Source: Candidatus Sigynarchaeum calidifontis (GTDB lineage: Archaea; Asgardarchaeota; Lokiarchaeia; Sigyniarchaeales; Sigyniarchaeaceae). Taken from it: a stretch of DNA of 17,719 bases. A model generated the notes under the pieces. That model worked only from the letters and a program-made list of their open reading frames with translations, ran no database searches and had not been told where the DNA came from. Below are positions 1 to 17,719 of the stretch, piece after piece; positions within the stretch are counted from its first letter, which is position 1, and each line of letters starts with the position of its first letter. A program made the translations under genes and the position numbers. The stretch lies in NCBI GenBank assembly GCA_030587475.2, contig JAUQYZ020000251.1, positions 1 through 17,719 on the forward strand. Reading direction: 5' to 3'.

Positions 1-1
1 C

Positions 2-1294
2 CTCCGGGTAGGCGAACGTCTTGTGTTCTGAAATGTCAATACCAAACAACTCGGAATCCCTCTTCACGCGCAAGTGGCCCGTTTTCTTGATGATCCAGAA
101 CAGCAACAAGCCCGTGCCGAGCGCCCACGCCGCGATGGTCGTCGCTCCTAAGAATTGGATGCCGATATGGATGCCCCATTCACCTAATCCAAACCCATAA
201 AGCGGGTGTGCCCCCATTACCTTTGCGCCGAACAAGCCCGTGGCAATAGTTCCCCAATAGCCGCAAGCCGCGTGCACGGGAACGCACACCAATGCATCGT
301 CGATGTGCAGCACGTGATCCATGATGCCTTGGACAAGCGTGGTCAGGACCCCTGCAACGACGCCCGTGACGAATGCAAAGATCGGGTTCATGATCGCGGC
401 GCCGGAACAGATCGCGACGGCTCCTGCCAGGAGACCTACCATGGACGTGAGGGCATGTCCGCGGGACGTGATGGCCGCGCCGAACAAGCCGCCGGCCATC
501 GCCATCGCCGTTGTCACGGCGACCCATGCCAGTTCCACGTTGATGTTTTGGGCACTCGATGCGGTGCTCGAGCCGACGTTAAAACCGAACCAGCCAAAAA
601 CGAGGAGCCAGGCCCCGATCGTGGAGAGCGGTAAACTATGCCCGAAAAACGAGCGGGCATTCTTCTTTTTCCCGACAAATTTTCCTGCGCGCGGCCCGAT
701 CATGTACGCCCCCGAGAGAGCAAGCATTCCTCCGACCAGGTGCACGACCGTCGATCCCGCGTAATCGATAAAACCGATTTGCGCGAGCCAGCCGCCCCCC
801 CAGGTCCAGTGTTCTCCTACTGGATAGATGAAGCCGCTGATCACGGCGGCGGCCACGACCCAGCCCCACAAGTCATCGCGTTCTGCCATGGCCCCGGGGA
901 CGATCCCGAGCACGGTTATTGCAAACATCGACATCTTAAACCACAGCGTGAGATCCGCTAGCCCCGAGAGGCTCGCCGGGATGCCATATGCTCCCGTGCC
1001 CGACAATATGGGTGGCAAGGGATTCGGATAGGTGGGGATGATCGATGGCCACCCGATGAACGATTCTCTCGTGTAATAGGCTATCGGGAAGCCGATCAAG
1101 AAATACACGAGAAACGCGAGCGTCCACCCGATGTTCAATATGATGATCGTGTGGGCGACGTTTTTCTTGCGCACCATGCCCGCGTACAAGAGGGCAAACC
1201 CCGCCGTGGCCATGATAAGAATCGCCACGGGAGCCCAACCGACGAGGAAAATCTCTTGAAGCGCCGCGAAATAATCCTCTTCTGTTTGAAACAC
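2..1294 (-). CDS. amtB: Ammonium transporter (Amt/Mep/Rh family), 3' end runs off the window
   Basis: Manual translation from GTG at 1294: MFQTEEDYFAALQEIFLVGWAPVAILIMATAGFALLYAGMVRKKNV..., C-terminal LRVKRDSELFGIDISEH, both typical Amt motifs. AGGAGG upstream at 1306-1311. Absent from the ORF track because no stop lies inside the window. Confidence 0.93.
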   Translation of the reverse strand, partial: MFQTEEDYFAALQEIFLVGWAPVAILIMATAGFALLYAGMVRKKNVAHTIIILNIGWTLAFLVYFLIGFPIAYYTRESFIGWPSIIPTYPNPLPPILSGTGAYGIPASLSGLADLTLWFKMSMFAITVLGIVPGAMAERDDLWGWVVAAAVISGFIYPVGEHWTWGGGWLAQIGFIDYAGSTVVHLVGGMLALSGAYMIGPRAGKFVGKKKNARSFFGHSLPLSTIGAWLLVFGWFGFNVGSSTASSAQNINVELAWVAVTTAMAMAGGLFGAAITSRGHALTSMVGLLAGAVAICSGAAIMNPIFAFVTGVVAGVLTTLVQGIMDHVLHIDDALVCVPVHAACGYWGTIATGLFGAKVMGAHPLYGFGLGEWGIHIGIQFLGATTIAAWALGTGLLLFWIIKKTGHLRVKRDSELFGIDISEHKTFAYPE

Positions 1295-1310
1295 GAATGA
1301 CCACGCCTCC

Positions 1311-2093
1311 TCAGATCTTGCTCGCGAACCACACGGGCTTCAACGAGATCGGGATTTCCTCGACGTACAAGCCGCCTGCCTCGATGTTCAGTTTCAAGAT
1401 CTCCGGGTGGAGCGGGACGCTCCGGGATTTCCGCAAGATGAACACCCGCGTCCAGATGACGTCGTGTTTCGCATAGTCCAAGTATATCAAGTGATCCACG
1501 AGATATTCCGTGATACCTGGGTCCGCGGGTATTCCTTCCGCGCTGAAGAGCGACGTGGCGCCGGTTTTCTTGCATTCGAGGAGGATACGCATGAACACCT
1601 CGCGAAATTCCGTCGGGTCATCCAGGCGGCGCTCCAAGGAAGAAAGCGAATCGACGCAGATACGGGCAACGCCGGGCTGGGACTTGAACCCTTCGAGTAC
1701 CTTTTCGATGGCATCTGCCGTCTTTATGAGCGTCTGTTCCGAGGCGTATTGCTGGCCGATGGAAAGGTTCATGACCTTGATCTGTCCCGACTCTATGTAT
1801 TTCGGGAAGTTCTGCCACAATTGAGCACCCGTTCGTGCCACGGTCTCGGGCGTTTCCTCGGTCGTTATGTACAAGCACTTTTCACCCAGTTCGGCCCCCT
1901 TGTGCAGGAATTGCAGGCACAGGATGGTCTTGCCCGTGCCAGGTTCGCCTCGAACCAGGATTGCATCGCCCCGTGGCAATCCCGGAATGAAGTTCAACAA
2001 CCCGTCGATACCGGGGTCGATCCAATCGATTTTATATTTTTCATCAACTTCAAACTTGCGATCCGGTTGTTTCTTGGCCAATTTTACCACCAA
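1311..2093 (-). CDS. RAD55/KaiC-like RecA-superfamily ATPase (single domain)
   Basis: GIDGL..GLPRG, Walker A GEPGTGKT, 'LYITTEE', Walker B ICVDSL, 'EYLVD', 'KSR' motif. Exact start codon uncertain. Confidence 0.9.
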   Translation of the reverse strand: MVVKLAKKQPDRKFEVDEKYKIDWIDPGIDGLLNFIPGLPRGDAILVRGEPGTGKTILCLQFLHKGAELGEKCLYITTEETPETVARTGAQLWQNFPKYIESGQIKVMNLSIGQQYASEQTLIKTADAIEKVLEGFKSQPGVARICVDSLSSLERRLDDPTEFREVFMRILLECKKTGATSLFSAEGIPADPGITEYLVDHLIYLDYAKHDVIWTRVFILRKSRSVPLHPEILKLNIEAGGLYVEEIPISLKPVWFASKI

Positions 2094-2411
2094 TCTCGTG
2101 CTTTTGCTTTTTTATTTGGAAATGCTGTCGAAAAACCATCTTCCATTTCGATGCTTGGAGATCAAGATGTTATCGACTTCGAGATGATGATCACGAGATG
2201 GTGTTCTTGAAATTCTAGTTCATTAAGTGCAAGTTACATATAAAGTACATGTTAATTTGTTCAAGAAAAAAATGCAAAAATTGCACGATGCCTCATCCCA
2301 CATCAACATTATTAAAAGAAAATTCAGAACCAAAGAAAGTATAGCTTTTCTCGTTCAAAACTTAACCGATACCATCGTTCCAGCTTCATTTTTAATGAAC
2401 AGATCGAGGCA

Positions 2412-2768
2412 TCACTTTACGAAAGGAATGGTCTCCTTGGGGACTTGATCACCGGGCACGGAGCGGGGAATGCTTGTCTTGGACGGGTTGGCCATGACCG
2501 GCGCGTTGTCCTCGTCCTTGGGCGCGACACCGAGATTCATGACTAAATCCTTAATAGGGCCGATATTGCGCATGTAACCGGCCATCATGCGGAAGAACCA
2601 CCAGTACCGGCTGTTGCTCGTGTAGCGCTTGGCCTTGCCAAAGAAATAGCTCCCCCAGTAAGGCCCGACGTAGAATTCAGTATAAGCCCGGTGGACGAGA
2701 GCCGCGTGTTGTACGGAAGTACAACACGGAAGTAATATGGAGAAAGAAAGTGGAGAATGGCCTTTCAT
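2412..2768 (-). pseudogene. Remnant or mini-paralogue of the C-terminal ~95 aa of the adjacent radical SAM protein
   Basis: AALVHRAYTEFYVGPYWGSYFFGK...WWFFRMM...VPKETIPFVK aligns with AELVRKAYYDFYVGTYWGSYFFDK...WWFFKML...VPKKIVPIVE. Its ATG overlaps the upstream stop (ATGA). Confidence 0.75.
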
Positions 2769-4288
2769 TCCACGATCGGGACGATCTTCTTGGGAACTTG
2801 TTCTTCGGGAACGGTCATGGCGATCTTGGACGGCCTTGCCAACACGGTCTCGTTTTTCTCGACCTTGATGGGAGTGCTCAGATCCATGATGAGCTTTTGG
2901 ACAGGCTTGATGTTTTTCATAAATCCACCCAACATTTTAAAGAACCACCAGTTGCGGCGGTTAGTCACGTACCTTGGTAGCTTGTCGAAGAAATATGACC
3001 CCCAATACGTTCCGACGTAAAAATCATAGTAGGCTTTACGTACAAGCTCGGCAATCTGAATGCGCGTGAGTTCAGGAGTTCGCATTACAACCCTGGTAAA
3101 GTCATGATGAGTCCAGTCGTAGTCTTCTATCCAACCTTGCTTATTTGCCTCGTTCCAGAGTCCTGTTTTTGGCAGCGGGGTGAGCGAGGTGAATTGAGCG
3201 ATGTCCAGCTCGAGATCCCGCGCGTACTTGATCGTCTCGATCACGTCCTTGAACGTCTCGCCGAGGTAGCCGATGATGATGGCGCCGAACACGGCAACGC
3301 CGTAGTCGTGGCACATCTTGATGGCCTGCTTGACCGTGTCGACGGTCATCCGCTTGCCGATCCGGTCGAGGCTGCGCTGGTGGGCGCTCTCCACGCCGAT
3401 GAAGAGCATCTTGAAACCCGCATCGACCATGCGACCGAACACCTTCTTGTGCCGCATGAGGTCATCGGCACGGACTTGGGCCGAATACCATCGCTTATCG
3501 AGGCCGTGATCGATGATGAGGTCGCAGATCTCGCGCACGCGATCCATGTTGATCGTGAACTCGGAATCCTGGTATGCGACCCACTGCGATTTCTTCGACA
3601 ATTGCTGGATCTCCTCGATGACGCGCTTTGGCGATTTTTTTCGCCAGCCTGGCGTGTGTTCTTTCACGCAGCAAAAGTCACACTTGCCCACGCAGCCCCG
3701 GCTGCTCTCGAGAGCATCGATCGTCGCCCCGAAATACTCGTATCTCGTGTTGCCGATAAGCGACCGGTCGGGGAAGGGAAGCGTGTCGAGGTCCTTGATG
3801 AGAGGGCGTGGTTCGTTAACGACGAGCCTGCCGTCATCGCCCTTGTACGATATACCCTTGATGCCCTTGAGGTTCTGCGGCGTCCATGTACCTTGCTTGT
3901 CTAGTACGCCAACGACCTCTGGGAACGTGATCTCGCCTTCGTTTTGCACGGCAACATCGAACATTGGCTCGCTGGCGACCTCGGGCACGAGCGATGCATG
4001 GTACCCGCCAATAATGACGGGCTTGCCATATTCTTTCGCTATAGACGCGATCCACATGGCATTCTTGATCGAAGGCGTGTAGGACGAAATGGCGATGAGA
4101 TCGAATCGCTGGACGAGATGCCTGATGGTTTTTTCAGGGATATTTGGATTTACCTTCAAATCGAGCAATAATTTCTTGTGCTCGGGCACCGTGGGGGTCA
4201 AATACATCAAGGCGAGCGGTGGGGCTCGAAGGAACGAGTCCAAGCCCACGGATCCGGCGTTACCGGCGTTCACGTATAAAATTTTCAT
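2765..4288 (-). CDS. Cobalamin-binding radical SAM protein (class B methyltransferase/BchE-like)
   Basis: N-terminal B12-binding domain (PPLALMYL, IIGGYHAS, EGE), SRGCVGKCDFC CxxxCxxC motif, GVES and TPLPKT motifs. Confidence 0.92.
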   Translation of the reverse strand: MKILYVNAGNAGSVGLDSFLRAPPLALMYLTPTVPEHKKLLLDLKVNPNIPEKTIRHLVQRFDLIAISSYTPSIKNAMWIASIAKEYGKPVIIGGYHASLVPEVASEPMFDVAVQNEGEITFPEVVGVLDKQGTWTPQNLKGIKGISYKGDDGRLVVNEPRPLIKDLDTLPFPDRSLIGNTRYEYFGATIDALESSRGCVGKCDFCCVKEHTPGWRKKSPKRVIEEIQQLSKKSQWVAYQDSEFTINMDRVREICDLIIDHGLDKRWYSAQVRADDLMRHKKVFGRMVDAGFKMLFIGVESAHQRSLDRIGKRMTVDTVKQAIKMCHDYGVAVFGAIIIGYLGETFKDVIETIKYARDLELDIAQFTSLTPLPKTGLWNEANKQGWIEDYDWTHHDFTRVVMRTPELTRIQIAELVRKAYYDFYVGTYWGSYFFDKLPRYVTNRRNWWFFKMLGGFMKNIKPVQKLIMDLSTPIKVEKNETVLARPSKIAMTVPEEQVPKKIVPIVE

Positions 4289-4464
4289 GGTCCGTCAACT
4301 CTATACATCTGATGTTGTCAACTCTACATAGATAAACATTTTGCATCATAAAACTTCGACAACGTGCAATAATGCCGGGTTTGCCGTGGATCGGACCCGC
4401 GCGAGTCGATTCATCCATCCTCGTCCTTATCAATCGTGAAACAAGGAACATGGTTTAAAATGAT

Positions 4465-4644
4465 TCAGCATCGCCAGCACAAGATGGCTTGCAGTTCCTG
4501 GAACTTCTTAGCGAGGTCCCTACTGGCGGGTTCGTCCACCAGCGCCGCAGTGATGATGCGATATGCCTCCACGTACTCGCCACGCTGCTCCAGGTACTCC
4601 GCCTCGTGCAATGCCCGCCGCGCCGCGCTGCTGCCGTCAGCCAT
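4465..4644 (-). CDS. Small TPR-like hypothetical protein
   Basis: MADGSSAARRALHEAEYLEQRGEYVEAYRIITAALVDEP matches a single TPR pattern (A..L...G.Y.EA......AL...P). Confidence 0.5.
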   Translation of the reverse strand: MADGSSAARRALHEAEYLEQRGEYVEAYRIITAALVDEPASRDLAKKFQELQAILCWRC

Positions 4645-4818
4645 CCATCCGTCCACCAACATCGAGGTATTCTTGTCAATCGAGGTCTCGATAGCACAAA
4701 TTGGTGATGATTATTTCTTAAAAGCTCGATACACTTGCCATTCTACAAGCAAGATCGCTATCGAGACAGCACGCGATTCGCGCGGAAGTTTCATATGCGG
4801 CATTAAGTTCCCTCGCAT

Positions 4819-6306
4819 ATGCCCCTTGGTGTGCGTGAATATGTCGCGATCGTGCTCTTGCTCGTGATTTTCGTCGTCATGCTCTATACCATAGCGAAAG
4901 ACGTCATGGAGCGCGCCGCCGTCGTGCTCATCTGCGCGGTCGGTGCTTACCTCGTCGTCATTTGGGTGCTTGGCTTTCAGCCTGGCGTGGTCGTCGGGTA
5001 CTTGATGGGCACCGAAGATGATAGTTACGCGAACTTCCACGCGACCGCGCTAATCTTCGGCGTGATGGTCATCTCGACCGTTTGCTATCGCACGGGTTTT
5101 TTCCAATTCGTCGCCTTCCAGCTCATCAAGCTCACGAAAGGCAAGCCCGTGAGGGTGCTCTGGGTCGTTGCGCTCCTCACGTTCGCCGTCAGCTCGGTGC
5201 TCGCCGACTCGATAACGGCGATCATCATGATCCCGCTCACGGTCACCGTGTGCAAGACTCTCCGCTTGAATCCCTTGCCATACATCATCATCCAATCGTT
5301 TTGCATCAAGATCGGCGCGACCGTGCTCCCCATCTCCTCGATCCCCAGCCTCTTGATCGCTGCAGCCCAGGGCATTTCCTTCACCGAATACATCTTGTCC
5401 GCCGGGCTGATCTCGATCGGTTCCGTGTTCATCGCCATCCTTCTCTTCCAGCTGGTCTTCCATTTTCGCTTGTCGGAAAGCGAGTTCAACGAGGTCGACG
5501 TGCTCATGCAGTTTAACCCGTGGACGTTCGTCAAGGACAAGAAGATGATGCAAATCGCGGCCGGCACGTTCTTTACAGCAATCGCTTGCTTCATCGTGAT
5601 CCCGCCGGAAATCCTCAAGCCCGATGCCATCGCGATAGCCGCTGCAGCGTTTTTATTCATCGTGAACCACAACAACACGCGGCAGATCTTGAAAGAAATA
5701 GACTACTCGCTCCTTCTCTACTTGCTGGGCGTGTTCATCGTGACGGGCGGCTTGCAAGATGCTGGCTTGATCGATCTCATGGGGATGAGCTTGCAGAGCA
5801 TTGGTGTCAACAACACTGGCCTTGCTTTCCTCATGCTCTTCTGGATTGGAGCGGGTGCCAGCGCGTTCATCGATAACATCCCCATCACGCAGATCATGAT
5901 CCCGCTGATAAACGTTATGTTCGGAGCCCCTGGTACCCCGAGCGCCAAGCTTGGCGGTACAGGGCTCGCGCTCGGCACGATATGGGGCGACAACTTGAGC
6001 CCGTTCGGCGACACGATCCTCCCCCTCTCGATCGCCCGGAACAACAAGGTAGAGATCCAGCCGAAAGACTTCGCCAGGGTGAGCACTCCGCTGACCCTCA
6101 TGCTCTACACGGTCATTTCGATCGGCGTTCTCTTGCTCTTCGACCCGCTCGTCGGCGGCATCGTCCTCGTCTGCGCGGTGACGGGCATCTTGGTGCTGTA
6201 TTTCGTGTTGCGGTGGCGTAAAGGGGGAAGTATGGCAGTGGGCGAGGCACGTCCTGGTGGTCCTCCCAGGGAAAAGTTATCGCTGGTATCATCTCGCCGT
6301 CGATGA
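4819..6306 (+). CDS. ArsB/NhaD/SLC13-family ion transporter (P-protein-like permease)
   Basis: Many hydrophobic helices; motifs TGFFQ, SSVLADS, SAFIDNIP, LALGTIWGDNLSPFG. Confidence 0.88.
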   Translation: MPLGVREYVAIVLLLVIFVVMLYTIAKDVMERAAVVLICAVGAYLVVIWVLGFQPGVVVGYLMGTEDDSYANFHATALIFGVMVISTVCYRTGFFQFVAFQLIKLTKGKPVRVLWVVALLTFAVSSVLADSITAIIMIPLTVTVCKTLRLNPLPYIIIQSFCIKIGATVLPISSIPSLLIAAAQGISFTEYILSAGLISIGSVFIAILLFQLVFHFRLSESEFNEVDVLMQFNPWTFVKDKKMMQIAAGTFFTAIACFIVIPPEILKPDAIAIAAAAFLFIVNHNNTRQILKEIDYSLLLYLLGVFIVTGGLQDAGLIDLMGMSLQSIGVNNTGLAFLMLFWIGAGASAFIDNIPITQIMIPLINVMFGAPGTPSAKLGGTGLALGTIWGDNLSPFGDTILPLSIARNNKVEIQPKDFARVSTPLTLMLYTVISIGVLLLFDPLVGGIVLVCAVTGILVLYFVLRWRKGGSMAVGEARPGGPPREKLSLVSSRRR

Positions 6307-6534
6307 GGCTTGTCACGCCATCCATTTGGAAAACTCGTGGCCGAATTGCTGCACACGCTCGTCAGCGCTCTTGATCATCTCGCGATGTCGGATTTAACGT
6401 GGTAACTCGGTTTCATTATCGAGGTTCCATTGCAAGGAAATAGTCCTCCTCGTCGTGCCAAGGATCGATGAATGTTTTTCCATGGGTTAGCCATAAATTT
6501 CTGGTTTGCAATGTGTGAACGAGTGAATGCATCT

Positions 6535-8007
6535 ATGGACGCGAAGGAATACGAACAGAGTCTCAGGAAACTGCAGTTGAACGTGTACGTGCTCGGCAAG
6601 AAGGTGGATACCCCCGTCGACGACCCGATACTGCGGCCATCGATGCTCGCGGTAGCCCTCACCTACGATCTCGCCACCAAGCCCGAGTACCGCGACATCA
6701 TGACCGCGACGTCGCATATAACGGGAAAAACCATCAACCGGTTCACCCATATCCACCAGAGCATCGATGACCTGATCAAGAAAAGCAAGATGGGCAGGTT
6801 GCTCGGGTCGCTTACCGGTTGTTGCTTCCAACGCTGCGTCGGAATGGATGCGCTTAACGCGCTCTCGATCACGACCCACGCGATCGACCAGAAGTGTGGC
6901 ACGGGCTACTACAACCGCTTCTTGAAGTTCCTGGTTCACGTGCAGGACGATGATCTAACAGCTGACGGGGCCATGACCGACCCGAAGGGTGATCGGTCAC
7001 TGCCGCCCAGCAAGCAACCCGATCCAGACCAGTACCTCCACGTGGTCGAGGAGCGGAAGGATGGCATCGTGGTCAGGGGTGCCAAGGTGCACCAGACCGG
7101 CGCCGTGAATTCTCACGAGGTCATCGTGATGCCGACGGCCACGATGCGCGAAGCCGACAAGGATTATGCCATTTCGTTCGCCGTGCCCAGCGACACGAGG
7201 GGCATCACCTACATCATCGGCCGGCAATCGTGCGACACGCGCAAGCTGGAAGGCATGACGTTCGATCGTGGTAATGTATGCTACGGCGGCCACGAGGCCA
7301 TGATCATCTTCGACGACGTGTTCGTCCCGTGGGAGCGGGTTTTCATGTACAAGGAGCACGAGTTCACGACACAGCTCGTCGAGAACTTCGCGGCATATCA
7401 CAGGCAAAGCTACGCGTGCAAGGTCGGCGTGGGCGACGTGCTCATCGGCGCGACCCAGACGATCGCCGAGTACAATGGCGTGGACAAGGCATCGCACGTG
7501 AAAGACAAGATTATCGAAATGACGCATCTCAACGAGACACTCTATTGCGGCTGCATCGCGTGCGCAGCAGAGGGACACCGGGAGCCGAGTGGAACCTATC
7601 TCGTCGATTTGCTCCTGGCCAACGTGCACAAGCAAAACATCACGCGATTCCCCTACGAGATTGCCCGCCTGGCGCAAGACATCGCGGGCGGATTGCTCGT
7701 CACGCTGCCATCTGCCAAGGATTTCGAGTCCCCCGAGGTCGGCAAGTGGGTCGAGAAGTATACCAAGGCCAAGGATGGCATCCCGGCCGAGGATCGCTGC
7801 CGGATGCTGCGGCTCATCGAGAACATCACCATGGGCGCCGCGGCCGTCGGGTACCTCACCGAGTCCATGCACGGGGCCGGGTCGCCGCAGGCGCAACGAA
7901 TAATGATTGCCCGGCTCGCCGACGTGAAGAAAAAACAAGCGATTGCAAAGAAACTGTGCGGTATAGCGCCGGATGGCGAGGACAAGTCAGATAGACGGGA
8001 AAGGTAA
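6535..8007 (+). CDS. abfD: 4-hydroxybutyryl-CoA dehydratase / vinylacetyl-CoA isomerase (HpaB family)
   Basis: INRFTH, CFQRCVGMDALNAL, AMTDPKGDRS, HRQSYACK (Fe-S ligands), ESMHGAGSPQAQ. ATG 6535 chosen by family length. Confidence 0.92.
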   Translation: MDAKEYEQSLRKLQLNVYVLGKKVDTPVDDPILRPSMLAVALTYDLATKPEYRDIMTATSHITGKTINRFTHIHQSIDDLIKKSKMGRLLGSLTGCCFQRCVGMDALNALSITTHAIDQKCGTGYYNRFLKFLVHVQDDDLTADGAMTDPKGDRSLPPSKQPDPDQYLHVVEERKDGIVVRGAKVHQTGAVNSHEVIVMPTATMREADKDYAISFAVPSDTRGITYIIGRQSCDTRKLEGMTFDRGNVCYGGHEAMIIFDDVFVPWERVFMYKEHEFTTQLVENFAAYHRQSYACKVGVGDVLIGATQTIAEYNGVDKASHVKDKIIEMTHLNETLYCGCIACAAEGHREPSGTYLVDLLLANVHKQNITRFPYEIARLAQDIAGGLLVTLPSAKDFESPEVGKWVEKYTKAKDGIPAEDRCRMLRLIENITMGAAAVGYLTESMHGAGSPQAQRIMIARLADVKKKQAIAKKLCGIAPDGEDKSDRRER

Positions 8008-8012
8008 CGATT

Positions 8013-8417
8013 ATGGAAGGAAACGAGCATAAACTGCTATCGGGCGTGCCTGCCATCTTGTACACGGCTCTTTGGCACGCCCGGGAAGCCGGATTCTTGA
8101 AGACAATACTCGCGGAGCTGAAGATCAAGCGCACGTCGCTCTACGTGCATTTCGACGACTACCCGCCCGGCGGCATCATCACGGTCGACCCCGAGAAGGG
8201 CGATTACGAGGTCGTAGCAGTCGAGCCCGGGCAAGCAATCGATGCTAAATTCTATGATTGTGCCGTGATCGGGCTGCTGAAGCCCGCCGTCAAGCTCCTC
8301 GAGCATGACAAGAACCTGTTGCTCGGGATCATCGTGTTAGTCCTGCAGCGGAAGATCCGCATCAAGGGTTTCTTCAAGCTATTGAAGGCGGCCAAATTGA
8401 TATCGAGGTGCATCTAG
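8013..8417 (+). CDS. Hypothetical protein, SCP2 sterol-carrier-like
   Basis: In operon between abfD and the next gene; C-terminal 'LVLQRKIRIKG..KLL' resembles the SCP2 C-terminus. Confidence 0.6.
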   Translation: MEGNEHKLLSGVPAILYTALWHAREAGFLKTILAELKIKRTSLYVHFDDYPPGGIITVDPEKGDYEVVAVEPGQAIDAKFYDCAVIGLLKPAVKLLEHDKNLLLGIIVLVLQRKIRIKGFFKLLKAAKLISRCI

Positions 8418-9587
8418 ATGGTCGAGCACGACTCGTGGGATCTGGTCCGGGACGCGCTGGAATGCAAGGTGCCCGCGCGGGTGCCATCCGTGTGCATGGG
8501 CATCGATTACGAGTTCATGTACCGCCTCCACCACTCGCCGCTCGCCTTTACCTACGAGGAGTTCAAGGAAATGAAGAAAAGACACGTCTCGTGGATTCCA
8601 TGGCACGTGGGCGGCGCCATCAAGTTGGGGGCGAACTTATGCTGGAGCATGACGTCGATCTCCCGGATTTTCTGGCTCGATGGAGACCTTATCCCGGGGA
8701 TGGTTAAGGGGCCGGGAGAGCCGGCCATCCTGGAGTCGGGACGGTTCGCGATAGCGACCCGGCGGTCCGATTTCGAGCCTCCGGCTGGCGTGCCCAAGCG
8801 TCCCGTTCCCCATTACTGGCACGTCTCTGAATGCTTTCCATCGAGCGTCGCGAAGGATCGGATAGCCCGGTATTTCGAGAAACCACCCCGCGTCGACGTG
8901 AACGCGCTCAAGCGGTACGGCAAGCTGCGAGAAAACTGCGAGAAGTATTACAACCTCGTGGTCGCGGGCCAGGCCAGCGGTATCTGGGAGCCGCTATCCC
9001 TGGGGCTCGGTTTCGGGTTGGTGAGCCGGCTCTGGCGCAAGGACCGCGCGTTCCTCCGCGAGATTGCCGATTACTTTTATGAATCGAGTGCCAGGTGCTT
9101 GGACAAGCTGTTGAAGTTCGGGAAGCCGAAGGTCGTCATGCTCGGGGACGATTATGGCTATAACGAGGGCCTCCTCATGAGCAAGGAGATGTGGGACGTG
9201 CTGGTGAAGCCAGGGCTCGAGGCTCACGTGCAAGCTGTCCACGCGGCCGGCGTCAAGTTCATCCTCCACTCGTGCGGCAAGGTCGAGAGCTTGTTCAAGG
9301 ACTTCGTGGATATCGGCATCGATGGCGTCGACTCGCTCAGCCCCTTGAACAATGACTTGCCCGCCCTGAAGCGCAAATTCGGCGACAAGATTGCCCTCGT
9401 CGGCACGATCGACGACACGGCCATGCTGAAGCGCTCCACGCCGGCAGAGGTGAAGACAAGCGTCACGGCGAGCATCCGCGCGCTCGGCCCCGGCGGGTAC
9501 ATCCCCGGGGCGACCAATGCCTTGCTGGATCATCCCGTGGAGAACGTCGTGGCCATGTTCGATGCCATCAAGGGATTTAATAGATGA
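8418..9587 (+). CDS. Uroporphyrinogen decarboxylase / MtaA-CmuA methyltransferase family protein
   Basis: GDDYG, ILHSCG, IGIDG, KFGDKIALVGTID, GGYI motifs. Confidence 0.88.
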   Translation: MVEHDSWDLVRDALECKVPARVPSVCMGIDYEFMYRLHHSPLAFTYEEFKEMKKRHVSWIPWHVGGAIKLGANLCWSMTSISRIFWLDGDLIPGMVKGPGEPAILESGRFAIATRRSDFEPPAGVPKRPVPHYWHVSECFPSSVAKDRIARYFEKPPRVDVNALKRYGKLRENCEKYYNLVVAGQASGIWEPLSLGLGFGLVSRLWRKDRAFLREIADYFYESSARCLDKLLKFGKPKVVMLGDDYGYNEGLLMSKEMWDVLVKPGLEAHVQAVHAAGVKFILHSCGKVESLFKDFVDIGIDGVDSLSPLNNDLPALKRKFGDKIALVGTIDDTAMLKRSTPAEVKTSVTASIRALGPGGYIPGATNALLDHPVENVVAMFDAIKGFNR

Positions 9588-10079
9588 TTACACATTATCG
9601 ATATGCGAAAATCTCTCAAGCACCAAAAAAAAAAAAGGGATCGGGCATGTCGCGCATCAAAATTGAAGGGGAAACGAGCCATCCGACAGAAATCATCGCA
9701 CGGGACGTCGTGCACGCAGTGATCGGACGCCTTGCAGCGATCAAGGAAACCCTTCGATCGATGCCGACCTTGCCATGTTTCACGAAAAATACAAGCATTC
9801 AGATGAAGAATTCCTTTATTTGTTTAATAAAGGCGAACTCTTCGATGAAGATGATTTTTTCGCCTGAGAAGGCTCGTTAAAGATCGTGCGCGCCAACAAG
9901 CTGAAGCCACGGCTCAAGTTCTTGGTGAAGCCGTGACGATCTTGCCAGCCCGCCGAGGAAGTCGGTCGATTATCGTTTCGCTAAATTGCCACCCATTATC
10001 ATAAAACGGGTATCCAACTTTTTATATGTACATCCGGTTCGATATCATGAACATCCGAACAACATTCATGAGGTCTAGA

Positions 10080-10313
10080 ATGGCAAGGAGCAAGGTATCC
10101 GTGGTCAACCGGAAGGGCATGATCACGATCCCGGCGGATATGAGGGAAAGGTTCAATTTACATGAAGGATCACGGGTAATCGTCATGGAAATCGATGGCC
10201 ATCTCGAGATCGTTCCAATCGTCGACATAGAGAAATTTAGAGCGCATTCTTATGCCGAATACTCGAAATCCGAAGACGAAACACGAGCGCTCGACCTGGA
10301 GCTAGAAAAATGA
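10080..10313 (+). CDS. vapB: AbrB/MazE/SpoVT-family antitoxin (VapB)
   Basis: VNRKGMITIPADMRERFNLHEG swapped-hairpin motif; stop overlaps the start of the PIN gene; TTTATAT box near 10021. Confidence 0.88.
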   Translation: MARSKVSVVNRKGMITIPADMRERFNLHEGSRVIVMEIDGHLEIVPIVDIEKFRAHSYAEYSKSEDETRALDLELEK

Positions 10314-10738
10314 CAGGAACCGCTTGCTTCGACGCGGGAGTCTTTTCAATCTTTTTCTCGAAGGAATGCACCGCGAAGGTCACGAACGTCATGCAGCAGC
10401 TAAAAAAGGGCTCGCTGGCCGCGCAAGTGGTTTCACCGGTCGTGACCGAGATTTTATACCACGCATGCACTACCGAAGGAAAGGAGCGTGCCCAAATTCT
10501 CGTGAGCTCGTTGCTAGAAGACTACAACATCCACGTGATAACTCCTGACCGGGCTCTCCTGTACTCTGCCGGTATTCTACGATGCCAGCACCGCACCGCG
10601 CTGTCATACATCGATTGTATGTCGATCGCACATGCATTGAAAATGGGCATTCCCTTTCACACGACGGAGAAGAAATTGAAACAGATACCCGGTAACGTGC
10701 TCCAGCGGCTGAAGGTTGTGAAATACGAGTTGCCTTGA
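10310..10738 (+). CDS. vapC: PIN-domain ribonuclease toxin (VapC)
   Basis: FDAG, VVTEI, LSYIDC, TTEKKL acidic PIN motifs. Confidence 0.88.
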   Translation: MTGTACFDAGVFSIFFSKECTAKVTNVMQQLKKGSLAAQVVSPVVTEILYHACTTEGKERAQILVSSLLEDYNIHVITPDRALLYSAGILRCQHRTALSYIDCMSIAHALKMGIPFHTTEKKLKQIPGNVLQRLKVVKYELP

Positions 10739-10819
10739 GCGGAACGGTGCGACCACGAGTCTTTTTACTGCTTGCTAGGCCAAGCGTCGCCGGTTATTGC
10801 ATCCCGTGATAGCCAATCA

Positions 10820-11047
10820 TCAAAAAAAGGGAAGATCCATCACCGCGGCAACGAGCATGTAGATGATGAATCCATAGATGAACCCAATCGCACCCAGTGA
10901 GGCGAACTTGGTCGCCCGCCGCGCTCGCTTGAAATCGCTATCGATTCTCGTGAGCTGTTCCCCACCCCGGCTCCAAATCTTATCGATATCCGCCTTGCAG
11001 AAACCTGCAAGGCTGCAGCCTTCGTGAATCGGCTTGCCGCACAGCAT
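10820..11047 (-). CDS. Possible small Cys-rich membrane protein or gene fragment
   Basis: MLCGKPIHEGC...C followed by a C-terminal hydrophobic helix; start uncertain. Confidence 0.3.
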   Translation of the reverse strand: MLCGKPIHEGCSLAGFCKADIDKIWSRGGEQLTRIDSDFKRARRATKFASLGAIGFIYGFIIYMLVAAVMDLPFF

Positions 11048-11205
11048 GCAACCGTGGCGAGTACCTGGACATGATGGGCTTGCCGCACGACTTATTAATT
11101 TACAACGACCCCCCTTATAGCACTGATTCGGGTCATGATGATTCGAACTATCTCGATTATCGATCTTATCACCCGCAAGTTTCCCACTCTGCGAAGAATT
11201 TGCAT

Positions 11206-11223
11206 CGAAACACTTATATATCG
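11206..11223 (+). promoter_or_regulatory. Archaeal BRE-TATA promoter at the head of the RNA island
   Basis: CGAAACACTTATATATCG, near-identical to CGAAAAAGTTTATATATCG at 12739; about 30 nt upstream of a structured RNA. Confidence 0.65.
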
Positions 11224-11248
11224 ACGGGGGGTCAGCAAGGATGACTAA

Positions 11249-11396
11249 CGGGTGATTAGTTACGCTCCACGAGGGATCTAAAATCACCGCACGCCTCGGC
11301 GATGCTTCGGGGCGGTGGCGACTTTCGCGTTCACTGCACGTCAGTTTTATGGCAGTGACGCAAGAACCCATCGTTTACCAGGAGGCTAATCACCCG
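11249..11396 (+). ncRNA. Unknown ~148-nt structured RNA (terminal stem plus two-hairpin junction)
   Basis: CGGGTGATTAG/CTAATCACCCG 11-bp closing stem, CTCC/GGAG, GGGATCT/AGAACCC, hairpins CACCGC/GCGGTG and TCACTGC/GCAGTGA. Confidence 0.6.
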
Positions 11397-11600
11397 ATCA
11401 AGTGCTGATTCTCCTCCTTGAGTCGCGTGTCGTGGGGAATGGGTTGCCGCTCCCTCGTGGCTACCACCCGTTTCGAGCCATTCCCGCGCCGCCGGTGCTC
11501 GTGTCGGGGAAATGCGCCGTGATCCGCATGAGATCGTGATCGAGAGGATCTGCAGGGCGTGTCGCACCATGCCGGGCTAGGTACCGGTAGGTAGAACCGG

Positions 11601-11674
11601 GCGGGCGTCATATAGTGGCAGTATGTGGCGTCGCCAGCGCTGACACGGGGGTTCGAGTCCCCCCGCTCGCACCA
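11601..11674 (+). tRNA. trnG: tRNA-Gly(GCC), C33, encoded CCA
   Basis: Acceptor GCGGGCG/CGCTCGC, loop TC-GCC-AG, T arm GGGGG-TTCGAGT-CCCCC, ACCA. Confidence 0.9.
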
Positions 11675-11689
11675 TCGCTTCCCACGCGC

Positions 11690-11763
11690 GCGTCGGTCGT
11701 CCAACGGCAGGGCCCGGGGCCTCCAACCCCGTGACGAGGGATCATCCCCCTCCCGTCGCACCA
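11690..11763 (+). tRNA. trnG: tRNA-Gly(TCC), atypical (C33, T-loop ATCATCC)
   Basis: Acceptor GCGTCGG/CCGTCGC with one mismatch, CGGGG-CCTCCAA-CCCCG, GAGGG/CCCTC T stem, ACCA. Confidence 0.75.
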
Positions 11764-11778
11764 TCTACCATGCACCGC

Positions 11779-11852
11779 GCTCCCGTGGTCTAACCGGCAA
11801 GGATGCCAGCTTCTCAGGCTGCGAGGTCCGGGTTCAACTCCCGGCAGGAGCA
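11779..11852 (+). tRNA. trnE: tRNA-Glu(CTC)
   Basis: GCTCCCG/CAGGAGC, CAGC-TTCTCAG-GCTG, CCGGG-TTCAACT-CCCGG. Confidence 0.85.
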
Positions 11853-11888
11853 CGACCACGCGACACTAAACGACCTAACGCGACACGA

Positions 11889-11964
11889 GCTTCCATGCTC
11901 TAGCGGCCAAGGAACTTGGACTTTCAATCCACGTGCGCGGGTTCAAATCCCGCTGGAAGCTCCA
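11889..11964 (+). tRNA. trnE: tRNA-Glu(TTC)
   Basis: GCTTCCA/TGGAAGC, TGGA-CTTTCAA-TCCA, GCGGG-TTCAAAT-CCCGC, TCCA. Confidence 0.9.
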
Positions 11965-11974
11965 CTCAAAGAAA

Positions 11975-12050
11975 GGCCCGTTCGGATAGCCCGGTAATCC
12001 ACCTGGCCGTGGCCCAGGCGTCGGACGTTCAAATCGTCCACGGGTCACCA
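11975..12050 (+). tRNA. trnH: tRNA with GTG anticodon (His), atypical (C33, A73, no encoded G-1)
   Basis: GGCCCGT/ACGGGTC, CCTGG-CCGTGGC-CCAGG, GGACG-TTCAAAT-CGTCC, ACCA. Confidence 0.78.
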
Positions 12051-12063
12051 ATATCACCACCAC

Positions 12064-12136
12064 ACCCCCGTAATTCAGCGGCCCAGAAGTCGGGGCCTTG
12101 AACCCCGGAACCGTGGTTCGAATCCACGCGGGGGTA
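12064..12136 (+). tRNA. trnQ: tRNA-Gln(TTG), C33
   Basis: ACCCCCG/CGGGGGT, CGGGG-CCTTGAA-CCCCG, CGTGG-TTCGAAT-CCACG. Confidence 0.88.
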
Positions 12137-12153
12137 TGACACGCCAGCAGAAC

Positions 12154-12229
12154 TGCCCCGTGATGTAACCGGCAAACAGGCGCGCCCCTGAAGCACGCAA
12201 TGGCGGTTCGAGCCCGCTCGGGGCAACCA
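12154..12229 (+). tRNA. trnQ: tRNA-Gln(CTG), C33
   Basis: TGCCCCG/CGGGGCA, CGCGC-CCCTGAA-GCACG, GGCGG-TTCGAGC-CCGCT, ACCA. Confidence 0.85.
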
Positions 12230-12292
12230 ACCCGGCCATGACGACAAACGAGCAAACCAACCAAGTAGCGAAAAAATGCATCAACAACCGGC

Positions 12293-12366
12293 GAGGTGGT
12301 ACGATAACGGCAGTCTCGCGGTCTCCAGAACTGCGGGCGTGGGTTCAACTCCTGCCCACCTCACCA
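12293..12366 (+). tRNA. trnW: tRNA-Trp(CCA), intronless
   Basis: GAGGTGG/CCACCTC, GCGGT-CTCCAGA-ACTGC, T loop TTCAACT, ACCA. Confidence 0.85.
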
Positions 12367-12738
12367 ACAAACCAAGCGTGAACGAAATGGCAGCACGGTT
12401 AGCGTTGAAATCAACAATCCCCACGCGGCCATCGGTCGCGGTGGTGTCCTATAGCACGAGGCAGCCCATGCAAGCCAGCAGCGCGCTGAAGGTGGTCGAC
12501 GTGATTTCAAGCATCGCCGGTGATGCACGGCTCGATTTTCCCTCGGCATATCTCGTCCCGCCATTCACGGCCGAGCCGGGGTCCCTCGCGGCCTATCGCC
12601 GCTGCTTGCCGGCACCAAAGCCATCGAGACGATCCCCGAACGGCGGCGCCGCCACGATCTTTTCTTTACGCCATGGTTCACGTGAGGTCAGTTATCTTCA
12701 AAAATATCGATTCTCTTGGCTATTCCGGCAATCTTTCT

Positions 12739-12757
12739 CGAAAAAGTTTATATATCG
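12739..12757 (+). promoter_or_regulatory. Second BRE-TATA promoter within the array
   Basis: CGAAAAAGTTTATATATCG, a copy of the 11206 motif. Confidence 0.65.
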
Positions 12758-12988
12758 GTGTCGATATCAATGATCTTGCAATTCAAATGAAAAAGAATTA
12801 CCACAAACCAAAATGGTGACCCGACCAAGAGACAACGAACGAGATCGCCTGCTAGCAAGAGACGATACCGGCACCACCGAGCACGGCCGGAGACGGCTAG
12901 CAGGGGATCGCTTGCCCGCAACGGGCACGATCCAGGCTTTCTACCCACCAGGACGATCAAGACCGTACCACGCGCCCAATGACACGAC

Positions 12989-13065
12989 GGGAGTGTCGTC
13001 CAACTTCGGCAAGACGCCAGGCCGTTAACCTGGACATGCAGGTTCGACTCCTGCCACTTCCGCCA
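12989..13065 (+). tRNA. trnN: tRNA-Asn(GTT), C33
   Basis: GGGAGTG/CACTTCC, CCAGG-CCGTTAA-CCTGG, GCAGG-TTCGACT-CCTGC, GCCA. Confidence 0.9.
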
Positions 13066-13083
13066 CCCGATCCCATTATCCAT

Positions 13084-13207
13084 GCGCCAGTAGCTTAGCA
13101 CATGATCTCCATCCCGTCCTTGCCAAGCGAAGTGCCACGGAGATTACATCGGATAAAGCATTTGTTTCACGAGCAAATAATCGTTGGTTCGATTCCAACC
13201 TGGCGCA
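13084..13207 (+). tRNA. trnV: tRNA-Val(CAC) with a ~50-nt structured D-loop insertion (about 13100-13148) carrying the repeated RNA motif
   Basis: GCGCCAG/CTGGCGC, D stem GCTT/AAGC, TTTGT-TTCACGA-GCAAA, GTTGG-TTCGATT-CCAAC; insert closed by ATCTCC/GGAGAT. Confidence 0.82.
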
Positions 13208-13222
13208 TCAATTTTTCTCCTT

Positions 13223-13296
13223 GGAAGCGTGGTGTAACGGCAGCACTTCGCACTGTCAGCGCGAGAATCGGGGTTAAATTCCCCGCGCTTCCGCCA
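13223..13296 (+). tRNA. trnD: tRNA-Asp(GTC), T-loop TTAAATT
   Basis: GGAAGCG/CGCTTCC, TCGCA-CTGTCAG-CGCGA, CGGGG/CCCCG, GCCA. Confidence 0.85.
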
Positions 13297-13594
13297 CCAT
13301 CGCTCGTTCGTGGGCTAAAATCGTTCTCCCCCCATTCCACGAAAAACATTAGTAATGGAGCGTCGATGGATATTCTTGGTTGATAACATGTGTGCAAATC
13401 GGTTTGACAAAAGCGCCGAGAATGAAGTCCGCAAGTAACAAATTTACACGGGAAATCTTCGCATGATGAAAGAAAAGCCGATAAATGGCACCGATCCTTC
13501 CCGATAGCCACGTGCCCAAGATATCTATCGGGGGCGACGTGAAGCGCCTGGCGAGAAAATTCGACGAGCAAAGGGGTTTCAAGGAGTCTTGAAT

Positions 13595-14155
13595 TCAATC
13601 GCACAACAAGCCGTTCCAGGTCTGGATGCATTCCTCCTTCGAGACATCGAATGCCTTCTCTACCTTGCTCCAGTCCGTTTGCGCCATGATGCCCTGCTTG
13701 TACCGCGAGTTGATGAACCGGGCGAGGTCGCGCGGTAATTGCTCGTTACTCGTGAAAATGTCGATGCAGAAAACGTGGTTCGATGCCTTGTCATAGACGA
13801 AGCCGGCTGTCTTCTCCGTGATGCTTATCAAGAGCTTGGCAGTCGGGGAAAAGAAGTAAAAATCGTTCATCATCTTCTCCTTGTGGATGAGGTAGCACGG
13901 GGAATCCCGGAGTTCCTTGATCGTGTCGATTGGTTTAACTCGCTGCAATTTCAAGGCCTCCTCCATGAAAGCCATGGTAAAAAGGACCACGTCGGCAATG
14001 GGCAAGGGGCGTGCAACAAGAACCGGGAACGGCACGACAACCCACTCGATCAACTTCGGCAGCAAGATGAGGCGTTCTGGCTGCCAGAAAAGCGACGCCA
14101 CCGGGTCATCGGGCAAGCCGAGGTCGTTCGCCTCGATTTCCAGCAGTTCGGCCAT
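13595..14155 (-). CDS. Hypothetical protein, antisense within the tRNA array
   Basis: Open frame with globular-protein composition (MAELLEIEANDLGLPDDP...ECIQTWNGLLCD). ATG 14155 preferred because the upstream ATG (14245) abuts tRNA-Phe. Confidence 0.7.
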   Translation of the reverse strand: MAELLEIEANDLGLPDDPVASLFWQPERLILLPKLIEWVVVPFPVLVARPLPIADVVLFTMAFMEEALKLQRVKPIDTIKELRDSPCYLIHKEKMMNDFYFFSPTAKLLISITEKTAGFVYDKASNHVFCIDIFTSNEQLPRDLARFINSRYKQGIMAQTDWSKVEKAFDVSKEECIQTWNGLLCD

Positions 14156-14246
14156 CGGTAACGAGACTTCATCCACCATGATCGTTGGATAGACCGAGGC
14201 CAAGGCATTTAATTGTATCATTGTGCGCTGGCAGACCATTATCATT

Positions 14247-14323
14247 GCAGTGATAGGCTAGCTGGGAAACCGCCCGGCTGAAAACCGGGACGTCGAGTGG
14301 TTCGAGTCCACTTCACTGCACCA
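14247..14323 (+). tRNA. trnF: tRNA-Phe(GAA)
   Basis: GCAGTGA/TCACTGC, CCCGG-CTGAAAA-CCGGG, AGTGG-TTCGAGT-CCACT, ACCA. Confidence 0.9.
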
Positions 14324-14348
14324 CCTTCCAATTCCACGTCGTACCTGC

Positions 14349-14428
14349 GAGCTCGTCGCCTAGCCAGGCAAGGGCAGCGGGCTTTTAACCCGTCTAGTTT
14401 GCGAGTTCAAATCTCGCCGAGCTCGCCA
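14349..14428 (+). tRNA. trnK: tRNA-Lys(TTT), 7-nt variable loop
   Basis: GAGCTCG/CGAGCTC, GCGGG-CTTTTAA-CCCGT, GCGAG-TTCAAAT-CTCGC, GCCA. Confidence 0.9.
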
Positions 14429-14477
14429 TTCTTTCTACAAATTCGAGGTGATTGACCGAGTAAGCCAACATCCACGA

Positions 14478-14610
14478 GGGCGGCCGCCGCCGTGCATCCG
14501 GGCCCGTGTTTCCACAACTGTCCTCTCCGAGAGGTGCCGTGGAAACTACATCGGCCACAGACTGTGAATCTGCATAGCCTCCTTGCCCGGCACAAAGGCG
14601 GCGGCCGCCC
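14478..14610 (+). ncRNA. Candidate Y-RNA-like ncRNA A (133 nt)
   Basis: Perfect 14-bp terminal stem GGGCGGCCGCCGCC/GGCGGCGGCCGCCC, inner GTG/CAC and CCGGG/CCCGG, conserved motif 14505-14554, anticodon-like arm CAGA-CTGTGAA-TCTG. Confidence 0.72.
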
Positions 14611-14691
14611 GTTATCCACCGCGATGATTCGAGGGGCACCACGACACGCGTGGCCCGATTCGGGCCACCACTTCTCTCCCCATTAGTCTTC

Positions 14692-14771
14692 GGGCTTGTC
14701 TCCTAGCCAGGCCAGGGAGGCGGACTCTTAATCCGCTCGTACCGCGAGTTCGATTCTCGCCAAGCCCACCA
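14692..14771 (+). tRNA. trnK: tRNA-Lys(CTT), 7-nt variable loop
   Basis: GGGCTTG/CAAGCCC, GCGGA-CTCTTAA-TCCGC, GCGAG-TTCGATT-CTCGC, ACCA. Confidence 0.9.
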
Positions 14772-15156
14772 AATATTCGTTGATACCCAAAATTCGCCGC
14801 CCGGAGCATTACCACCTGGAGTACGCGAGTGCAATGCTCGCCCGGGCGTGAAACGCTTGCCACCACGCGCCGCGGGGCGCTACCGGGGGGTTCTCACCGC
14901 CAAGTCCCCGTCCAGCGATCGCCTGCAGCGCCCGGTTCCAAGCAGGCTCGTTTTCCCCGGCGCGCCCGTCGGTGCGAGGCGCGCCGGAGCCCATCCCTTT
15001 CACGATCCATGCACGATTCTCGGTCCAAAAACGGCCAATTTCCCGCCGGAAGCACACGCCGCCTGTCGTAGCGGGTGAAAGCCCCGCGCAGGCGAACATG
15101 GATGCATCGGGCATCCAGGTTACCAACAACTGCGACCCACCCGGTCGCATTCCCCC

Positions 15157-15301
15157 GCATAGACGCAGCCGTGGACACGCGGAAGGGGGCCACGTGTTTC
15201 TGCATCCTGTCCTTCGCAAGGAGGTGCCGCGGAAACTACATCGTCACTCGAAAAGACGCTCCGGCCCCACACCGCGCCACAAGGGCTGTCTCGTGCAACC
15301 A
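15157..15301 (+). ncRNA. Candidate Y-RNA-like ncRNA B (~145 nt, ends in ACCA)
   Basis: Nested stems AGAC..AGCC/GGCTGTCT, GTGG/CCAC, GCGG/CCGC, GGGGCC/GGCCCC; conserved motif 15193-15243 with a compensatory change relative to ncRNA A and a GCAA tetraloop. Confidence 0.72.
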
Positions 15302-15357
15302 ATTTTTCGCACGTGATGGAAAACAACGACAGCACCAATCGCAACACCTGCGAAACG

Positions 15358-15379
15358 ACTGTCCTCGAACAAGAGGTGA
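15358..15379 (+). promoter_or_regulatory. Shine-Dalgarno (GAGGTGA) of the Ro60 gene inside a copy of the motif's apical hairpin
   Basis: ACTGT-CCTC-GAACAA-GAGG-TGA, about 10 nt before ATG 15389; compare AACTGT-CCTC-TCCGA-GAGG-TGCC in ncRNA A. Confidence 0.6.
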
Positions 15380-15388
15380 AAAAACAAT

Positions 15389-16948
15389 ATGGCAAGAAGC
15401 AAGTTCGGCAAGAAGGCTTCGATCGCGACCGACTATGGCGACGCTGACACCAGGAACTACGAGGCCTTCCCTGCCTGGTCGATGCCGCTCGACGAGCAAT
15501 TCCGCCAGCTCGCCTTCAACGGCATCATCGCGCACCAGTTCTACTGCAGCGAGGACGAGATCCTCCGGAGGGGCATGGGCATCATCGACAAGTTCGTCAA
15601 GGAAAACCCGGCGAAAGCGCTCGAGATCGCCGCGACCGCGCGCAACGAGGGCTTCATCCGTTCGGTCAACATCACCACGCTCGCCAAGGCAAGCACCAGC
15701 ACCGGGGCATTCAAGGAGTACTTCGACAAGATCGTCCTCACCCCGCGGGACATGGTGCAGTTCATCGACGTGATGCGCGCGAGCCGCGGCCTCGGCCGTG
15801 CCATCAAGGAGACCATGAACAAGTGGGTCGCGGCCAAGCTCGACGAGTTCTGGGCGATCAAGTATCGCAACCAGCTCCAGGACAGCATCCGGCTCGGTCA
15901 CGCCAAGTTCGACGACGAGGCCAAGGCCATGCTCGCCGACTATGTCATGGAGAACGGCGAGCAGGCGAAGCGCGACGCCATCGTGGCACGCTTCCCGGCC
16001 ATCAACGCGGTTGAAATGCTCAAGCGCATCAACCCGCTCGTCGACGAGGGTCGCGCCATCGATCTCATCACCGCGGCCCGCCTCGATTGGAACGTGGTCA
16101 AGGGCATCTTCCACCCGACCCCGGACATCTGGAAGGCCCTCGCGGAGCAGATGTCGGCCATTGCCCTCGTCCAGAACATCGCGTCGATCGAGAGGAACGC
16201 GGGCGCCGACTTCGCGCTCGATATCGTCAAGCGCAAGGTCACCGCGGAGTTTCTCAGGCGCGGCAAGGTCTTCCCGTTCACCCTCGCGCAGGCCTACATG
16301 CACGTCAACGACCGAGCCCTCAAGTCCGCCATCGGCAAGGTGCTCGACTCGCTGGCCCTCGCGCACGACTTCAGCAAGCTCGGCCGCGTCGCCGTGTGCC
16401 CGGACGTCAGCGGCTCGATGACCAGCCCGAGCTTCATCAACATCGTTATGCAACGTGCAAGCGGCAAAGGTGGCAAAGGTGACATCCCGGAGGGCAGCAT
16501 GCACGTGCCCATCCAGGTCGCGGCCATGATCGCGGGCATCCTCGCCGGCGCCACCCGCCACTCGCGGCTCCTCGCGTGGGACACCGAGGTCATGGACGAG
16601 CGCGCCCTCTTCGGCAAGGACAAGGAGTGGCGCACCCCGACCCGCATCATGGAGCGACTCATGCGCATCACCGGCGGCGGCACCTTCATGGAGGCCCCGG
16701 TCAAGTACCTCGTCGAGCACCGCGTCGACGTCGACACGTTCGTCCTCGTCACCGACTCGGAGGAGTGGGGCGAGGGTTGGCTCGCCTACTGGAAGAAATA
16801 CAAGCAGTCGCACAAGGCCGCGCGGGCGTTCCTCGTCAGGGTCGACCTCTACCCGACCCGCCCGTTCGGTGGCGACGACTGCGAGCGGCTTGGCATCACG
16901 CAGATCTACGGCTTCAGCGAGATGGCCTTCAAGGTCATGCTCCAGTAA
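15389..16948 (+). CDS. rsr: Ro60/Rsr-like TROVE-domain RNA-binding protein with C-terminal vWA domain
   Basis: N-terminal 'NYEAFPAW', QFY, 'ARNEG.IRS', 'GLGRAIK..WV', 'IKYRN..D.IRLGH', 'ALVQNI', 'VFPF' TROVE motifs; MIDAS DVSGSM, GGT, VTDSE; 519 aa. Confidence 0.9.
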   Translation: MARSKFGKKASIATDYGDADTRNYEAFPAWSMPLDEQFRQLAFNGIIAHQFYCSEDEILRRGMGIIDKFVKENPAKALEIAATARNEGFIRSVNITTLAKASTSTGAFKEYFDKIVLTPRDMVQFIDVMRASRGLGRAIKETMNKWVAAKLDEFWAIKYRNQLQDSIRLGHAKFDDEAKAMLADYVMENGEQAKRDAIVARFPAINAVEMLKRINPLVDEGRAIDLITAARLDWNVVKGIFHPTPDIWKALAEQMSAIALVQNIASIERNAGADFALDIVKRKVTAEFLRRGKVFPFTLAQAYMHVNDRALKSAIGKVLDSLALAHDFSKLGRVAVCPDVSGSMTSPSFINIVMQRASGKGGKGDIPEGSMHVPIQVAAMIAGILAGATRHSRLLAWDTEVMDERALFGKDKEWRTPTRIMERLMRITGGGTFMEAPVKYLVEHRVDVDTFVLVTDSEEWGEGWLAYWKKYKQSHKAARAFLVRVDLYPTRPFGGDDCERLGITQIYGFSEMAFKVMLQ

Positions 16949-16977
16949 GCCGGCAAGCCGCCACGTCGAAAACCAGT

Positions 16978-16988
16978 TTCCTTTTTTT
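16978..16988 (+). terminator. Possible oligo-T terminator after the Ro60 gene
   Basis: TTTCCTTTTTTT about 30 nt past the stop codon. Confidence 0.35.
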
Positions 16989-17007
16989 CCCAACAACGAC
17001 TATCGAA

Positions 17008-17082
17008 GCAAGGATGGCCCAGTCGCCCGGCAGCGTCCTGATAAGGCGCCTCACGCAGGTTCAATCCCTGCTCCTTGCACCA
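17008..17082 (+). tRNA. trnI: tRNA-Ile(GAT), D-loop lacks GG
   Basis: GCAAGGA/TCCTTGC, GCGTC-CTGATAA-GGCGC, GCAGG-TTCAATC-CCTGC, ACCA. Confidence 0.82.
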
Positions 17083-17104
17083 ATCCCGCGTTTTATCGAT
17101 CCAC

Positions 17105-17177
17105 GGGTTCAGAGCTCGAGCGGCAGAGCAACGGTCCAGTAAACCGTTTGGTGTGGGTTCGAGCCCCACTGGGCCCC
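17105..17177 (+). tRNA. trnT: tRNA-Thr(AGT), atypical (A34, C33, G8)
   Basis: GGGTTCA/TGGGCCC, D stem GCTC/GAGC, ACGGT-CCAGTAA-ACCGT, GTGGG-TTCGAGC-CCCAC. Confidence 0.78.
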
Positions 17178-17217
17178 CTTGCATGCTCATCAAGAAAGCG
17201 GAACAAGTAGCAGTAAC

Positions 17218-17295
17218 GGGCTCGTAGTTCTAACCGGATAGAACGCTTGGCTCGCATCCGAGAGGCTTGGGGTTCGAGTCCCCACGAGTCCGCCA
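17218..17295 (+). tRNA. trnA: tRNA-Ala(CGC)
   Basis: GGGCTCG/CGAGTCC with G3:U70, CTTGG-CTCGCAT-CCGAG, TGGGG-TTCGAGT-CCCCA, GCCA. Confidence 0.88.
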
Positions 17296-17299
17296 ACAC

Positions 17300-17373
17300 G
17301 TGCGGGTAGTCTTAACCTGGCAAAACCACCGGTTTGCAACCGGATGACTCGGGGTTCAAATTTCAACCCAATA
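17300..17373 (+). pseudogene. Degenerate tRNA-Ala(TGC)
   Basis: CCGG-TTTGCAA-CCGG arm and GGTTCAAAT are intact, but the T stem and acceptor stem are largely unpaired. Confidence 0.6.
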
Positions 17374-17466
17374 TATAGGCTGGATGGATGTCCCCGCCCG
17401 TACACTTCTCGAGGAATCCATACGGGAGACTCGCCAGGCGGGTCCACATTGCAGCATTCTTTCAGC

Positions 17467-17545
17467 GGGGACGTGGTCTAGCGGCACATATGATCCCGGC
17501 TTCGGAAGCCGGTGCACGGCGGTTCGAATCCGCCCGTTCCCACCA
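17467..17545 (+). tRNA. trnP: tRNA-Pro(CGG)
   Basis: GGGGACG/CGTTCCC, CCGGC-TTCGGAA-GCCGG, GGCGG-TTCGAAT-CCGCC, ACCA. Confidence 0.9.
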
Positions 17546-17552
17546 AAACCAT

Positions 17553-17648
17553 GGAACCGTAGCTTAACCGGGAAAGTGGTTTCATCCACACCGACAGCCC
17601 CCGACCGAAGCTCGGGCGTTCGGCGATCGAGGCGCCGCGGTTCCACCA
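17553..17648 (+). tRNA. tRNA-like gene (GAA anticodon, C33) with a ~21-nt D-region insertion and T-loop ATCGAGG
   Basis: GGAACCG/CGGTTCC+ACCA, CCCGA-CCGAAGC-TCGGG, CGGCG-ATCGAGG-CGCCG; extra hairpin GTGG-TTTCAT-CCAC. Confidence 0.7.
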
Positions 17649-17653
17649 TTTCC

Positions 17654-17719
17654 GGGGCCGTATTCTAGCGGTCGAAGATCCGGGCTTTGGGAGCCCGATG
17701 TCGTTGGTTCGAATCCAAC
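17654..17719 (+). tRNA. trnP: tRNA-Pro(TGG), truncated by the window end
   Basis: GGGGCCG start, CGGGC-TTTGGGA-GCCCG, GTTGG-TTCGAAT-CCAAC. Confidence 0.85.

Follow-up and report, generated by a model that had tools for sequence, protein, structure and literature searches.

A tRNA array with an embedded Ro60 gene and candidate partner RNAs in a Sigynarchaeum-like Asgard archaeon

Introduction

Archaeal tRNA clusters have been surveyed by Morgado & Vicente (2019), who described clusters of 10–29 genes and found a TROVE gene in 20 of 29 clusters (PMC6333295). Their clusters came from Euryarchaeota only, none being Asgard; archaeal TROVE clusters are known from Halobacteria and Methanobacteria, and those of haloarchaea have been linked to plasmids and proviruses (PMC6333295). 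An earlier note on the DNA studied here, made from the sequence alone, had placed the known tRNA arrays chiefly in bacteria, plasmids and phages, which overlooks this survey. For the Anabaena trn operon, one of the bacterial L-arrays, induction under translational stress has been shown experimentally (Santamaria-Gomez et al., 2021; PMC8421152). Ribonucleoproteins of Ro60 or Rsr with Y RNAs have been described (Chen et al., 2014, PMC4201824; Hughes et al., 2020, PMC7790460), and bacterial YrlA RNAs mimic tRNA (PMC4201824). In phages, changes in tRNA anticodon loops have been proposed to permit escape from VapC-like nucleases (van den Berg et al., 2023; PMC10264068).

The locus described here lies in a window of 17,719 nucleotides, which is an entire contig (JAUQYZ020000251.1) from a metagenome-assembled genome (MAG). 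It resembles the clusters of Halobacteria and Methanobacteria in its archaeal type, redundant isoacceptors (some pseudogene-like), embedded TROVE gene and nearby toxin–antitoxin genes, and its density (3.9 tRNA genes per kb) is similar to that of a published archaeal cluster (3.6 per kb); it differs from the surveyed clusters in exceeding their maximum of 29 genes, with 31, and in showing no plasmid or provirus signal (PMC6333295). Like L-arrays, it is long, non-periodic and confined to one strand, with supernumerary and largely redundant tRNAs, a sprinkled distribution and embedded protein genes; however, L-arrays are bacterial, and PMC8421152 makes no mention of Ro60 or TROVE.

As in Salmonella rsr-yrlBA-rtcBA and related Ro60–Y RNA particles, a ring-protein gene adjoins structured RNAs, at least one with a tRNA-like domain, and the system is tied to tRNA metabolism (PMC4201824, PMC7790460). 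Unlike in that operon, the ORFs flanking Ro60 contain no RtcB, RtcA or RtcR domain and the RNAs lack an Rfam Y_RNA or YrlA match; the tRNA chimera found here appears unpermuted and carries in its D-loop a hairpin “handle” unlike the GNCGAA motif of YrlA in sequence. Some phages, among them the cluster C1 mycobacteriophages, also carry about 30 tRNAs and a Ro-like protein per genome, with anticodon-loop positions that differ from those of host tRNAs (PMC10264068), but phage Ro60s are only 19–24% identical to ours and our locus is chromosomal, without virus genes.

Results

ARAGORN identified 19 tRNA genes between positions 11601 and 17648, all on the plus strand (Table 1), and Rfam model RF00005 gave 18 matches above its gathering score, including one more gene, cut at its 3′ end by the end of the contig; tRNA-Lys(CTT) was recovered only in a more permissive run. 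At the genome-wide density of 52 ARAGORN tRNAs in 5 Mb, about 0.06 would be expected per 6 kb. The large plus-strand array reported in the earlier note is thus real, and its gene order—G,G,E,E,H,Q,Q,W,N,V,D,F,K,K,[Ro60],I,T,A,P,(96-nt),P, with isoacceptors in tandem families—holds apart from three entries. The valine tRNA placed at 13132 is a weak match (30 bits) and is better described as a 124-nt chimera; the alanine pseudogene can be seen as a remnant, called by neither tool; and the supposed phenylalanine-like gene is called by ARAGORN only, as Trp(CCA), with no Rfam match even at E ≤ 5 and a fold not separable from shuffles (z −1.3). Also as described, most genes carry CCA (16 of 20 in the window) and lack introns, the window tRNAs aligning over the whole 71-position model in 71–77 nt.

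Table 1: Features of the array, its flank and the adjoining contig C82 (window coordinates unless stated).
Feature	Position	Strand	Evidence
VapB-like (AbrB/MazE) antitoxin	10026–10313	+	Pfam MazE_antitoxin 4e-11
PIN/VapC nuclease	10310–10738	+	Pfam PIN 1.7e-7
P1, archaeal BRE/TATA-like box, ~380 nt before first tRNA	11205–11221	+	Sequence reading
tRNA block 1: Gly(GCC), Gly(TCC), Glu(CTC), Glu(TTC), His(GTG), Gln(TTG), Gln(CTG), Trp(CCA)	11601–12366	+	ARAGORN, Rfam
Conserved ORF, 165 aa (128 aa, 12387–12773, in sister assemblies)	12276–12773	+	69% aa identity to L006
P2, internal BRE/TATA box with conserved downstream leader	12740–12757	+	Conservation
tRNA-Asn(GTT)	12989–13065	+	ARAGORN, Rfam
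tRNA-Val(CAC)-like chimera: 7-bp acceptor stem, anticodon and T arms, no CCA	13084–13207	+	Fold, sequence, repeat family D8
tRNA-Asp(GTC)	13223–13296	+	ARAGORN, Rfam
950-bp stretch absent from L006 (Asp and Phe adjacent there)	13297–14246	.	blastn colinearity
Orphan ORF inside 950-bp stretch	13595–14245	-	
tRNA-Phe(GAA) and tRNA-Lys(TTT)	14247–14428	+	ARAGORN, Rfam
ncRNA A: 14-bp GC terminal stem, handle module, anticodon-arm-like hairpin	14478–14610	+	Fold, conservation
tRNA-Lys(CTT)	14692–14771	+	ARAGORN, permissive Rfam run
ncRNA B, second handle-bearing RNA	15157–15301	+	Fold z −2.8, conserved in 4 loci
Third handle hairpin copy, in Ro60 5′ leader	15360–15378	+	Pattern match; invariant in 4 loci
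Ro60/TROVE ring protein with vWA domain, 519 aa	15389–16948	+	Pfam, NCBIfam Rsr, PDB profiles, AlphaFold
tRNA-Ile(GAT), tRNA-Thr(AGT), tRNA-Ala(CGC, with G3:U70)	17008–17295	+	ARAGORN, Rfam
Degenerate tRNA-Ala(TGC)-like remnant, broken T arm	about 17299–17368	+	Alignment reading; called by neither ARAGORN nor Rfam
tRNA-Pro(CGG)	17467–17545	+	ARAGORN, Rfam
Aberrant 96-nt tRNA-like gene, ACCA end, non-canonical loops	17553–17648	+	ARAGORN only, as Trp(CCA)
tRNA-Pro(TGG), 5′ part; remainder on C82	17654–17719	+	Rfam, overlap with C82
GNAT acetyltransferase inside array	C82:500–1000		

The array continues beyond the window, as had been stated, into a second contig, C82, which contributes eleven more tRNA genes and a GNAT acetyltransferase (an ORF at C82 490–1059, considered as a conserved gene, was rejected in favour of the GNAT frame). 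The two contigs join through a 19-nt overlap that restores a complete tRNA-Pro(UGG); the joined sequence is colinear with an independent 27.7-kb assembly contig (99.97% identity over 21.5 kb) and matches the gene order of the array in a same-genus genome. On this joined sequence, the full array comprises 31 tRNA or tRNA-like genes in ~7.9 kb, densely packed in one orientation (an array being at least ten such genes), covering 18 amino acids and encoding CCA in 22 of the 31. C33 replaces U33 in 15 of the 31, T-loops are aberrant in several, both tRNA-Ala genes keep G3:U70, and the tRNA-Thr carries A34; a search of the genome for a TadA/ADAT-type deaminase for this residue found only a ComEB-like dCMP deaminase, outside the locus. 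Ser and Cys tRNAs are absent from the array in this genome. In related Asgard arrays the Ser tRNA, where present, is Ser(GCT) only, a trait common to C1-type phage arrays (PMC10264068).

The host is a Sigynarchaeum-like Asgard archaeon, judged by the names of its proteins, which agrees with the archaeal-type genome recognised in the earlier note; a search of the MAG (89% complete, 5% estimated contamination) for an archaeal SSU rRNA found none. For at least 13 anticodons of the array, the genome also has a dispersed tRNA, only 49–71% identical to the array tRNA. Dispersed tRNAs score 60–78 bits on RF00005, against 30–58 bits for the array; nearly all have U33, only about 6 of 20 encode CCA, and many are long enough for introns, which they probably bear. 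Because these same-anticodon counterparts are divergent, higher-scoring and in many cases of intron length, the sequences support the auxiliary role proposed earlier for the array, beside a separate housekeeping set. Only ~25–30 dispersed tRNAs were found in the 89%-complete MAG, a list that is not a census, as the first-pass search filter misses tRNAs that other tools detect; brute-force intron removal from 27 candidates left ambiguous anticodons, and the intron mode of ARAGORN made many implausible calls. Asn, Asp and Phe are without a dispersed tRNA in this list, and the array could thus be the sole source of tRNA for some amino acids.

Arrays of the same order around Ro60 occur in five related lineages. 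This order is kept in loci L006, L003, L002 and L140, with Ro60 identities of 83–54%, and the order of block 1 is identical in L002. Among stem pairs across the related arrays, 95 have changed on both sides and still pair, 31 have changed on one side and still pair, and 28 are broken, while anticodons are conserved between orthologous arrays; by these compensatory changes, the tRNA fold of the array genes is seen to be under selection. Most array orthologues in a same-genus genome are 85–99% identical, and dispersed tRNAs are similar (82–98%). The distribution is sprinkled across these incomplete genomes: a same-genus genome has the array, a family member assembled as one contig has yielded dispersed tRNAs only, and Ro60 was found in 3 of 61 genomes from the order. 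The radical-SAM gene upstream of the array is 73.5% identical in L002. Downstream synteny between L140 and C82 through an amidohydrolase was rejected, as the two proteins are unrelated.

The identification of the embedded gene as Ro60 is secure. The protein matches Pfam TROVE (PF05731) and vWA_Ro60 (PF25045), both above cut-offs, and gives full-length PDB profile matches to Ro60 (1e-44) and Rsr (3.5e-29); its AlphaFold model (pLDDT 85) has TM scores of 0.71–0.73 to 1yvp and 2i91 (0.72 to Xenopus Ro60, 1yvp) and 0.68–0.71 to Rsr 2nvo. The MIDAS DxSxS motif of the vWA domain (D339/S341/S343) is invariant in 22 homologues. Array-linked Ro60s form one clade within an Asgard-dominated clade; the sister clade of Asgard Ro60s includes virus-like or plasmid-like contigs, L013 (prim-pol) and L142 (TraT, partition genes), and each of the distant Ro60 genes has one tRNA-like gene just upstream. 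As no haloarchaeal TROVE gene occurs among the best 80 genome matches to this clade, the linkage of TROVE to tRNA arrays may have arisen separately here and in Haloarchaea. An IMG/VR scan with the single Ro60 protein returned nothing and an alignment-based scan returned only relatives of ≤36% identity; the closest match is 36% in IMG/VR and 23% among cultured phages.

Three conserved RNAs that bear the handle—ncRNA A, ncRNA B and the Val chimera—lie within 2.3 kb upstream of Ro60. ncRNA A (MFE −72.7 kcal/mol, z −5.6; handle hairpin 14519–14536) is conserved in L006, L003 and L002; ncRNA B has its handle at 15208–15226 and is followed by a T5 run (15303–15307); the chimera, with only 30 bits on RF00005, carries a handle variant ending TACATCG within a ~50-nt D-loop insert. 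In the Ro60 leader copy, the 3′ strand of the hairpin is the GAGGTGA ribosome-binding site, a placement that may allow autoregulation of Ro60. The handle occurs three times in 900 nt (0.02 expected), is conserved in four loci with compensatory differences between copies and, by pattern and repeat search, is limited to the three RNAs and the leader. Rfam gave no Y_RNA or YrlA match at the locus at E ≤ 5, and its non-tRNA matches look like tRNA cross-matches. Because one conserved hairpin is common to the three RNAs and the leader, their conservation and position suggest that these RNAs are candidate Y-RNA-like partners of Ro60.

Two putative promoters share one architecture: L006 and L002 retain the P2 TATA box and the next 20 nt of leader (three lineages including this one), and P1 would act likewise. 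The conserved ORF overlapping P2 has a mild excess of third-codon-position changes and no Pfam, NCBIfam or PHROG match. The orphan ORF of the 950-bp stretch has a single relative, 73% identical, among 5.8 billion proteins; it was rejected as a homing nuclease, being without a Pfam, NCBIfam or PHROG family match. The VapB/VapC-like pair directly upstream is given as context, its membership of the array being putative, and with at least 25 PIN genes in the genome its position may be coincidence.

The array is flanked by metabolic genes. Among the larger ORFs within ~11 kb upstream and ~11 kb downstream, Pfam, PHROGs and NCBIfam found no integrase, transposase, relaxase, capsid, terminase, replication, conjugation or virus gene, extending the note’s own observation that no integrase or phage gene is visible; no att-like direct repeats flank the array, the only repeats being tRNA arms and the handle. 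The proposal of a repair island fares poorly, since the flanks contain no RtcB, RtcA, archease, CCA-adding enzyme or tRNA deaminase; the L002 array does have an Rnl2-family RNA ligase directly after Ro60.

Discussion

On balance, we lean towards reading the locus as a chromosomal accessory tRNA array with a Ro60 gene and at least three candidate partner RNAs (two free-standing and one tRNA-Val chimera), of the L-array or TROVE-cluster kind. An assembly or binning artefact, with the contig chimeric or from another organism, is scarcely credible: estimated contamination is 5% and tRNA repeats can mislead assemblers, but the arrangement recurs over 20 kb in three sister assemblies, a second species keeps the order and a flanking protein clusters at ≥90% identity with one named Candidatus Sigynarchaeum springense. 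The chimerism that the earlier note allowed for is thus not borne out, and the array occupies a stable chromosomal site. We also think it very improbable that the array serves as the principal constitutive tRNA operon, with the dispersed genes as a minor set, as relatives of the same order or family lack Ro60 and one shows no array, dispersed tRNAs fit the model better and have U33, and the array is without Ser and Cys; what speaks for this reading is the short dispersed list of an incomplete MAG, with its missing Asn, Asp and Phe.

Two further explanations deserve more weight, although we regard each as unlikely. The array and Ro60 might be cargo of a mobile element or virus (a provirus, plasmid remnant or recent transfer), serving that element through codon supply or escape from host tRNA-cutting defences. 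The rarity of Ro60 in the order and the family member with dispersed tRNAs only would fit, as would the GC3 of the Ro60 gene (0.92, the highest in the genome; mean 0.71, EF-1alpha 0.82), the virus-like and plasmid-like contigs in the sister clade, IMG/VR contigs with Ro60-linked tRNA arrays, the plasmid and provirus links of haloarchaeal TROVE clusters (PMC6333295), the Ro60 and RNA ligase encoded by Nidhogg Asgard viruses, and toxin–antitoxin pairs beside or inside arrays. Yet the flanks hold neither mobile-element genes, over ~11 kb to each side, nor att-like repeats, the radical-SAM neighbourhood recurs in a lineage with no more than 68% identity in Ro60, array-linked Ro60s form a single clade among Asgard sequences, and no close relative was found in IMG/VR or among cultured phages. 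Alternatively, most array genes might be tRNA-shaped RNAs with another use, as Ro60 clients or partners, toxin decoys or regulators. Such a role is doubtful given the systematic cover of 18 amino acids by tandem isoacceptor families, the retained G3:U70, the CCA encoded by most genes, the anticodons kept while stems co-vary and the restriction of the handle to three RNAs; in its favour are the frequent C33, aberrant T-loops, Rfam scores below those of dispersed tRNAs, handle-carrying tRNA chimeras inside the array, tRNA mimicry by YrlA (PMC4201824) and the tRNA-like gene upstream of each more distant Ro60.

As an accessory array, the locus would have two or more BRE/TATA promoters giving rise to multi-tRNA precursors, from which RNase P and RNase Z would excise the tRNAs. 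Because the genes are intron-less and mostly encode CCA, the products would need neither splicing endonuclease and ligase nor CCA-adding enzyme, and would form a second, probably chargeable, tRNA pool alongside the dispersed housekeeping tRNAs. C33 takes the place of U33 in half of the array tRNAs, so this pool is probably not recognised by some of the anticodon-loop nucleases and modifiers that act on housekeeping tRNAs, and could sustain translation when those are depleted; C33 could, instead of protecting the tRNA, impair decoding. Also against this reading, several array members are unconvincing as tRNAs: some T-loops are odd, model scores are lower, and the 96-nt gene, a remnant and the Val chimera are among them. 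Ro60, which would bind the handle RNAs, probably surveys or trims with them the misfolded or damaged products of the locus. A bolder version, which we hold only as a long shot, makes the locus a cell-owned back-up translation kit, in which intron-less, CCA-bearing tRNAs with altered anticodon loops (C33 in half, A34 in Thr) would be invisible to anticodon-loop nucleases of the archaeon or its viruses and a dedicated Ro60, directed by handle RNAs of tRNA origin, would police them.

Conclusions

TROVE-linked tRNA arrays are previously unreported from Asgard archaea, the kind itself being already published; the locus extends them to the closest known relatives of eukaryotes and, with 31 genes against 10–29, is the largest archaeal array that we found in print. 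Should the array prove to be silent and simply acquired, it would add one more routine entry to the surveys. The genome pairs a dispersed tRNA set, often of intron length and with U33, with a clustered set that is intron-less, mostly CCA-encoding and half C33, and so offers a clean natural comparison; a Ro60 gene beside candidate partner RNAs in an archaeon makes Ro60–RNA biology testable outside bacteria and animals. If the back-up kit reading is true, the module could bear on the origin of the eukaryotic Ro60–Y RNA system, because its Ro60 belongs to an Asgard-dominated clade, and the profile of that clade fits eukaryotic Ro60 no less well than bacterial Rsr.

A tRNA array that extends beyond the window

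The source MAG (4.99 Mb, 269 contigs, completeness 89%, contamination 5%) holds the window as one complete contig of 17,719 bp. ARAGORN called 19 tRNA genes between 11601 and 17648, all on the + strand, and the Rfam tRNA model supported 18 at gathering score, including one truncated at the contig end; Lys(CTT) was recovered by Rfam under more permissive settings. The clustering is far beyond chance, as ARAGORN finds only 52 tRNAs in the whole 5-Mb genome. The gene list in the earlier note largely stands, in order and in content, with three entries corrected: its ‘V’ at 13132 is not a plain tRNA but a tRNA-Val-like chimera, its 96-nt ‘F-like’ gene has support from ARAGORN only and its ‘A(pseudo)’ is visible as a tRNA-Ala(TGC) remnant that the tools left uncalled.

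The 3′ end of the window overlaps by 19 nt with the 5′ start of contig C82 from the same MAG. Joining the two completes tRNA-Pro(UGG) and brings in 11 further tRNAs on the same strand. The joined sequence is colinear with a contig from an independent assembly (99.97% identity across 21.5 kb), two more assemblies concur and a same-genus genome retains the order Ro60-I-T-A-P-P-R... on a single contig. The complete array spans ~7.9 kb and carries 31 tRNA(-like) genes covering every amino acid but Ser and Cys (18 in all), interspersed with genes for Ro60, a GNAT acetyltransferase, one conserved ORF without assigned function and one orphan ORF. A GNAT paralogue (54% identity) lies on contig C53. 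At the other end, window positions 1–46 exactly match the terminus of contig C127 (reverse strand), so that an upstream extension is probably possible as well.

Features of the array and of related Ro60 loci (window coordinates unless a contig or locus is named)
Feature	Location	Strand	Remarks
tRNA-Val-like chimera	13084–13207		124 nt
Stretch between tRNA-Asp and tRNA-Phe	13297–14246		950 bp; missing from closest related locus; 216-aa orphan ORF on minus strand
ncRNA A	14478–14610		Handle copy 1; fold z −5.6
ncRNA B	15157–15301		Handle copy 2
Ro60 leader			Handle copy 3; 3′ strand of hairpin is the ribosome-binding site
Ro60	15389–16948	+	519 aa, full length; Pfam TROVE and vWA_Ro60, NCBIfam Rsr
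tRNA-Thr(AGT)	17105–17178	+	A34; also L012 8193, L006 4854 and L002
tRNA-Ala(TGC) remnant	~17299–17368		Uncalled by tools
tRNA truncated at contig end	17654–17719	+	Rfam, gathering score
GNAT (Acetyltransf_3-like)	C82:500–1000		Inside array; also in same-genus genome and L002 (77% identity)
Genes after Ro60 in L002	L002 11668–14685		Rnl2-family RNA ligase, RHH-PIN toxin-antitoxin pair, GNAT, all between tRNA genes
A34 tRNAs of L002	L002 11531, 15032
tRNA-like genes upstream of distant Ro60s	L004 9806–9880; L007 9649–9721; L141 9750–9830; L142 9883–9955		One per locus

Two tRNA sets in one genome

Dispersed tRNAs, many of intron-holding length, occur elsewhere in the genome. They score 60–78 bits against the tRNA model, versus 30–58 bits for the array genes; CCA is encoded in ~6/20 dispersed and 22/31 array genes. 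For 13 array genes the dispersed set contains a gene with an identical anticodon, with only 49–71% identity between the two, which supports the earlier description of the array as an auxiliary set. The array genes are thus not the only tRNA copies in the genome, except perhaps for Asn, Asp and Phe, where the intron-removal test on the incomplete MAG was ambiguous.

U33 is near-universal in tRNAs. Within the array (window 11601–17719 and C82 1–1816), 15 of the 31 tRNAs carry C33, as against none of the well-formed dispersed tRNAs. Orthologues of the His, Asn, Tyr and both Gln genes retain C33 down to 68% Ro60 identity, and it is also frequent on a viral contig (4/26) and in the unrelated Ro60-linked array of a Bryobacteraceae genome (9/27). 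A34 is unusual in archaeal tRNAs; the tRNA-Thr(AGT) with this base is conserved across four related arrays, one of which (L002) additionally carries Ala(AGC). TadA was not found, the sole deaminase-family match in the genome being a ComEB-like dCMP deaminase.

Ro60 and nearby handle-bearing RNAs

A profile of the window Ro60 and its relatives gives full-length matches to human and Xenopus Ro60 (~1e-44) and to Deinococcus Rsr (3.5e-29). The single window protein, unlike the Asgard clade profile, scores best on Rsr. The AlphaFold model (pLDDT 85) aligns with Xenopus Ro60 at a TM-score of 0.72, and the DxSxS motif of the vWA domain is invariant.

A hairpin of the form TGTCCTY-loop-RAGGTG, here termed the handle, occurs three times in 900 nt (0.02 expected). 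In ncRNA A and ncRNA B it is nested in a second helix and followed by TACATCG, and the D-loop of the tRNA-Val chimera holds a variant of this helix-handle-TACATCG module. The handle elements are kept in four loci, compensatory differences are seen between copies and Rfam assigned none of them to its Y RNA or YrlA models. Loci with more divergent Ro60 genes (≤40% identity), from Freyarchaeota, Promethearchaeota and a plasmid-like bacterial contig, have no array; each of these genes has one tRNA-like gene 50–350 nt upstream, possibly a YrlA-like partner.

Conservation and putative transcription signals

Five related lineages share the same array order around Ro60, whose identity ranges from 86% (over a 72-residue fragment) down to 54%. 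Stem pairs across the related arrays show 95 double changes and 31 single changes with pairing kept, against 28 broken pairs; G3:U70 is retained in both array tRNA-Ala genes, and array and dispersed tRNAs show about equal conservation within the genus. By these sequence comparisons, the array is maintained rather than decaying.

An internal BRE/TATA box and its leader are kept in three lineages, and a similar BRE/TATA-like box lies ahead of the array. The 20-nt leader ATCAATGATCTTGCAATTCA, directly 3′ of the internal TATA box (window 12758–12790), is identical in L006, differs by one base in L002 and is more conserved across the three lineages than the surrounding tRNAs. ncRNA B, Ro60 and the GNAT gene are each followed by a T-run.

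Origin and possible role

Close relatives of the window Ro60 carry the name Sigynarchaeota, and one flanking protein clusters at ≥90% identity with a protein of Candidatus Sigynarchaeum springense. The upstream flank encodes an ammonium transporter, KaiC, a B12 radical-SAM enzyme, a citrate-type transporter, HpaB, a URO-D family protein and a VapBC pair; the downstream flank encodes an amidohydrolase, two HGD-D proteins and a ZIP transporter. No hallmark gene of an integrase, virus or plasmid was detected in the flanks by Pfam, PHROGs or NCBIfam, and no att-like repeats flank the array. A chimeric or viral contig, which the earlier note had considered, is at odds with the colinear independent assemblies and with flanks free of virus hallmarks.

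Ro60 was found in only 3/61 genomes of the order. None of the other 2,264 long ORFs of the genome reaches its GC3 of 0.92 (mean 0.71; EF-1alpha 0.82), a value that may point to a foreign origin or to very strong codon bias. A quick maximum-likelihood tree places the array-linked Ro60s in one clade within an Asgard-dominated group; virus-like and plasmid-like contigs, together with Lentisphaerota and Kiritimatiellota, make up the sister of that group, and the Ro60s of Bryobacteraceae and of the tree’s tRNA-array-bearing viral contigs fall in a different clade. The upstream radical-SAM gene is shared with the L002 lineage (73.5% identity). We read the array as an old acquisition or invention in one Sigynarchaeial family, now inherited at a stable site; across life, arrays and Ro60 appear to have become linked on more than one occasion.

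The proposal of a repair island fares poorly: RtcB, RtcA, archease, a CCA-adding enzyme and a tRNA deaminase are all missing nearby, while one relative has the Rnl2 ligase after Ro60. Nidhogg viruses of Asgard archaea encode Ro60 and an RNA ligase. Horizontal spread is known for bacterial L-arrays, and the Anabaena array is induced by translational stress (PMC8421152); in phage tRNAs, anticodon-loop changes have been proposed as an escape from VapC-type nucleases (PMC10264068). Archaeal tRNA clusters of 10–29 genes have been described in 29/2,481 genomes, from Halobacteria and Methanobacteria only; 20 of the 29 include a TROVE gene (Morgado & Vicente, PMC6333295). No publication describing tRNA arrays from Asgard archaea came up in our literature search. 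The Asgard array belongs to this already-known class of TROVE-linked tRNA arrays, and the features that merit attention are C33 in half of its genes, A34 in tRNA-Thr and a Ro60 handle unrecognised so far.

What the first reader, a model, noticed from the sequence alone, without database searches (positions are those of the whole stretch)
11601..17648. Systematic C33 in place of the near-invariant U33 in eight array tRNAs
Loops: Gly TC-GCC-AG, Gly CC-TCC-AA, His CC-GTG-GC, Gln CC-TTG-AA, Gln CC-CTG-AA, Asn CC-GTT-AA, Thr CC-AGT-AA, Phe-like CC-GAA-GC. The stems mostly remain paired, so random decay is an unlikely cause of the same change in unrelated isotypes. Established: U33 forms the anticodon U-turn; tRNA C-to-U editing exists (C8 in Methanopyrus kandleri by CDAT8). 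Inference: either C33-to-U editing acts as an activation switch, or C33 helps evade anticodon nucleases.
Basis: partly seen in the sequence, partly recalled or inferred. Interest (0 to 1): 0.78.

Follow-up and report, generated by a model that had tools for sequence, protein, structure and literature searches.

The report
C33-rich spare tRNA array, Asgard archaeon
About half of the 31 spare tRNA genes clustered in this Asgard archaeon's chromosome carry C instead of the almost universal U next to the anticodon. The genes are otherwise conserved as working tRNAs, and C and U swap freely between related arrays, so these tRNAs do not depend on one of biology's most conserved nucleotides.

Summary
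The array runs off the window onto contig C82: 31 tRNA genes in about 8 kb, 16 of them with C33. Three independent assemblies show the same 31 genes on one contig.

The ordinary tRNAs have U33. That holds for 18 of 18 intron-less genes in this genome, about 15 intron-containing ones read by eye, and 15 of 15 in a same-genus genome.

This is not decay:
- Other invariant positions are kept in 28-30 of 30 genes.
- Anticodons hardly change between orthologues.
- Most stem changes keep pairing.
- tRNA bodies diverge about three times more slowly than spacers.

Position 33 differs in 7 of 43 orthologue comparisons, always C versus U and apparently in both directions.

Best reading (about 0.45): these are accessory decoder tRNAs in which position 33 need only be a pyrimidine. 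C-to-U editing is unsupported. Nuclease or modification evasion stays plausible but untested. Expression could not be tested.

Earlier notes of this scan report C33 enrichment in bacterial and phage tRNA arrays. This is an archaeal case with the highest fraction among the eight notes shown. I found no paper describing it.

The parts
11601..11674 (+). tRNA-Gly(GCC), loop TC-GCC-AG, C33 at 11632
   Evidence: The orthologue in L035 has T33.
11690..11763 (+). tRNA-Gly(UCC), loop CC-TCC-AA, C33 at 11721. It also has an odd T-loop (ATCATCC) and a T:T mismatch in the acceptor stem.
11975..12050 (+). tRNA-His(GUG), loop CC-GTG-GC, C33 at 12008, discriminator A73
   Evidence: The L035 orthologue (88% identical) also has C33.
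12064..12136 (+). tRNA-Gln(UUG), loop CC-TTG-AA, C33 at 12097. The housekeeping copy reads CT-TTG-AA.
   Evidence: The L035 copy also reads CC-TTG-AA.
12154..12229 (+). tRNA-Gln(CUG), loop CC-CTG-AA, C33 at 12187. The housekeeping copy reads CT-CTG-AA.
12989..13065 (+). tRNA-Asn(GUU), loop CC-GTT-AA, C33 at 13023
   Evidence: The L035 orthologue (91% identical) keeps C33.
17105..17178 (+). tRNA-Thr(AGU), loop CC-AGT-AA, C33 at 17137
   Evidence: C33 in G001 and L045; T33 in L031, L032 and L035.
17553..17648 (+). 96-nt tRNA-Phe-like gene with an extra hairpin between the D arm and the anticodon arm. Loop CC-GAA-GC, C33 at 17606, T-loop ATCGAGG, ACCA end.
   Evidence: It is conserved in G001 and L032; only the loop of the extra hairpin varies.
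11779..17545 (+). The U33 members of the window part of the array: Glu x2, Trp, Val(CAC) chimera, Asp, Phe, Lys x2, Ile, Ala, Pro(CGG)
17654..17719 (+). 5' part of tRNA-Pro(UGG), U33, cut by the window end. The array continues on contig C82 with 11 more tRNAs, 8 of them C33: Arg-GCG, Arg-UCU, Met, Val x3, Tyr, Leu-CAA.
15389..16948 (+). Ro60/Rsr-like protein (TROVE + vWA) embedded in the array. It is the marker gene used to find homologous arrays.
10026..10738 (+). MazE/AbrB-type antitoxin (10026-10313) and PIN-domain protein (10310-10738), a VapBC-like pair, ending about 860 bases before the first tRNA gene of the array
   Evidence: It is one of 25 PIN genes in the genome.

Best explanation
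This is a chromosomal accessory tRNA array of an Asgard archaeon. It holds 31 archaeal-type tRNA genes in about 8 kb, all on one strand, with a Ro60 gene and a GNAT gene inside it.

The genes are maintained as real, chargeable decoder tRNAs that duplicate the housekeeping set. In this accessory set, position 33 has lost its U-specific constraint and need only be a pyrimidine. C and U are effectively interchangeable, and about half the genes sit in the C state.

How it would work (inferred):
- The array is transcribed in a few polycistronic units, and its tRNAs are charged by the host synthetases.
- The all-U33 housekeeping tRNAs carry the bulk of decoding. The small cost of C33 (a weaker U-turn and slower decoding) is therefore visible to selection in them, but not in a reserve set that is seldom used.
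- A side effect predicted from published enzymology is that C33 tRNAs escape U33-dependent anticodon-loop modification. This covers t6A37 by KEOPS/TsaBCDE and cm5U34 by Elp3. They are therefore a chemically different pool.

Shown here: array-specific C33, purifying selection on the rest of the tRNA, retained identity elements, and spacer-like C/U turnover at position 33.

Inferred: low usage, the reserve role, and the modification consequences.
For: 1. Specific to the array. C33 occurs in 16 of 31 array tRNAs and in none of the housekeeping tRNAs: 18 of 18 intron-less genes, about 15 intron-containing ones read by eye, and 15 of 15 in the same-genus genome G001.

2. Specific to the position. 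U8 is kept in 28 of 30 genes, G53 in 30, T54 in 28, T55 in 28, C56 in 28, A58 in 29 and C61 in 30. Position 33 is 15 C and 15 T, never a purine.

3. The genes are under selection.
- tRNA bodies differ by 5-6% from the orthologous arrays G001 and L032, against 15-22% plus many indels in the spacers.
- Stem changes keep pairing in 68 of 90 changed pairs, counting the four largest comparisons, and 40 of those are double compensatory changes.
- Anticodon positions 34-36 differ in 0-1 of 43 comparisons.

4. Identity elements are retained (sequence): G3:U70 in both Ala genes, C1:G72 and a short variable arm in Tyr, A1:U72 in Met, and A73 in His as in the housekeeping His.

5. Position 33 turns over like a free site. 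It differs in 7 of 43 comparisons (16%), always C versus T. That is similar to the free positions 57, 59 and 60 and to spacer divergence. By parsimony the changes run both ways: T to C in Met of G000 and in Arg-UCG of G001, and C to T in Thr and Leu-CAA of L032.

6. Precedent that C33 is compatible with decoding: tRNA-Cys of Sulfolobales has C33 (PMC7668247), and initiator tRNAs of multicellular eukaryotes have C33 (PMC8887486).

7. C33 blocks t6A formation by E. coli TsaBCDE and yeast KEOPS. U33C abolishes Elongator activity (PMC11096365). G000 encodes an Elp3 homologue.

8. Bacterial long tRNA arrays are supernumerary, mostly silent and induced under translational stress (PMC8421152).
Against: - No expression or charging data could be obtained, so 'reserve decoder' is an inference.
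- If selection were merely weak, other small-effect positions might be expected to relax as much. They are only mildly relaxed: for example 5 of 30 D-loops lack GG and 2 of 30 T-loops lack TTC.
- Several isoacceptors keep C33 across all available arrays (Tyr in 4, three Val in 3, His, Gln, Asn). This could be selection for C, or simply too little divergence.
- Unchecked notes of this scan report that C33 recurs in phage and bacterial arrays. That recurrence hints at a benefit, not only tolerance.
- Only about 6-7 independent changes at position 33 underlie the rate estimate.
Confidence: 0.45

Rival explanations
1. Adaptive disguise. C33 is selected because it makes array tRNAs poor substrates for anticodon-loop nucleases (for example VapC/PIN-type tRNases), or for the modification enzymes whose products such nucleases need. 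The array would then be a nuclease-resistant backup set working together with Ro60/Y RNA and RNA-repair enzymes.
For: - A PIN-domain gene lies just upstream of this array, and a different one lies inside the L035 array.
- Ro60 is in every array, and an Rnl2-type RNA ligase follows Ro60 in L035.
- For both Gln tRNAs, position 33 is the only loop difference from the housekeeping copy.
- There is a published hypothesis that phage tRNAs escape VapC, PrrC and colicins through anticodon-loop changes (PMC10264068).
- C33 blocks t6A and Elongator modification in tested systems.
- His, Gln x2, Asn, Tyr and Val x3 keep C33 in every array sampled.
Against: - The two PIN proteins are unrelated to each other.
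- PIN genes are frequent in this genome, 25 in 5 Mb, so a neighbour within 1.5 kb has roughly a 5% chance expectation.
- Only half of the tRNAs carry C33, with no pattern by anticodon class.
- Position 33 reverts to U in close relatives (Thr, Leu-CAA, Arg-UCU in L032).
- One characterised anticodon nuclease, gamma-toxin, is indifferent to U33C (PMC2275089).
- No nuclease specificity is known for any archaeal PIN protein of this lineage.
Confidence: 0.27
2. C33 is edited to U33 after transcription by a cytidine deaminase, so the genomic C is silent or acts as an activation switch.
For: - C/T interchange at one site between close relatives is the pattern seen at known C-to-U editing sites. This comparison rests on general knowledge, not on a test here.
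- Archaeal tRNA C-to-U editing exists at position 8, by CDAT8 of Methanopyrus (established knowledge).
Against: - No deaminase gene is in or next to any of the arrays examined.
- The only PF00383 hit in the genome is a 188-aa ComEB/dCMP-deaminase-like protein.
- Of the two THUMP proteins, one is ThiI-like and the other is a short stand-alone domain. Neither has a recognisable deaminase domain.
- General C33 editing would make C33 neutral in housekeeping tRNAs too, yet 0 of 47 have it.
- Caveat: the genome is only about 89% complete.
Confidence: 0.07
3. The array RNAs are not mainly decoders. They would be tRNA-shaped ligands or decoys for the embedded Ro60/Y-RNA system or for tRNA-binding enzymes, so the ribosome-specific U-turn nucleotide is dispensable.
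For: - Ro60 is embedded in the array, and tRNA-like chimeras and a Y-RNA-like RNA lie among the tRNAs.
- Distant Asgard Ro60 genes each have a tRNA-like gene just upstream.
- Positions needed for folding are conserved, while the decoding-specific U33 is not.
Against: - Anticodons are the most conserved part of the genes.
- At least 19 of the 20 amino-acid specificities are present, grouped by amino acid. No standard tRNA-Cys or tRNA-Ser gene is called in G000. Ser genes lie at the end of the G001 and L032 arrays, and the interrupted tRNA-like gene at 17300-17405 may supply Ala or Cys.
- Purine 37 is kept in 29 of 30 genes.
- Synthetase identity elements are retained, including in Ala and Leu, whose synthetases do not read the anticodon.
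Confidence: 0.1
4. The C33 genes are decaying pseudogenes in a silent array.
For: A few members look damaged. Examples are the Gly-UCC T-loop and acceptor mismatch, the weak anticodon stem of Leu-CAA in G000, and the Val-UAC to UAU change in G001.
Against: - Other invariant positions are intact.
- There are compensatory stem changes.
- Divergence is three times slower than in spacers.
- C33 genes such as Tyr, Val-GAC and Arg-UCU are 99% identical between genera-level relatives.
- The array is conserved down to 54-68% Ro60 protein identity.
Confidence: 0.03

Closest known systems
Bacterial long tRNA arrays: tRNA array units (Tran et al. 2016, PMC4758250) and L-arrays (Santamaria-Gomez et al. 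2021, PMC8421152)
   Same: - More than 20 tRNA genes at more than 2 per kb, all in one orientation.
- They supply supernumerary isodecoders that duplicate the housekeeping set.
- Their phylogenetic distribution is patchy.
- They are linked with RNA-repair genes: rtcB in Anabaena, Ro60 and Rnl2 here.
   Different: - The host is an Asgard archaeon and the tRNAs are archaeal in type (C1:G72 class I Tyr, A1:U72 Met, an intron-containing Ser in related arrays).
- The array sits between ordinary metabolic genes with no mobility gene in view.
- Half of the members have C33, a feature these papers do not mention.
Archaeal tRNA gene clusters (Morgado and Vicente 2019, PMC6333295)
   Same: Clusters of archaeal-type tRNA genes.
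   Different: That survey reported clusters only in Halobacteria and Methanobacteria. It does not cover Asgard archaea, Ro60 or C33.
Nuclease-insensitive phage tRNAs (van den Berg et al. 2023, PMC10264068)
   Same: An accessory tRNA set whose anticodon loops differ from the host's, with PIN/VapC-type genes in the neighbourhood.
   Different: - This array is not on a phage.
- The paper does not mention position 33.
- No cleavage specificity is known here.
- Resistance is untested.
Natural C33 tRNAs: initiator tRNA-Met of multicellular eukaryotes (PMC8887486) and tRNA-Cys of Sulfolobales (PMC7668247)
   Same: Functional tRNAs with C33. C33 changes recognition by modification enzymes.
   Different: Those are single, fixed exceptions in housekeeping tRNAs. 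Here 16 different isoacceptors carry C33, and it is polymorphic between close relatives.
Bacterial rsr (Ro60)-Y RNA-rtcBA RNA-repair loci
   Same: Ro60 next to tRNA-like RNAs, and an RNA ligase in a relative (L035).
   Different: This locus has a full tRNA array in place of one or two Y RNAs. The ligase is Rnl2-type, not RtcB. The host is archaeal.

Membership tests
tRNA array unit / L-array | At least 20 tRNA genes at a density of at least 2 per kb | tested here: met
   31 tRNA genes lie in about 7.9 kb of the single-contig copy L041. The window alone holds 20 in 6.1 kb.
tRNA array unit / L-array | Genes in one orientation and close enough to be co-transcribed | tested here: met
   All genes are on the + strand. 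Many spacers are 5-40 bases. The array is interrupted by three protein genes.
tRNA array unit / L-array | Supernumerary: duplicates housekeeping isoacceptors | tested here: met
   Housekeeping copies of His, Gln x2, Glu, Lys, Ala, Pro, Arg and others exist elsewhere in the genome.
tRNA array unit / L-array | Patchy distribution consistent with horizontal spread | tested here: inconclusive
   The array was found in only 2 of 400 sampled genomes of the phylum. However, a B12-binding radical-SAM gene lies on the upstream flank both here and in L035 (not tested for orthology), and no mobility genes were seen. Vertical descent within a small clade is therefore equally possible.
tRNA array unit / L-array | Silent, then induced under translational stress | not testable with these tools
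Nuclease-insensitive phage tRNAs | Encoded by a phage or virus | tested here: not met
   The flanks are metabolic genes. The two viral contigs with a related Ro60 carry no array and no C33 tRNA.
Nuclease-insensitive phage tRNAs | Anticodon-loop differences from host tRNAs at a known cleavage or recognition site | tested here: inconclusive
   Loops differ from the host copies, and for Gln only at position 33. No cleavage site is known for any nuclease of this organism.
Nuclease-insensitive phage tRNAs | Demonstrated resistance to cleavage | not testable with these tools
   This needs a biochemical assay.
C-to-U edited tRNAs (CDAT8 type) | A cytidine deaminase with a tRNA-binding (THUMP) domain in the genome | tested here: not met
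   There is one dCMP-deaminase-like protein and two THUMP proteins without a recognisable deaminase domain. The genome is about 89% complete.
C-to-U edited tRNAs (CDAT8 type) | C in the DNA, U in the mature RNA | not testable with these tools
   No RNA reads could be obtained.

The most novel reading that the evidence does not exclude
The array is one half of an archaeal RNA-conflict island. It would be a 'stealth' tRNA set whose C33 keeps the tRNAs unmodified at positions 34 and 37 and invisible to U33-reading tRNases, including the neighbouring PIN toxins. Ro60/Y RNA and an RNA ligase would clear or repair the damaged housekeeping tRNAs. C33/U33 toggling would then record an arms race. The same logic would explain the C33 enrichment in bacterial and phage arrays that earlier, unchecked notes of this scan report.
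Probability: 0.2. Interest if true: 0.85.

Novelty: new variant of a known kind. Interest (0 to 1): 0.62.

Why it matters
U33 is one of the most conserved nucleotides in biology because it makes the anticodon U-turn. Here a whole set of tRNAs is demonstrably under purifying selection yet treats C and U at that position as equivalent. The other tRNAs in the same cell never do.

This gives a natural experiment on what U33 is really needed for: decoding speed, modification-enzyme recognition or nuclease recognition. It also extends long accessory tRNA arrays, with an embedded Ro60, to Asgard archaea.

If C33 proves to be a functional mark, it would define a second, chemically distinct tRNA pool used under RNA damage or conflict. 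It would also explain a pattern that this scan's earlier, unchecked notes report in phage and bacterial tRNA arrays. I found that pattern in none of the papers searched.

Tried and rejected
- Rfam found no Y RNA or other family besides tRNA in 11400-17719, even at E up to 5.
- DNA search of 41 relatives with the first part of the array found only single housekeeping tRNA matches.
- The first genome-contig scan with the single Ro60 protein found nothing. The alignment-based scan gave four loci, of which only the same-genus one has an array.
- Distant Ro60 loci (29-39% identity) and two viral contigs carry no arrays and no C33.
- I considered that the PIN, the unknown ORF and the GNAT are conserved array cargo. 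Rejected: the PIN proteins and the ORFs of this array and of L035 are unrelated.
- I considered that C33 follows anticodon class (U34 tRNAs, ANN decoders, GUN family). Rejected: no pattern is visible. 4 of 8 ANN decoders and 4 of 8 U34 tRNAs have C33.
- ARAGORN in intron mode over the whole genome gave many false calls with very long 'introns'. I read the intron-containing housekeeping tRNAs by eye, and that count (about 15) is approximate.
- ARAGORN's Trp-CCA call for 17553-17648 was rejected on conservation grounds.

Full report
**What is there**

The window is a whole contig (C212) of a 4.99-Mb, 54% GC metagenome-assembled genome. The genome is archaeal: ribosomal protein S8e is present, a family that rings only in the four archaeal controls. 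It belongs to the Asgard phylum. The same-genus genome is titled Promethearchaeota, and a 71%-identical Ro60 is named Candidatus Sigynarchaeota.

ARAGORN finds 19 tRNA genes on the + strand at 11601-17648. Rfam adds one more, cut by the window end. The last 19 bases of the window equal the first 19 of contig C82, which starts with 11 further tRNA genes. Three other NCBI assemblies with an identical Ro60 carry the whole region on single contigs of up to 27.7 kb. They confirm the join and show the same 31 genes.

Three protein genes lie inside the array:
- a Ro60/Rsr-like gene (window 15389-16948);
- a GNAT acetyltransferase (on C82);
- an unassigned ORF (13595-14245, minus strand).

Several non-standard tRNA-like RNAs also lie in it. 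Both flanks are ordinary metabolic genes. No integrase or virus gene is in view. A MazE-PIN pair ends about 860 bases before the first tRNA.

**The observation**

For the eighth, the 96-nt element at 17553-17648, ARAGORN proposes Trp-CCA. An alignment with the orthologues in G001 and L032 shows that this 'anticodon' lies in the only variable stretch, the loop of an extra hairpin. The arm CCCGA-CCGAAGC-TCGGG is invariant.

On C82, eight more tRNAs carry C33: Arg-GCG, Arg-UCU, Met, Val-GAC, Val-CAC, Val-UAC, Tyr and Leu-CAA. The total is 16 of 31.

**Controls**

Outside the array, housekeeping tRNAs have U33:
- all 18 credible intron-less tRNAs of this genome;
- about 15 intron-containing ones, including the initiator, read by eye;
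- all 15 non-array tRNAs recovered from the same-genus genome G001.

Fisher tests give 8e-7 for this genome alone and 3e-10 for the two genomes together. One further ARAGORN call with C33 on C233 has a poorly paired acceptor stem and a 6-nt T-loop, and I discounted it.

**Homologous arrays**

Using Ro60 as a handle, I found homologous arrays in these places:
- G001, same genus (Ro60 C-terminus 86% identical);
- metagenome contigs L031 and L032 (89-90%), L033 (71%) and L035 (68%; a 68-kb contig);
- NCBI and ENA contigs L045 (83%) and L046 (54%).

Gene order is largely shared. ARAGORN-called C33 counts are 10 of 20 in G001, 6 of 18 in L032, 6 of 17 in L035, and 1 of 6, 1 of 6 and 1 of 8 in the short pieces.

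C33 is kept in every available orthologue of Tyr, Val-GAC, Val-CAC, Val-UAC, His, Gln-CUG, Gln-UUG, Asn and Arg-GCG. It differs in the following:
- Thr-AGU: C in G000, G001 and L045; T in L031, L032 and L035.
- Met: C only in G000.
- Arg-UCG: C only in G001.
- Arg-UCU and Leu-CAA: T in L032.
- Gly-GCC: T in L035.

The array was not found in the other roughly 398 genomes sampled from the phylum. More distant Asgard or viral Ro60 loci have no array.

**Decay or function**

Other invariant positions are intact in this array: U8 in 28 of 30 genes, G53 in 30, T54 in 28, T55 in 28, C56 in 28, A58 in 29 and C61 in 30. Position 33 is 15 C and 15 T, with no purine.

Between orthologues:
- tRNA bodies differ by 6.2% (G001) and 4.9% (L032). 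The spacers between them differ by 22.5% and 15.0% in aligned columns and are full of indels.
- Of the stem pairs that changed, pairing is kept in 16 of 26 (G001), 19 of 25 (L032), 25 of 31 (L035) and 8 of 8 (L033). Many of these are double compensatory changes.
- Anticodon positions 34-36 differ in 1, 0 and 1 of 43 comparisons.
- Position 33 differs in 7 of 43 comparisons (16%). It is the most variable position of the loop and is comparable to the free T-loop positions 57, 59 and 60. It exceeds the rest of the loop (p = 0.003) and the invariant positions (p = 7e-5).

Every change at position 33 is a C/T transition. By parsimony on the Ro60 similarity order, the changes run in both directions.

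Synthetase identity elements are retained:
- G3:U70 in both Ala genes;
- C1:G72 with a short variable arm in Tyr (the archaeal type);
- A1:U72 in Met;
- A73 in His, as in the housekeeping His.

These are maintained, chargeable, anticodon-specific tRNAs in which position 33 alone behaves as an unconstrained pyrimidine.

**Mechanism**

The housekeeping tRNAs of the same cells never have C33. So neither the ribosome nor a general editing activity makes C33 free of cost. The cost must either be invisible to selection in the accessory set or be offset there by a benefit.

The reasons are the spacer-like, bidirectional turnover and the roughly even C:U ratio. Natural C33 tRNAs also show that decoding is possible. 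Examples are tRNA-Cys of Sulfolobales and metazoan and plant initiators. Bacterial long arrays are likewise supernumerary, usually silent and switched on under translational stress.

A consequence can be predicted from published enzymology. C33 is an anti-determinant for t6A37 formation by E. coli TsaBCDE and yeast KEOPS. U33C abolishes Elongator activity on U34. This genome encodes an Elp3 homologue. C33 tRNAs are therefore probably hypomodified in the anticodon loop.

The benefit reading, evasion of nucleases or modification enzymes, stands at about 0.27. In its favour:
- a PIN gene lies beside this array and another inside the L035 array;
- Ro60 is in every array;
- an Rnl2-type RNA ligase follows Ro60 in L035;
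- the phage-tRNA evasion hypothesis has been published.

It is weakened by these points:
- the two PIN proteins are unrelated;
- the genome holds 25 PIN genes;
- there are reversions to U;
- one characterised anticodon nuclease is indifferent to U33C.

Editing stands at about 0.07. No candidate enzyme was found, and the housekeeping argument speaks against a general activity. Only RNA data can exclude it.

A non-decoding, Ro60-ligand role stands at about 0.10 and is hard to square with the conserved anticodons and identity elements. Decay stands at about 0.03 and is contradicted.

**Comparison with what is known**

The locus meets the formal definition of a tRNA array unit or L-array: at least 20 genes, at least 2 per kb, one orientation and supernumerary. 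Those were described in bacteria. The one survey of archaeal tRNA clusters found them only in Halobacteria and Methanobacteria.

None of the array papers I searched mentions position 33, and two full-text searches found no paper linking C33 with tRNA arrays.

Earlier notes of this scan are AI notes that I did not check. They report C33 enrichment of roughly 10-33% in bacterial and phage tRNA arrays, one with an embedded Ro60. The present case is archaeal, has the highest fraction among the eight notes shown, and adds an evolutionary-rate argument.

I class it as a new variant of a known kind.

**Limits**

- There is no expression, charging or modification evidence.
- The rate estimate rests on six or seven independent changes.
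- The intron-containing housekeeping tRNAs were read by eye.
- The genome is about 89% complete, so the absence of a deaminase is not proven.

Noticed in passing
window 17300-17405: A tRNA-like gene missed by ARAGORN and Rfam. The acceptor, D arm and anticodon arm (loop TTTGCAA) are normal, but about 30 bases are inserted after the T-loop TTCAAAT, before the returning CCCC strand. The whole 171-base interval is 97% identical in L032, well above spacer identity. It may be a tRNA with a non-canonical intron.
   Followed up: partly
window 14478-14613: A structured RNA between the two Lys tRNAs. It is closed by a perfect 14-bp GC helix and contains a His-type anticodon-like hairpin, CAGA-CTGTGAA-TCTG. 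The folding z-score is -3.9 for the 263-base interval 14429-14691 that contains it. It has no Rfam match. It is a candidate Y RNA for the Ro60 gene downstream.
   Followed up: partly
L047 9806-9880; L048 9750-9830; L049 9649-9721: Distant Asgard Ro60 genes (36-39% identity) have no array. Each has one tRNA-like gene 120-280 bases upstream with a shared core (GGTTACTTCGCCTG..TAAGCG) and a different 'anticodon' in each. This looks like a tRNA-mimicking Y RNA module.
   Followed up: no
L035 11635-12600 and 13071-13514: In the related array on a 68-kb metagenome contig, an Rnl2-family RNA ligase directly follows Ro60, and a PIN-domain gene sits among the tRNAs. A preprint reports Ro60 together with an RNA ligase in Asgard 'Nidhogg' viruses.
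   Followed up: partly
window 17105-17178; L035 15032-15107: The arrays encode A34 anticodons, Thr-AGU and in L035 Ala-AGC. From general knowledge, archaea normally avoid these and eukaryotes convert them to inosine. No housekeeping Thr-AGU was seen.
   Followed up: no
C82 (L012) 1121-1195: The array tRNA-Met has the initiator-type A1:U72 pair, but its D-loop has no GG and its T-loop reads TGAGAGT instead of TTC-purine-A. Both are conserved in G001 and L032. It is a co-varying loss of the D/T-loop contact.
   Followed up: no
L020 5328-5399 compared with C82 (L012) 1388-1464: The orthologue of Val-UAC has the anticodon UAU (Ile-type) in the same-genus genome. It is an anticodon switch on an otherwise roughly 90-93% identical tRNA body.
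   Followed up: no
window 11975-12050; G000 contig C29 4051-4125: Both the array and the housekeeping tRNA-His have discriminator A73. The array copy has no encoded G-1 (the base before it is A). I did not check the base upstream of the housekeeping copy. This is a eukaryote-like arrangement.
   Followed up: no
G000 contigs C192, C115, C127, C135 and others: Many housekeeping tRNAs of this genome, including the initiator, carry introns, some at non-canonical sites. The array tRNAs are almost all intron-free.
   Followed up: no
C82 (L012) 500-1000; G000 C53 41392-41740; L020 4188-5162: GNAT acetyltransferase genes recur as array cargo: one in G000, two in G001 (one a tandem double GNAT). A paralogue about 70% identical in DNA lies elsewhere in the genome.
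   Followed up: no

What the first reader, a model, noticed from the sequence alone, without database searches (positions are those of the whole stretch)
13084..16948. Candidate new Ro60 / Y-RNA-like system: one covarying RNA motif in four contexts around a TROVE gene
Seen in sequence: three full copies. Val insert: CATG ATCTCC ATCCCGT CCTTGC CAA GCGAAG TGCC AC GGAGAT TACATCGG (13101-13152). ncRNA A: CGTG TTTCCAC AACTGT CCTC TCCGA GAGG TGCC GTGGAAA C TACATCGG (14505-14554). ncRNA B: CGTG TTTCTGC ATCCTGT CCTTC GCAA GGAGG TGCC GCGGAAA C TACATCGT (15193-15244). A partial fourth copy is at 15358-15378. The stems vary while pairing is kept, and YGTCC, GTGCC and TACATCG stay fixed, which is the pattern of a protein-binding RNA element. 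Established: Ro60/Rsr binds Y RNAs, which are typically encoded next to rsr and are often tRNA mimics in bacteria (YrlA). Inference: this motif is the Ro60-binding module of an archaeal Y-RNA family. GUCC/UGCC loosely recalls the metazoan GUCC/UGAC Ro site but does not match the YrlA GNCGAA(N)G motif.
Basis: partly seen in the sequence, partly recalled or inferred. Interest (0 to 1): 0.95.

Follow-up and report, generated by a model that had tools for sequence, protein, structure and literature searches.

The report
Ro60-binding hairpin grafted into tRNA-like RNAs
An Asgard archaeon carries, just upstream of its Ro60 (TROVE) gene, three small RNAs that share one conserved hairpin; this hairpin looks like the Ro60-docking stem of bacterial-type Y RNAs turned inside out and inserted into tRNA-shaped or rod-shaped RNAs, a layout I did not find described.

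Summary
Three full copies sit at 13101-13153, 14504-14555 and 15192-15245, and a half-copy overlaps the TROVE ribosome-binding site. A covariance model finds 20 copies on 7 contigs. All lie on the TROVE strand, upstream of TROVE orthologues (54-89% identity) or in the same tRNA array. I found no other copy in this 5 Mb genome or in about 300 other Asgard genomes, and no structured one in the public-collection pattern scans. The outer helix covaries (97% paired; 5 of 8 pairs compensatory).

The new point concerns more distant Asgard TROVE genes. They are preceded by YrlA-like tRNA-mimic Y RNAs (Rfam YrlA hits below threshold). The 5'/3' terminal stem of those RNAs carries the same signature: GAGG-UGC-helix-UUACUUCG ... 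helix-A..GU-CCUC. The window motif is that module circularly permuted: the terminal helix is capped and the inner helix is open. It is inserted into a tRNA D-loop, at position 26, in place of an anticodon arm, or into rod-shaped RNAs.

It is a new variant of the Ro60/Y RNA kind, not a new system. This scan has noted archaeal Ro60/Y-like pairs before, on other DNA.

The parts
13085..13207 (+). tRNA-shaped Y-like RNA (cloverleaf with anticodon CAC) carrying the motif in its D-loop between positions 17 and 18. The 5' acceptor strand is GCGCCAG at 13085-13091. No CCA is encoded (TCA follows), and a T5 run comes after it.
   Evidence: ARAGORN and Rfam see only the 3' part; the full cloverleaf was read from the sequence and folded. 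Orthologues in L130, L015, L012 and L016 keep the cloverleaf through compensatory changes, but the anticodon changes (CAC, CAC, CAC, GUG, UGU). A normal tRNA-Val(CAC) exists at C82:1309-1386.
13101..13153 (+). Motif copy 1. P1 13105-13110 / 13139-13144; 5' loop ATCCCGT; P2 13118-13123 / 13127-13132; 3' loop TGCCAC; tail TACATCG 13145-13151.
   Evidence: Pattern; model R1 28.9 bits and R2 51 bits; anatomy.
14478..14611 (+). ncRNA A. A 14-15 bp terminal stem, a second 6-7 bp stem, then a junction that carries the motif hairpin and a variable hairpin (here an anticodon-arm look-alike, CAGA-CUGUGAA-UCUG).
   Evidence: Single-sequence fold z = -5.6. Consensus fold of 5 orthologues has 14 pairs with compensatory changes.
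14504..14555 (+). Motif copy 2. P1 14508-14515 / 14539-14546; 5' loop AACTGT; P2 14522-14526 / 14530-14534; 3' loop TGCC; tail TACATCG 14547-14553.
   Evidence: 77.3 bits; 68.1 bits.
14612..14691 (+). Remnant of a fourth motif-bearing tRNA chimera. The 5' part and the 3' end (GGGCCACCAC) align with L015 1377-1512, but the motif, anticodon arm and T arm are deleted.
   Evidence: Pairwise alignment.
15157..15296 (+). ncRNA B. A long interrupted basal rod, almost invariant between loci, with the motif hairpin and a small variable hairpin at its apex. A T5 run follows at 15303-15307.
   Evidence: Fold; consensus fold of 5 orthologues.
15192..15245 (+). Motif copy 3. P1 15196-15203 / 15229-15236; 5' loop ATCCTGT; P2 15211-15215 / 15220-15224; 3' loop TGCC; tail TACATCG 15237-15243.
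   Evidence: 72.6 bits; 62.7 bits.
15360..15379 (+). Leader half-motif UGUCCUC-GAACAA-GAGGUGA. It reproduces P2 and the flanking loop bases of the motif, and its 3' strand is the Shine-Dalgarno sequence of the TROVE gene.
   Evidence: Sequence. The same hairpin, with varying loops, occurs in L116, L015, L012, L014 and L016, and a similar one in L018.
15389..16948 (+). Ro60/Rsr-type protein gene (TROVE ring plus vWA domain with the MIDAS motif DVSGS at residue 339).
   Evidence: Pfam TROVE and vWA_Ro60 above their cut-offs. Full-length match to D. radiodurans Rsr 2NVO, E 6.5e-10. AlphaFold2 model with pLDDT 88.5 matches Ro60 structures at TM 0.72-0.77. MIDAS motif.

Best explanation
The motif is the docking module for the neighbouring Ro60 (TROVE) protein, shown in a capped-hairpin topology.

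In other Asgard lineages the TROVE gene is preceded by YrlA-type Y RNAs. These are circularly permuted tRNA mimics whose 5' and 3' ends pair into a stem reading 5'-GAGG-UGC-[8-9 bp helix]-UUACUUCG ... [helix]-A..GU-CCUC-3'.

In the window's clade the same helix / asymmetric loop / helix module is circularly permuted. The GAGG/CCUC helix is closed by a 3-4 nt loop and the other helix opens into the host RNA. The result is [P1]-AAC-UGU-CCUC-loop-GAGG-UGCC-[P1']-UACAUCG.

This hairpin has been placed into several scaffolds:
- the D-loop of a cloverleaf tRNA body (window 13085-13207);
- position 26/27, or the place of the anticodon arm, in other tRNA bodies (seen in sister loci, with a deleted remnant in the window);
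- two rod-shaped RNAs (ncRNA A and B).

What is shown: the motif, its covariation, its exclusive linkage to TROVE, the Ro60 fold of the protein, and the permuted correspondence.

What is inferred, by analogy with bacterial and animal Y RNAs: Ro60 binds the conserved P2 / internal loop / tail, and the variable scaffold acts as the effector end that tethers Ro60 to tRNA-binding or other factors and/or gates its RNA-binding cavity. A half-motif over the TROVE Shine-Dalgarno sequence would let free Ro60 repress its own translation.

A tandem duplication of a YrlA-like gene would produce the permuted form directly.
For: 1. Conservation and structure. Model R2 finds 20 copies at 45.9 bits or more and nothing else below E = 1. 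97.4% of cells pair and 5 of 8 P1 pairs are compensatory.

2. Linkage.
- Every copy is on the TROVE strand, within about 2.3 kb upstream of a TROVE orthologue or in the same tRNA array.
- Only the three window copies occur in the 5 Mb genome.
- No copy was found in 150 relatives or in 150 genomes spread over the phylum.
- In 185,579 species genomes the strict pattern gave 76 hits. The four best-scoring of them, which I inspected, lie inside long ORFs; three share a sequence that looks like DnaE (my reading, not tested).

3. The partner is a Ro60.

4. Distant Asgard TROVE genes (23-39% identity) have RNAs directly upstream that hit Rfam YrlA over the whole model at 45, 35 and 27 bits (gathering score 69).
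- Their termini carry GAGGUG(C/U)-helix-UUACUUCG and helix-A..G(U/C)-CCUC.
- An HMM of the hairpin copies hits 7 of 10 permuted constructs of those termini (E 1e-4 to 0.06), 0 of 10 in natural order, and 1 of 200 shuffles at E = 1.4.
- The permuted constructs fold into the same two-helix shape.

5. The Rfam YrlA consensus has the same layout: cggCga-AUGCu-uggGgaa-CUAc ... uucCcca-aAaAcUuG-ucGccg. Published work places the Ro60 site on the 5' strand of this stem (PMC4201824; 10.1101/312249).

6. The tRNA bodies behave as scaffolds, not decoders. Their stems covary while the anticodon changes (CAC, GUG, UGU) and CCA is not kept. A normal tRNA-Val(CAC) exists elsewhere in the genome.

7. L012 5410-5515 has acceptor, D arm, motif and T arm. 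That is a YrlA layout with the acceptor stem open and the Ro stem closed.
Against: - No binding, expression or processing data.
- The published bacterial recognition motif GNCGAAN0-1G and the animal GGUCCGA are not present. The equivalent strand here reads GAGGUGC.
- No Rfam Y_RNA or YrlA hit in the window, even at E = 10, and none in the genome.
- The permuted similarity is only modest by sequence score (6-15 bits) and rests on 10 RNAs from 5 loci.
- ncRNA A and B also have a second conserved basal stem (GCCGUG.../...CACAARGGC). It sits where classical Y RNAs bind Ro60 and could be the real site in those two RNAs.
- GAGGUG is also the archaeal Shine-Dalgarno sequence, so part of the conservation might reflect something other than Ro60.
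Confidence: 0.7

Rival explanations
1. The hairpin is an intervening sequence (a non-canonical archaeal intron or another processing element). It is cut out of the tRNA-Val precursor and the other RNAs, leaving a working tRNA and perhaps a free or circular small RNA.
For: It interrupts an otherwise complete cloverleaf at D-loop position 17/18, and removing it would leave a normal D-loop, AGCAC-GGAUA. Archaea do have introns at non-canonical tRNA positions, and permuted pre-tRNAs are processed this way (background; discussion in 10.1101/312249).
Against: - I could draw no bulge-helix-bulge with either strand arrangement. The 5' flank varies in length and sequence (CACAUG, ACACG, CAUAACACGCG...), while the 3' flank UACAUCG is fixed even in copies outside tRNAs.
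- The anticodon of the host is not conserved and CCA is not kept. A clean tRNA-Val(CAC) exists elsewhere.
- The same hairpin replaces an anticodon arm or sits in rod-shaped RNAs, where splicing would serve no purpose.
Confidence: 0.08
2. The module is recognised by something other than Ro60 that merely travels with the island. Candidates are another protein (for example an RNA ligase or nuclease of the locus) or the 3' end of 16S rRNA, since GAGGUG is a Shine-Dalgarno mimic.
For: GAGGUGA in the leader is the TROVE ribosome-binding site. One sister locus has an Rnl2-type RNA ligase and a PIN nuclease right after TROVE. The known Ro60 recognition sequences are not matched (PMC4201824).
Against: TROVE is the only protein gene shared by all loci. 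The ORFs inside the arrays are unrelated to one another, and the ligase/PIN pair is seen in one locus only. In the hairpin GAGG is paired, not exposed. The module occupies the position of the Ro60 site in YrlA-like relatives.
Confidence: 0.12
3. It is a short mobile or repeated element, or a small self-cleaving ribozyme, that has spread within the tRNA array and has no link to Ro60.
For: There are several copies per locus in different host RNAs, and one copy was lost by deletion in the window.
Against: No ribozyme or other Rfam family matches. Copies are confined to the TROVE-proximal part of the array and to TROVE-bearing contigs. Orthologous copies sit at orthologous positions and evolve by compensatory change, unlike recent repeats.
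Confidence: 0.03

Closest known systems
YrlA-type bacterial and phage Y RNAs with Rsr/Ro60 (Rfam RF02553; Chen et al. 2014, PMC4201824; Wang et al. 2018, 10.1101/312249)
   Same: Both are encoded next to a Ro60 gene, with several RNAs per locus. Both are modular: a helix / asymmetric loop / helix module (UGC on one strand, an A-rich ...UG/GU stretch on the other, then UAC-type linker bases) joined to a tRNA-like body with D and T arms. The module joins the tRNA body at the anticodon-stem / position-26 side in some copies.
   Different: The topology is inverted. In YrlA the RNA ends lie in the Ro stem and the acceptor stem is closed. Here the Ro-type stem is closed and the acceptor stem (or a separate rod) carries the ends, sometimes with an encoded CCA. 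The module also occurs in a D-loop and in RNAs that are not tRNA-like. GNCGAAN0-1G is replaced by GAGGUGC. There is no Rfam hit.
Sub-threshold YrlA-like RNAs upstream of other Asgard TROVE genes
   Same: They share the sequence signature GAGG-UG(C/U)-helix-U(U)AC(U/A)UCG and helix-A..G(U/C)-CCUC. They lie directly upstream of TROVE on the same strand.
   Different: Those RNAs keep the classical terminal-stem topology and a permuted tRNA body (anticodon-like arm, T arm, capped acceptor with an internal GCCA, D arm). Their TROVE proteins are only 23-39% identical to the window's.
Animal Ro60-Y RNA particles (X. laevis Ro/Y RNA structure 1YVP; human Y1-Y5)
   Same: The protein fold matches (TM 0.72-0.77). 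There are several small partner RNAs, each with a conserved protein-binding helix next to a loop or bulge and a variable effector part.
   Different: The animal site GGUCCGA/UUGACU lies in the terminal stem. Animal Y RNAs have no tRNA body, and the sequences are unrelated.
Circularly permuted tRNA genes (Cyanidioschyzon, some archaea)
   Same: The relation between the two Asgard forms is a circular permutation of a tRNA-shaped RNA.
   Different: Those are precursors processed into ordinary tRNAs. Here I see no sign of such processing, and the extra stem is a conserved protein-type site.

Membership tests
Y RNA (Ro60-associated ncRNA class) | Encoded adjacent to a Ro60/TROVE gene (the criterion used for bacteria) | tested here: met
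   All 20 copies lie upstream of TROVE or in its array. No copy elsewhere.
Y RNA (Ro60-associated ncRNA class) | Ro60 site lies in a long stem formed by the 5' and 3' ends | tested here: not met
   The conserved module is an internal capped hairpin. ncRNA A and B do have long terminal stems, but the module is not in them.
Y RNA (Ro60-associated ncRNA class) | Physically bound by Ro60 | not testable with these tools
   Needs EMSA, RIP or CLIP.
YrlA (Rfam RF02553) | Scores at or above the family's gathering score (69 bits) | tested here: not met
   No hit in the window at E up to 10 or in the genome at E up to 1. The distant Asgard relatives score 27-45 bits.
YrlA (Rfam RF02553) | tRNA-like domain with D and T arms | tested here: met
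   Met for the 13085-13207 RNA, which has a full cloverleaf with covarying stems. Not met for ncRNA A and B.
YrlA (Rfam RF02553) | Closed acceptor stem, with the RNA ends in the Ro60-binding stem | tested here: not met
   The topology is the opposite.
YrlA (Rfam RF02553) | GNCGAAN0-1G on the 5' strand of the stem (PMC4201824) | tested here: not met
   The equivalent strand reads GAGGUGC in all copies.
Ro60/Rsr protein family | TROVE ring plus C-terminal vWA domain with a MIDAS motif | tested here: met
   Pfam PF05731 and PF25045 above their cut-offs. 2NVO aligned over residues 45-517. Model TM 0.72-0.77 to 1YVP, 9NEP and 2I91. DVSGS at residue 339.
Ro60/Rsr protein family | NCBIfam Rsr equivalog cut-off (900 bits) | tested here: not met
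   48 bits. This is a divergent orthologue, not the bacterial equivalog.
Archaeal bulge-helix-bulge intron | Two 3-nt bulges on opposite strands, separated by a 4-bp helix, at the exon-intron junctions | tested here: not met
   Checked by inspection of the window copy and four orthologues in both arrangements. The flanks cannot form the central helix, and the 5' flank is variable.
Kink-turn (L7Ae site) | 3-nt bulge followed by tandem sheared G-A / A-G pairs | tested here: not met
   The base next to the conserved helix on the unbulged strand is U (..GU-CCUC), not A, and no GA follows UGC.

The most novel reading that the evidence does not exclude
The hairpin turns otherwise complete tRNA bodies with an open acceptor end (some with encoded CCA) into Ro60 carriers. 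These RNAs sit inside an accessory island of 30 or more unusual tRNA genes, half of which have C33 in place of U33. On this reading the island is a tRNA-centred RNA-surveillance or anti-nuclease system. Ro60 would be delivered to tRNA-handling enzymes or to the translation apparatus by RNAs that may even be aminoacylated. Ro60 would also titrate its own synthesis through the leader half-motif.
Probability: 0.12. Interest if true: 0.9.

Novelty: new variant of a known kind. Interest (0 to 1): 0.72.

Why it matters
I found no paper describing Ro60/Y RNA particles in archaea; they have been studied in animals and bacteria. The only published archaeal-side mention I found is Ro60 genes in Asgard viruses.

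This locus shows two things.
- Asgard archaea, the closest prokaryotic relatives of eukaryotes, carry Ro60 genes with dedicated partner RNAs.
- The presumed Ro60-docking module is portable. The same helix-loop-helix works as a terminal stem in one lineage and as a capped hairpin in another, where it is inserted into tRNA D-loops, at position 26, in place of an anticodon arm, or into unrelated rods.

That yields a compact 45-50 nt candidate recognition element with invariant bases, well suited to binding and structural tests. It also offers a natural experiment on what the effector end of a Y RNA does. Last, it warns that covariance models tied to one topology (Rfam YrlA) will miss permuted relatives.

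The patchy distribution argues for horizontal spread rather than direct ancestry of the eukaryotic particle. TROVE was found in 5 of 400 Asgard genomes, on an accessory island, and virus-encoded copies are known.

Tried and rejected
- Rfam at gathering and at permissive thresholds gave only tRNAs in the region, with no Y_RNA, YrlA, ribozyme or intron family.
- The exact-pattern hit on contig C178 and the single hits in four relatives lack the outer helix or lie in ORFs, so I take them as chance.
- The strict pattern scan of 185,579 species genomes gave 76 hits. Sixteen reached E = 1 or better with R1 (13.8-31.4 bits); most of that score comes from the pattern itself. The four best lie inside long ORFs, three of them sharing a sequence that looks like DnaE.
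- The viral collection gave 8 pattern hits, none structured, and no close TROVE relative.
- Of 32 pattern hits in the metagenome scan, 28 were unstructured.
No expression evidence was obtained.
- Bulge-helix-bulge and kink-turn readings were checked by inspection and rejected.
- The ORFs inside the arrays (window 13595-14245 minus strand; L014 4266-5153) have no family hits and are not related to each other. They are variable cargo, not partners.
- The first MAFFT alignment of the copies (A1) put the outer helix out of register and was not used. The models were built from A2 and A3.
- The leader half-copy is not significant by covariance model (best 10.5 bits in L015). It stands only on conservation of position and sequence.

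Full report
**Observation.** The spaced pattern GTCC..GTGCC..TACATCG matches at 13116-13151, 14520-14553 and 15209-15243 and in none of 200 shuffles. Each copy has an outer helix P1 (6-8 bp), a 6-7 nt 5' loop ending in UGU, an inner helix P2 that begins CCU(C/U), a 3-4 nt cap, a 3' loop UGCC(NN), the return strand of P1, and the tail UACAUCG. Rfam finds only tRNAs in the region, even at E = 10.

**Genomic setting.** The window comes from an Asgard archaeon. The TROVE homologues that carry names are labelled Sigynarchaeota, Freyarchaeota and Promethearchaeota. From 11.6 kb onward the window is an array of at least 19 tRNA genes with the TROVE gene embedded in it.

**The protein is a Ro60.**
- Pfam TROVE and vWA_Ro60 score above their cut-offs.
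- It aligns over its full length with D. radiodurans Rsr, PDB 2NVO.
- An AlphaFold2 model (pLDDT 88.5) superposes on Ro60 structures at TM 0.72-0.77; the top hit is the Ro/Y RNA complex 1YVP.
- A MIDAS motif, DVSGS, is present at residue 339.
- It is divergent: 48 bits against the NCBIfam Rsr equivalog, whose cut-off is 900.

**Conservation and linkage.**
- Contigs that encode TROVE orthologues of 54-89% identity all carry the motif.
- A covariance model built from five copies (R1), then rebuilt from 17 (R2), finds 20 copies at 45.9 bits or more on 7 contigs, with nothing else below E = 1.
- All copies are on the TROVE strand.
- P1 covaries: 5 of 8 pairs are compensatory and 97.4% of cells pair, against about 50% when the partner is slid. 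UCC/GGA within P1, the first P2 pairs, UGU, UGC and UACAUC are invariant or nearly so.
- In the 5 Mb genome only the three window copies score.
- No copy was found in 150 relatives or in 150 genomes spread across the phylum.
- A motif-first pattern scan of metagenome contigs returned 32 hits, of which four contigs are structured. Three have TROVE directly downstream; the fourth is cut off right after the ncRNA-A copy, inside the same tRNA order.
- A scan of 185,579 species genomes gave 76 pattern hits. The four best-scoring, which I inspected, are coding-sequence coincidences inside long ORFs.

**What the motif corresponds to.** More distant Asgard TROVE genes (23-39% identity; L010, L017, L018, L019, L021) lack the hairpin. 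Each has one to three small RNAs directly upstream.

Three of these RNAs match Rfam YrlA over the whole model at 45, 35 and 27 bits, below the gathering score of 69. They are permuted tRNA mimics made of an anticodon-like arm, a T arm, a capped acceptor stem and a D arm.

Their ends read 5'-GAGG-UG(C/U)-[8-9 bp]-UUACUUCG ... [8-9 bp]-A..G(U/C)-CCUC-3'. Read from the 3' half round to the 5' half, this is the window motif: [helix]-A..GU-CCUC | GAGG-UGC-[helix]-UAC(A/U)UCG.

Three checks support the correspondence.
- A sequence HMM of the hairpin copies hits 7 of 10 such permuted constructs (E 1e-4 to 0.06), none of the 10 in natural order, and 1 of 200 shuffles at E = 1.4.
- The permuted constructs fold into the same two-helix shape with a free tail.
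- The Rfam YrlA consensus has the same layout (cggCga-AUGCu-uggGgaa-CUAc ... uucCcca-aAaAcUuG-ucGccg). The published work puts the Ro60 site on the 5' strand of exactly this stem (PMC4201824; 10.1101/312249).

The Asgard equivalent is GAGGUGC.

**The host RNAs.**

*(i) 13085-13207.* This is a full cloverleaf with the hairpin between D-loop positions 17 and 18, and G18G19 are kept.
- Orthologues in four other contigs keep every stem through compensatory changes.
- The anticodon is CAC in three, GUG in one and UGU in one, and the CCA end is not kept.
- A normal tRNA-Val(CAC) exists on contig C82.
- This is therefore a tRNA-shaped scaffold, not a decoder.

*(ii) Sister loci.* They hold tRNA bodies with the hairpin between the D arm and the anticodon arm (L015 1385-1512; L012 4475-4605). 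One has the hairpin in place of the anticodon arm (L012 5410-5515). That last RNA is a YrlA layout with the acceptor stem open and the Ro-type stem closed. The window keeps only a deleted remnant of such a gene, at 14612-14691.

*(iii) ncRNA A (14478-14611) and ncRNA B (15157-15296).* These are rods with long terminal stems supported by covariation. The hairpin sits at an internal junction beside a variable hairpin. They share a second conserved basal element, GCCGUG.../...CACAARGGC, of unknown role.

**Leader.** UGUCCUC-GAACAA-GAGGUGA at 15360-15379 reproduces P2 and its flanking loop bases and contains the TROVE Shine-Dalgarno sequence. The stem sequence recurs in five orthologous leaders with different loop sequences, and a similar hairpin precedes the L018 gene. 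Autoregulation by Ro60 is a reasonable inference, but it is not significant by model score.

**Mechanism.** The linkage, the covariation, the Ro60 fold and the permuted correspondence are shown. The rest is inferred by analogy with Y RNAs (10.1101/312249): Ro60 docks on the conserved P2 / loop / tail, and the variable body (tRNA-like or rod) recruits other factors or gates the Ro60 cavity. A tandem duplication of a terminal-form gene would create the permuted order in one step. Tandem Y RNAs do occur in L017-L019.

**Rivals.**
- *Intron.* This is unlikely. There is no bulge-helix-bulge, the 5' flanks vary, the conserved tail is present outside tRNAs, and the anticodon is not conserved.
- *A different ligand, or Shine-Dalgarno mimicry.* This cannot be excluded without binding data. 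TROVE is, however, the only gene common to all loci.
- *Repeat or ribozyme.* Nothing I ran supports this.

**Literature and earlier notes.** I found no paper describing archaeal Y RNAs. Ro60 genes have been noted in Asgard 'Nidhogg' viruses (10.1101/2021.07.29.454249). This scan's own notes report Ro60 with Y-like or YrlA-like RNAs in another Asgard genome and in archaeal viruses on other DNA. The pairing itself is therefore not new to the scan. The capped, permuted module grafted into tRNA bodies is.

**Verdict.** This is a real, conserved, TROVE-linked RNA module. It is best read as a new topological variant of the Ro60/YrlA system, and binding is still to be shown.

Noticed in passing
window 11601-17719 and genome contig C82: The arrayed tRNA genes differ from the scattered ones. 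16 of 30 array tRNAs have C33 instead of the near-universal U33, against 1 of 21 elsewhere in the genome. The same isoacceptors (Asn GUU, His GUG, Lys UUU, Gln) keep C33 in every orthologous array where they were called. Most array genes also encode CCA.
   Followed up: partly
window 17105-17178; L014 11204-11279: tRNA genes with A34 anticodons, Thr(AGU) and Ala(AGC). As far as I recall, such anticodons are typical of eukaryotes and rare in archaea.
   Followed up: no
window 11590-13300 versus relatives: The tRNA array was not found in three genomes of the same family or in 17 others of the order. TROVE is present in only 5 of 400 Asgard genomes. The genes flanking the array differ between contigs. 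Together this looks like an accessory, possibly mobile island.
   Followed up: partly
window 14772-15156: A GC-rich stretch between tRNA-Lys(CUU) and ncRNA B holds blocks conserved in four loci (for example CGCGCCGCGGGGCGC...CGATCGCC) and a T-arm-like hairpin, with some compensatory pairs. There is no Rfam hit. ncRNA B may be the 3' part of a larger structured RNA.
   Followed up: partly
window 14478-14500 / 14590-14611 and 15170-15190 / 15270-15296: ncRNA A and B share a second conserved basal element (5' GCCGUG.A.. and 3' ..CACAARGGC) that is absent from the tRNA chimeras. It may be a second protein site.
   Followed up: no
L014 7840-9686: In one sister locus an Rnl2-type RNA ligase, an RHH protein and a PIN nuclease follow TROVE. 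This recalls the bacterial rsr-rtcB linkage and the Ro60 plus RNA ligase pair of Asgard Nidhogg viruses.
   Followed up: no
L017 7733-7951, L018 7664-7904, L019 7403-7966, L010 1295-1460, L021 2830-3680 (minus strand): There are terminal-form Asgard Y RNAs, one to three in tandem per TROVE gene, some with TATA-like boxes upstream. The long ones keep an internal GCCA after the acceptor 3' strand, as expected of a permuted tRNA. They score below Rfam's YrlA threshold, so they would go unannotated.
   Followed up: partly
window 17553-17648: ARAGORN calls a 96-nt tRNA here (Trp CCA) with an expanded D region. It has no copy of the motif. I did not examine it further.
   Followed up: no

What the first reader, a model, noticed from the sequence alone, without database searches (positions are those of the whole stretch)
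13084..13207. tRNA-Val(CAC) chimera with the conserved motif grafted into the D-loop
A complete cloverleaf (paired acceptor, D, anticodon and T arms) has ~50 extra nt in the D-loop, and the insert is a homologue of the motif in the two free-standing ncRNAs. I could not draw a canonical bulge-helix-bulge, so it may not be a normal archaeal intron. Bacterial YrlA places the Ro-binding stem at the anticodon arm position; here the anticodon is kept and the D-loop is used, giving a different architecture. Inference: a Ro60-tethered tRNA or decoy, or an evolutionary intermediate between tRNA and Y RNA.
Basis: partly seen in the sequence, partly recalled or inferred. Interest (0 to 1): 0.88.

Follow-up and report, generated by a model that had tools for sequence, protein, structure and literature searches.

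The report
tRNA carrying a Ro60 docking hairpin
In a spare tRNA gene cluster of an Asgard archaeon, an otherwise perfect valine tRNA gene carries in its D-loop a 51-base hairpin that matches the Ro60-docking stem of bacterial Y RNAs; it is conserved, has no splicing signal, and is probably a tRNA-shaped Y RNA of a design I found in no paper.

Summary
Window 13084-13207 is a complete tRNA-Val(CAC) cloverleaf with a 51-nt structured insert (13100-13150) between C16 and G18 of the D-loop. An ortholog lies at the same array position in another Asgard contig (L097). Between the two, four stem pairs changed on both sides and none was lost in the tRNA body. A third lineage (L101) has the same D-loop graft in a tRNA-Thr(UGU) body.

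The insert is one of three copies of a covarying hairpin found only in this Ro60-containing tRNA array. Its two halves are collinear with the 3' and 5' ends of a bona fide YrlA, so it looks like the Ro60-binding stem closed into a hairpin.

The two free-standing copies each sit inside a strict bulge-helix-bulge splice motif. None of the five tRNA-embedded copies does, so the insert is probably not an archaeal intron.

Best reading (about 0.5): a stable tRNA-bodied Y RNA, released by tRNA-end processing, whose hairpin docks Ro60. Expression, Ro60 binding and lack of splicing are untested. The main rival is excision by a relaxed or unknown route.

It is a new variant of a known kind (Y RNA/YrlA).

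The parts
13084..13207 (+). tRNA-Val(CAC) body with a D-loop graft (124 nt). Followed by UCA in the window; the L097 ortholog has an encoded CCA.
   Evidence: Folds; parse and pair table against L097; ARAGORN on the insert-free sequence; identical in L007 and L008.
13100..13150 (+). 51-nt insert: 5' linker 13100-13104, outer helix 13105-13110/13139-13144, asymmetric internal loop 13111-13117/13133-13138, inner hairpin 13118-13132, conserved tail UACAUC 13145-13150.
   Evidence: R1 covariance model hit 13104-13152 at 50.9 bits; the same fold in 13 copies; collinear with the YrlA handle. The inner helix has one C x A mismatch, and GAGGUGC reads GAAGUGC here.
13166..13172 (+). Canonical 7-nt anticodon loop UUCACGA (U33, anticodon CAC at 13168-13170, G37).
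   Evidence: CAC and U33 are kept in L097 although positions 37 and 38 changed.
14478..14611 (+). Free-standing RNA 'B': motif at 14508-14554 inside a strict hBHBh' motif (14-bp outer helix, GUGC/GCAC central helix, 3-nt bulges at 14496-14498 and 14594-14596). Predicted excised piece 14498-14595.
   Evidence: BHB scan; fold with z -5.6; the same BHB in L097 and L010.
15165..15289 (+). Free-standing RNA 'C' about 100 nt upstream of Ro60: motif at 15197-15244 inside a strict hBHBh' motif (GUGG/CCAC central helix, bulges ACA and AAG). Predicted excised piece 15177-15282.
   Evidence: BHB scan; the same BHB in L097, L092, L010 and L011; fold.
15389..16948 (+). Ro60 homolog (TROVE ring plus vWA domain with a DxSxS metal site), 519 aa.
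   Evidence: Pfam PF05731 and PF25045; PDB hits to D. radiodurans Rsr 2nvo (E 6.5e-10) and to human and Xenopus Ro60; invariant D339, S341, S343.
12989..13065 (+). tRNA-Asn(GUU), upstream neighbour 18 nt before the chimera.
   Evidence: the same order Asn, chimera, Asp in L097.
13223..13296 (+). tRNA-Asp(GUC), downstream neighbour 15 nt after the chimera.
14652..14670 (+). Acceptor-stem minihelix plus ACCA. It is the remnant of a second tRNA-handle chimera that is intact in L097:1385-1510.
   Evidence: Read; compared.

Best explanation
The gene makes a stable tRNA-shaped Y RNA, not an intron-containing tRNA.

Shown: it is a canonical tRNA-Val(CAC) body with every tertiary-contact nucleotide in place. 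A 51-nt bulged hairpin projects from the variable part of the D-loop, just 5' of G18-G19. The composite is kept by selection in at least two lineages, and the same D-loop graft sits on a tRNA-Thr(UGU) body in a third.

Shown by sequence comparison: the hairpin is collinear with the Ro60-binding stem of YrlA. Its 5' half matches the YrlA 3' end and its 3' half matches the YrlA 5' end, joined by a small loop.

Inferred: the RNA is co-transcribed with its tRNA neighbours. RNase P and RNase Z cut it out like any tRNA, and the CCA enzyme finishes the 3' end. The hairpin stays in and docks the Ro60 protein encoded 2.2 kb downstream. The tRNA body then serves as a nuclease-resistant, correctly processed carrier, and as the module that brings Ro60 to a tRNA-handling partner, as proposed for the tRNA-like domain of bacterial YrlA. 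The two free-standing copies reach maturity by a different route, excision at bulge-helix-bulge motifs and probably circularisation.
For: 1. Selection on the composite. Between window and L097, 4 double compensatory changes and 1 wobble-to-Watson-Crick change occur in 21 tRNA-body pairs, with none lost. Outer helix, tail and D-loop ends are identical. The gene is identical in three assemblies.
2. The motif is a real RNA module. All 13 aligned copies adopt one fold; with the three L101 copies their outer helices have at least seven different sequences. The model hits only the array in G000 and none of 150 other genomes of the order. It hits every close Ro60 locus.
3. Homology to the Ro60 handle. 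A Rhizobium YrlA above Rfam's cut-off (70.5 bits) begins GGCGAAUGCC-UUGGGAAC-UACAUC. The motif's 3' half reads AGAGGUGCC-GUGGAAAC-UACAUC (alignment A6). The YrlA 3' end UUUCCAA-AAC... matches the motif's 5' half GUUUCCAC-AAC....
4. Distant Asgard Ro60 genes (36-39% identity) are preceded by permuted YrlA-like RNAs with GAGGUGC-N9-UUACUUCG.
5. Not an intron. A strict hBHBh' motif encloses every free-standing copy; the same motif recurs in 3 lineages for B and 5 for C, while those around B in L011 and B and C in L101 are weaker and may be chance. No such motif encloses any of the 5 tRNA-embedded copies. A relaxed scan at the D-loop boundaries finds no more candidates than shuffles and nothing conserved. 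The 5' junction differs between orthologs.
6. Grafts that cannot be introns. In L010:857-948 the handle replaces the anticodon arm. In Herpetosiphon, a bacterium, two tRNA-like genes upstream of rsr carry the handle in the anticodon loop.
7. The chimera is redundant for decoding. The array has a normal tRNA-Val(CAC) (L007:13621-13698), only about 54% identical to the chimera's body.
Against: 1. There are no expression, processing or binding data.
2. The residues of YrlA known to contact Rsr (GNCGAA) are replaced by AGAGG, so Ro60 binding rests on flanking homology and gene linkage.
3. Each Val-chimera handle deviates at one position of the otherwise invariant GAGGUGC. The window copy also has a C x A mismatch in the inner helix and the lowest model score of the window's three copies.
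4. Removing the insert leaves a flawless tRNA with a canonical 7-nt anticodon loop, which is also what an intron would leave.
5. D-arm insertions are common in Asgard tRNA genes, and only about a third show a canonical BHB (10.64898/2026.10.13.758758). Absence of a BHB is therefore not proof of retention.
6. Only two orthologs and one paralogous design are available.
7. A second chimera has decayed in the window lineage (14652-14670), so such grafts can be lost.
Confidence: 0.5

Rival explanations
1. The insert is an intron-like element that is cut out, by a relaxed EndA substrate or an unknown nuclease. This would release a spare tRNA-Val(CAC) and a free, perhaps circular, handle RNA, much as the archaeal tRNA-Trp intron releases a box C/D RNA.
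For: Removal gives a perfect tRNA. The handle clearly works as an excised RNA in B and C. EndA and RtcB genes are present in the genome. Asgard D-arm insertions are frequent and often lack a canonical BHB (10.64898/2026.10.13.758758).
Against: No 4-bp central helix can be drawn at the borders in the window, L097 or L101. The 5' border sequence is not conserved. The same genomes use textbook BHBs for B and C, so the cell's route for excising this handle is available yet not used here. L010 and Herpetosiphon carry grafts that cannot be spliced into a tRNA.
Confidence: 0.25
2. It is a working tRNA-Val used in translation with the hairpin retained. The insert would be a tolerated or regulatory D-loop expansion with no role for Ro60.
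For: All tertiary and identity-type nucleotides are intact: A73, anticodon CAC, U33 and a purine at 37 are kept in both orthologs. L097 encodes CCA. The D-loop region 5' of G18 naturally varies in length (own knowledge).
Against: The insert is not a random expansion. It is a conserved module shared with Ro60-adjacent RNAs and homologous to the YrlA handle. A normal Val(CAC) already exists in the array. I know of no decoding tRNA with a 51-nt D-loop hairpin (own knowledge).
Confidence: 0.1
3. The hairpin binds a protein other than Ro60, or pairs with the 3' end of 16S rRNA through its GAGGUG strand. Ro60 would then be linked only by neighbourhood.
For: The YrlA contact motif GNCGAA is not conserved. 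GAGGUG(AU) is a Shine-Dalgarno-like string that also occurs at the Ro60 start site and upstream of RNA B.
Against: The handle is collinear with YrlA over both strands, including the conserved UA kink region (10.1101/312249). The handle occurs next to Ro60 genes in four or more distant lineages, and GUUACUUCG is enriched within 600 nt upstream of Ro60 (9 hits in 7 loci; my estimate of the chance number is about 0.3).
Confidence: 0.1
4. It is a decaying tRNA pseudogene into which a repeat happened to insert.
For: No CCA in the window copy, a mismatch in the handle, lower G+C than its neighbours, and faster divergence than neighbouring tRNAs (78% against 83-99% identity).
Against: Every stem change in the tRNA body preserves pairing, four of them by double substitution. 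The design is kept across Ro60 divergence down to 54% identity (L101).
Confidence: 0.05

Closest known systems
YrlA (Y RNA-like A; Rfam RF02553; Chen et al. 2014, PMC4201824; structure in Wang et al. 2018, 10.1101/312249)
   Same: Encoded near and on the same strand as a Ro60 gene. Two modules: a Ro60-binding bulged stem and a tRNA-like domain with D arm, T arm and acceptor stem. The handle sequence is collinear on both strands, including UGCC, the GGRAAC helix strand and the UAC(AUC) kink/variable-loop segment.
   Different: YrlA is circularly permuted: its ends lie in the handle, the acceptor stem is closed, and it has no anticodon arm or anticodon. Here the tRNA is unpermuted with open acceptor ends, the anticodon arm and CAC are kept, the handle is closed by a loop and sits in the D-loop, GNCGAA is replaced by AGAGG, and Rfam's model does not hit. 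The host is an archaeon.
Non-canonical archaeal tRNA introns, especially the D-arm insertions of Asgard tRNA genes (10.64898/2026.10.13.758758; PMC4090602)
   Same: An extra stretch in the D region of an Asgard tRNA gene that standard tRNA finders miss. Its removal restores a normal tRNA.
   Different: It is 51 nt against a median of about 22 nt. No BHB, strict or relaxed, is present. Its sequence and fold are shared with Ro60-adjacent RNAs. It lies in an otherwise intron-free, CCA-encoding spare array.
Archaeal tRNA gene clusters with a TROVE gene (Morgado and Vicente 2019, PMC6333295)
   Same: A tRNA array with an embedded TROVE/Ro60 gene; that paper reports one in 20 of 29 archaeal clusters.
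   Different: That paper found clusters in Halobacteria and Methanobacteria only. In the passages my term search returned it describes no partner RNAs or tRNA chimeras.
Box C/D RNA inside the tRNA-Trp intron of Euryarchaeota (own knowledge)
   Same: A functional small RNA module carried inside a tRNA gene.
   Different: That module lies in a canonical BHB intron and is excised and circularised. Here no BHB is present.
Engineered 'tRNA scaffold' RNAs (Ponchon and Dardel; own knowledge)
   Same: A structured RNA is grafted into a tRNA body, so that the cell's tRNA processing and the stable fold protect and release it.
   Different: The artificial graft replaces the anticodon stem-loop. This one is natural and sits in the D-loop.

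Membership tests
YrlA / bacterial Y RNA (RF02553) | Encoded within about 4 kb of a Ro60 gene on the same strand | tested here: met
   The chimera ends at 13207 and Ro60 starts at 15389, both on the + strand. The same holds in L097.
YrlA / bacterial Y RNA (RF02553) | Ro60-binding stem with the GNCGAAN0-1G motif | tested here: inconclusive
   Both strands of the stem are collinear with a bona fide YrlA (UGCC, GGRAAC, UACAUC; UUUCCA-AAC), but GNCGAA is replaced by AGAGG.
YrlA / bacterial Y RNA (RF02553) | tRNA-like domain with D arm, T arm, acceptor stem and tertiary-contact nucleotides | tested here: met
   Complete cloverleaf with G18, G19, U54, U55, C56 and G15:C48.
YrlA / bacterial Y RNA (RF02553) | Circular permutation: RNA ends in the handle, closed acceptor stem, handle in place of the anticodon arm | tested here: not met
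   Open 7-bp acceptor stem with A73, intact anticodon arm, handle in the D-loop.
YrlA / bacterial Y RNA (RF02553) | Scores at or above Rfam's gathering threshold (69 bits) | tested here: not met
   No YrlA or Y_RNA match up to E = 5 in 11300-17719.
YrlA / bacterial Y RNA (RF02553) | Bound by Ro60 in the cell | not testable with these tools
   Needs immunoprecipitation or in vitro binding.
Archaeal BHB tRNA intron | Bulge-helix-bulge motif (or relaxed hBH / HBh') at the exon-intron borders | tested here: not met
   No strict motif encloses the insert in the window, L097 or L101. Relaxed candidates are no more frequent than in shuffles and none is shared. Positive controls: B and C, and intron-bearing tRNAs of the same genome.
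Archaeal BHB tRNA intron | Removal restores a functional tRNA | tested here: met
   ARAGORN calls a standard 76-nt tRNA-Val(CAC) after removal.
Archaeal BHB tRNA intron | Splicing endonuclease and ligase present in the genome | tested here: met
   PF01974 gives three matches and RtcB one match in G000.
Canonical tRNA (RF00005) | Cloverleaf of 70-95 nt recognised by tRNA models | tested here: inconclusive
   The native sequence gives only a 30.3-bit partial alignment with a makeshift acceptor stem. The insert-free body is canonical.

The most novel reading that the evidence does not exclude
The chimera is processed, given CCA and charged with valine, so a Ro60 ring rides on a decoding-competent tRNA. 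It would then deliver Ro60 to EF1A or ribosomes at GUG codons, or offer a Ro60-guarded decoy or repair substrate to an anticodon nuclease. That would be a direct physical link between translation and RNA surveillance in a close relative of eukaryotes. A related idea is that open-ended tRNA-handle chimeras and permuted YrlA interconvert through circular RNAs made by BHB excision and ligation.
Probability: 0.12. Interest if true: 0.9.

Novelty: new variant of a known kind. Interest (0 to 1): 0.72.

Why it matters
Y RNAs and Ro60 are well studied in animals and in a few bacteria. In the paper library searched here I found no description of archaeal Y RNAs or of a Ro60 handle grafted onto an intact tRNA.

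If the reading holds, Asgard archaea build their Ro60 partners from one portable docking hairpin placed in several chassis. These are two RNAs excised at splice motifs, and tRNA bodies that carry the hairpin in the D-loop, at the 26/27 hinge, or in place of the anticodon arm.

This gives a natural experiment on what the tRNA-like half of a Y RNA is for. It offers a testable candidate for a Ro60-tethered, possibly chargeable tRNA. It also gives a concrete example for the open question, raised in a 2026 preprint, of whether some Asgard D-arm insertions are not introns at all. Finally, the handle's sequence conservation from Rhizobium to Asgard archaea suggests that the Ro60-RNA pair travels as one unit.

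Tried and rejected
- BLAST of the region against phage records found no match.
- BLAST of the chimera against 40 related genomes gave only a chance-level 41-nt hit.
- The motif model found nothing in 150 other genomes of the order, in IMG/VR by pattern, or in viral Ro60 loci.
- The scan of species-representative genomes with the Ro60 alignment returned mostly bacterial Ro60 loci and no close relative of the array. The close relatives came from exact-protein look-ups and one metagenome scan.
- Rfam found no Y RNA or YrlA in the window.
- MAFFT mis-registers the 5' strand of the outer helix, so the pair counts on alignment A5 understate its pairing (66%). I relied instead on single-sequence folds.
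- A K-turn reading of the internal loop was rejected because it has no tandem G.A pairs.
- Continuing the outer helix into the conserved tail was rejected because it is not conserved between copies.
- A BHB-like drawing of the motif's own internal loop appears only in some C copies, so I treated it as coincidence.
- A possible 3-bp pseudoknot between the loop UGU and the tail ACA cannot be tested, because both sides are invariant.
- The pseudogene reading was rejected on the compensatory changes.

Full report
**Setting**

The window is the whole 17.7-kb contig C212 of an Asgard archaeon MAG (89% complete, 5% contamination). Positions 11601 to the end hold a one-strand array of 19 or more tRNA genes, most with encoded CCA. 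The array embeds a 519-aa Ro60 homolog at 15389-16948. It hits Pfam TROVE and Ro60-vWA, and in the PDB D. radiodurans Rsr (E 6.5e-10) and human and Xenopus Ro60. Longer contigs of the same strain (L007, L008) show 31 tRNA genes, among them a normal tRNA-Val(CAC), and ordinary chromosomal genes on both sides. The closest named Ro60 relative is from a Sigynarchaeota MAG at 71% identity. TROVE genes inside archaeal tRNA clusters are on record for Halobacteria and Methanobacteria (PMC6333295).

**The observation**

Both the MFE and the centroid fold of 13084-13207 give a cloverleaf with a long hairpin inside the D-loop. My parse is:
- a 7-bp acceptor stem, U8 and A9, and a 4-bp D stem;
- D-loop AGC, then a 51-nt insert (13100-13150), then GGAUA;
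- A26, a 5-bp anticodon stem, and the loop UUCACGA;
- a 5-nt variable loop, a 5-bp T stem with loop UUCGAUU, and A73.

Every nucleotide used for tRNA tertiary contacts is present. With the insert removed, ARAGORN draws a standard 76-nt tRNA-Val(CAC). On the native sequence, ARAGORN and Rfam report only a makeshift tRNA that borrows part of the insert as an acceptor strand (30.3 bits).

**Conservation**

The gene is identical in two further assemblies. L097 is a contig of another assembly whose Ro60 is 83% identical. It carries an ortholog (795-923, followed by CCA) at the same place, between tRNA-Asn and tRNA-Asp.

The two genes are 78% identical, less than the neighbouring tRNAs at 83-99%. 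Yet of 21 pairs in the tRNA body, four changed on both sides and one went from U.G to C-G. None was lost. The anticodon and U33 are kept while positions 37 and 38 changed.

L101 (Ro60 54% identical) has the same design on another body. At 1257-1393 a tRNA-Thr(UGU) cloverleaf carries the motif in its D-loop, again just 5' of GGAUA. The chimera's body is only about 54% identical to the array's ordinary Val tRNAs, so it is not a recent duplicate.

**What the insert is**

Three copies of the motif lie in the window. A covariance model (R1) finds these three and nothing else in the genome, and nothing in 150 other genomes of the order. It finds 2-4 copies in every close Ro60 locus with enough upstream DNA.

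Thirteen copies folded one by one all give the same structure:
- an outer helix of 6-10 bp;
- an asymmetric internal loop;
- an inner helix of 5-6 bp of the type CCUCU/AGAGG;
- a small loop;
- a single-stranded tail UACAUCG.

With the three further L101 copies, the outer helices have at least seven different sequences, always paired.

The decisive comparison is with a bona fide YrlA of Rhizobium (L037:11893-12025; 70.5 bits against a cut-off of 69). Its 5' end (GGCGAAUGCC, UUGGGAAC, UACAUC) is collinear with the motif's 3' half (AGAGGUGCC, GUGGAAAC, UACAUC) (alignment A6). Its 3' end (UUUCCAA, AAC...) is collinear with the motif's 5' half (GUUUCCAC, AAC...).

So the motif looks like the two-helix Ro60-binding stem of YrlA with its open end closed by a loop. 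The UA in the tail matches the conserved kink dinucleotide of YrlA (10.1101/312249). The Rsr-contact string GNCGAA (PMC4201824) is replaced by AGAGG, which here pairs with CCUCU.

Independent support comes from other Ro60 loci:
- Asgard Ro60 genes only 36-39% identical (L104, L102) are preceded by permuted YrlA-like RNAs below Rfam's cut-off (45 and 35 bits). These start with GAGGUGC, nine helix nucleotides and UUACUUCG.
- The 9-mer GUUACUUCG occurs within 600 nt upstream of Ro60 in seven loci. By my own estimate, chance would give about 0.3 such hits.
- In Herpetosiphon aurantiacus, two tRNA-like genes just upstream of rsr carry such a handle in the anticodon loop.

**Intron or not**

The host has EndA and RtcB, and its ordinary tRNA genes have BHB introns, which I used as controls. 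A strict hBHBh' motif encloses each free-standing copy.
- RNA B has a 14-bp outer helix, a GUGC/GCAC central helix and two 3-nt bulges. The same motif is present in L097 and L010.
- RNA C has a GUGG/CCAC central helix with bulges ACA and AAG. The same motif is present in five lineages.
- The motifs found around B in L011 and around B and C in L101 are weaker and could be chance.

Both RNAs are therefore probably excised, and by analogy with other archaeal BHB products circularised.

None of the five tRNA-embedded copies is enclosed by such a motif. At the D-loop borders no 4-bp central helix can be drawn. A relaxed scan (bulges of 2-4 nt, one mismatch, one flanking helix) gives no more candidates than shuffled inserts and none shared by orthologs. 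The 5' border differs between orthologs.

A 2026 preprint shows that D-arm insertions are common in Asgard tRNA genes. Only about a third have a canonical BHB, and the authors allow that some are not introns. Absence of a BHB alone is thus weak evidence.

Two further grafts make retention the better reading. In L010:857-948 the handle replaces the anticodon arm of a tRNA-like RNA that has a 7-bp acceptor stem and ACCA. The Herpetosiphon genes lie in a bacterium. Neither can be spliced into a tRNA. In L097:1385-1510 the handle sits between positions 26 and 27 of a tRNA with anticodon ACU. The window keeps only the acceptor minihelix of that gene (14652-14670).

**Mechanism proposed**

Shown: a conserved composite of an intact tRNA body and a YrlA-type handle, next to Ro60, without a splice motif.

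Inferred:
- It is co-transcribed with tRNA-Asn and tRNA-Asp (spacers of 18 and 15 nt), from a conserved TATA-like box near 12745-12756.
- RNase P and RNase Z release it.
- The hairpin is retained and projects from the length-variable part of the D-loop without disturbing the G18/G19 contacts with the T-loop.
- The hairpin docks Ro60.
- The tRNA body acts as a stable carrier and as the partner-binding module.

I put this at about 0.5. Excision by a relaxed or unknown route is about 0.25. A decoding tRNA with a tolerated expansion is about 0.1, and another binding partner for the hairpin about 0.1. A pseudogene is at most 0.05.

**Weak points**

There are no expression or binding data. The GNCGAA contact motif is not conserved. 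Each Val-chimera handle deviates at one core position, and the window copy also has a C x A mismatch. Few orthologs are available.

**Novelty**

Searches of the held literature found no archaeal or Asgard Y RNA and no tRNA carrying a Ro60 handle in its D-loop. One preprint notes Ro60 and RNA ligase genes in Asgard viruses. I class the finding as a new variant of a known kind (Y RNA/YrlA). Earlier notes of this scan on the same window reached compatible readings. One of them says that a partner RNA is spliced out; I tested this for B and C here.

Noticed in passing
window 14478-14611 and 15165-15289: Both free-standing motif RNAs are enclosed by strict bulge-helix-bulge motifs that recur in other lineages. 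They are probably excised by the tRNA splicing endonuclease and circularised. If so, these would be BHB-processed Y-like RNAs.
   Followed up: yes
L104:9760-9909 and L102:9820-9942: Distant Asgard Ro60 genes (36-39% identity; one protein is named Freyarchaeota) are preceded by circularly permuted YrlA-like RNAs that score 45 and 35 bits, below Rfam's cut-off of 69. A second handle-bearing RNA lies just upstream of each.
   Followed up: partly
L025:9403-9534 and 9688-9795 (Herpetosiphon aurantiacus DSM 785): Two unpermuted tRNA-like genes just upstream of rsr have 66-nt and 40-nt inserts in the anticodon loop. The inserts carry the same kind of handle: CCUCN/NGAGG hairpin, helix, UUACUUCG.
   Followed up: partly
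L097:1385-1510; window 14652-14670: A tRNA with anticodon ACU carries the handle as a fifth arm between positions 26 and 27. In the window lineage its core is deleted, leaving an acceptor minihelix plus ACCA.
   Followed up: partly
L010:857-948: A tRNA-like RNA with a 7-bp acceptor stem, ACCA and a D arm. The handle replaces the anticodon arm, ACAUC serves as the variable loop, and the T stem is weakened. In connectivity it is an unpermuted YrlA.
   Followed up: partly
L101:1257-1393: A tRNA-Thr(UGU) body with the handle in the D-loop on a short extra stalk. ARAGORN misses it on the native sequence.
   Followed up: partly
window 15358-15378 and 14446-14458: The 3' strand of the handle's inner hairpin (GAGGUG) is Shine-Dalgarno-like. 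A partial copy of the hairpin covers the Ro60 ribosome-binding site, and a conserved GAGGUGAU string precedes RNA B. Both are conserved in L097, L010 and L011.
   Followed up: partly
window 12742-12960: A conserved TATA-like box (about 12745-12756) is followed by a conserved, partly hairpin-forming non-coding stretch ahead of tRNA-Asn. Both are also present in L097, L011 and L101.
   Followed up: no
window 14830-14990: A GC-rich non-coding stretch between tRNA-Lys(CUU) and RNA C is conserved in L097, L010 and L011. It has no Rfam match and its function is unknown.
   Followed up: no
window 17553-17648: A 96-nt tRNA-like gene with an expanded D region that does not contain the handle. ARAGORN calls it tRNA-Trp.
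   Followed up: no
L011:11668-12600; L007:12821-13312: In one lineage an Rnl2-type RNA ligase gene directly follows Ro60. A GNAT acetyltransferase gene recurs inside the array in several lineages, and VapBC-type PIN/antitoxin pairs flank it.
   Followed up: no
L037:11539-12154 (Rhizobium panacihumi): Four tandem YrlA-type matches lie downstream of rsr. Only one is above Rfam's cut-off.
   Followed up: no

What the first reader, a model, noticed from the sequence alone, without database searches (positions are those of the whole stretch)
14478..14610. ncRNA A: 14-bp GC clamp, motif in a D-arm-like position and a His-type anticodon arm, no T arm
After the motif (flanked by GGCC/GGCC like a D stem) comes CAGA-CT GTG AA-TCTG, a canonical-looking 7-nt anticodon loop. 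There is no T arm, and the ends are locked by a perfect 14-bp GC helix. The order motif then anticodon arm is the same as in the tRNA-Val chimera. Inference: a tRNA-derived Y-like RNA that displays an anticodon loop, for example as bait or sensor for anticodon nucleases.
Basis: partly seen in the sequence, partly recalled or inferred. Interest (0 to 1): 0.8.

Follow-up and report, generated by a model that had tools for sequence, protein, structure and literature searches.

The report
Splice-excised Ro60-partner RNA in Asgard archaeon
This is a real, conserved small RNA gene in an Asgard archaeon, next to the gene for the RNA-surveillance protein Ro60. Its long GC stem carries the cut signal of the tRNA-splicing enzyme, so it is probably excised as a ~98-base (likely circular) RNA and may be the first archaeal counterpart of a Y RNA.

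Summary
Window 14478-14610 (+) folds into a perfect 14-bp G-C helix that encloses a conserved hairpin motif and a 4-bp hairpin with a 7-nt loop. There is no T arm.

- 14-bp outer helix
- 3' bulge AAA
- 4-bp helix GUGC/GCAC
- 5' bulge AUC
- 5-bp inner helix

Five orthologues, all after tRNA-Lys(UUU) and upstream of Ro60 genes 54-83% identical, keep this geometry with compensatory changes. The genome encodes EndA and RtcB. The predicted product is a 98-nt RNA (14498-14595), probably circular.

The motif was found only upstream of Ro60. There are 16 copies in six contigs, 3 of them in this 5-Mb genome, and none in about 200 related genomes.

Best reading (about 0.55): a tRNA-derived, BHB-matured Ro60 partner, analogous to a Y RNA. 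Ro60 binding and circularity are inferred; no RNA data could be obtained.

- The "His" anticodon is not conserved (GUG or GAA; one orthologue lacks the 7-nt loop).
- The GGCC/GGCC "D stem" is not supported.

The scan already noted the Ro60/motif system on this same window.

The parts
14478..14491 (+). Outer (exon-side) helix h, 5' strand: GGGCGGCCGCCGCC
   Evidence: Pairs perfectly with 14597-14610. Five orthologues have different helix sequences, and 7 of the 9 innermost columns show compensatory changes.
14492..14495 (+). BHB central helix H, 5' strand: GUGC
   Evidence: Pairs with GCAC at 14590-14593. Orthologues have GUGC/GCAC, GUGC/GCAU and GUAC/GCAU (one A.C mismatch).
14496..14498 (+). 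5' 3-nt bulge AUC; predicted cut after U14497
   Evidence: The bulge is exactly 3 nt in all five orthologues (AUC, AUC, AAU, AAC, AAU). The cut position follows from the geometry of canonical 37/38 tRNA introns (established knowledge).
14499..14503 (+). Inner (intron-side) helix h', 5' strand: CGGGC
   Evidence: Pairs with GCCCG at 14585-14589. L016 has GAGAUG/CAUCUC and L014 has CGGGU/GCCCG. Four of 5 columns are compensatory.
14506..14553 (+). Ro60-linked motif. P1 = GUUUCCAC (14508-14515) / GUGGAAAC (14539-14546). Internal loop = AACU / C. P2 = GUCCUCU (14520-14526) / AGAGG-U-GC (14530-14537, bulged U14535). Conserved 3' tail = UACAUCG (14547-14553).
   Evidence: Model R1 gives 66 bits. There are 16 copies in 6 contigs, all upstream of Ro60. 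P1 has at least 8 different complementary sequences among the copies. P2 is 97% paired and nearly invariant in sequence.
14558..14572 (+). Anticodon-arm-like hairpin: CAGA / CUGUGAA / UCUG
   Evidence: The stem covaries in 4 of 4 columns among orthologues. A 7-nt loop N-U-NNN-A-A is kept in 4 of 5 orthologues and in most paralogous copies.
14585..14589 (+). Inner helix h', 3' strand: GCCCG
   Evidence: See 14499-14503.
14590..14593 (+). BHB central helix H, 3' strand: GCAC
   Evidence: See 14492-14495.
14594..14596 (+). 3' 3-nt bulge AAA; predicted cut after A14595
   Evidence: The bulge is 3 nt in all five orthologues (AAA, AAA, AGA, AUA, AGG).
14597..14610 (+). Outer helix h, 3' strand: GGCGGCGGCCGCCC
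   Evidence: See 14478-14491.
14498..14595 (+). Predicted excised RNA, 98 nt, probably circularised (A14595 joined to C14498)
   Evidence: The orthologous products are 98, 97, 97 and 95 nt. EndA and RtcB are encoded in the genome. Excision and circularity are inferred, not shown.
15389..16948 (+). Ro60/Rsr gene, the presumed protein partner
   Evidence: Pfam TROVE and vWA_Ro60 are both above cut-off. Matches D. radiodurans Rsr 2NVO at E 6.5e-10.

Best explanation
ncRNA A is a stand-alone RNA gene inside a polycistronic tRNA array of an Asgard archaeon.

Release. RNase P and tRNase Z do not release it. The tRNA-splicing endonuclease does. The 14-bp G-C helix, a 4-bp helix and a 5-bp inner helix frame two 3-nt bulges on opposite strands, which is a strict hBHBh' site. 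EndA cuts in both bulges. RtcB then joins the flanks and closes the excised 98 nt (14498-14595) into a ring.

What the product displays:
- A conserved hairpin motif: a variable helix P1, an asymmetric internal loop, an invariant helix GUCCU..AGG(U)GC with a bulged U, and a 3' UACAUCG tail. This is most likely the docking site of the neighbouring Ro60 protein.
- An anticodon-arm-like hairpin, most likely a tRNA-mimic or effector module.

Functionally it would be an archaeal analogue of a Y RNA that regulates or tethers Ro60.

Shown here: the structure, its conservation and covariation, the exclusive genomic linkage to Ro60, and the presence of the processing enzymes.

Inferred: cleavage, circularisation, Ro60 binding, and the role of the anticodon-like loop.
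For: BHB site:
- The geometry and polarity are canonical: 3' bulge next to the outer helix, 5' bulge next to the inner helix, 4-bp H, both bulges 3 nt (sequence). This fits the definition in PMC7714728 and PMC3978253.
- Five orthologues (window, L015, L014, L016, L013) all lie after tRNA-Lys(UUU). They keep the geometry while the helices change by compensation: outer 42/45 cells paired with 7/9 columns compensatory, inner 25/25 with 4/5, hairpin 2 20/20 with 4/4.
- The BHB-enforced fold is within 0-1 kcal/mol of the MFE, and it is the MFE itself in L013.
- G.U pairs in the helices fit the + strand.
- The genome encodes EndA (3 hits over cut-off; among the control genomes only archaea match) and RtcB.
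- The paralogue ncRNA B (15165-15289) is also BHB-flanked, with identical flanks in five loci.

Linkage to Ro60:
- The 16 motif copies all lie on the Ro60 strand, 89-2235 nt upstream of Ro60, in six contigs whose Ro60 proteins are 54-100% identical.
- Only the 3 window copies occur in the 5-Mb genome.
- No copies were found in 60 relatives or in 150 genomes of the phylum.
- A P2-like hairpin (GUCCUC-GAACAA-GAGGUG) overlaps the Ro60 ribosome-binding site.
- Distant Asgard Ro60 loci (36-39% identity) carry a P2-like GUCCCU..GAGGUGC inside a tRNA-like gene directly upstream of Ro60.

Literature:
- Bacterial Y RNAs are likewise encoded beside Ro60 and mimic tRNA (PMC4201824).
Against: - No transcript data.
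- Loose BHB-like geometry is common by chance, at roughly 1.5 per kb per strand at minimal thresholds. The case therefore rests on helix strength and conservation, not geometry alone.
- The L014 central helix has one A.C mismatch.
- The motif does not contain the known Ro60 contact sequences (GGUCCGA in vertebrates, GNCGAAN0-1G in bacteria).
- The motif is an internal capped hairpin, not the 5'/3' terminal stem.
- Linkage to Ro60 could in principle reflect shared membership of one mobile tRNA-array island rather than binding.
- The genome searches scored only a subset of candidates with strict filters.
- A divergent form in G019 was not detected by R1.
Confidence: 0.55

Rival explanations
1. 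Anticodon-nuclease bait or sensor. The RNA displays an anticodon loop that decoys or reports cleavage by a VapC/PIN-type or other anticodon nuclease.
For: - A 7-nt loop with U at position 2 and A at positions 6-7 is kept in 4 of 5 orthologues and in most paralogous copies.
- PIN-domain genes lie near the array (window 10310-10738; an RHH-PIN pair 1.7 kb downstream of Ro60 in L014).
- An Rnl2-type RNA ligase follows Ro60 in L014, which recalls RNA-repair loci.
Against: - The 'anticodon' varies (GUG, GAA; GCU, ACU and UGU in paralogues) and mimics no single tRNA.
- L013 replaces the loop with 15 nt.
- Position 32 is A in two orthologues.
- The most conserved part is the motif, not the loop.
- No nuclease is consistently linked across the six contigs.
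Confidence: 0.1
2. A processing or regulatory spacer that is not a Ro60 partner. The BHB-excised piece acts in cis, organising maturation of the polycistronic tRNA/Ro60 transcript, and the motif binds some other protein such as a tRNA-modification or processing enzyme.
For: - It sits between two tRNA-Lys genes with no evident terminator.
- ncRNA B lies in the Ro60 leader and is also BHB-flanked.
- BHB introns in 5' UTRs are known (HVO_1309, PMC7714728).
- The motif also occurs inside tRNA-like genes.
Against: - A mere spacer would not need an invariant P2, a conserved UACAUCG tail and a conserved product length of 95-98 nt.
- The motif was not found in the other genomes searched, and only 2 of the 60 relatives have a Ro60 match.
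- A P2 mimic sits on the Ro60 ribosome-binding site itself.
Confidence: 0.2
3. A decayed tRNA gene, or a piece of a split or permuted tRNA, with no function of its own.
For: - It lies in a tRNA array.
- It has an anticodon-like arm.
- Long GC-rich leader helices with BHB sites are used by split and permuted tRNAs (PMC3978253).
Against: - There is no acceptor, D or T arm, and no tRNA hit even at E <= 10.
- Five orthologues are conserved with compensatory changes across Ro60 divergence down to 54%.
- The array already has a normal tRNA-His (11975-12050).
Confidence: 0.05

Closest known systems
Bacterial Y RNAs of the YrlA type with Ro60/Rsr (Chen et al. 2014, PMC4201824)
   Same: - A small RNA of about 100 nt, in one to several copies.
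- Encoded on the same strand next to a Ro60 gene.
- Modular, with a presumed Ro60-binding element plus a tRNA-derived module.
- An RNA ligase and tRNA genes are often nearby.
   Different: - No Rfam match.
- The tRNA-like part kept here is the anticodon arm, whereas YrlA mimics the acceptor, T and D arms.
- The candidate Ro60 site is an internal capped hairpin with a different sequence, not the terminal stem with GNCGAAN0-1G.
- Maturation is by BHB splicing rather than RNase P and end trimming.
Archaeal hBHBh' substrates of the splicing endonuclease: tRNA introns, 16S/23S processing stems, the HVO_1309 5'-UTR intron (PMC7714728), and circular or permuted RNAs (PMC3978253)
   Same: - Strict 3-4-3 bulge-helix-bulge geometry between two helices.
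- A long processing stem like those of rRNA.
- The expected products are ligated flanks plus a circular excised RNA.
   Different: - The excised piece is neither a tRNA intron nor an rRNA.
- It is a conserved structured RNA of its own, with a Ro60-linked motif.
Eukaryotic Y RNAs (Ro60 helix GGUCCGA with a bulged C; Stein et al. 2005 as cited in PMC4201824)
   Same: - A conserved helix with a single bulged pyrimidine, followed by 2 bp and an internal loop, read 5'-3' on the bulged strand.
- The tetranucleotide GUCC occurs in both, but here it lies on the strand opposite the bulged U.
- Similar size.
   Different: - The helix here is capped by a loop rather than closed by the RNA ends.
- The bulged base is U, on the 3' strand.
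- The resemblance is recalled and inspected by eye, not tested.

Membership tests
Archaeal strict bulge-helix-bulge (hBHBh') splice site | Central helix of 4 bp | tested here: met
   GUGC/GCAC in the window. 19 of 20 cells are paired over the five orthologues.
Archaeal strict bulge-helix-bulge (hBHBh') splice site | Two 3-nt bulges on opposite strands, in the polarity of tRNA introns | tested here: met
   AUC on the 5' strand next to the inner helix and AAA on the 3' strand next to the outer helix. The bulges are 3+3 nt in all five orthologues.
Archaeal strict bulge-helix-bulge (hBHBh') splice site | Flanking helices h and h' of at least 2-3 Watson-Crick pairs | tested here: met
   The helices are 14 bp and 5 bp. 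Both covary among orthologues.
Archaeal strict bulge-helix-bulge (hBHBh') splice site | Splicing endonuclease and ligase present in the organism | tested here: met
   PF01974 gives 3 hits over cut-off. PF01139 (RtcB) scores 569 bits.
Archaeal strict bulge-helix-bulge (hBHBh') splice site | Actual cleavage, and a ligated or circular product | not testable with these tools
Y RNA (Ro60 partner RNA) | Encoded next to Ro60 and co-occurring with it | tested here: met
   All 16 motif copies lie 89-2235 nt upstream of Ro60 on its strand. None was found elsewhere in the genome or in about 200 related genomes.
Y RNA (Ro60 partner RNA) | 80-130 nt, with a long stem formed by the 5' and 3' ends that contains the Ro60 site (GGUCCGA or GNCGAAN0-1G) | tested here: not met
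   The size fits (98-133 nt). However, the terminal stem is pure G-C and variable, and it lacks those sequences. The conserved candidate site is an internal hairpin.
Y RNA (Ro60 partner RNA) | Binds Ro60 | not testable with these tools
   Only indirect evidence is available: the genomic linkage and a P2 mimic at the Ro60 ribosome-binding site.
YrlA (tRNA-mimicking bacterial Y RNA) and the other Rfam families | Match to the covariance model; T-arm and D-arm mimic | tested here: not met
   No Rfam hit on 14478-14610 at E <= 10. There is no T-loop sequence in the element.
tRNA | Cloverleaf with acceptor, D, anticodon and T arms | tested here: not met
   ARAGORN and RF00005 find nothing here. Only an anticodon-arm-like hairpin is present.

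The most novel reading that the evidence does not exclude
Asgard archaea have their own Y RNAs. These would be a family of tRNA-derived Ro60 cofactors that share one docking hairpin and are matured in several ways: inside a tRNA D-loop, closed by an acceptor stem, or, as here, excised and circularised by the tRNA-splicing machinery. ncRNA A would then be the first circular Y-type RNA and the first RNA partner of an archaeal Ro60.
Probability: 0.4. Interest if true: 0.85.

Novelty: new variant of a known kind. Interest (0 to 1): 0.72.

Why it matters
Ro60 and its Y RNAs are known from animals and from some bacteria and phages. I found no description of an archaeal Y RNA in the searched library. 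The only archaeal mention there is a Ro60 gene in Asgard viruses, with no RNA partner named.

A conserved Ro60-linked RNA family in Asgard archaea, the closest prokaryotic relatives of eukaryotes, would give a testable handle on three questions:
- How Ro60 recognises its RNAs across the domains of life.
- Whether tRNA mimicry is an ancestral property of Y RNAs.
- Whether the splicing endonuclease has stable non-coding RNAs as substrates beyond tRNA introns and rRNA.

The predictions are concrete: an exact circular junction, two cut sites, and a docking hairpin with one bulged U.

Tried and rejected
- Close DNA or protein relatives: the search for related loci found no relative in genome contigs or viral contigs and nothing new in metagenome contigs. 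The DNA search in four relatives hit only tRNA-Lys.
- Degenerate pattern scan for the motif in genome contigs and viral contigs: the pattern was too loose.
- MAFFT and RNAalifold on the motif copies missed P1 because the junction lengths differ. The model-fitted alignment kept the misregister, so P1 was analysed copy by copy.
- A BHB in the tRNA-Val-like insert at 13096-13154: none found, even at relaxed thresholds. That copy is probably retained, not spliced.
- K-turn reading of the internal loop: rejected by eye, because there are no tandem G.A pairs.
- Minus-strand RNA: it folds even better (-85 kcal/mol). I rejected it because the G.U pairs in orthologous helices fit only the + strand, and all tRNAs and Ro60 are on +.
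- Reading the circle as an acceptor-less cloverleaf (inner helix plus junction loop in the T-arm position): the loop has no T-loop sequence and the stem length varies, so I did not pursue it.

Full report
**Setting**

The window carries ordinary metabolic genes: HpaB, a URO-D family protein, a radical-SAM/B12 enzyme, a citrate-type transporter and a PIN protein. From 11.6 kb onward it carries at least 19 tRNA genes, all on the + strand. Inside this array lies a 519-aa gene at 15389-16948 with TROVE and Ro60-vWA domains. It is homologous to D. radiodurans Rsr and to vertebrate Ro60. Its closest database relatives are labelled Sigynarchaeota, Freyarchaeota and Promethearchaeota. The genome has a tRNA-splicing endonuclease and RtcB.

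**Observation**

The finding at 14478-14610 lies between tRNA-Lys(UUU) (14349-14428) and tRNA-Lys(CUU) (14692-14771).
- The 14-bp all-G-C helix is real.
- The 133 nt fold far better than shuffles (z = -6.2).
- Neither ARAGORN nor Rfam sees a tRNA or any known family here.

**What the clamp is**

Reading inward from the 14-bp helix:
- The 3' strand has a 3-nt bulge (AAA, 14594-14596).
- Then comes a 4-bp helix (GUGC 14492-14495 / GCAC 14590-14593).
- Then the 5' strand has a 3-nt bulge (AUC, 14496-14498).
- Then comes a 5-bp helix (CGGGC / GCCCG).

This is the strict hBHBh' motif of archaeal splicing-endonuclease substrates, as defined in PMC7714728 and PMC3978253. It also has the polarity of canonical tRNA introns. 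RNAfold draws a 6x6 internal loop instead, but enforcing the BHB costs only 0.3 kcal/mol.

A scanner of my own showed that minimal BHB-like geometry is frequent by chance, so geometry alone proves little. Two things carry the argument. This is the strongest such site in the window: among perfect sites with at least 6 outer and 5 inner pairs, the next-longest outer helix is 9 bp. And the site is conserved.

**Orthologues**

Contigs encoding Ro60 proteins 54-89% identical were fetched. Four of them hold an orthologue of the element directly after tRNA-Lys(UUU):
- L015 1243-1375
- L014 9219-9351
- L016 1121-1245
- L013 518-649

All fold alike.
- The outer helix has five different sequences: 42/45 cells paired, 7/9 columns with changes on both sides.
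- The inner helix switches from CGGGC/GCCCG to GAGAUG/CAUCUC.
- The central helix stays at 4 bp, with one A.C mismatch in L014.
- Both bulges are always exactly 3 nt although their sequences differ.
- The predicted excised RNAs are 98, 98, 97, 97 and 95 nt.

The paralogue ncRNA B (15165-15289, in the Ro60 leader) is also BHB-flanked, with identical flanks in five loci. I conclude that these RNAs are released by EndA. As for other BHB products, they are probably circularised by RtcB. This last step is inferred.

**The motif**

A covariance model built from the copies (R1) finds 16 copies in six contigs. One of them was not in the seed. All are on the Ro60 strand, 89-2235 nt upstream of Ro60. 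It finds only the three window copies in the 5-Mb genome. It finds nothing in 60 relatives or in 150 genomes sampled across the phylum, with the caveat of strict filters.

Anatomy of the motif:
- P1 has at least eight different complementary sequences.
- P2 (GUCCU..AGG-U-GC, with a bulged U) and the tail UACAUCG are nearly invariant.
- A P2-like hairpin overlaps the Ro60 Shine-Dalgarno sequence.
- In distant Asgard Ro60 loci (36-39% identity) a P2-like GUCCCU..GAGGUGC sits in a tRNA-like gene immediately upstream of Ro60.

This pattern is best explained if P2 is what Ro60 recognises. The motif does not contain the known Ro60 contact sequences, so membership in the Y RNA family in the strict sense is not met. 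The claim is functional analogy only.

**The anticodon-like arm**

A hairpin follows the motif in most copies.
- In the A lineage the loops are CUGUGAA, AUGUGAA, CUGAAAA and AUGAAAA. L013 has a 6-bp stem with a 15-nt loop instead.
- In paralogues the loops are CUGCUAA (twice), CUACUAA, CUUGUAA, and the true anticodon loops of the Val-like genes.

The order 'motif, then a 7-nt N-U-NNN-A-A loop' is thus a family trait and supports a tRNA origin. No particular anticodon is conserved, so 'His-type' is incidental. The GGCC/GGCC D-stem idea fails in the orthologues.

**Mechanism and rivals**

The best-supported model is a BHB-matured, probably circular, tRNA-derived Ro60 partner (about 0.55). The rivals are:
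- A cis-acting processing or regulatory spacer whose motif binds another protein (0.2).
- A dead or split tRNA (0.05).

**Novelty**

The paper library holds bacterial and eukaryotic Y RNAs and one mention of Ro60 in Asgard viruses, but no archaeal Y RNA. I rate the finding a new variant of a known kind. The Ro60/motif system on this window was already noted by this scan. The BHB-excision reading of ncRNA A and its five-way conservation are what this report adds.

Noticed in passing
window 15165-15289: ncRNA B, in the Ro60 leader, is also flanked by a strict BHB: GCAGCC|GUGG|ACA|CGCGG ... CCGCG|CCAC|AAG|GGCUGU. It predicts a 106-nt excised RNA. The flanks are identical in L013, L014, L015 and L017.
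   Followed up: partly
window 14444-14473: A conserved box, CGAGGUGAUUGACCGAGUAAGCCAACAUCC, lies between tRNA-Lys(UUU) and the outer helix. It is kept in L015, L014 and L013 but not in L016. It contains an extended Shine-Dalgarno-like GAGGUGAU, equal to the 3' half of P2, with no plausible ORF behind it. Its role is unexplained.
   Followed up: no
L015 1386-1500: An extra tRNA-like gene, absent from the window. It has an intact acceptor 5' strand and D arm. The motif (R1, 55 bits) is inserted between the D arm and an anticodon-like arm with loop CUACUAA.
   Followed up: no
L013 858-933: A mini version closed by a 7-bp acceptor-like stem (AGUCUUG/CAAGACU) followed by ACCA. It has the motif and a short hairpin but no T arm and no BHB. 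This is a third way of packaging the same motif.
   Followed up: no
L020 7736-7885 and L022 7680-7835: In distant Asgard Ro60 loci (36-39% identity) a tRNA-like gene directly upstream of Ro60 carries several related elements: a P2-like GUCCCU..GAGGUGC element, GUUACUUCG, an anticodon arm (CUGCUAA or CUGGUAA), a normal T arm and a CCA end. L022 also has a GUCCUCU-AGAGA-GAGGUGA hairpin at the Ro60 start.
   Followed up: partly
L014 11668-13514: In L014, Ro60 is followed by an Rnl2-type RNA ligase and an RHH-PIN pair. The window has a PIN gene at 10310-10738, just before the array. Asgard Nidhogg viruses are reported to encode Ro60 plus an RNA ligase.
   Followed up: no
window 15196-15236 (also L015 2014-2054, L017 111-151): In the B-type copies the motif itself can be drawn as a BHB-like fold (outer helix GUUUCUG/CGGAAAC, central helix CAUC/GGUG, a 20-nt 'intron'). 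This is not possible in the A-type copies, so it is probably coincidental.
   Followed up: no
L012 (G001 contig C193) 3665-8376: A same-genus genome continues the array after the Ro60 3' end with 20 more tRNA genes. Window plus continuation approach a full tRNA set in one array. The Ro60 5' part and the ncRNAs are not assembled there.
   Followed up: no

What the first reader, a model, noticed from the sequence alone, without database searches (positions are those of the whole stretch)
15157..15301. ncRNA B immediately upstream of Ro60, with a second anticodon-like loop and ACCA end
A long interrupted rod with the motif at its apex (A-T to G-C compensatory change versus A; GCAA GNRA loop), followed by CGTC-A-CT CGA AA-A-GACG, which can be read as a Ser(CGA)-type loop, and a terminal ACCA. 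Its position about 90 nt before rsr mirrors bacterial rsr-yrl linkage.
Basis: partly seen in the sequence, partly recalled or inferred. Interest (0 to 1): 0.75.

Follow-up and report, generated by a model that had tools for sequence, protein, structure and literature searches.

The report
Splice-excised Y-like RNA beside Ro60
In an Asgard archaeon, a conserved small RNA gene just upstream of the gene for the RNA-surveillance protein Ro60 carries the same hairpin as bacterial Ro60-linked RNAs and is framed by the cut signal of the tRNA-splicing enzyme, so it is probably cut out, perhaps as a circle, as an archaeal counterpart of a Y RNA.

Summary
Window 15157-15301 (+) folds into a long interrupted rod (z -3.46) that encloses a 54-nt hairpin module. 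The module recurs at 14505-14556 (ncRNA A) and, weakly, at 13102-13154. It lies 87 nt before a real Ro60 gene (TROVE + vWA).

The host is an Asgard archaeon. The gene sits inside a tRNA array.

A covariance model of the module hits 34 sites in 879 kb of Ro60 loci, all on the Ro60 strand. The hits are Asgard loci and Chloroflexi, where the module replaces the anticodon arm of tRNA-shaped RNAs.

New here: the rod contains a canonical 3-4-3 bulge-helix-bulge motif, with the same handedness as an intron-bearing tRNA of this genome. All five full copies keep it (75 of 75 pair cells, 6 of 15 pairs compensatory). Under strict criteria only 21 such motifs exist in the 5-Mb genome, and A and B are two of them. 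EndA and RtcB are encoded.

Best reading: a 106-nt RNA (15177-15282) is excised and possibly circularised, as a Ro60 partner.

The Ser(CGA) reading and the ACCA end are not conserved. No RNA data covered the element, so expression, circularity and Ro60 binding are untested.

The scan had already reached the same reading for copy A.

The parts
15157..15164 (+). Outermost part of the rod (GCAU-A-GA-C), pairing with 15290-15296. It is flanking 'exon' sequence, not part of the predicted product.
   Evidence: MFE fold. The joined flanks still form a hairpin.
15165..15170 (+). BHB outer helix h, 5' strand (GCAGCC), pairs with 15284-15289 (GGCUGU).
   Evidence: 6 pairs, 3 with compensatory changes, 100% paired in 5 sequences.
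15171..15174 (+). BHB central 4-bp helix H, 5' strand (GUGG), pairs with 15277-15280 (CCAC).
   Evidence: The last pair is G-C in B-type copies and C-G in A-type copies.
15175..15177 (+). 5' three-nucleotide bulge (ACA). Predicted EndA cut between 15176 and 15177.
   Evidence: The cut position is inferred from the intron tRNA-Arg control of the same genome, +/-1 nt.
15177..15282 (+). Predicted excised RNA, 106 nt, linear or circular.
   Evidence: The circular fold keeps the same structure (-35.9 kcal/mol).
15178..15191 (+). Inner helix h' (CGCGG, pairs with 15272-15276), a 3x3 internal loop, and helix GGGGCC (pairs with 15263-15268).
15193..15246 (+). Ro60-locus-linked hairpin module. Helix 1 is 15196-15203 with 15229-15236. 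Internal loop is AUCCUGU / UGCC. Cap stem is 15211-15215 with 15220-15224, with a GCAA loop. It carries the conserved GGAGGUG and the tail CUAC-AUCG (15236-15243).
   Evidence: Model R2 52.4 bits, E 1.9e-8. Pair counts. Alignment with Chloroflexi copies.
15242..15258 (+). Hairpin 2 (CGUC / GACG, loop ACUCGAAAA). It can be drawn as a 5-pair stem with an A.A mismatch and a 7-nt loop CU-CGA-AA. It is the positional equivalent of the V arm of YrlA.
   Evidence: A CUNNNAA loop can be drawn in 4 of 6 Asgard copies, and the triplet varies.
15277..15283 (+). H 3' strand (CCAC) and the 3' bulge (AAG). Predicted cut between 15282 and 15283.
15284..15296 (+). 3' strand of the outer helix and rod extension.
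15297..15307 (+). AACCA followed by a T5 run (15303-15307). ACCA is not conserved. A T5 run is also present in L086 but not in L088.
15355..15378 (+). rsr leader hairpin that copies the module's cap stem and its flanking letters (ACGACUGUCCUC-GAACAA-GAGGUG). GAGGUG (15373-15378) is the ribosome-binding site.
   Evidence: D7, D10. One search shows it conserved in L086 and L088.
15389..16948 (+). Ro60 / Rsr orthologue (519 aa; TROVE + vWA with DxSxS).
14486..14602 (+). Paralogue 'ncRNA A' with the same module (14505-14556) and the same BHB. Predicted product 14498-14595, 98 nt.
13102..13154 (+). Third, divergent module copy, inside the D region of a tRNA-Val(CAC)-like gene.
   Evidence: R2, filters off, 17.7 bits, E 0.0058. 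Sequence. Lead from earlier finding e1-5627641.

Best explanation
ncRNA B is an archaeal counterpart of the Y RNAs that partner Ro60.

It is transcribed on the + strand together with the tRNA array and/or the rsr leader (inferred).

Its long rod exists to present a canonical bulge-helix-bulge motif. The archaeal tRNA-splicing endonuclease EndA cuts in the two 3-nt bulges, after 15176 and after 15282 (inferred from the motif).

RtcB then seals the flanks and probably joins the ends of the excised 106-nt piece into a circle (inferred by analogy with tRNA introns and pre-rRNA).

The excised RNA has three parts:
- a 54-nt hairpin module (helix 1, a conserved internal loop, a cap stem with GGAGGUG, and the tail CUAC-AUCG);
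- a variable second hairpin;
- a closing stem.

The module is shown to be homologous to Ro60-linked modules of Chloroflexi. It is proposed to dock Ro60. Hairpin 2 and the closing stem take the place of the tRNA-like effector domain of bacterial YrlA.
For: 1. Real and conserved.
- Fold z -3.46.
- Orthologues lie about 100 nt before Ro60 in L086 (Ro60 89% identical) and L088 (71%).
- Model R1 finds only A and B in the 5-Mb genome, plus a weak hit on the tRNA-Val copy.

2. Ro60 linkage.
- Model R2 gives 34 hits at E<=0.1 in 879,230 bases of 164 Ro60 loci plus the window.
- All 34 are on the Ro60 strand, and 33 are upstream of Ro60.
- 13 of the 34 were not in the training set.
- Module pairs: 92.7% of 273 cells paired against 41-53% when slid; 0 of 500 shuffles reach the covariation score.

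3. Same layout as YrlA.
- The Rfam YrlA consensus reads stem / AUGC / helix / CUAc.
- The conserved YUAY motif and a 5'-strand Rsr-binding motif are described in PMC4201824.
- B has GGAGG-UGCC-GCGGAAA-CUAC in the same order.

4. BHB.
- RNAalifold predicts it unaided.
- 75 of 75 cells paired, and 6 of 15 pairs have changes on both sides. Slid controls give 30-47% paired and no such pairs.
- Bulges are exactly 3 nt and H exactly 4 bp in 5 of 5 full copies, although the bulge letters differ.
- The handedness equals that of intron tRNA-Arg(UCU) of the same genome.
- Under strict criteria there are 21 hits in 4.99 Mb on both strands, and 2 of them are A and B.

5. Enzymes: EndA family PF01974, 3 matches; RtcB PF01139, 1 match, in this genome.

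6. No promoter-like AT-rich box was seen by eye directly upstream of B, and the sigma-70-type scan found none. This fits release by processing.

7. Ro60 tree: the Asgard-containing clade is sister to the Chloroflexi clade that shares the module (SH-aLRT 81).
Against: - No RNA evidence. The two metatranscriptome runs that share words with the stretch cover only a tRNA and the start of rsr from relatives. No contig covers B and no back-joint was seen.
- A BHB-shaped pattern is common by chance under loose criteria: 15 in the window against a mean of 11.35 in shuffles, and 801 real against 749 mirror in about half the genome. Even the strict genome count (21) equals its mirror control (22). So the case rests on position, conservation and covariation in only 5 related sequences from 3 loci, which form 2 paralogue types.
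- L088 copy 2 has the module but no BHB.
- The tRNA-Val copy has none either, according to an earlier report.
- Rfam YrlA and Y_RNA do not match at E<=10.
- The literal motif GNCGAAN0-1G is absent.
- Ro60 binding is inferred only from linkage and homology.
- More distant Asgard Ro60 loci (L004, L007, L089, L166, L167) give no confident hit. The best is L004 at E 0.95, and R1 gives 0 of 4 genomes.
- Circularisation rather than a linear product is pure analogy.
Confidence: 0.62

Rival explanations
1. A linear, roughly 140-nt Y-like or tRNA-like RNA. Its ends are set by transcription or by RNase P/Z-type processing, its 3' end is at ACCA, and it has an anticodon-like loop. The BHB-like geometry is incidental.
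For: - The rod, ACCA and the hairpin are present.
- A T5 run follows the rod in the window and in L086.
- Hairpin 2 can be drawn with a 7-nt CUNNNAA loop in 4 of 6 Asgard copies.
- BHB-shaped patterns do arise by chance.
Against: - ACCA is absent in L086 and in L088 copy 3.
- The triplet is not conserved, and the hairpin-2 stem has a C.A mismatch in L086.
- There is no acceptor, D or T arm, and no tRNA or Y RNA hit.
- The exact 3-4-3 geometry is kept with compensatory changes in 5 of 5 full copies.
Confidence: 0.12
2. Mainly a cis-acting part of the rsr transcript. It would be a BHB intron or leader structure whose job is to control Ro60 synthesis, for example by Ro60 binding the module in the precursor, rather than a stable trans-acting partner RNA.
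For: - B keeps a nearly fixed distance to the rsr start: 99, 98 and 106 nt from the end of the outer helix in the window, L086 and L088.
- The ribosome-binding site lies in a conserved mimic of the module's cap stem.
- No separate promoter was seen.
Against: - Copy A has the same design but is separated from rsr by a tRNA gene and about 790 nt.
- The Chloroflexi homologues are tRNA-shaped, stand-alone RNAs in tandem arrays.
- This reading is compatible with, and not exclusive of, the best explanation.
Confidence: 0.18
3. Not Ro60-related. It would be a spacer or processing stem of the tRNA array, a decayed tRNA or mobile-element remnant, or protein-coding sequence.
For: - It lies in a tRNA array.
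- Long ORFs overlap it on both strands.
Against: - The overlapping ORFs have no family match above threshold.
- Substitutions are compensatory in stems.
- The module occurs only beside Ro60 genes in two domains of life and always on the Ro60 strand.
- There is no other copy in the genome.
Confidence: 0.05

Closest known systems
Bacterial YrlA (Y RNA-like A; Rfam RF02553; Chen et al. 2014, PMC4201824; Wang et al. 2018, 10.1101/312249)
   Same: - Encoded next to rsr on the same strand.
- Same local order: stem with a purine-rich 5'-strand motif, then a small internal loop, then an 'anticodon-stem' helix (GGAA/UUCC type), then the conserved YUAY (here CUAC), then a V-arm-like hairpin.
- More than one copy per locus.
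   Different: - No T arm, D arm or closed acceptor stem.
- The strand order of the Ro60-side stem is swapped: in B that stem is capped by a loop, while in YrlA it holds the 5' and 3' ends.
- GGAGGUG stands where YrlA has GNCGAAN0-1G.
- No Rfam hit at E<=10.
- Framed by a BHB.
- The host is an archaeon.
tRNA-shaped RNAs upstream of Ro60 in Chloroflexi (Herpetosiphonaceae and others; seen here in L012, L017, L018, L019, L021, L025, L097, L100). I found no name for them in the papers searched.
   Same: - The same 54-nt hairpin module, in the same strand order.
- Upstream of Ro60 and on its strand.
- Several copies per locus.
- The Ro60 proteins are sister clades.
   Different: - There the module replaces the anticodon arm of a complete tRNA-like body with acceptor stem, D arm, T arm and often CCA.
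- B has no tRNA body and has a BHB-bearing rod instead.
Archaeal BHB-excised and circularised RNAs: tRNA introns, including the box C/D RNA in the tRNA-Trp intron, and circular pre-16S/23S rRNA (PMC4090602 passages; PMC7038931, PMC12918454 and 10.64898/2026.03.23.713588 seen as search listing and abstract start only)
   Same: - A long processing stem with two 3-nt bulges around a 4-bp helix.
- The functional RNA lies inside.
- EndA and RtcB are encoded in the genome.
   Different: The cargo is a Ro60-linked module. No paper searched links BHB or circular RNA with Y RNA (0 papers). Excision and circularity are untested here.
Metazoan Y RNAs (Rfam RF00019)
   Same: - A small RNA that partners Ro60.
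- A Ro60-binding stem with a conserved purine-rich strand (GGUCCGA, as quoted in PMC4201824), plus a variable effector part.
   Different: - No sequence or model match.
- No Pol III type 3' oligo-U end is required.
- Topology and biogenesis differ.

Membership tests
YrlA (RF02553) | Scores at or above the Rfam gathering threshold (69 bits) | tested here: not met
   There is no YrlA or Y_RNA match at E<=10 in 14400-15420. The same library does find YrlA in L045, a Comamonas locus, at 71.5 bits.
YrlA (RF02553) | Encoded adjacent to rsr/Ro60 | tested here: met
   The rod ends 87 nt upstream of the Ro60 start codon, on the same strand.
YrlA (RF02553) | tRNA-like effector domain: T arm, D arm and closed acceptor stem | tested here: not met
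   ARAGORN and the Rfam tRNA model find nothing in 15157-15301. The fold shows only hairpin 2 and the closing stem.
YrlA (RF02553) | 5'-strand motif GNCGAAN0-1G in the Ro60-binding stem (PMC4201824) | tested here: not met
   The positional equivalent reads GGAGGUG(CC).
YrlA (RF02553) | Conserved YUAY after the anticodon-stem-like helix | tested here: met
   CUAC at 15236-15239. U.C is invariant across 21 aligned modules.
YrlA (RF02553) | 5' and 3' ends pair to form the Ro60-binding stem | tested here: not met
   That stem is closed by a GCAA loop. The gene order is permuted relative to the Rfam consensus.
Y RNA in the functional sense (Ro60-bound small RNA) | Bound by Ro60 | not testable with these tools
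   Only linkage and homology are available: 34 of 34 R2 hits lie on the Ro60 strand of Ro60 loci.
Y RNA in the functional sense (Ro60-bound small RNA) | Expressed as a discrete small RNA | tested here: inconclusive
   The RNA runs X12 and X13 do not cover B. They are contigs only, at low share.
Archaeal BHB substrate (EndA-cut, RtcB-ligated) | Two 3-nt bulges on opposite strands separated by a 4-bp helix and flanked by helices (PMC4090602) | tested here: met
   GCAGCC-GUGG-[ACA]-CGCGG / CCGCG-CCAC-[AAG]-GGCUGU.
Archaeal BHB substrate (EndA-cut, RtcB-ligated) | Correct handedness: on each strand, read 5' to 3', the helix H comes before the bulge | tested here: met
   It is the same as in intron tRNA-Arg(UCU) at C181:10807-10912 of this genome. 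The reverse strand would give the mirror form.
Archaeal BHB substrate (EndA-cut, RtcB-ligated) | The genome encodes the splicing endonuclease and RtcB | tested here: met
   PF01974 has 3 matches over the cut-off and PF01139 has 1 match at 569 bits.
Archaeal BHB substrate (EndA-cut, RtcB-ligated) | Cleavage at the bulges and a circular junction seen in RNA | not testable with these tools
   No read data cover the element.
   The loop is 9 nt as folded. The triplet is CGA, UGA and GCU in the three B-type copies. ACCA is missing in 2 of 3 of them.

The most novel reading that the evidence does not exclude
Asgard archaea make circular Y RNAs with the tRNA-splicing machinery. B would be a BHB intron in the precursor that also carries the Ro60 message, so one splicing event yields both the Ro60 partner RNA and the mature rsr leader. 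Ro60 would then throttle its own translation through the leader hairpin that mimics its docking site.

This would give a mechanistic root to the unexplained Ro60-Y RNA-RtcB association in bacteria. It would also show that the Y RNA scaffold is freely permutable around one Ro60-docking hairpin: ends in the stem (YrlA), ends in an acceptor stem (Chloroflexi), inside a tRNA D loop (tRNA-Val copy), or no ends at all (a circle).
Probability: 0.35. Interest if true: 0.9.

Novelty: new variant of a known kind. Interest (0 to 1): 0.8.

Why it matters
In the papers I could search, Y RNAs are described in animals and bacteria only. None described one in archaea, although TROVE/Ro60 genes have been noted in Asgard viruses and Borgs.

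A Ro60 partner RNA in Asgard archaea, the closest prokaryotic relatives of eukaryotes, would fill that gap.

Release by the tRNA-splicing endonuclease, possibly as an exonuclease-proof circle, would be a new way to make a Y RNA. It would also tie Ro60 biology to RtcB-dependent RNA ligation.

The shared module gives a concrete, testable Ro60-docking element conserved across two domains of life.

Tried and rejected
- **Phage origin.** blastn of 14430-15400 against the phage collection found nothing. The search for related loci in viral contigs found nothing. The left part of the contig holds ordinary cellular genes. Rejected.

- **Motif search in viral contigs.** It gave 8 stretches. R1 matched none. 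By eye they are AT-rich, look like coding sequence and lack the hairpin. Treated as chance.

- **RNA evidence.** One run search and one lay. Shares were 0.05-0.13. The RNA contigs cover only 14300-14434 (tRNA) and 15370-15498 (start of rsr), at 90-95% likeness. Nothing covers B, so this tells nothing about expression or about habitat.

- **BHB pattern as a statistic.** Loose criteria are not significant. Only the strict scan, together with conservation, carries weight.

- **Distant Asgard Ro60 loci** (L004, L007, L089, L166, L167). No confident module or BHB. L004 has a GAGGUG...GGGAAUACAUCG look-alike about 150 nt upstream of Ro60, but only at E 0.95.

- **Reading the joined flanks as a tRNA minihelix with CCA.** Considered and dropped. 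The loop is not T-loop-like and the CCA is not conserved.

- **Overlapping ORFs.** No family match at or above threshold.

- **Spacer 14772-15164.** Fold z -1.73, not significant.

- **Weak Rfam hit** of a group II intron domain at 15069-15131 (16.4 bits against a threshold of 49). Treated as chance.

- **Rows left out of the tree.** It used 34 of about 160 Ro60 loci and 23 of 32 database proteins, chosen to span the groups. No eukaryotic Ro60 was available, so nothing is said about eukaryotic ancestry.

- **Supplements closed.** Supplementary files of PMC4201824, which list YrlA candidates by species, could not be seen. They may already include the Chloroflexi RNAs.
Full report
**Setting**

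The window is one whole contig (C212, 17,719 bases) of a 4.99-Mb metagenome-assembled genome that is 89% complete.

Its left part carries ordinary cellular genes: an ammonium transporter, KaiC-like ATPase, radical SAM, CitMHS, HpaB, URO-D-like and PIN.

From 11601 onward ARAGORN finds 19 tRNA genes, all on the + strand. That is 19 of the 41 tRNAs it calls in the whole genome.

Inside this array, ORF 15389-16948 (+) is a Ro60/Rsr orthologue:
- Pfam vWA_Ro60 1.1e-7 and TROVE 2.1e-7.
- PHROG 'RNA-binding protein' 1.3e-16.
- PDB matches to D. radiodurans Rsr (2nvo, 6.5e-10) and to Ro60 (9nen, 1yvp).
- An invariant DxSxS in an alignment of 23 homologues.

Where the sources name its closest database relatives, the names are Sigynarchaeota, Freyarchaeota and Promethearchaeota. 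So the host is an Asgard archaeon.

Ro60 is rare there. It was found in 5 of 400 genomes of the phylum searched, at E<=1e-10 with this query.

**The observation**

- the rod;
- the shared motif, a 23-nt repeat 96% identical to copy A;
- the A-U to G-C compensatory pair;
- the GCAA cap loop;
- the hairpin CGUC-ACUCGAAAA-GACG;
- ACCA at 15298-15301;
- the 87-nt distance to rsr.

The fold is better than all 200 shuffles (z -3.46). Copy A folds the same way (z -4.15).

ORFs overlapping B have no family match at threshold.

**Relatives**

Two metagenome loci carry the same arrangement: L086 (Ro60 89% identical) and L088 (71% identical). Each has tRNA genes, then Y-like elements, then Ro60, then more tRNA genes.
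- L086 has a B orthologue.
- L088 has an A-type copy, a B-type copy and a third copy.

A model built from the five full copies (R1) finds only A and B in the window's own genome, plus a weak hit at 13083-13207. It finds nothing in four other Asgard genomes that have Ro60.

**The module and its link to Ro60**

The conserved core is a 54-nt hairpin (15193-15246). It has these parts, in order:
- an 8-bp helix 1;
- a conserved asymmetric internal loop (..UGU / UGCC);
- a 5-bp cap stem (CCUYN / NRAGG);
- the run GGAGGUG;
- a single-stranded tail CUAC-AUCG.

The same hairpin, in the same strand order, occurs upstream of Ro60 in Chloroflexi and related metagenome loci. There it replaces the anticodon arm of otherwise complete tRNA-shaped RNAs with acceptor stem, D arm and T arm. 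Rfam's tRNA model hits these as 104-149-nt 'tRNAs'.

On an alignment of 21 modules (6 Asgard, 15 Chloroflexi-type):
- 92.7% of 273 pair cells are standard pairs, against 41-53% when the partner is slid.
- 5 of 13 pairs have changes on both sides.
- No shuffle of 500 reaches the covariation score.

A model of this alignment (R2) was run over 164 Ro60 loci and the window, 879,230 bases on both strands. It gives 34 hits at E<=0.1:
- All 34 are on the Ro60 strand.
- 33 are upstream of Ro60.
- 13 were not in the training set.

With filters off it also picks up a divergent third copy in the window, at 13102-13154 (E 0.0058). That copy lies inside a tRNA-Val-like gene. An earlier report of this scan had described it.

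**Relation to YrlA**

Rfam's YrlA consensus (seen on a Comamonas locus) reads, from its 5' end:
- a stem strand with the proposed Rsr-binding motif;
- AUGC;
- a helix strand GGGGAA;
- CUAc;
- then the tRNA-like domain.
- The partner strand UUCCCC comes back at the 3' end.

B reads GGAGG, UGCC, GCGGAAA, CUAC in the same order, but the partner strands lie 5' of it and the stem is closed by a loop.

Chen et al. 2014 describe the conserved YUAY and the 5'-strand motif GNCGAAN0-1G, which they liken to the vertebrate GGUCCGA contacted by Ro60. I read section 6 and passages of PMC4201824.

Wang et al. 2018 assign the helix to the 'anticodon stem' and note the resemblance of YrlA to circularly permuted tRNAs. 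I read passages of 10.1101/312249.

So B shares the Ro60-side architecture of YrlA in permuted form. It lacks the tRNA-like body, the literal motif and any Rfam score. I therefore do not file it as a YrlA member. It works like one on the Ro60 side, by homology.

**The splicing signal**

The rod of B contains:
- on the 5' strand, GCAGCC-GUGG-[ACA]-CGCGG;
- on the 3' strand, CCGCG-CCAC-[AAG]-GGCUGU.

That is two 3-nt bulges on opposite strands around a 4-bp helix, flanked by helices. This is the definition of the archaeal bulge-helix-bulge motif (passage of PMC4090602).

Evidence for it:
- RNAalifold predicts this geometry on its own from the five full copies.
- All 75 pair cells of the three helices are standard pairs.
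- 6 of 15 pairs have changes on both sides.
- Slid controls give 30-47% paired and none with changes on both sides.
- Bulge lengths and helix length are exact in 5 of 5 copies, while the bulge letters differ: AUC/AAA, AAU/AGG, and ACA/AAG three times.
- An intron-bearing tRNA-Arg(UCU) of the same genome shows the same handedness. It implies cuts after the second bulge nucleotide. This is my inference from the mature anticodon loop.

That gives a 106-nt product, 15177-15282 (A gives 98 nt, 14498-14595).

A caveat told in full. The bare pattern is frequent by chance.
- With 4-bp flanks the window has 15, against 11.35 in shuffles.
- With 6+5-bp flanks and G-U allowed, about half the genome gave 801, against 749 for the mirror-image pattern (the run stopped at contig C136).
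- With strict criteria (Watson-Crick H, at most one G-U, span 60-160) the whole genome has 21, against 22 for the mirror.

So there is no genome-wide excess. The weight lies elsewhere:
- 2 of those 21 strict hits are exactly A and B.
- Both enclose the module in the same register.
- The geometry is conserved with covariation.

The genome encodes the splicing endonuclease (3 matches to PF01974) and RtcB.

Circularisation of BHB-excised RNAs is known for archaeal tRNA introns and pre-rRNAs. For this I saw passages of PMC4090602. I saw PMC7038931, PMC12918454 and 10.64898/2026.03.23.713588 only as listing and abstract start. For B it is analogy only.

A circular fold keeps the same structure and closes the inner stem with a 7-nt loop.

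A circle would also remove the apparent permutation relative to YrlA.

**What is not supported**

Hairpin 2:
- It can be drawn with a 7-nt CUNNNAA loop in 4 of 6 Asgard copies, which is an anticodon-loop-like shape.
- The triplet changes (GUG in A; CGA, UGA and GCU in the three B-type copies).
- The stem carries an A.A mismatch in B and a C.A mismatch in L086.
- There is no other tRNA feature.
- Positionally it corresponds to the variable 'V' stem-loop of YrlA.

ACCA is absent from 2 of the 3 B-type copies, and it lies outside the predicted product.

A T5 run follows the rod in the window and in L086 but not in L088. I cannot say whether it terminates transcription.

**Expression**

This is untested. 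One run search found 20 runs sharing at most 13% of the sampled words.

Laying two RNA and two DNA runs gave cover of a tRNA, of copy A (DNA only, a relative) and of the rsr start. There was nothing on B and no joint at the bulges.

**Evolution**

In a quick maximum-likelihood tree of 57 Ro60 proteins (rows chosen by me, no eukaryotes):
- The window's protein lies in a starred clade that holds the Asgard-named proteins, with a Lentisphaerota/Kiritimatiellota group nested inside.
- That clade is sister (SH-aLRT 81) to the Chloroflexota clade whose loci share the module.

Protein and RNA module thus appear to travel together. The direction of any transfer is not resolved.

**Literature**

Searches were run for these term sets:
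- Ro60 + Y RNA + archaea;
- Asgard + TROVE;
- bulge-helix-bulge + circular + Y RNA (0 papers);
- Y RNA / archaeal / Ro60 ortholog.

None gave a paper describing a Y RNA in archaea. Ro60/TROVE genes are mentioned for Asgard viruses (10.1101/2021.07.29.454249, passages) and for Borgs (PMC11208441, passages), in both cases without an RNA partner.

Most subscription papers and all supplements are outside what I could search.

**Earlier notes of this scan**

I looked these up after my own analysis of the BHB and of the leader. They had reached the same reading for copy A and for the leader mimic. They pointed me to the tRNA-Val copy, which I then confirmed.

**Verdict**

- B is a real, conserved RNA gene (very likely).
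- It is a homologue of Ro60-linked RNAs (likely).
- It is excised at a BHB (probable).
- It is circular (possible).
- It is a new variant of the Y RNA kind, not a member of YrlA as defined.

Noticed in passing
window 15355-15378: The ribosome-binding site of rsr (GAGGUG, 10 nt before AUG) is the 3' strand of a small hairpin. That hairpin copies the module's cap stem and flanking letters (ACGACUGUCCUC-loop-GAGGUG). It is conserved in L086 and L088, although the rest of the L088 leader is unrelated. This suggests Ro60 autoregulation by mimicry.
   Followed up: partly
window 13084-13207: A tRNA-Val(CAC)-like gene carries a divergent copy of the module (13102-13154; R2 17.7 bits, E 0.0058 with filters off) in its D region. 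It would be a tRNA-shaped carrier of the same hairpin.
   Followed up: partly
L012, L017, L018, L019, L021, L025, L097, L100 (upstream of Ro60): Chloroflexi-type loci hold tandem arrays of up to 7 copies of tRNA-shaped RNAs whose anticodon arm is replaced by the module. Rfam calls several of them 104-149-nt tRNAs. I found no name for this class in the papers searched, and the supplements of PMC4201824 could not be seen.
   Followed up: partly
L020:1300-2140: An Anaerolineae locus has several copies in the YrlA-type (permuted) order: GAGGUG...GGRGNUACUUCG, followed by T-arm and D-arm-like hairpins. So both topologies occur within Chloroflexota.
   Followed up: no
L088:877-929: A third Asgard copy of the module (R2 41.7 bits) sits in an 8-bp outer helix without any BHB. 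Not every copy is framed by a splicing signal.
   Followed up: partly
window 17300-17412: By eye, a possible tRNA-Cys(GCA)-like gene interrupted in the T-loop region by about 30 nt. Neither ARAGORN nor Rfam calls it.
   Followed up: no
window 17553-17648: A 96-nt tRNA-like gene with a 7-bp acceptor stem and ACCA but irregular arms. ARAGORN calls it tRNA-Trp, and Rfam gives no hit.
   Followed up: no
window 11601-17719 and genome: 19 of the 41 tRNA genes ARAGORN finds in the genome lie on this contig. Several have duplicates elsewhere: Trp on C9, Ala-CGC and Pro-CGG on C49, Gln-UUG on C251. Many in the array encode CCA. The array looks like an accessory set.
   Followed up: no
window 14797-14850: A T-arm-like repeat (14824-14842, 84% identical to the T arms of the two tRNA-Lys genes) lies inside an acceptor-like stem GCCCGG...CCGGGC. 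It may be a tRNA fragment or a minihelix.
   Followed up: no
window 14635-14660 (run X1): A DNA contig of a close relative covers copy A with 2 differences in 150 bases. It has 133 other letters in place of 24 between A and tRNA-Lys(CUU).
   Followed up: no
Ro60 tree: Lentisphaerota and Kiritimatiellota Ro60 proteins nest inside the clade that holds the Asgard-named proteins. This hints at transfer between archaea and these bacteria.
   Followed up: no
L013:6465-6515: A weak R2 hit (E 0.06) with GAACUACAUCG lies 2.4 kb downstream of a Lentisphaerae Ro60 gene.
   Followed up: no

What the first reader, a model, noticed from the sequence alone, without database searches (positions are those of the whole stretch)
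15351..15391. Ro60 ribosome-binding site is inside a mimic of the ncRNA motif: possible translational autoregulation
ACTGT-CCTC-GAACAA-GAGG-TGA directly precedes the ATG and reproduces ACTGT-CCTC-loop-GAGG-TG of ncRNA A; its 3' strand is the Shine-Dalgarno GAGGTGA. Inference: free Ro60 could bind its own leader and block initiation, matching protein level to RNA level as ribosomal proteins do by rRNA mimicry. The outer stem and TACATCG are missing, so affinity would be lower.
Basis: partly seen in the sequence, partly recalled or inferred. Interest (0 to 1): 0.82.

Follow-up and report, generated by a model that had tools for sequence, protein, structure and literature searches.

The report
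Ro60 start site copies its Y-RNA
In an Asgard archaeon, the ribosome-binding site of the RNA-surveillance protein Ro60 sits in a small conserved hairpin that copies the likely Ro60-docking helix of its partner RNAs, so Ro60 probably limits its own synthesis (untested); one partner RNA also appears to be spliced out of the same transcript.

Summary
Observation confirmed. The hairpin TGTCCTC-loop-GAGGTGA (15360-15379) covers the Shine-Dalgarno 9 nt before the Ro60/TROVE start. Both arms are invariant in five orthologous leaders (14/14 positions; neighbouring spacer 7/56). Equivalent hairpins cover the SD in at least four Ro60 lineages: 13/20 leaders score high against 3/329 control SD leaders. 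The neighbouring ncRNAs are divergent YrlA-type Y RNAs (relatives hit RF02553 below its cut-off). The copied helix is the homologue of the Ro-binding helix, with GNCGAAUG replaced by GAGGUG, so the putative Ro-bound strand is itself the SD. The unpaired bases usually match the variant in each locus's own Y RNAs. New here: ncRNAs A and B are flanked by conserved bulge-helix-bulge motifs. RNA-library contigs of relatives (two runs, one study) join 15176 to 15283, the predicted cut sites of B, and one continues through the hairpin into the coding region. Best reading: translational autoregulation by Y-RNA mimicry (about 0.6); binding and repression are untested. This scan noted similar Ro60-leader mimics on other DNA (phages, cyanobacteria). 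I found no paper on Ro60 autoregulation or archaeal Y RNAs.

The parts
15360..15366 (+). 5' arm of leader hairpin (TGTCCTC); homologue of the 3' strand of the YrlA Ro-binding helix (consensus UGUCG)
   Evidence: 7/7 invariant in 5 orthologues; Rfam YrlA alignment of relatives
15367..15372 (+). variable loop (4 to about 21 nt in other loci)
15373..15379 (+). Shine-Dalgarno GAGGTGA; also the homologue of the conserved Ro-contacted strand of Y RNAs
   Evidence: anti-SD in G000:C10; SD:anti-SD duplex -11.7 kcal/mol
15389..16948 (+). Ro60/TROVE-vWA protein, 519 aa, of a subclade linked to GAGGUG-type Y RNAs
   Evidence: Pfam PF05731 + PF25045; family profile hits human, Xenopus, Deinococcus and phiLo Ro60 structures
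15177..15282 (+). ncRNA B: permuted Y RNA, 106-nt intron in the Ro60 leader, predicted to be circularised; helix copy 15208-15226, TACATCG 15237-15243
   Evidence: BHB conserved in L004, L006, L008, L011; joint 15176-15283 in RNA run X4 and matching loose end in X2
15166..15182 (+). 5' half of the bulge-helix-bulge of B (helix GTGG 15171-15174, bulge ACA 15175-15177)
   Evidence: 15166-15181 invariant 16/16
15272..15288 (+). 3' half of the bulge-helix-bulge of B (helix CCAC 15277-15280, bulge AAG 15281-15283)
14498..14595 (+). ncRNA A: permuted Y RNA, 98 nt, flanked by its own canonical BHB (14492-14498 / 14590-14596); helix copy 14519-14536, TACATCG 14547-14553
   Evidence: BHB also in L006 and L011; compensatory changes between A and B; no RNA cover
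13084..13207 (+). tRNA-Val-shaped RNA C with a variant of the helix and TACATCG inserted in the D-loop; no canonical BHB
   Evidence: orthologues in L011, L012

Best explanation
The leader hairpin is a selected, minimal copy of the Ro60-binding helix of this locus's Y RNAs and works as a translational operator. Shown: (1) the hairpin exists and is conserved; (2) the neighbouring ncRNAs are YrlA homologues in which GNCGAAUG has become GAGGUG, with a compensating change on the other strand; (3) that strand is the SD of the Ro60 gene; (4) in relatives, RNA contigs join the leader across Y RNA B at BHB cut sites and carry the hairpin and coding region in one piece. Inferred: Ro60 binds the helix; Y RNAs A, B and C (longer stems plus UACAUCG) bind more tightly and soak it up; surplus Ro60 clamps the weak hairpin (-5.4 kcal/mol, weaker than SD:anti-SD pairing at -11.7) over the SD and blocks 30S loading. 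Each spliced transcript would release one B RNA, probably circular, tying Ro60 supply to Y RNA supply.
For: Arms 14/14 invariant vs spacer 7/56 in five genomes at 68-89% protein identity. Equivalent SD hairpins in four separate branches of the Ro60 tree: Sigynarchaeota-like (7 loci), Freyarchaeota-like (3), L110, Herpetosiphonaceae (5). Profile built from ncRNA arms only: 13/20 leaders score >=7.9 bits vs 3/329 other SD leaders; of 24 genome control hairpins with CC and >=4 bp, one has Y-like outer bases. Held-out phage loci: L233 scores 11.3 and L234/236 copy their own Y RNA variant. Outer triplet mostly follows the locus's own Y RNAs: TGT in Sigyn-like and L110, AGT in L015 and L233, xTT in Chloroflexi. 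No leader uses CACCTC, the better SD complement. Homology to the Ro-binding helix. In L002, L109, L111 and L112 a whole Y RNA ends 3-25 nt before the start. Precedent: L7Ae autoregulation in archaea (PMC5539422).
Against: No binding or expression data. Ro60 binding to the GAGGUG-type helix is inferred from homology only, and the canonical CGAA is absent. The leader lacks UACAUCG, which could be part of the recognised surface. About a third of clade loci have no copy on the SD (Lentisphaerae/Kiritimatiellae, L018, L031, L036, L235, L237), and L013/L107 leaders deviate (ATT vs AGT). Loci are related, so the counts overstate independence. With long upstream context the outer C-G pair competes with another stem. 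The splice evidence is one contig plus one loose end, from one study, with no DNA run laid.
Confidence: 0.62

Rival explanations
1. Ro60, or a Ro60-Y RNA-nuclease complex, binds the hairpin, but the outcome is mRNA decay, processing or stabilisation rather than a block of initiation.
For: Same conservation data. Rsr/Y RNA recruits PNPase for decay in Deinococcus (bioRxiv 10.1101/312249). One copy (L035) lies about 40 nt upstream of the SD.
Against: The copy overlaps the SD in nearly all loci that have it, which a decay tag would not need.
Confidence: 0.15
2. A protein-independent hairpin that merely dampens a strong SD; the likeness to Y RNAs follows from both containing GAGGUG.
For: CCTC is forced by pairing with GAGG; 78 of 305 control SD leaders can form >=4 bp at the SD.
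Against: Does not explain the invariant unpaired TGT, its tracking of each locus's Y RNA variant, or the absence of CACCTC. The hairpin is too weak to compete with the anti-SD alone.
Confidence: 0.1
3. A different factor that recognises this helix in the Y RNAs (an effector or processing enzyme) binds the leader, not Ro60.
For: The Ro site of this Y RNA type has never been mapped; the second conserved element UACAUCG is missing from the leader.
Against: The helix is the positional homologue of the known Ro-binding helix, and motif type partitions with the Ro60 subclade.
Confidence: 0.08
4. Neutral relic of a duplicated or decayed Y RNA gene in front of the coding region.
For: Whole Y RNAs abut the start in L002, L109, L111 and L112, which offers a route to such a stub; L108 looks like a degenerate duplicate.
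Against: The 5' arm is invariant while the loop and all flanks drift and change length.
Confidence: 0.05

Closest known systems
Autogenous translational control by target mimicry: archaeal L7Ae binding a k-turn in its own 5' UTR (PMC5539422); bacterial ribosomal proteins such as S8, L1, S15 (own knowledge)
   Same: An RNA-binding protein's leader carries a reduced copy of the motif it binds in stable RNAs, placed at the initiation region.
   Different: Not reported for Ro60 in the papers searched; the mimicked RNA is a Y RNA; the putative recognition strand is the SD itself; binding unproven.
YrlA/YrlB bacterial Y RNAs and Rsr (Rfam RF02553; PMC4201824; phiLo Ro60, PMC12135203)
   Same: Several RNAs next to the Ro60 gene on the same strand; shared helix, inner stem and CUACAUC element; relatives show the full T-arm/acceptor/D-arm layout.
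   Different: GNCGAAUG replaced by GAGGUG; the window's A and B are permuted (helix closed by a loop), lack a T-arm and give no Rfam hit; host is an archaeon; no RtcR-type promoter seen.
BHB-processed non-tRNA substrates in archaea: permuted circular SRP RNA of Thermoproteus (PMC4731332); 5' UTR intron of Haloferax HVO_1309 and cbf5 intron (PMC7714728)
   Same: Canonical 3-4-3 BHB; excision from a leader with exon ligation; predicted circular product.
   Different: The intron is a Y RNA whose partner protein is encoded by the same transcript; the circle itself was not observed here.
CsrA/CsrB (own knowledge)
   Same: A protein that recognises an SD-like motif in a hairpin and is titrated by RNAs carrying the same motif.
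   Different: Unrelated protein and fold; here one site per RNA and no sign of a genome-wide regulon.

Membership tests
Autogenous translational operator (target mimicry) | Leader element resembles the protein's primary RNA target | tested here: met
Autogenous translational operator (target mimicry) | Element overlaps the initiation region and lies on the mRNA | tested here: met
   SD overlap; RNA-run contig of a relative spans spliced leader, hairpin and CDS (X4 record 27)
Autogenous translational operator (target mimicry) | Conserved in orthologous leaders beyond what the SD requires | tested here: met
   absent in about a third of clade loci
Autogenous translational operator (target mimicry) | The encoded protein binds the element and represses translation | not testable with these tools
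   needs EMSA, toeprint or reporter
Ro60/Rsr protein family | TROVE plus vWA domains, homology to solved Ro60 | tested here: met
   (profile E 1e-43 to human Ro60); MIDAS DxSxS invariant
YrlA (RF02553), for window RNAs A and B | Rfam gathering score 69 bits | tested here: not met
   No hit in the window; terminal-topology relatives reach 35-48 bits, E down to 1e-7
YrlA (RF02553), for window RNAs A and B | GNCGAAN0-1G motif near the 5' end | tested here: not met
   Replaced by GAGGUG at the homologous position
YrlA (RF02553), for window RNAs A and B | tRNA-like D and T arms | tested here: not met
   Absent in A and B; present in RNA C and in relatives L013, L015, L110
Y RNAs in the broad sense | Encoded beside Ro60 on the same strand, with a homologous Ro helix | tested here: met
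Y RNAs in the broad sense | Bound by Ro60 | not testable with these tools
   needs co-immunoprecipitation or EMSA
Archaeal BHB intron (RNA B) | 4-bp helix with two 3-nt bulges, conserved | tested here: met
   0.03 expected by chance per 1.1 kb
Archaeal BHB intron (RNA B) | Exons joined at the cut sites in RNA | tested here: met
   joint 15176-15283 without microhomology (X4), matching loose end (X2); one study, relatives only, no DNA run laid; EndA and RtcB present in the genome
Archaeal BHB intron (RNA B) | Excised intron circularised | tested here: inconclusive
   no back-junction seen; the intron is hardly covered in these contigs

The most novel reading that the evidence does not exclude
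An Asgard Ro60 transcript carries its own Y RNA as a tRNA-type intron that is excised as a circular, permuted Y RNA, and the Y RNA's Ro-binding strand has become identical to the Shine-Dalgarno, so that surplus Ro60 shuts off its own translation: a self-balancing Ro60/circular-Y-RNA module.
Probability: 0.45. Interest if true: 0.88.

Novelty: new variant of a known kind. Interest (0 to 1): 0.76.

Why it matters
How Ro60 and Y RNA levels are balanced is not known, although free and Y-bound Rsr do different jobs in Deinococcus. A 20-nt operator makes feedback directly testable and pins down a minimal binding site for an unstudied Ro60 subclade that spans Asgard archaea, Chloroflexi, Lentisphaerae and viruses. 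I found no description of Y RNAs in archaea in the papers held. A spliced, probably circular Y RNA inside the Ro60 leader would link tRNA splicing to Ro60 RNP formation in the closest prokaryotic relatives of eukaryotes.

Tried and rejected
Rfam on the window: only tRNAs. Reverse test, leader pattern in viral contigs: none of 80 loci read had a Ro60 gene; chance matches dominate, so uninformative. A 4-residue loop deletion in Ro60 as partner of the shortened RNA motif: rejected, Chloroflexi members keep the long loop. Pairing of the arm's TGT/AGT with TACATCG/TACTTCG: breaks in L002 and RNA C, dropped. DNA-level palindromic operator: rejected, spacer 4-21 nt with G-U pairs. L002 and L112 were first read as leader hairpins, then reassigned as the 3' strand of a whole Y RNA. 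Joined (intron-less) form of B in 154 genomes of the order: none, but almost none hold the locus, so weak. G001 (same genus) has only the Ro60 C-terminus at a contig end. Lack of RNA cover over A, C and the tRNAs is no evidence. The sigma-70 scan is not applicable to an archaeon. Two reviews on bacterial Ro60 were not held, so an earlier description of GAGGUG-type Y RNAs cannot be excluded. No structure or complex prediction was run: the tools do not model protein-RNA binding.

Full report
Setting. The window is contig C212 of a 5.0-Mb genome. Its Ro60 gene (15389-16948; TROVE + vWA) lies in an array of about 19 tRNA-like genes. A protein at 71% identity is named from Candidatus Sigynarchaeota, and others from Freyarchaeota and Promethearchaeota, so I infer an Asgard archaeon. 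Only 10 of 400 genomes searched in the phylum hit the family profile; most are incomplete.

Observation. The sequence is as described: 5' arm 15358-15366, loop GAACAA, GAGGTGA 15373-15379, ATG 9 nt later. The pattern occurs three times in the window (RNA A, RNA B, leader) against 0.03 expected, and the strict form occurs nowhere else in the genome. The 16S rRNA ends in GGAUCACCUCC, so GAGGUGA is a true SD. The hairpin folds at -5.4 kcal/mol, weaker than the SD:anti-SD duplex at -11.7, so on its own it should not block initiation.

Conservation. Five orthologous leaders at 68-89% protein identity keep TGTCCTC and GAGGTGA at 14 of 14 positions; the 56-nt spacer upstream keeps 7, and the loop varies in length. 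L007 and L012 (54%) keep the hairpin too. Hairpins over the SD also occur in Freyarchaeota-like loci (L013, L107, L015), in L110 and in five Herpetosiphonaceae loci, which fall on four separate branches of the Ro60 tree. A profile made from the ncRNA arms only scores 13 of 20 clade leaders at 7.9 bits or more, against 3 of 329 other genes with the same SD. Kin are not independent, so the count of lineages matters more than the nominal P value. CCTC is forced by pairing, so the informative part is the unpaired triplet. It is TGT where the locus's ncRNAs have TGT, AGT in L015 and L233, and xTT in Chloroflexi; L013/L107 deviate. In phage loci fetched afterwards, L233 scores 11.3 and L234/236 repeat their own ncRNA's variant; L235 and L237 have none. 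In L002, L109, L111 and L112 a whole ncRNA ends 3-25 nt before the start codon instead. Lentisphaerae/Kiritimatiellae, L018, L031 and L036 lack the copy.

What the ncRNAs are. The element GAGGTR, 9-12 nt, then TACATCG-like bases lies beside Ro60 throughout one subclade, whereas the proteobacterial Ro60s carry CGAATG-type RNAs, with rare exceptions. Proteobacterial YrlA reads GGCGAATGCC ... CTACATC with 3' strand TTGTCGCC; ours reads GAGGTGCC ... CTACATC with TGTCCTC. This is the same helix with a C-G to G-C swap and two A's lost. Relatives with terminal topology hit Rfam YrlA at 35-48 bits, below the 69-bit cut-off, and the alignments place these strands on the Ro-binding helix. Chen et al. 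(PMC4201824) regard GNCGAAN0-1G as the Rsr-recognised strand. So the leader copies the part of a Y RNA that Ro60 is expected to grip, and in this subclade that strand is an SD sequence. A and B fail the formal YrlA tests (score, motif, T-arm). They are permuted, divergent Y-like RNAs rather than RF02553 members.

Unexpected result. Laying four metatranscriptome runs on the locus showed relatives' contigs over leader and coding region. One (X4, 1,093 nt) joins 15176 to 15283 without microhomology and continues over the hairpin to 16324; X2 has the same upstream exon as a loose end at 15283. These positions are the second bases of the two bulges of a canonical bulge-helix-bulge (GTGG/CCAC helix, bulges ACA and AAG), where the tRNA splicing endonuclease cuts (cut position from my own knowledge). 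The motif is invariant in L004, L006, L008 and L011, all of which retain the insert in DNA; RNA A has its own BHB, conserved in L006 and L011; chance expectation is 0.03 per 1.1 kb. Flanking stems show compensatory changes between A and B. The genome encodes EndA and RtcB. Archaeal BHB introns are circularised and can lie in 5' UTRs (PMC7714728; PMC4731332). I infer that B is a 106-nt intron of the Ro60 leader, released probably as a circle, which would explain the permuted layout. Limits: one study, relatives only, contigs only, no DNA run laid, circle not seen.

Mechanism. Shown: conserved mimic hairpin on the SD; homology to the Ro helix; hairpin and coding region on one spliced RNA contig in a relative. 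Inferred: Ro60 binds the helix, prefers the full Y RNAs, and when in surplus stabilises the hairpin and blocks the ribosome (0.62). Rivals: binding that leads to decay or processing (0.15), protein-free dampening (0.10), another factor (0.08), relic (0.05).

Comparison and novelty. It works like L7Ae autoregulation in Sulfolobus (PMC5539422) and ribosomal-protein mimicry. Membership hinges on binding and repression, which I could not test. Searches found no paper on Ro60 autoregulation or archaeal Y RNAs, but two key reviews were not held. This scan has noted Ro-site stubs at Ro60 start sites on other DNA (e1-5370357, e1-2694084, e1-5339578). Those are unchecked AI notes and not counted as support. 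What is particular here: an archaeal host, a Ro helix whose conserved strand is the SD, and a Y RNA spliced out of the Ro60 leader. Verdict: new variant of a known kind, interest 0.76.

Noticed in passing
window 15177-15282 and 14498-14595: RNAs B and A are flanked by canonical bulge-helix-bulge motifs; RNA contigs of relatives show the exon junction for B. Predicted circular permuted Y RNAs; merits its own follow-up.
   Followed up: partly
window 13084-13207; L011:790-925; L012:1255-1395: tRNA-shaped RNA with the Y-RNA helix inserted in the D-loop; the anticodon differs between orthologues (CAC in the window, TGT in L012), so it probably does not decode.
   Followed up: partly
L011:1387-1510: A further tRNA-shaped RNA with the Ro module inserted between the D-arm and the anticodon arm; absent from the window.
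   Followed up: no
window 14800-14970 and 15075-15150: GC-rich structured stretches between tRNA-Lys and RNA B, with similar sequence in L006, L008 and L011; part lies in the upstream exon of the spliced transcript. Unassigned.
   Followed up: no
L109:2240-3012; L111:370-961: Virus-like contigs with tandem arrays of 4-5 GAGGUG-type Y RNAs separated by A-rich spacers, the last ending 3-4 nt before the Ro60 ATG.
   Followed up: partly
L017, L019, L020, L021 (about 30 nt before the Ro60 start): Lentisphaerae Ro60 leaders share a different conserved hairpin (TTGCCCG ... CGGGCTG) just upstream of the SD; possibly an alternative operator.
   Followed up: no
L023, L028, L031, L036 (Chloroflexi and kin): Arrays of 4-8 GAGGUG-type Y RNAs, many of them tRNA chimeras that score as tRNA in Rfam; Herpetosiphon aurantiacus is a cultured example.
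   Followed up: partly
L080:4555-4600; L085, L088: Ralstonia and Chitinimonas rsr loci hold one RNA with an intermediate helix (TTGTCCTG ... CAGGTGCGAATG) combining both motif types.
   Followed up: no
window 11601-17719 and G000:C82:46-1816: The tRNA array runs off the contig end; contig C82 begins with 11 more intron-less tRNAs and may be its continuation. One called tRNA-Thr has the anticodon AGT, unusual for archaea.
   Followed up: no
window 10026-10738: AbrB/MazE-type antitoxin plus PIN toxin pair (VapBC-like) just upstream of the array.
   Followed up: no
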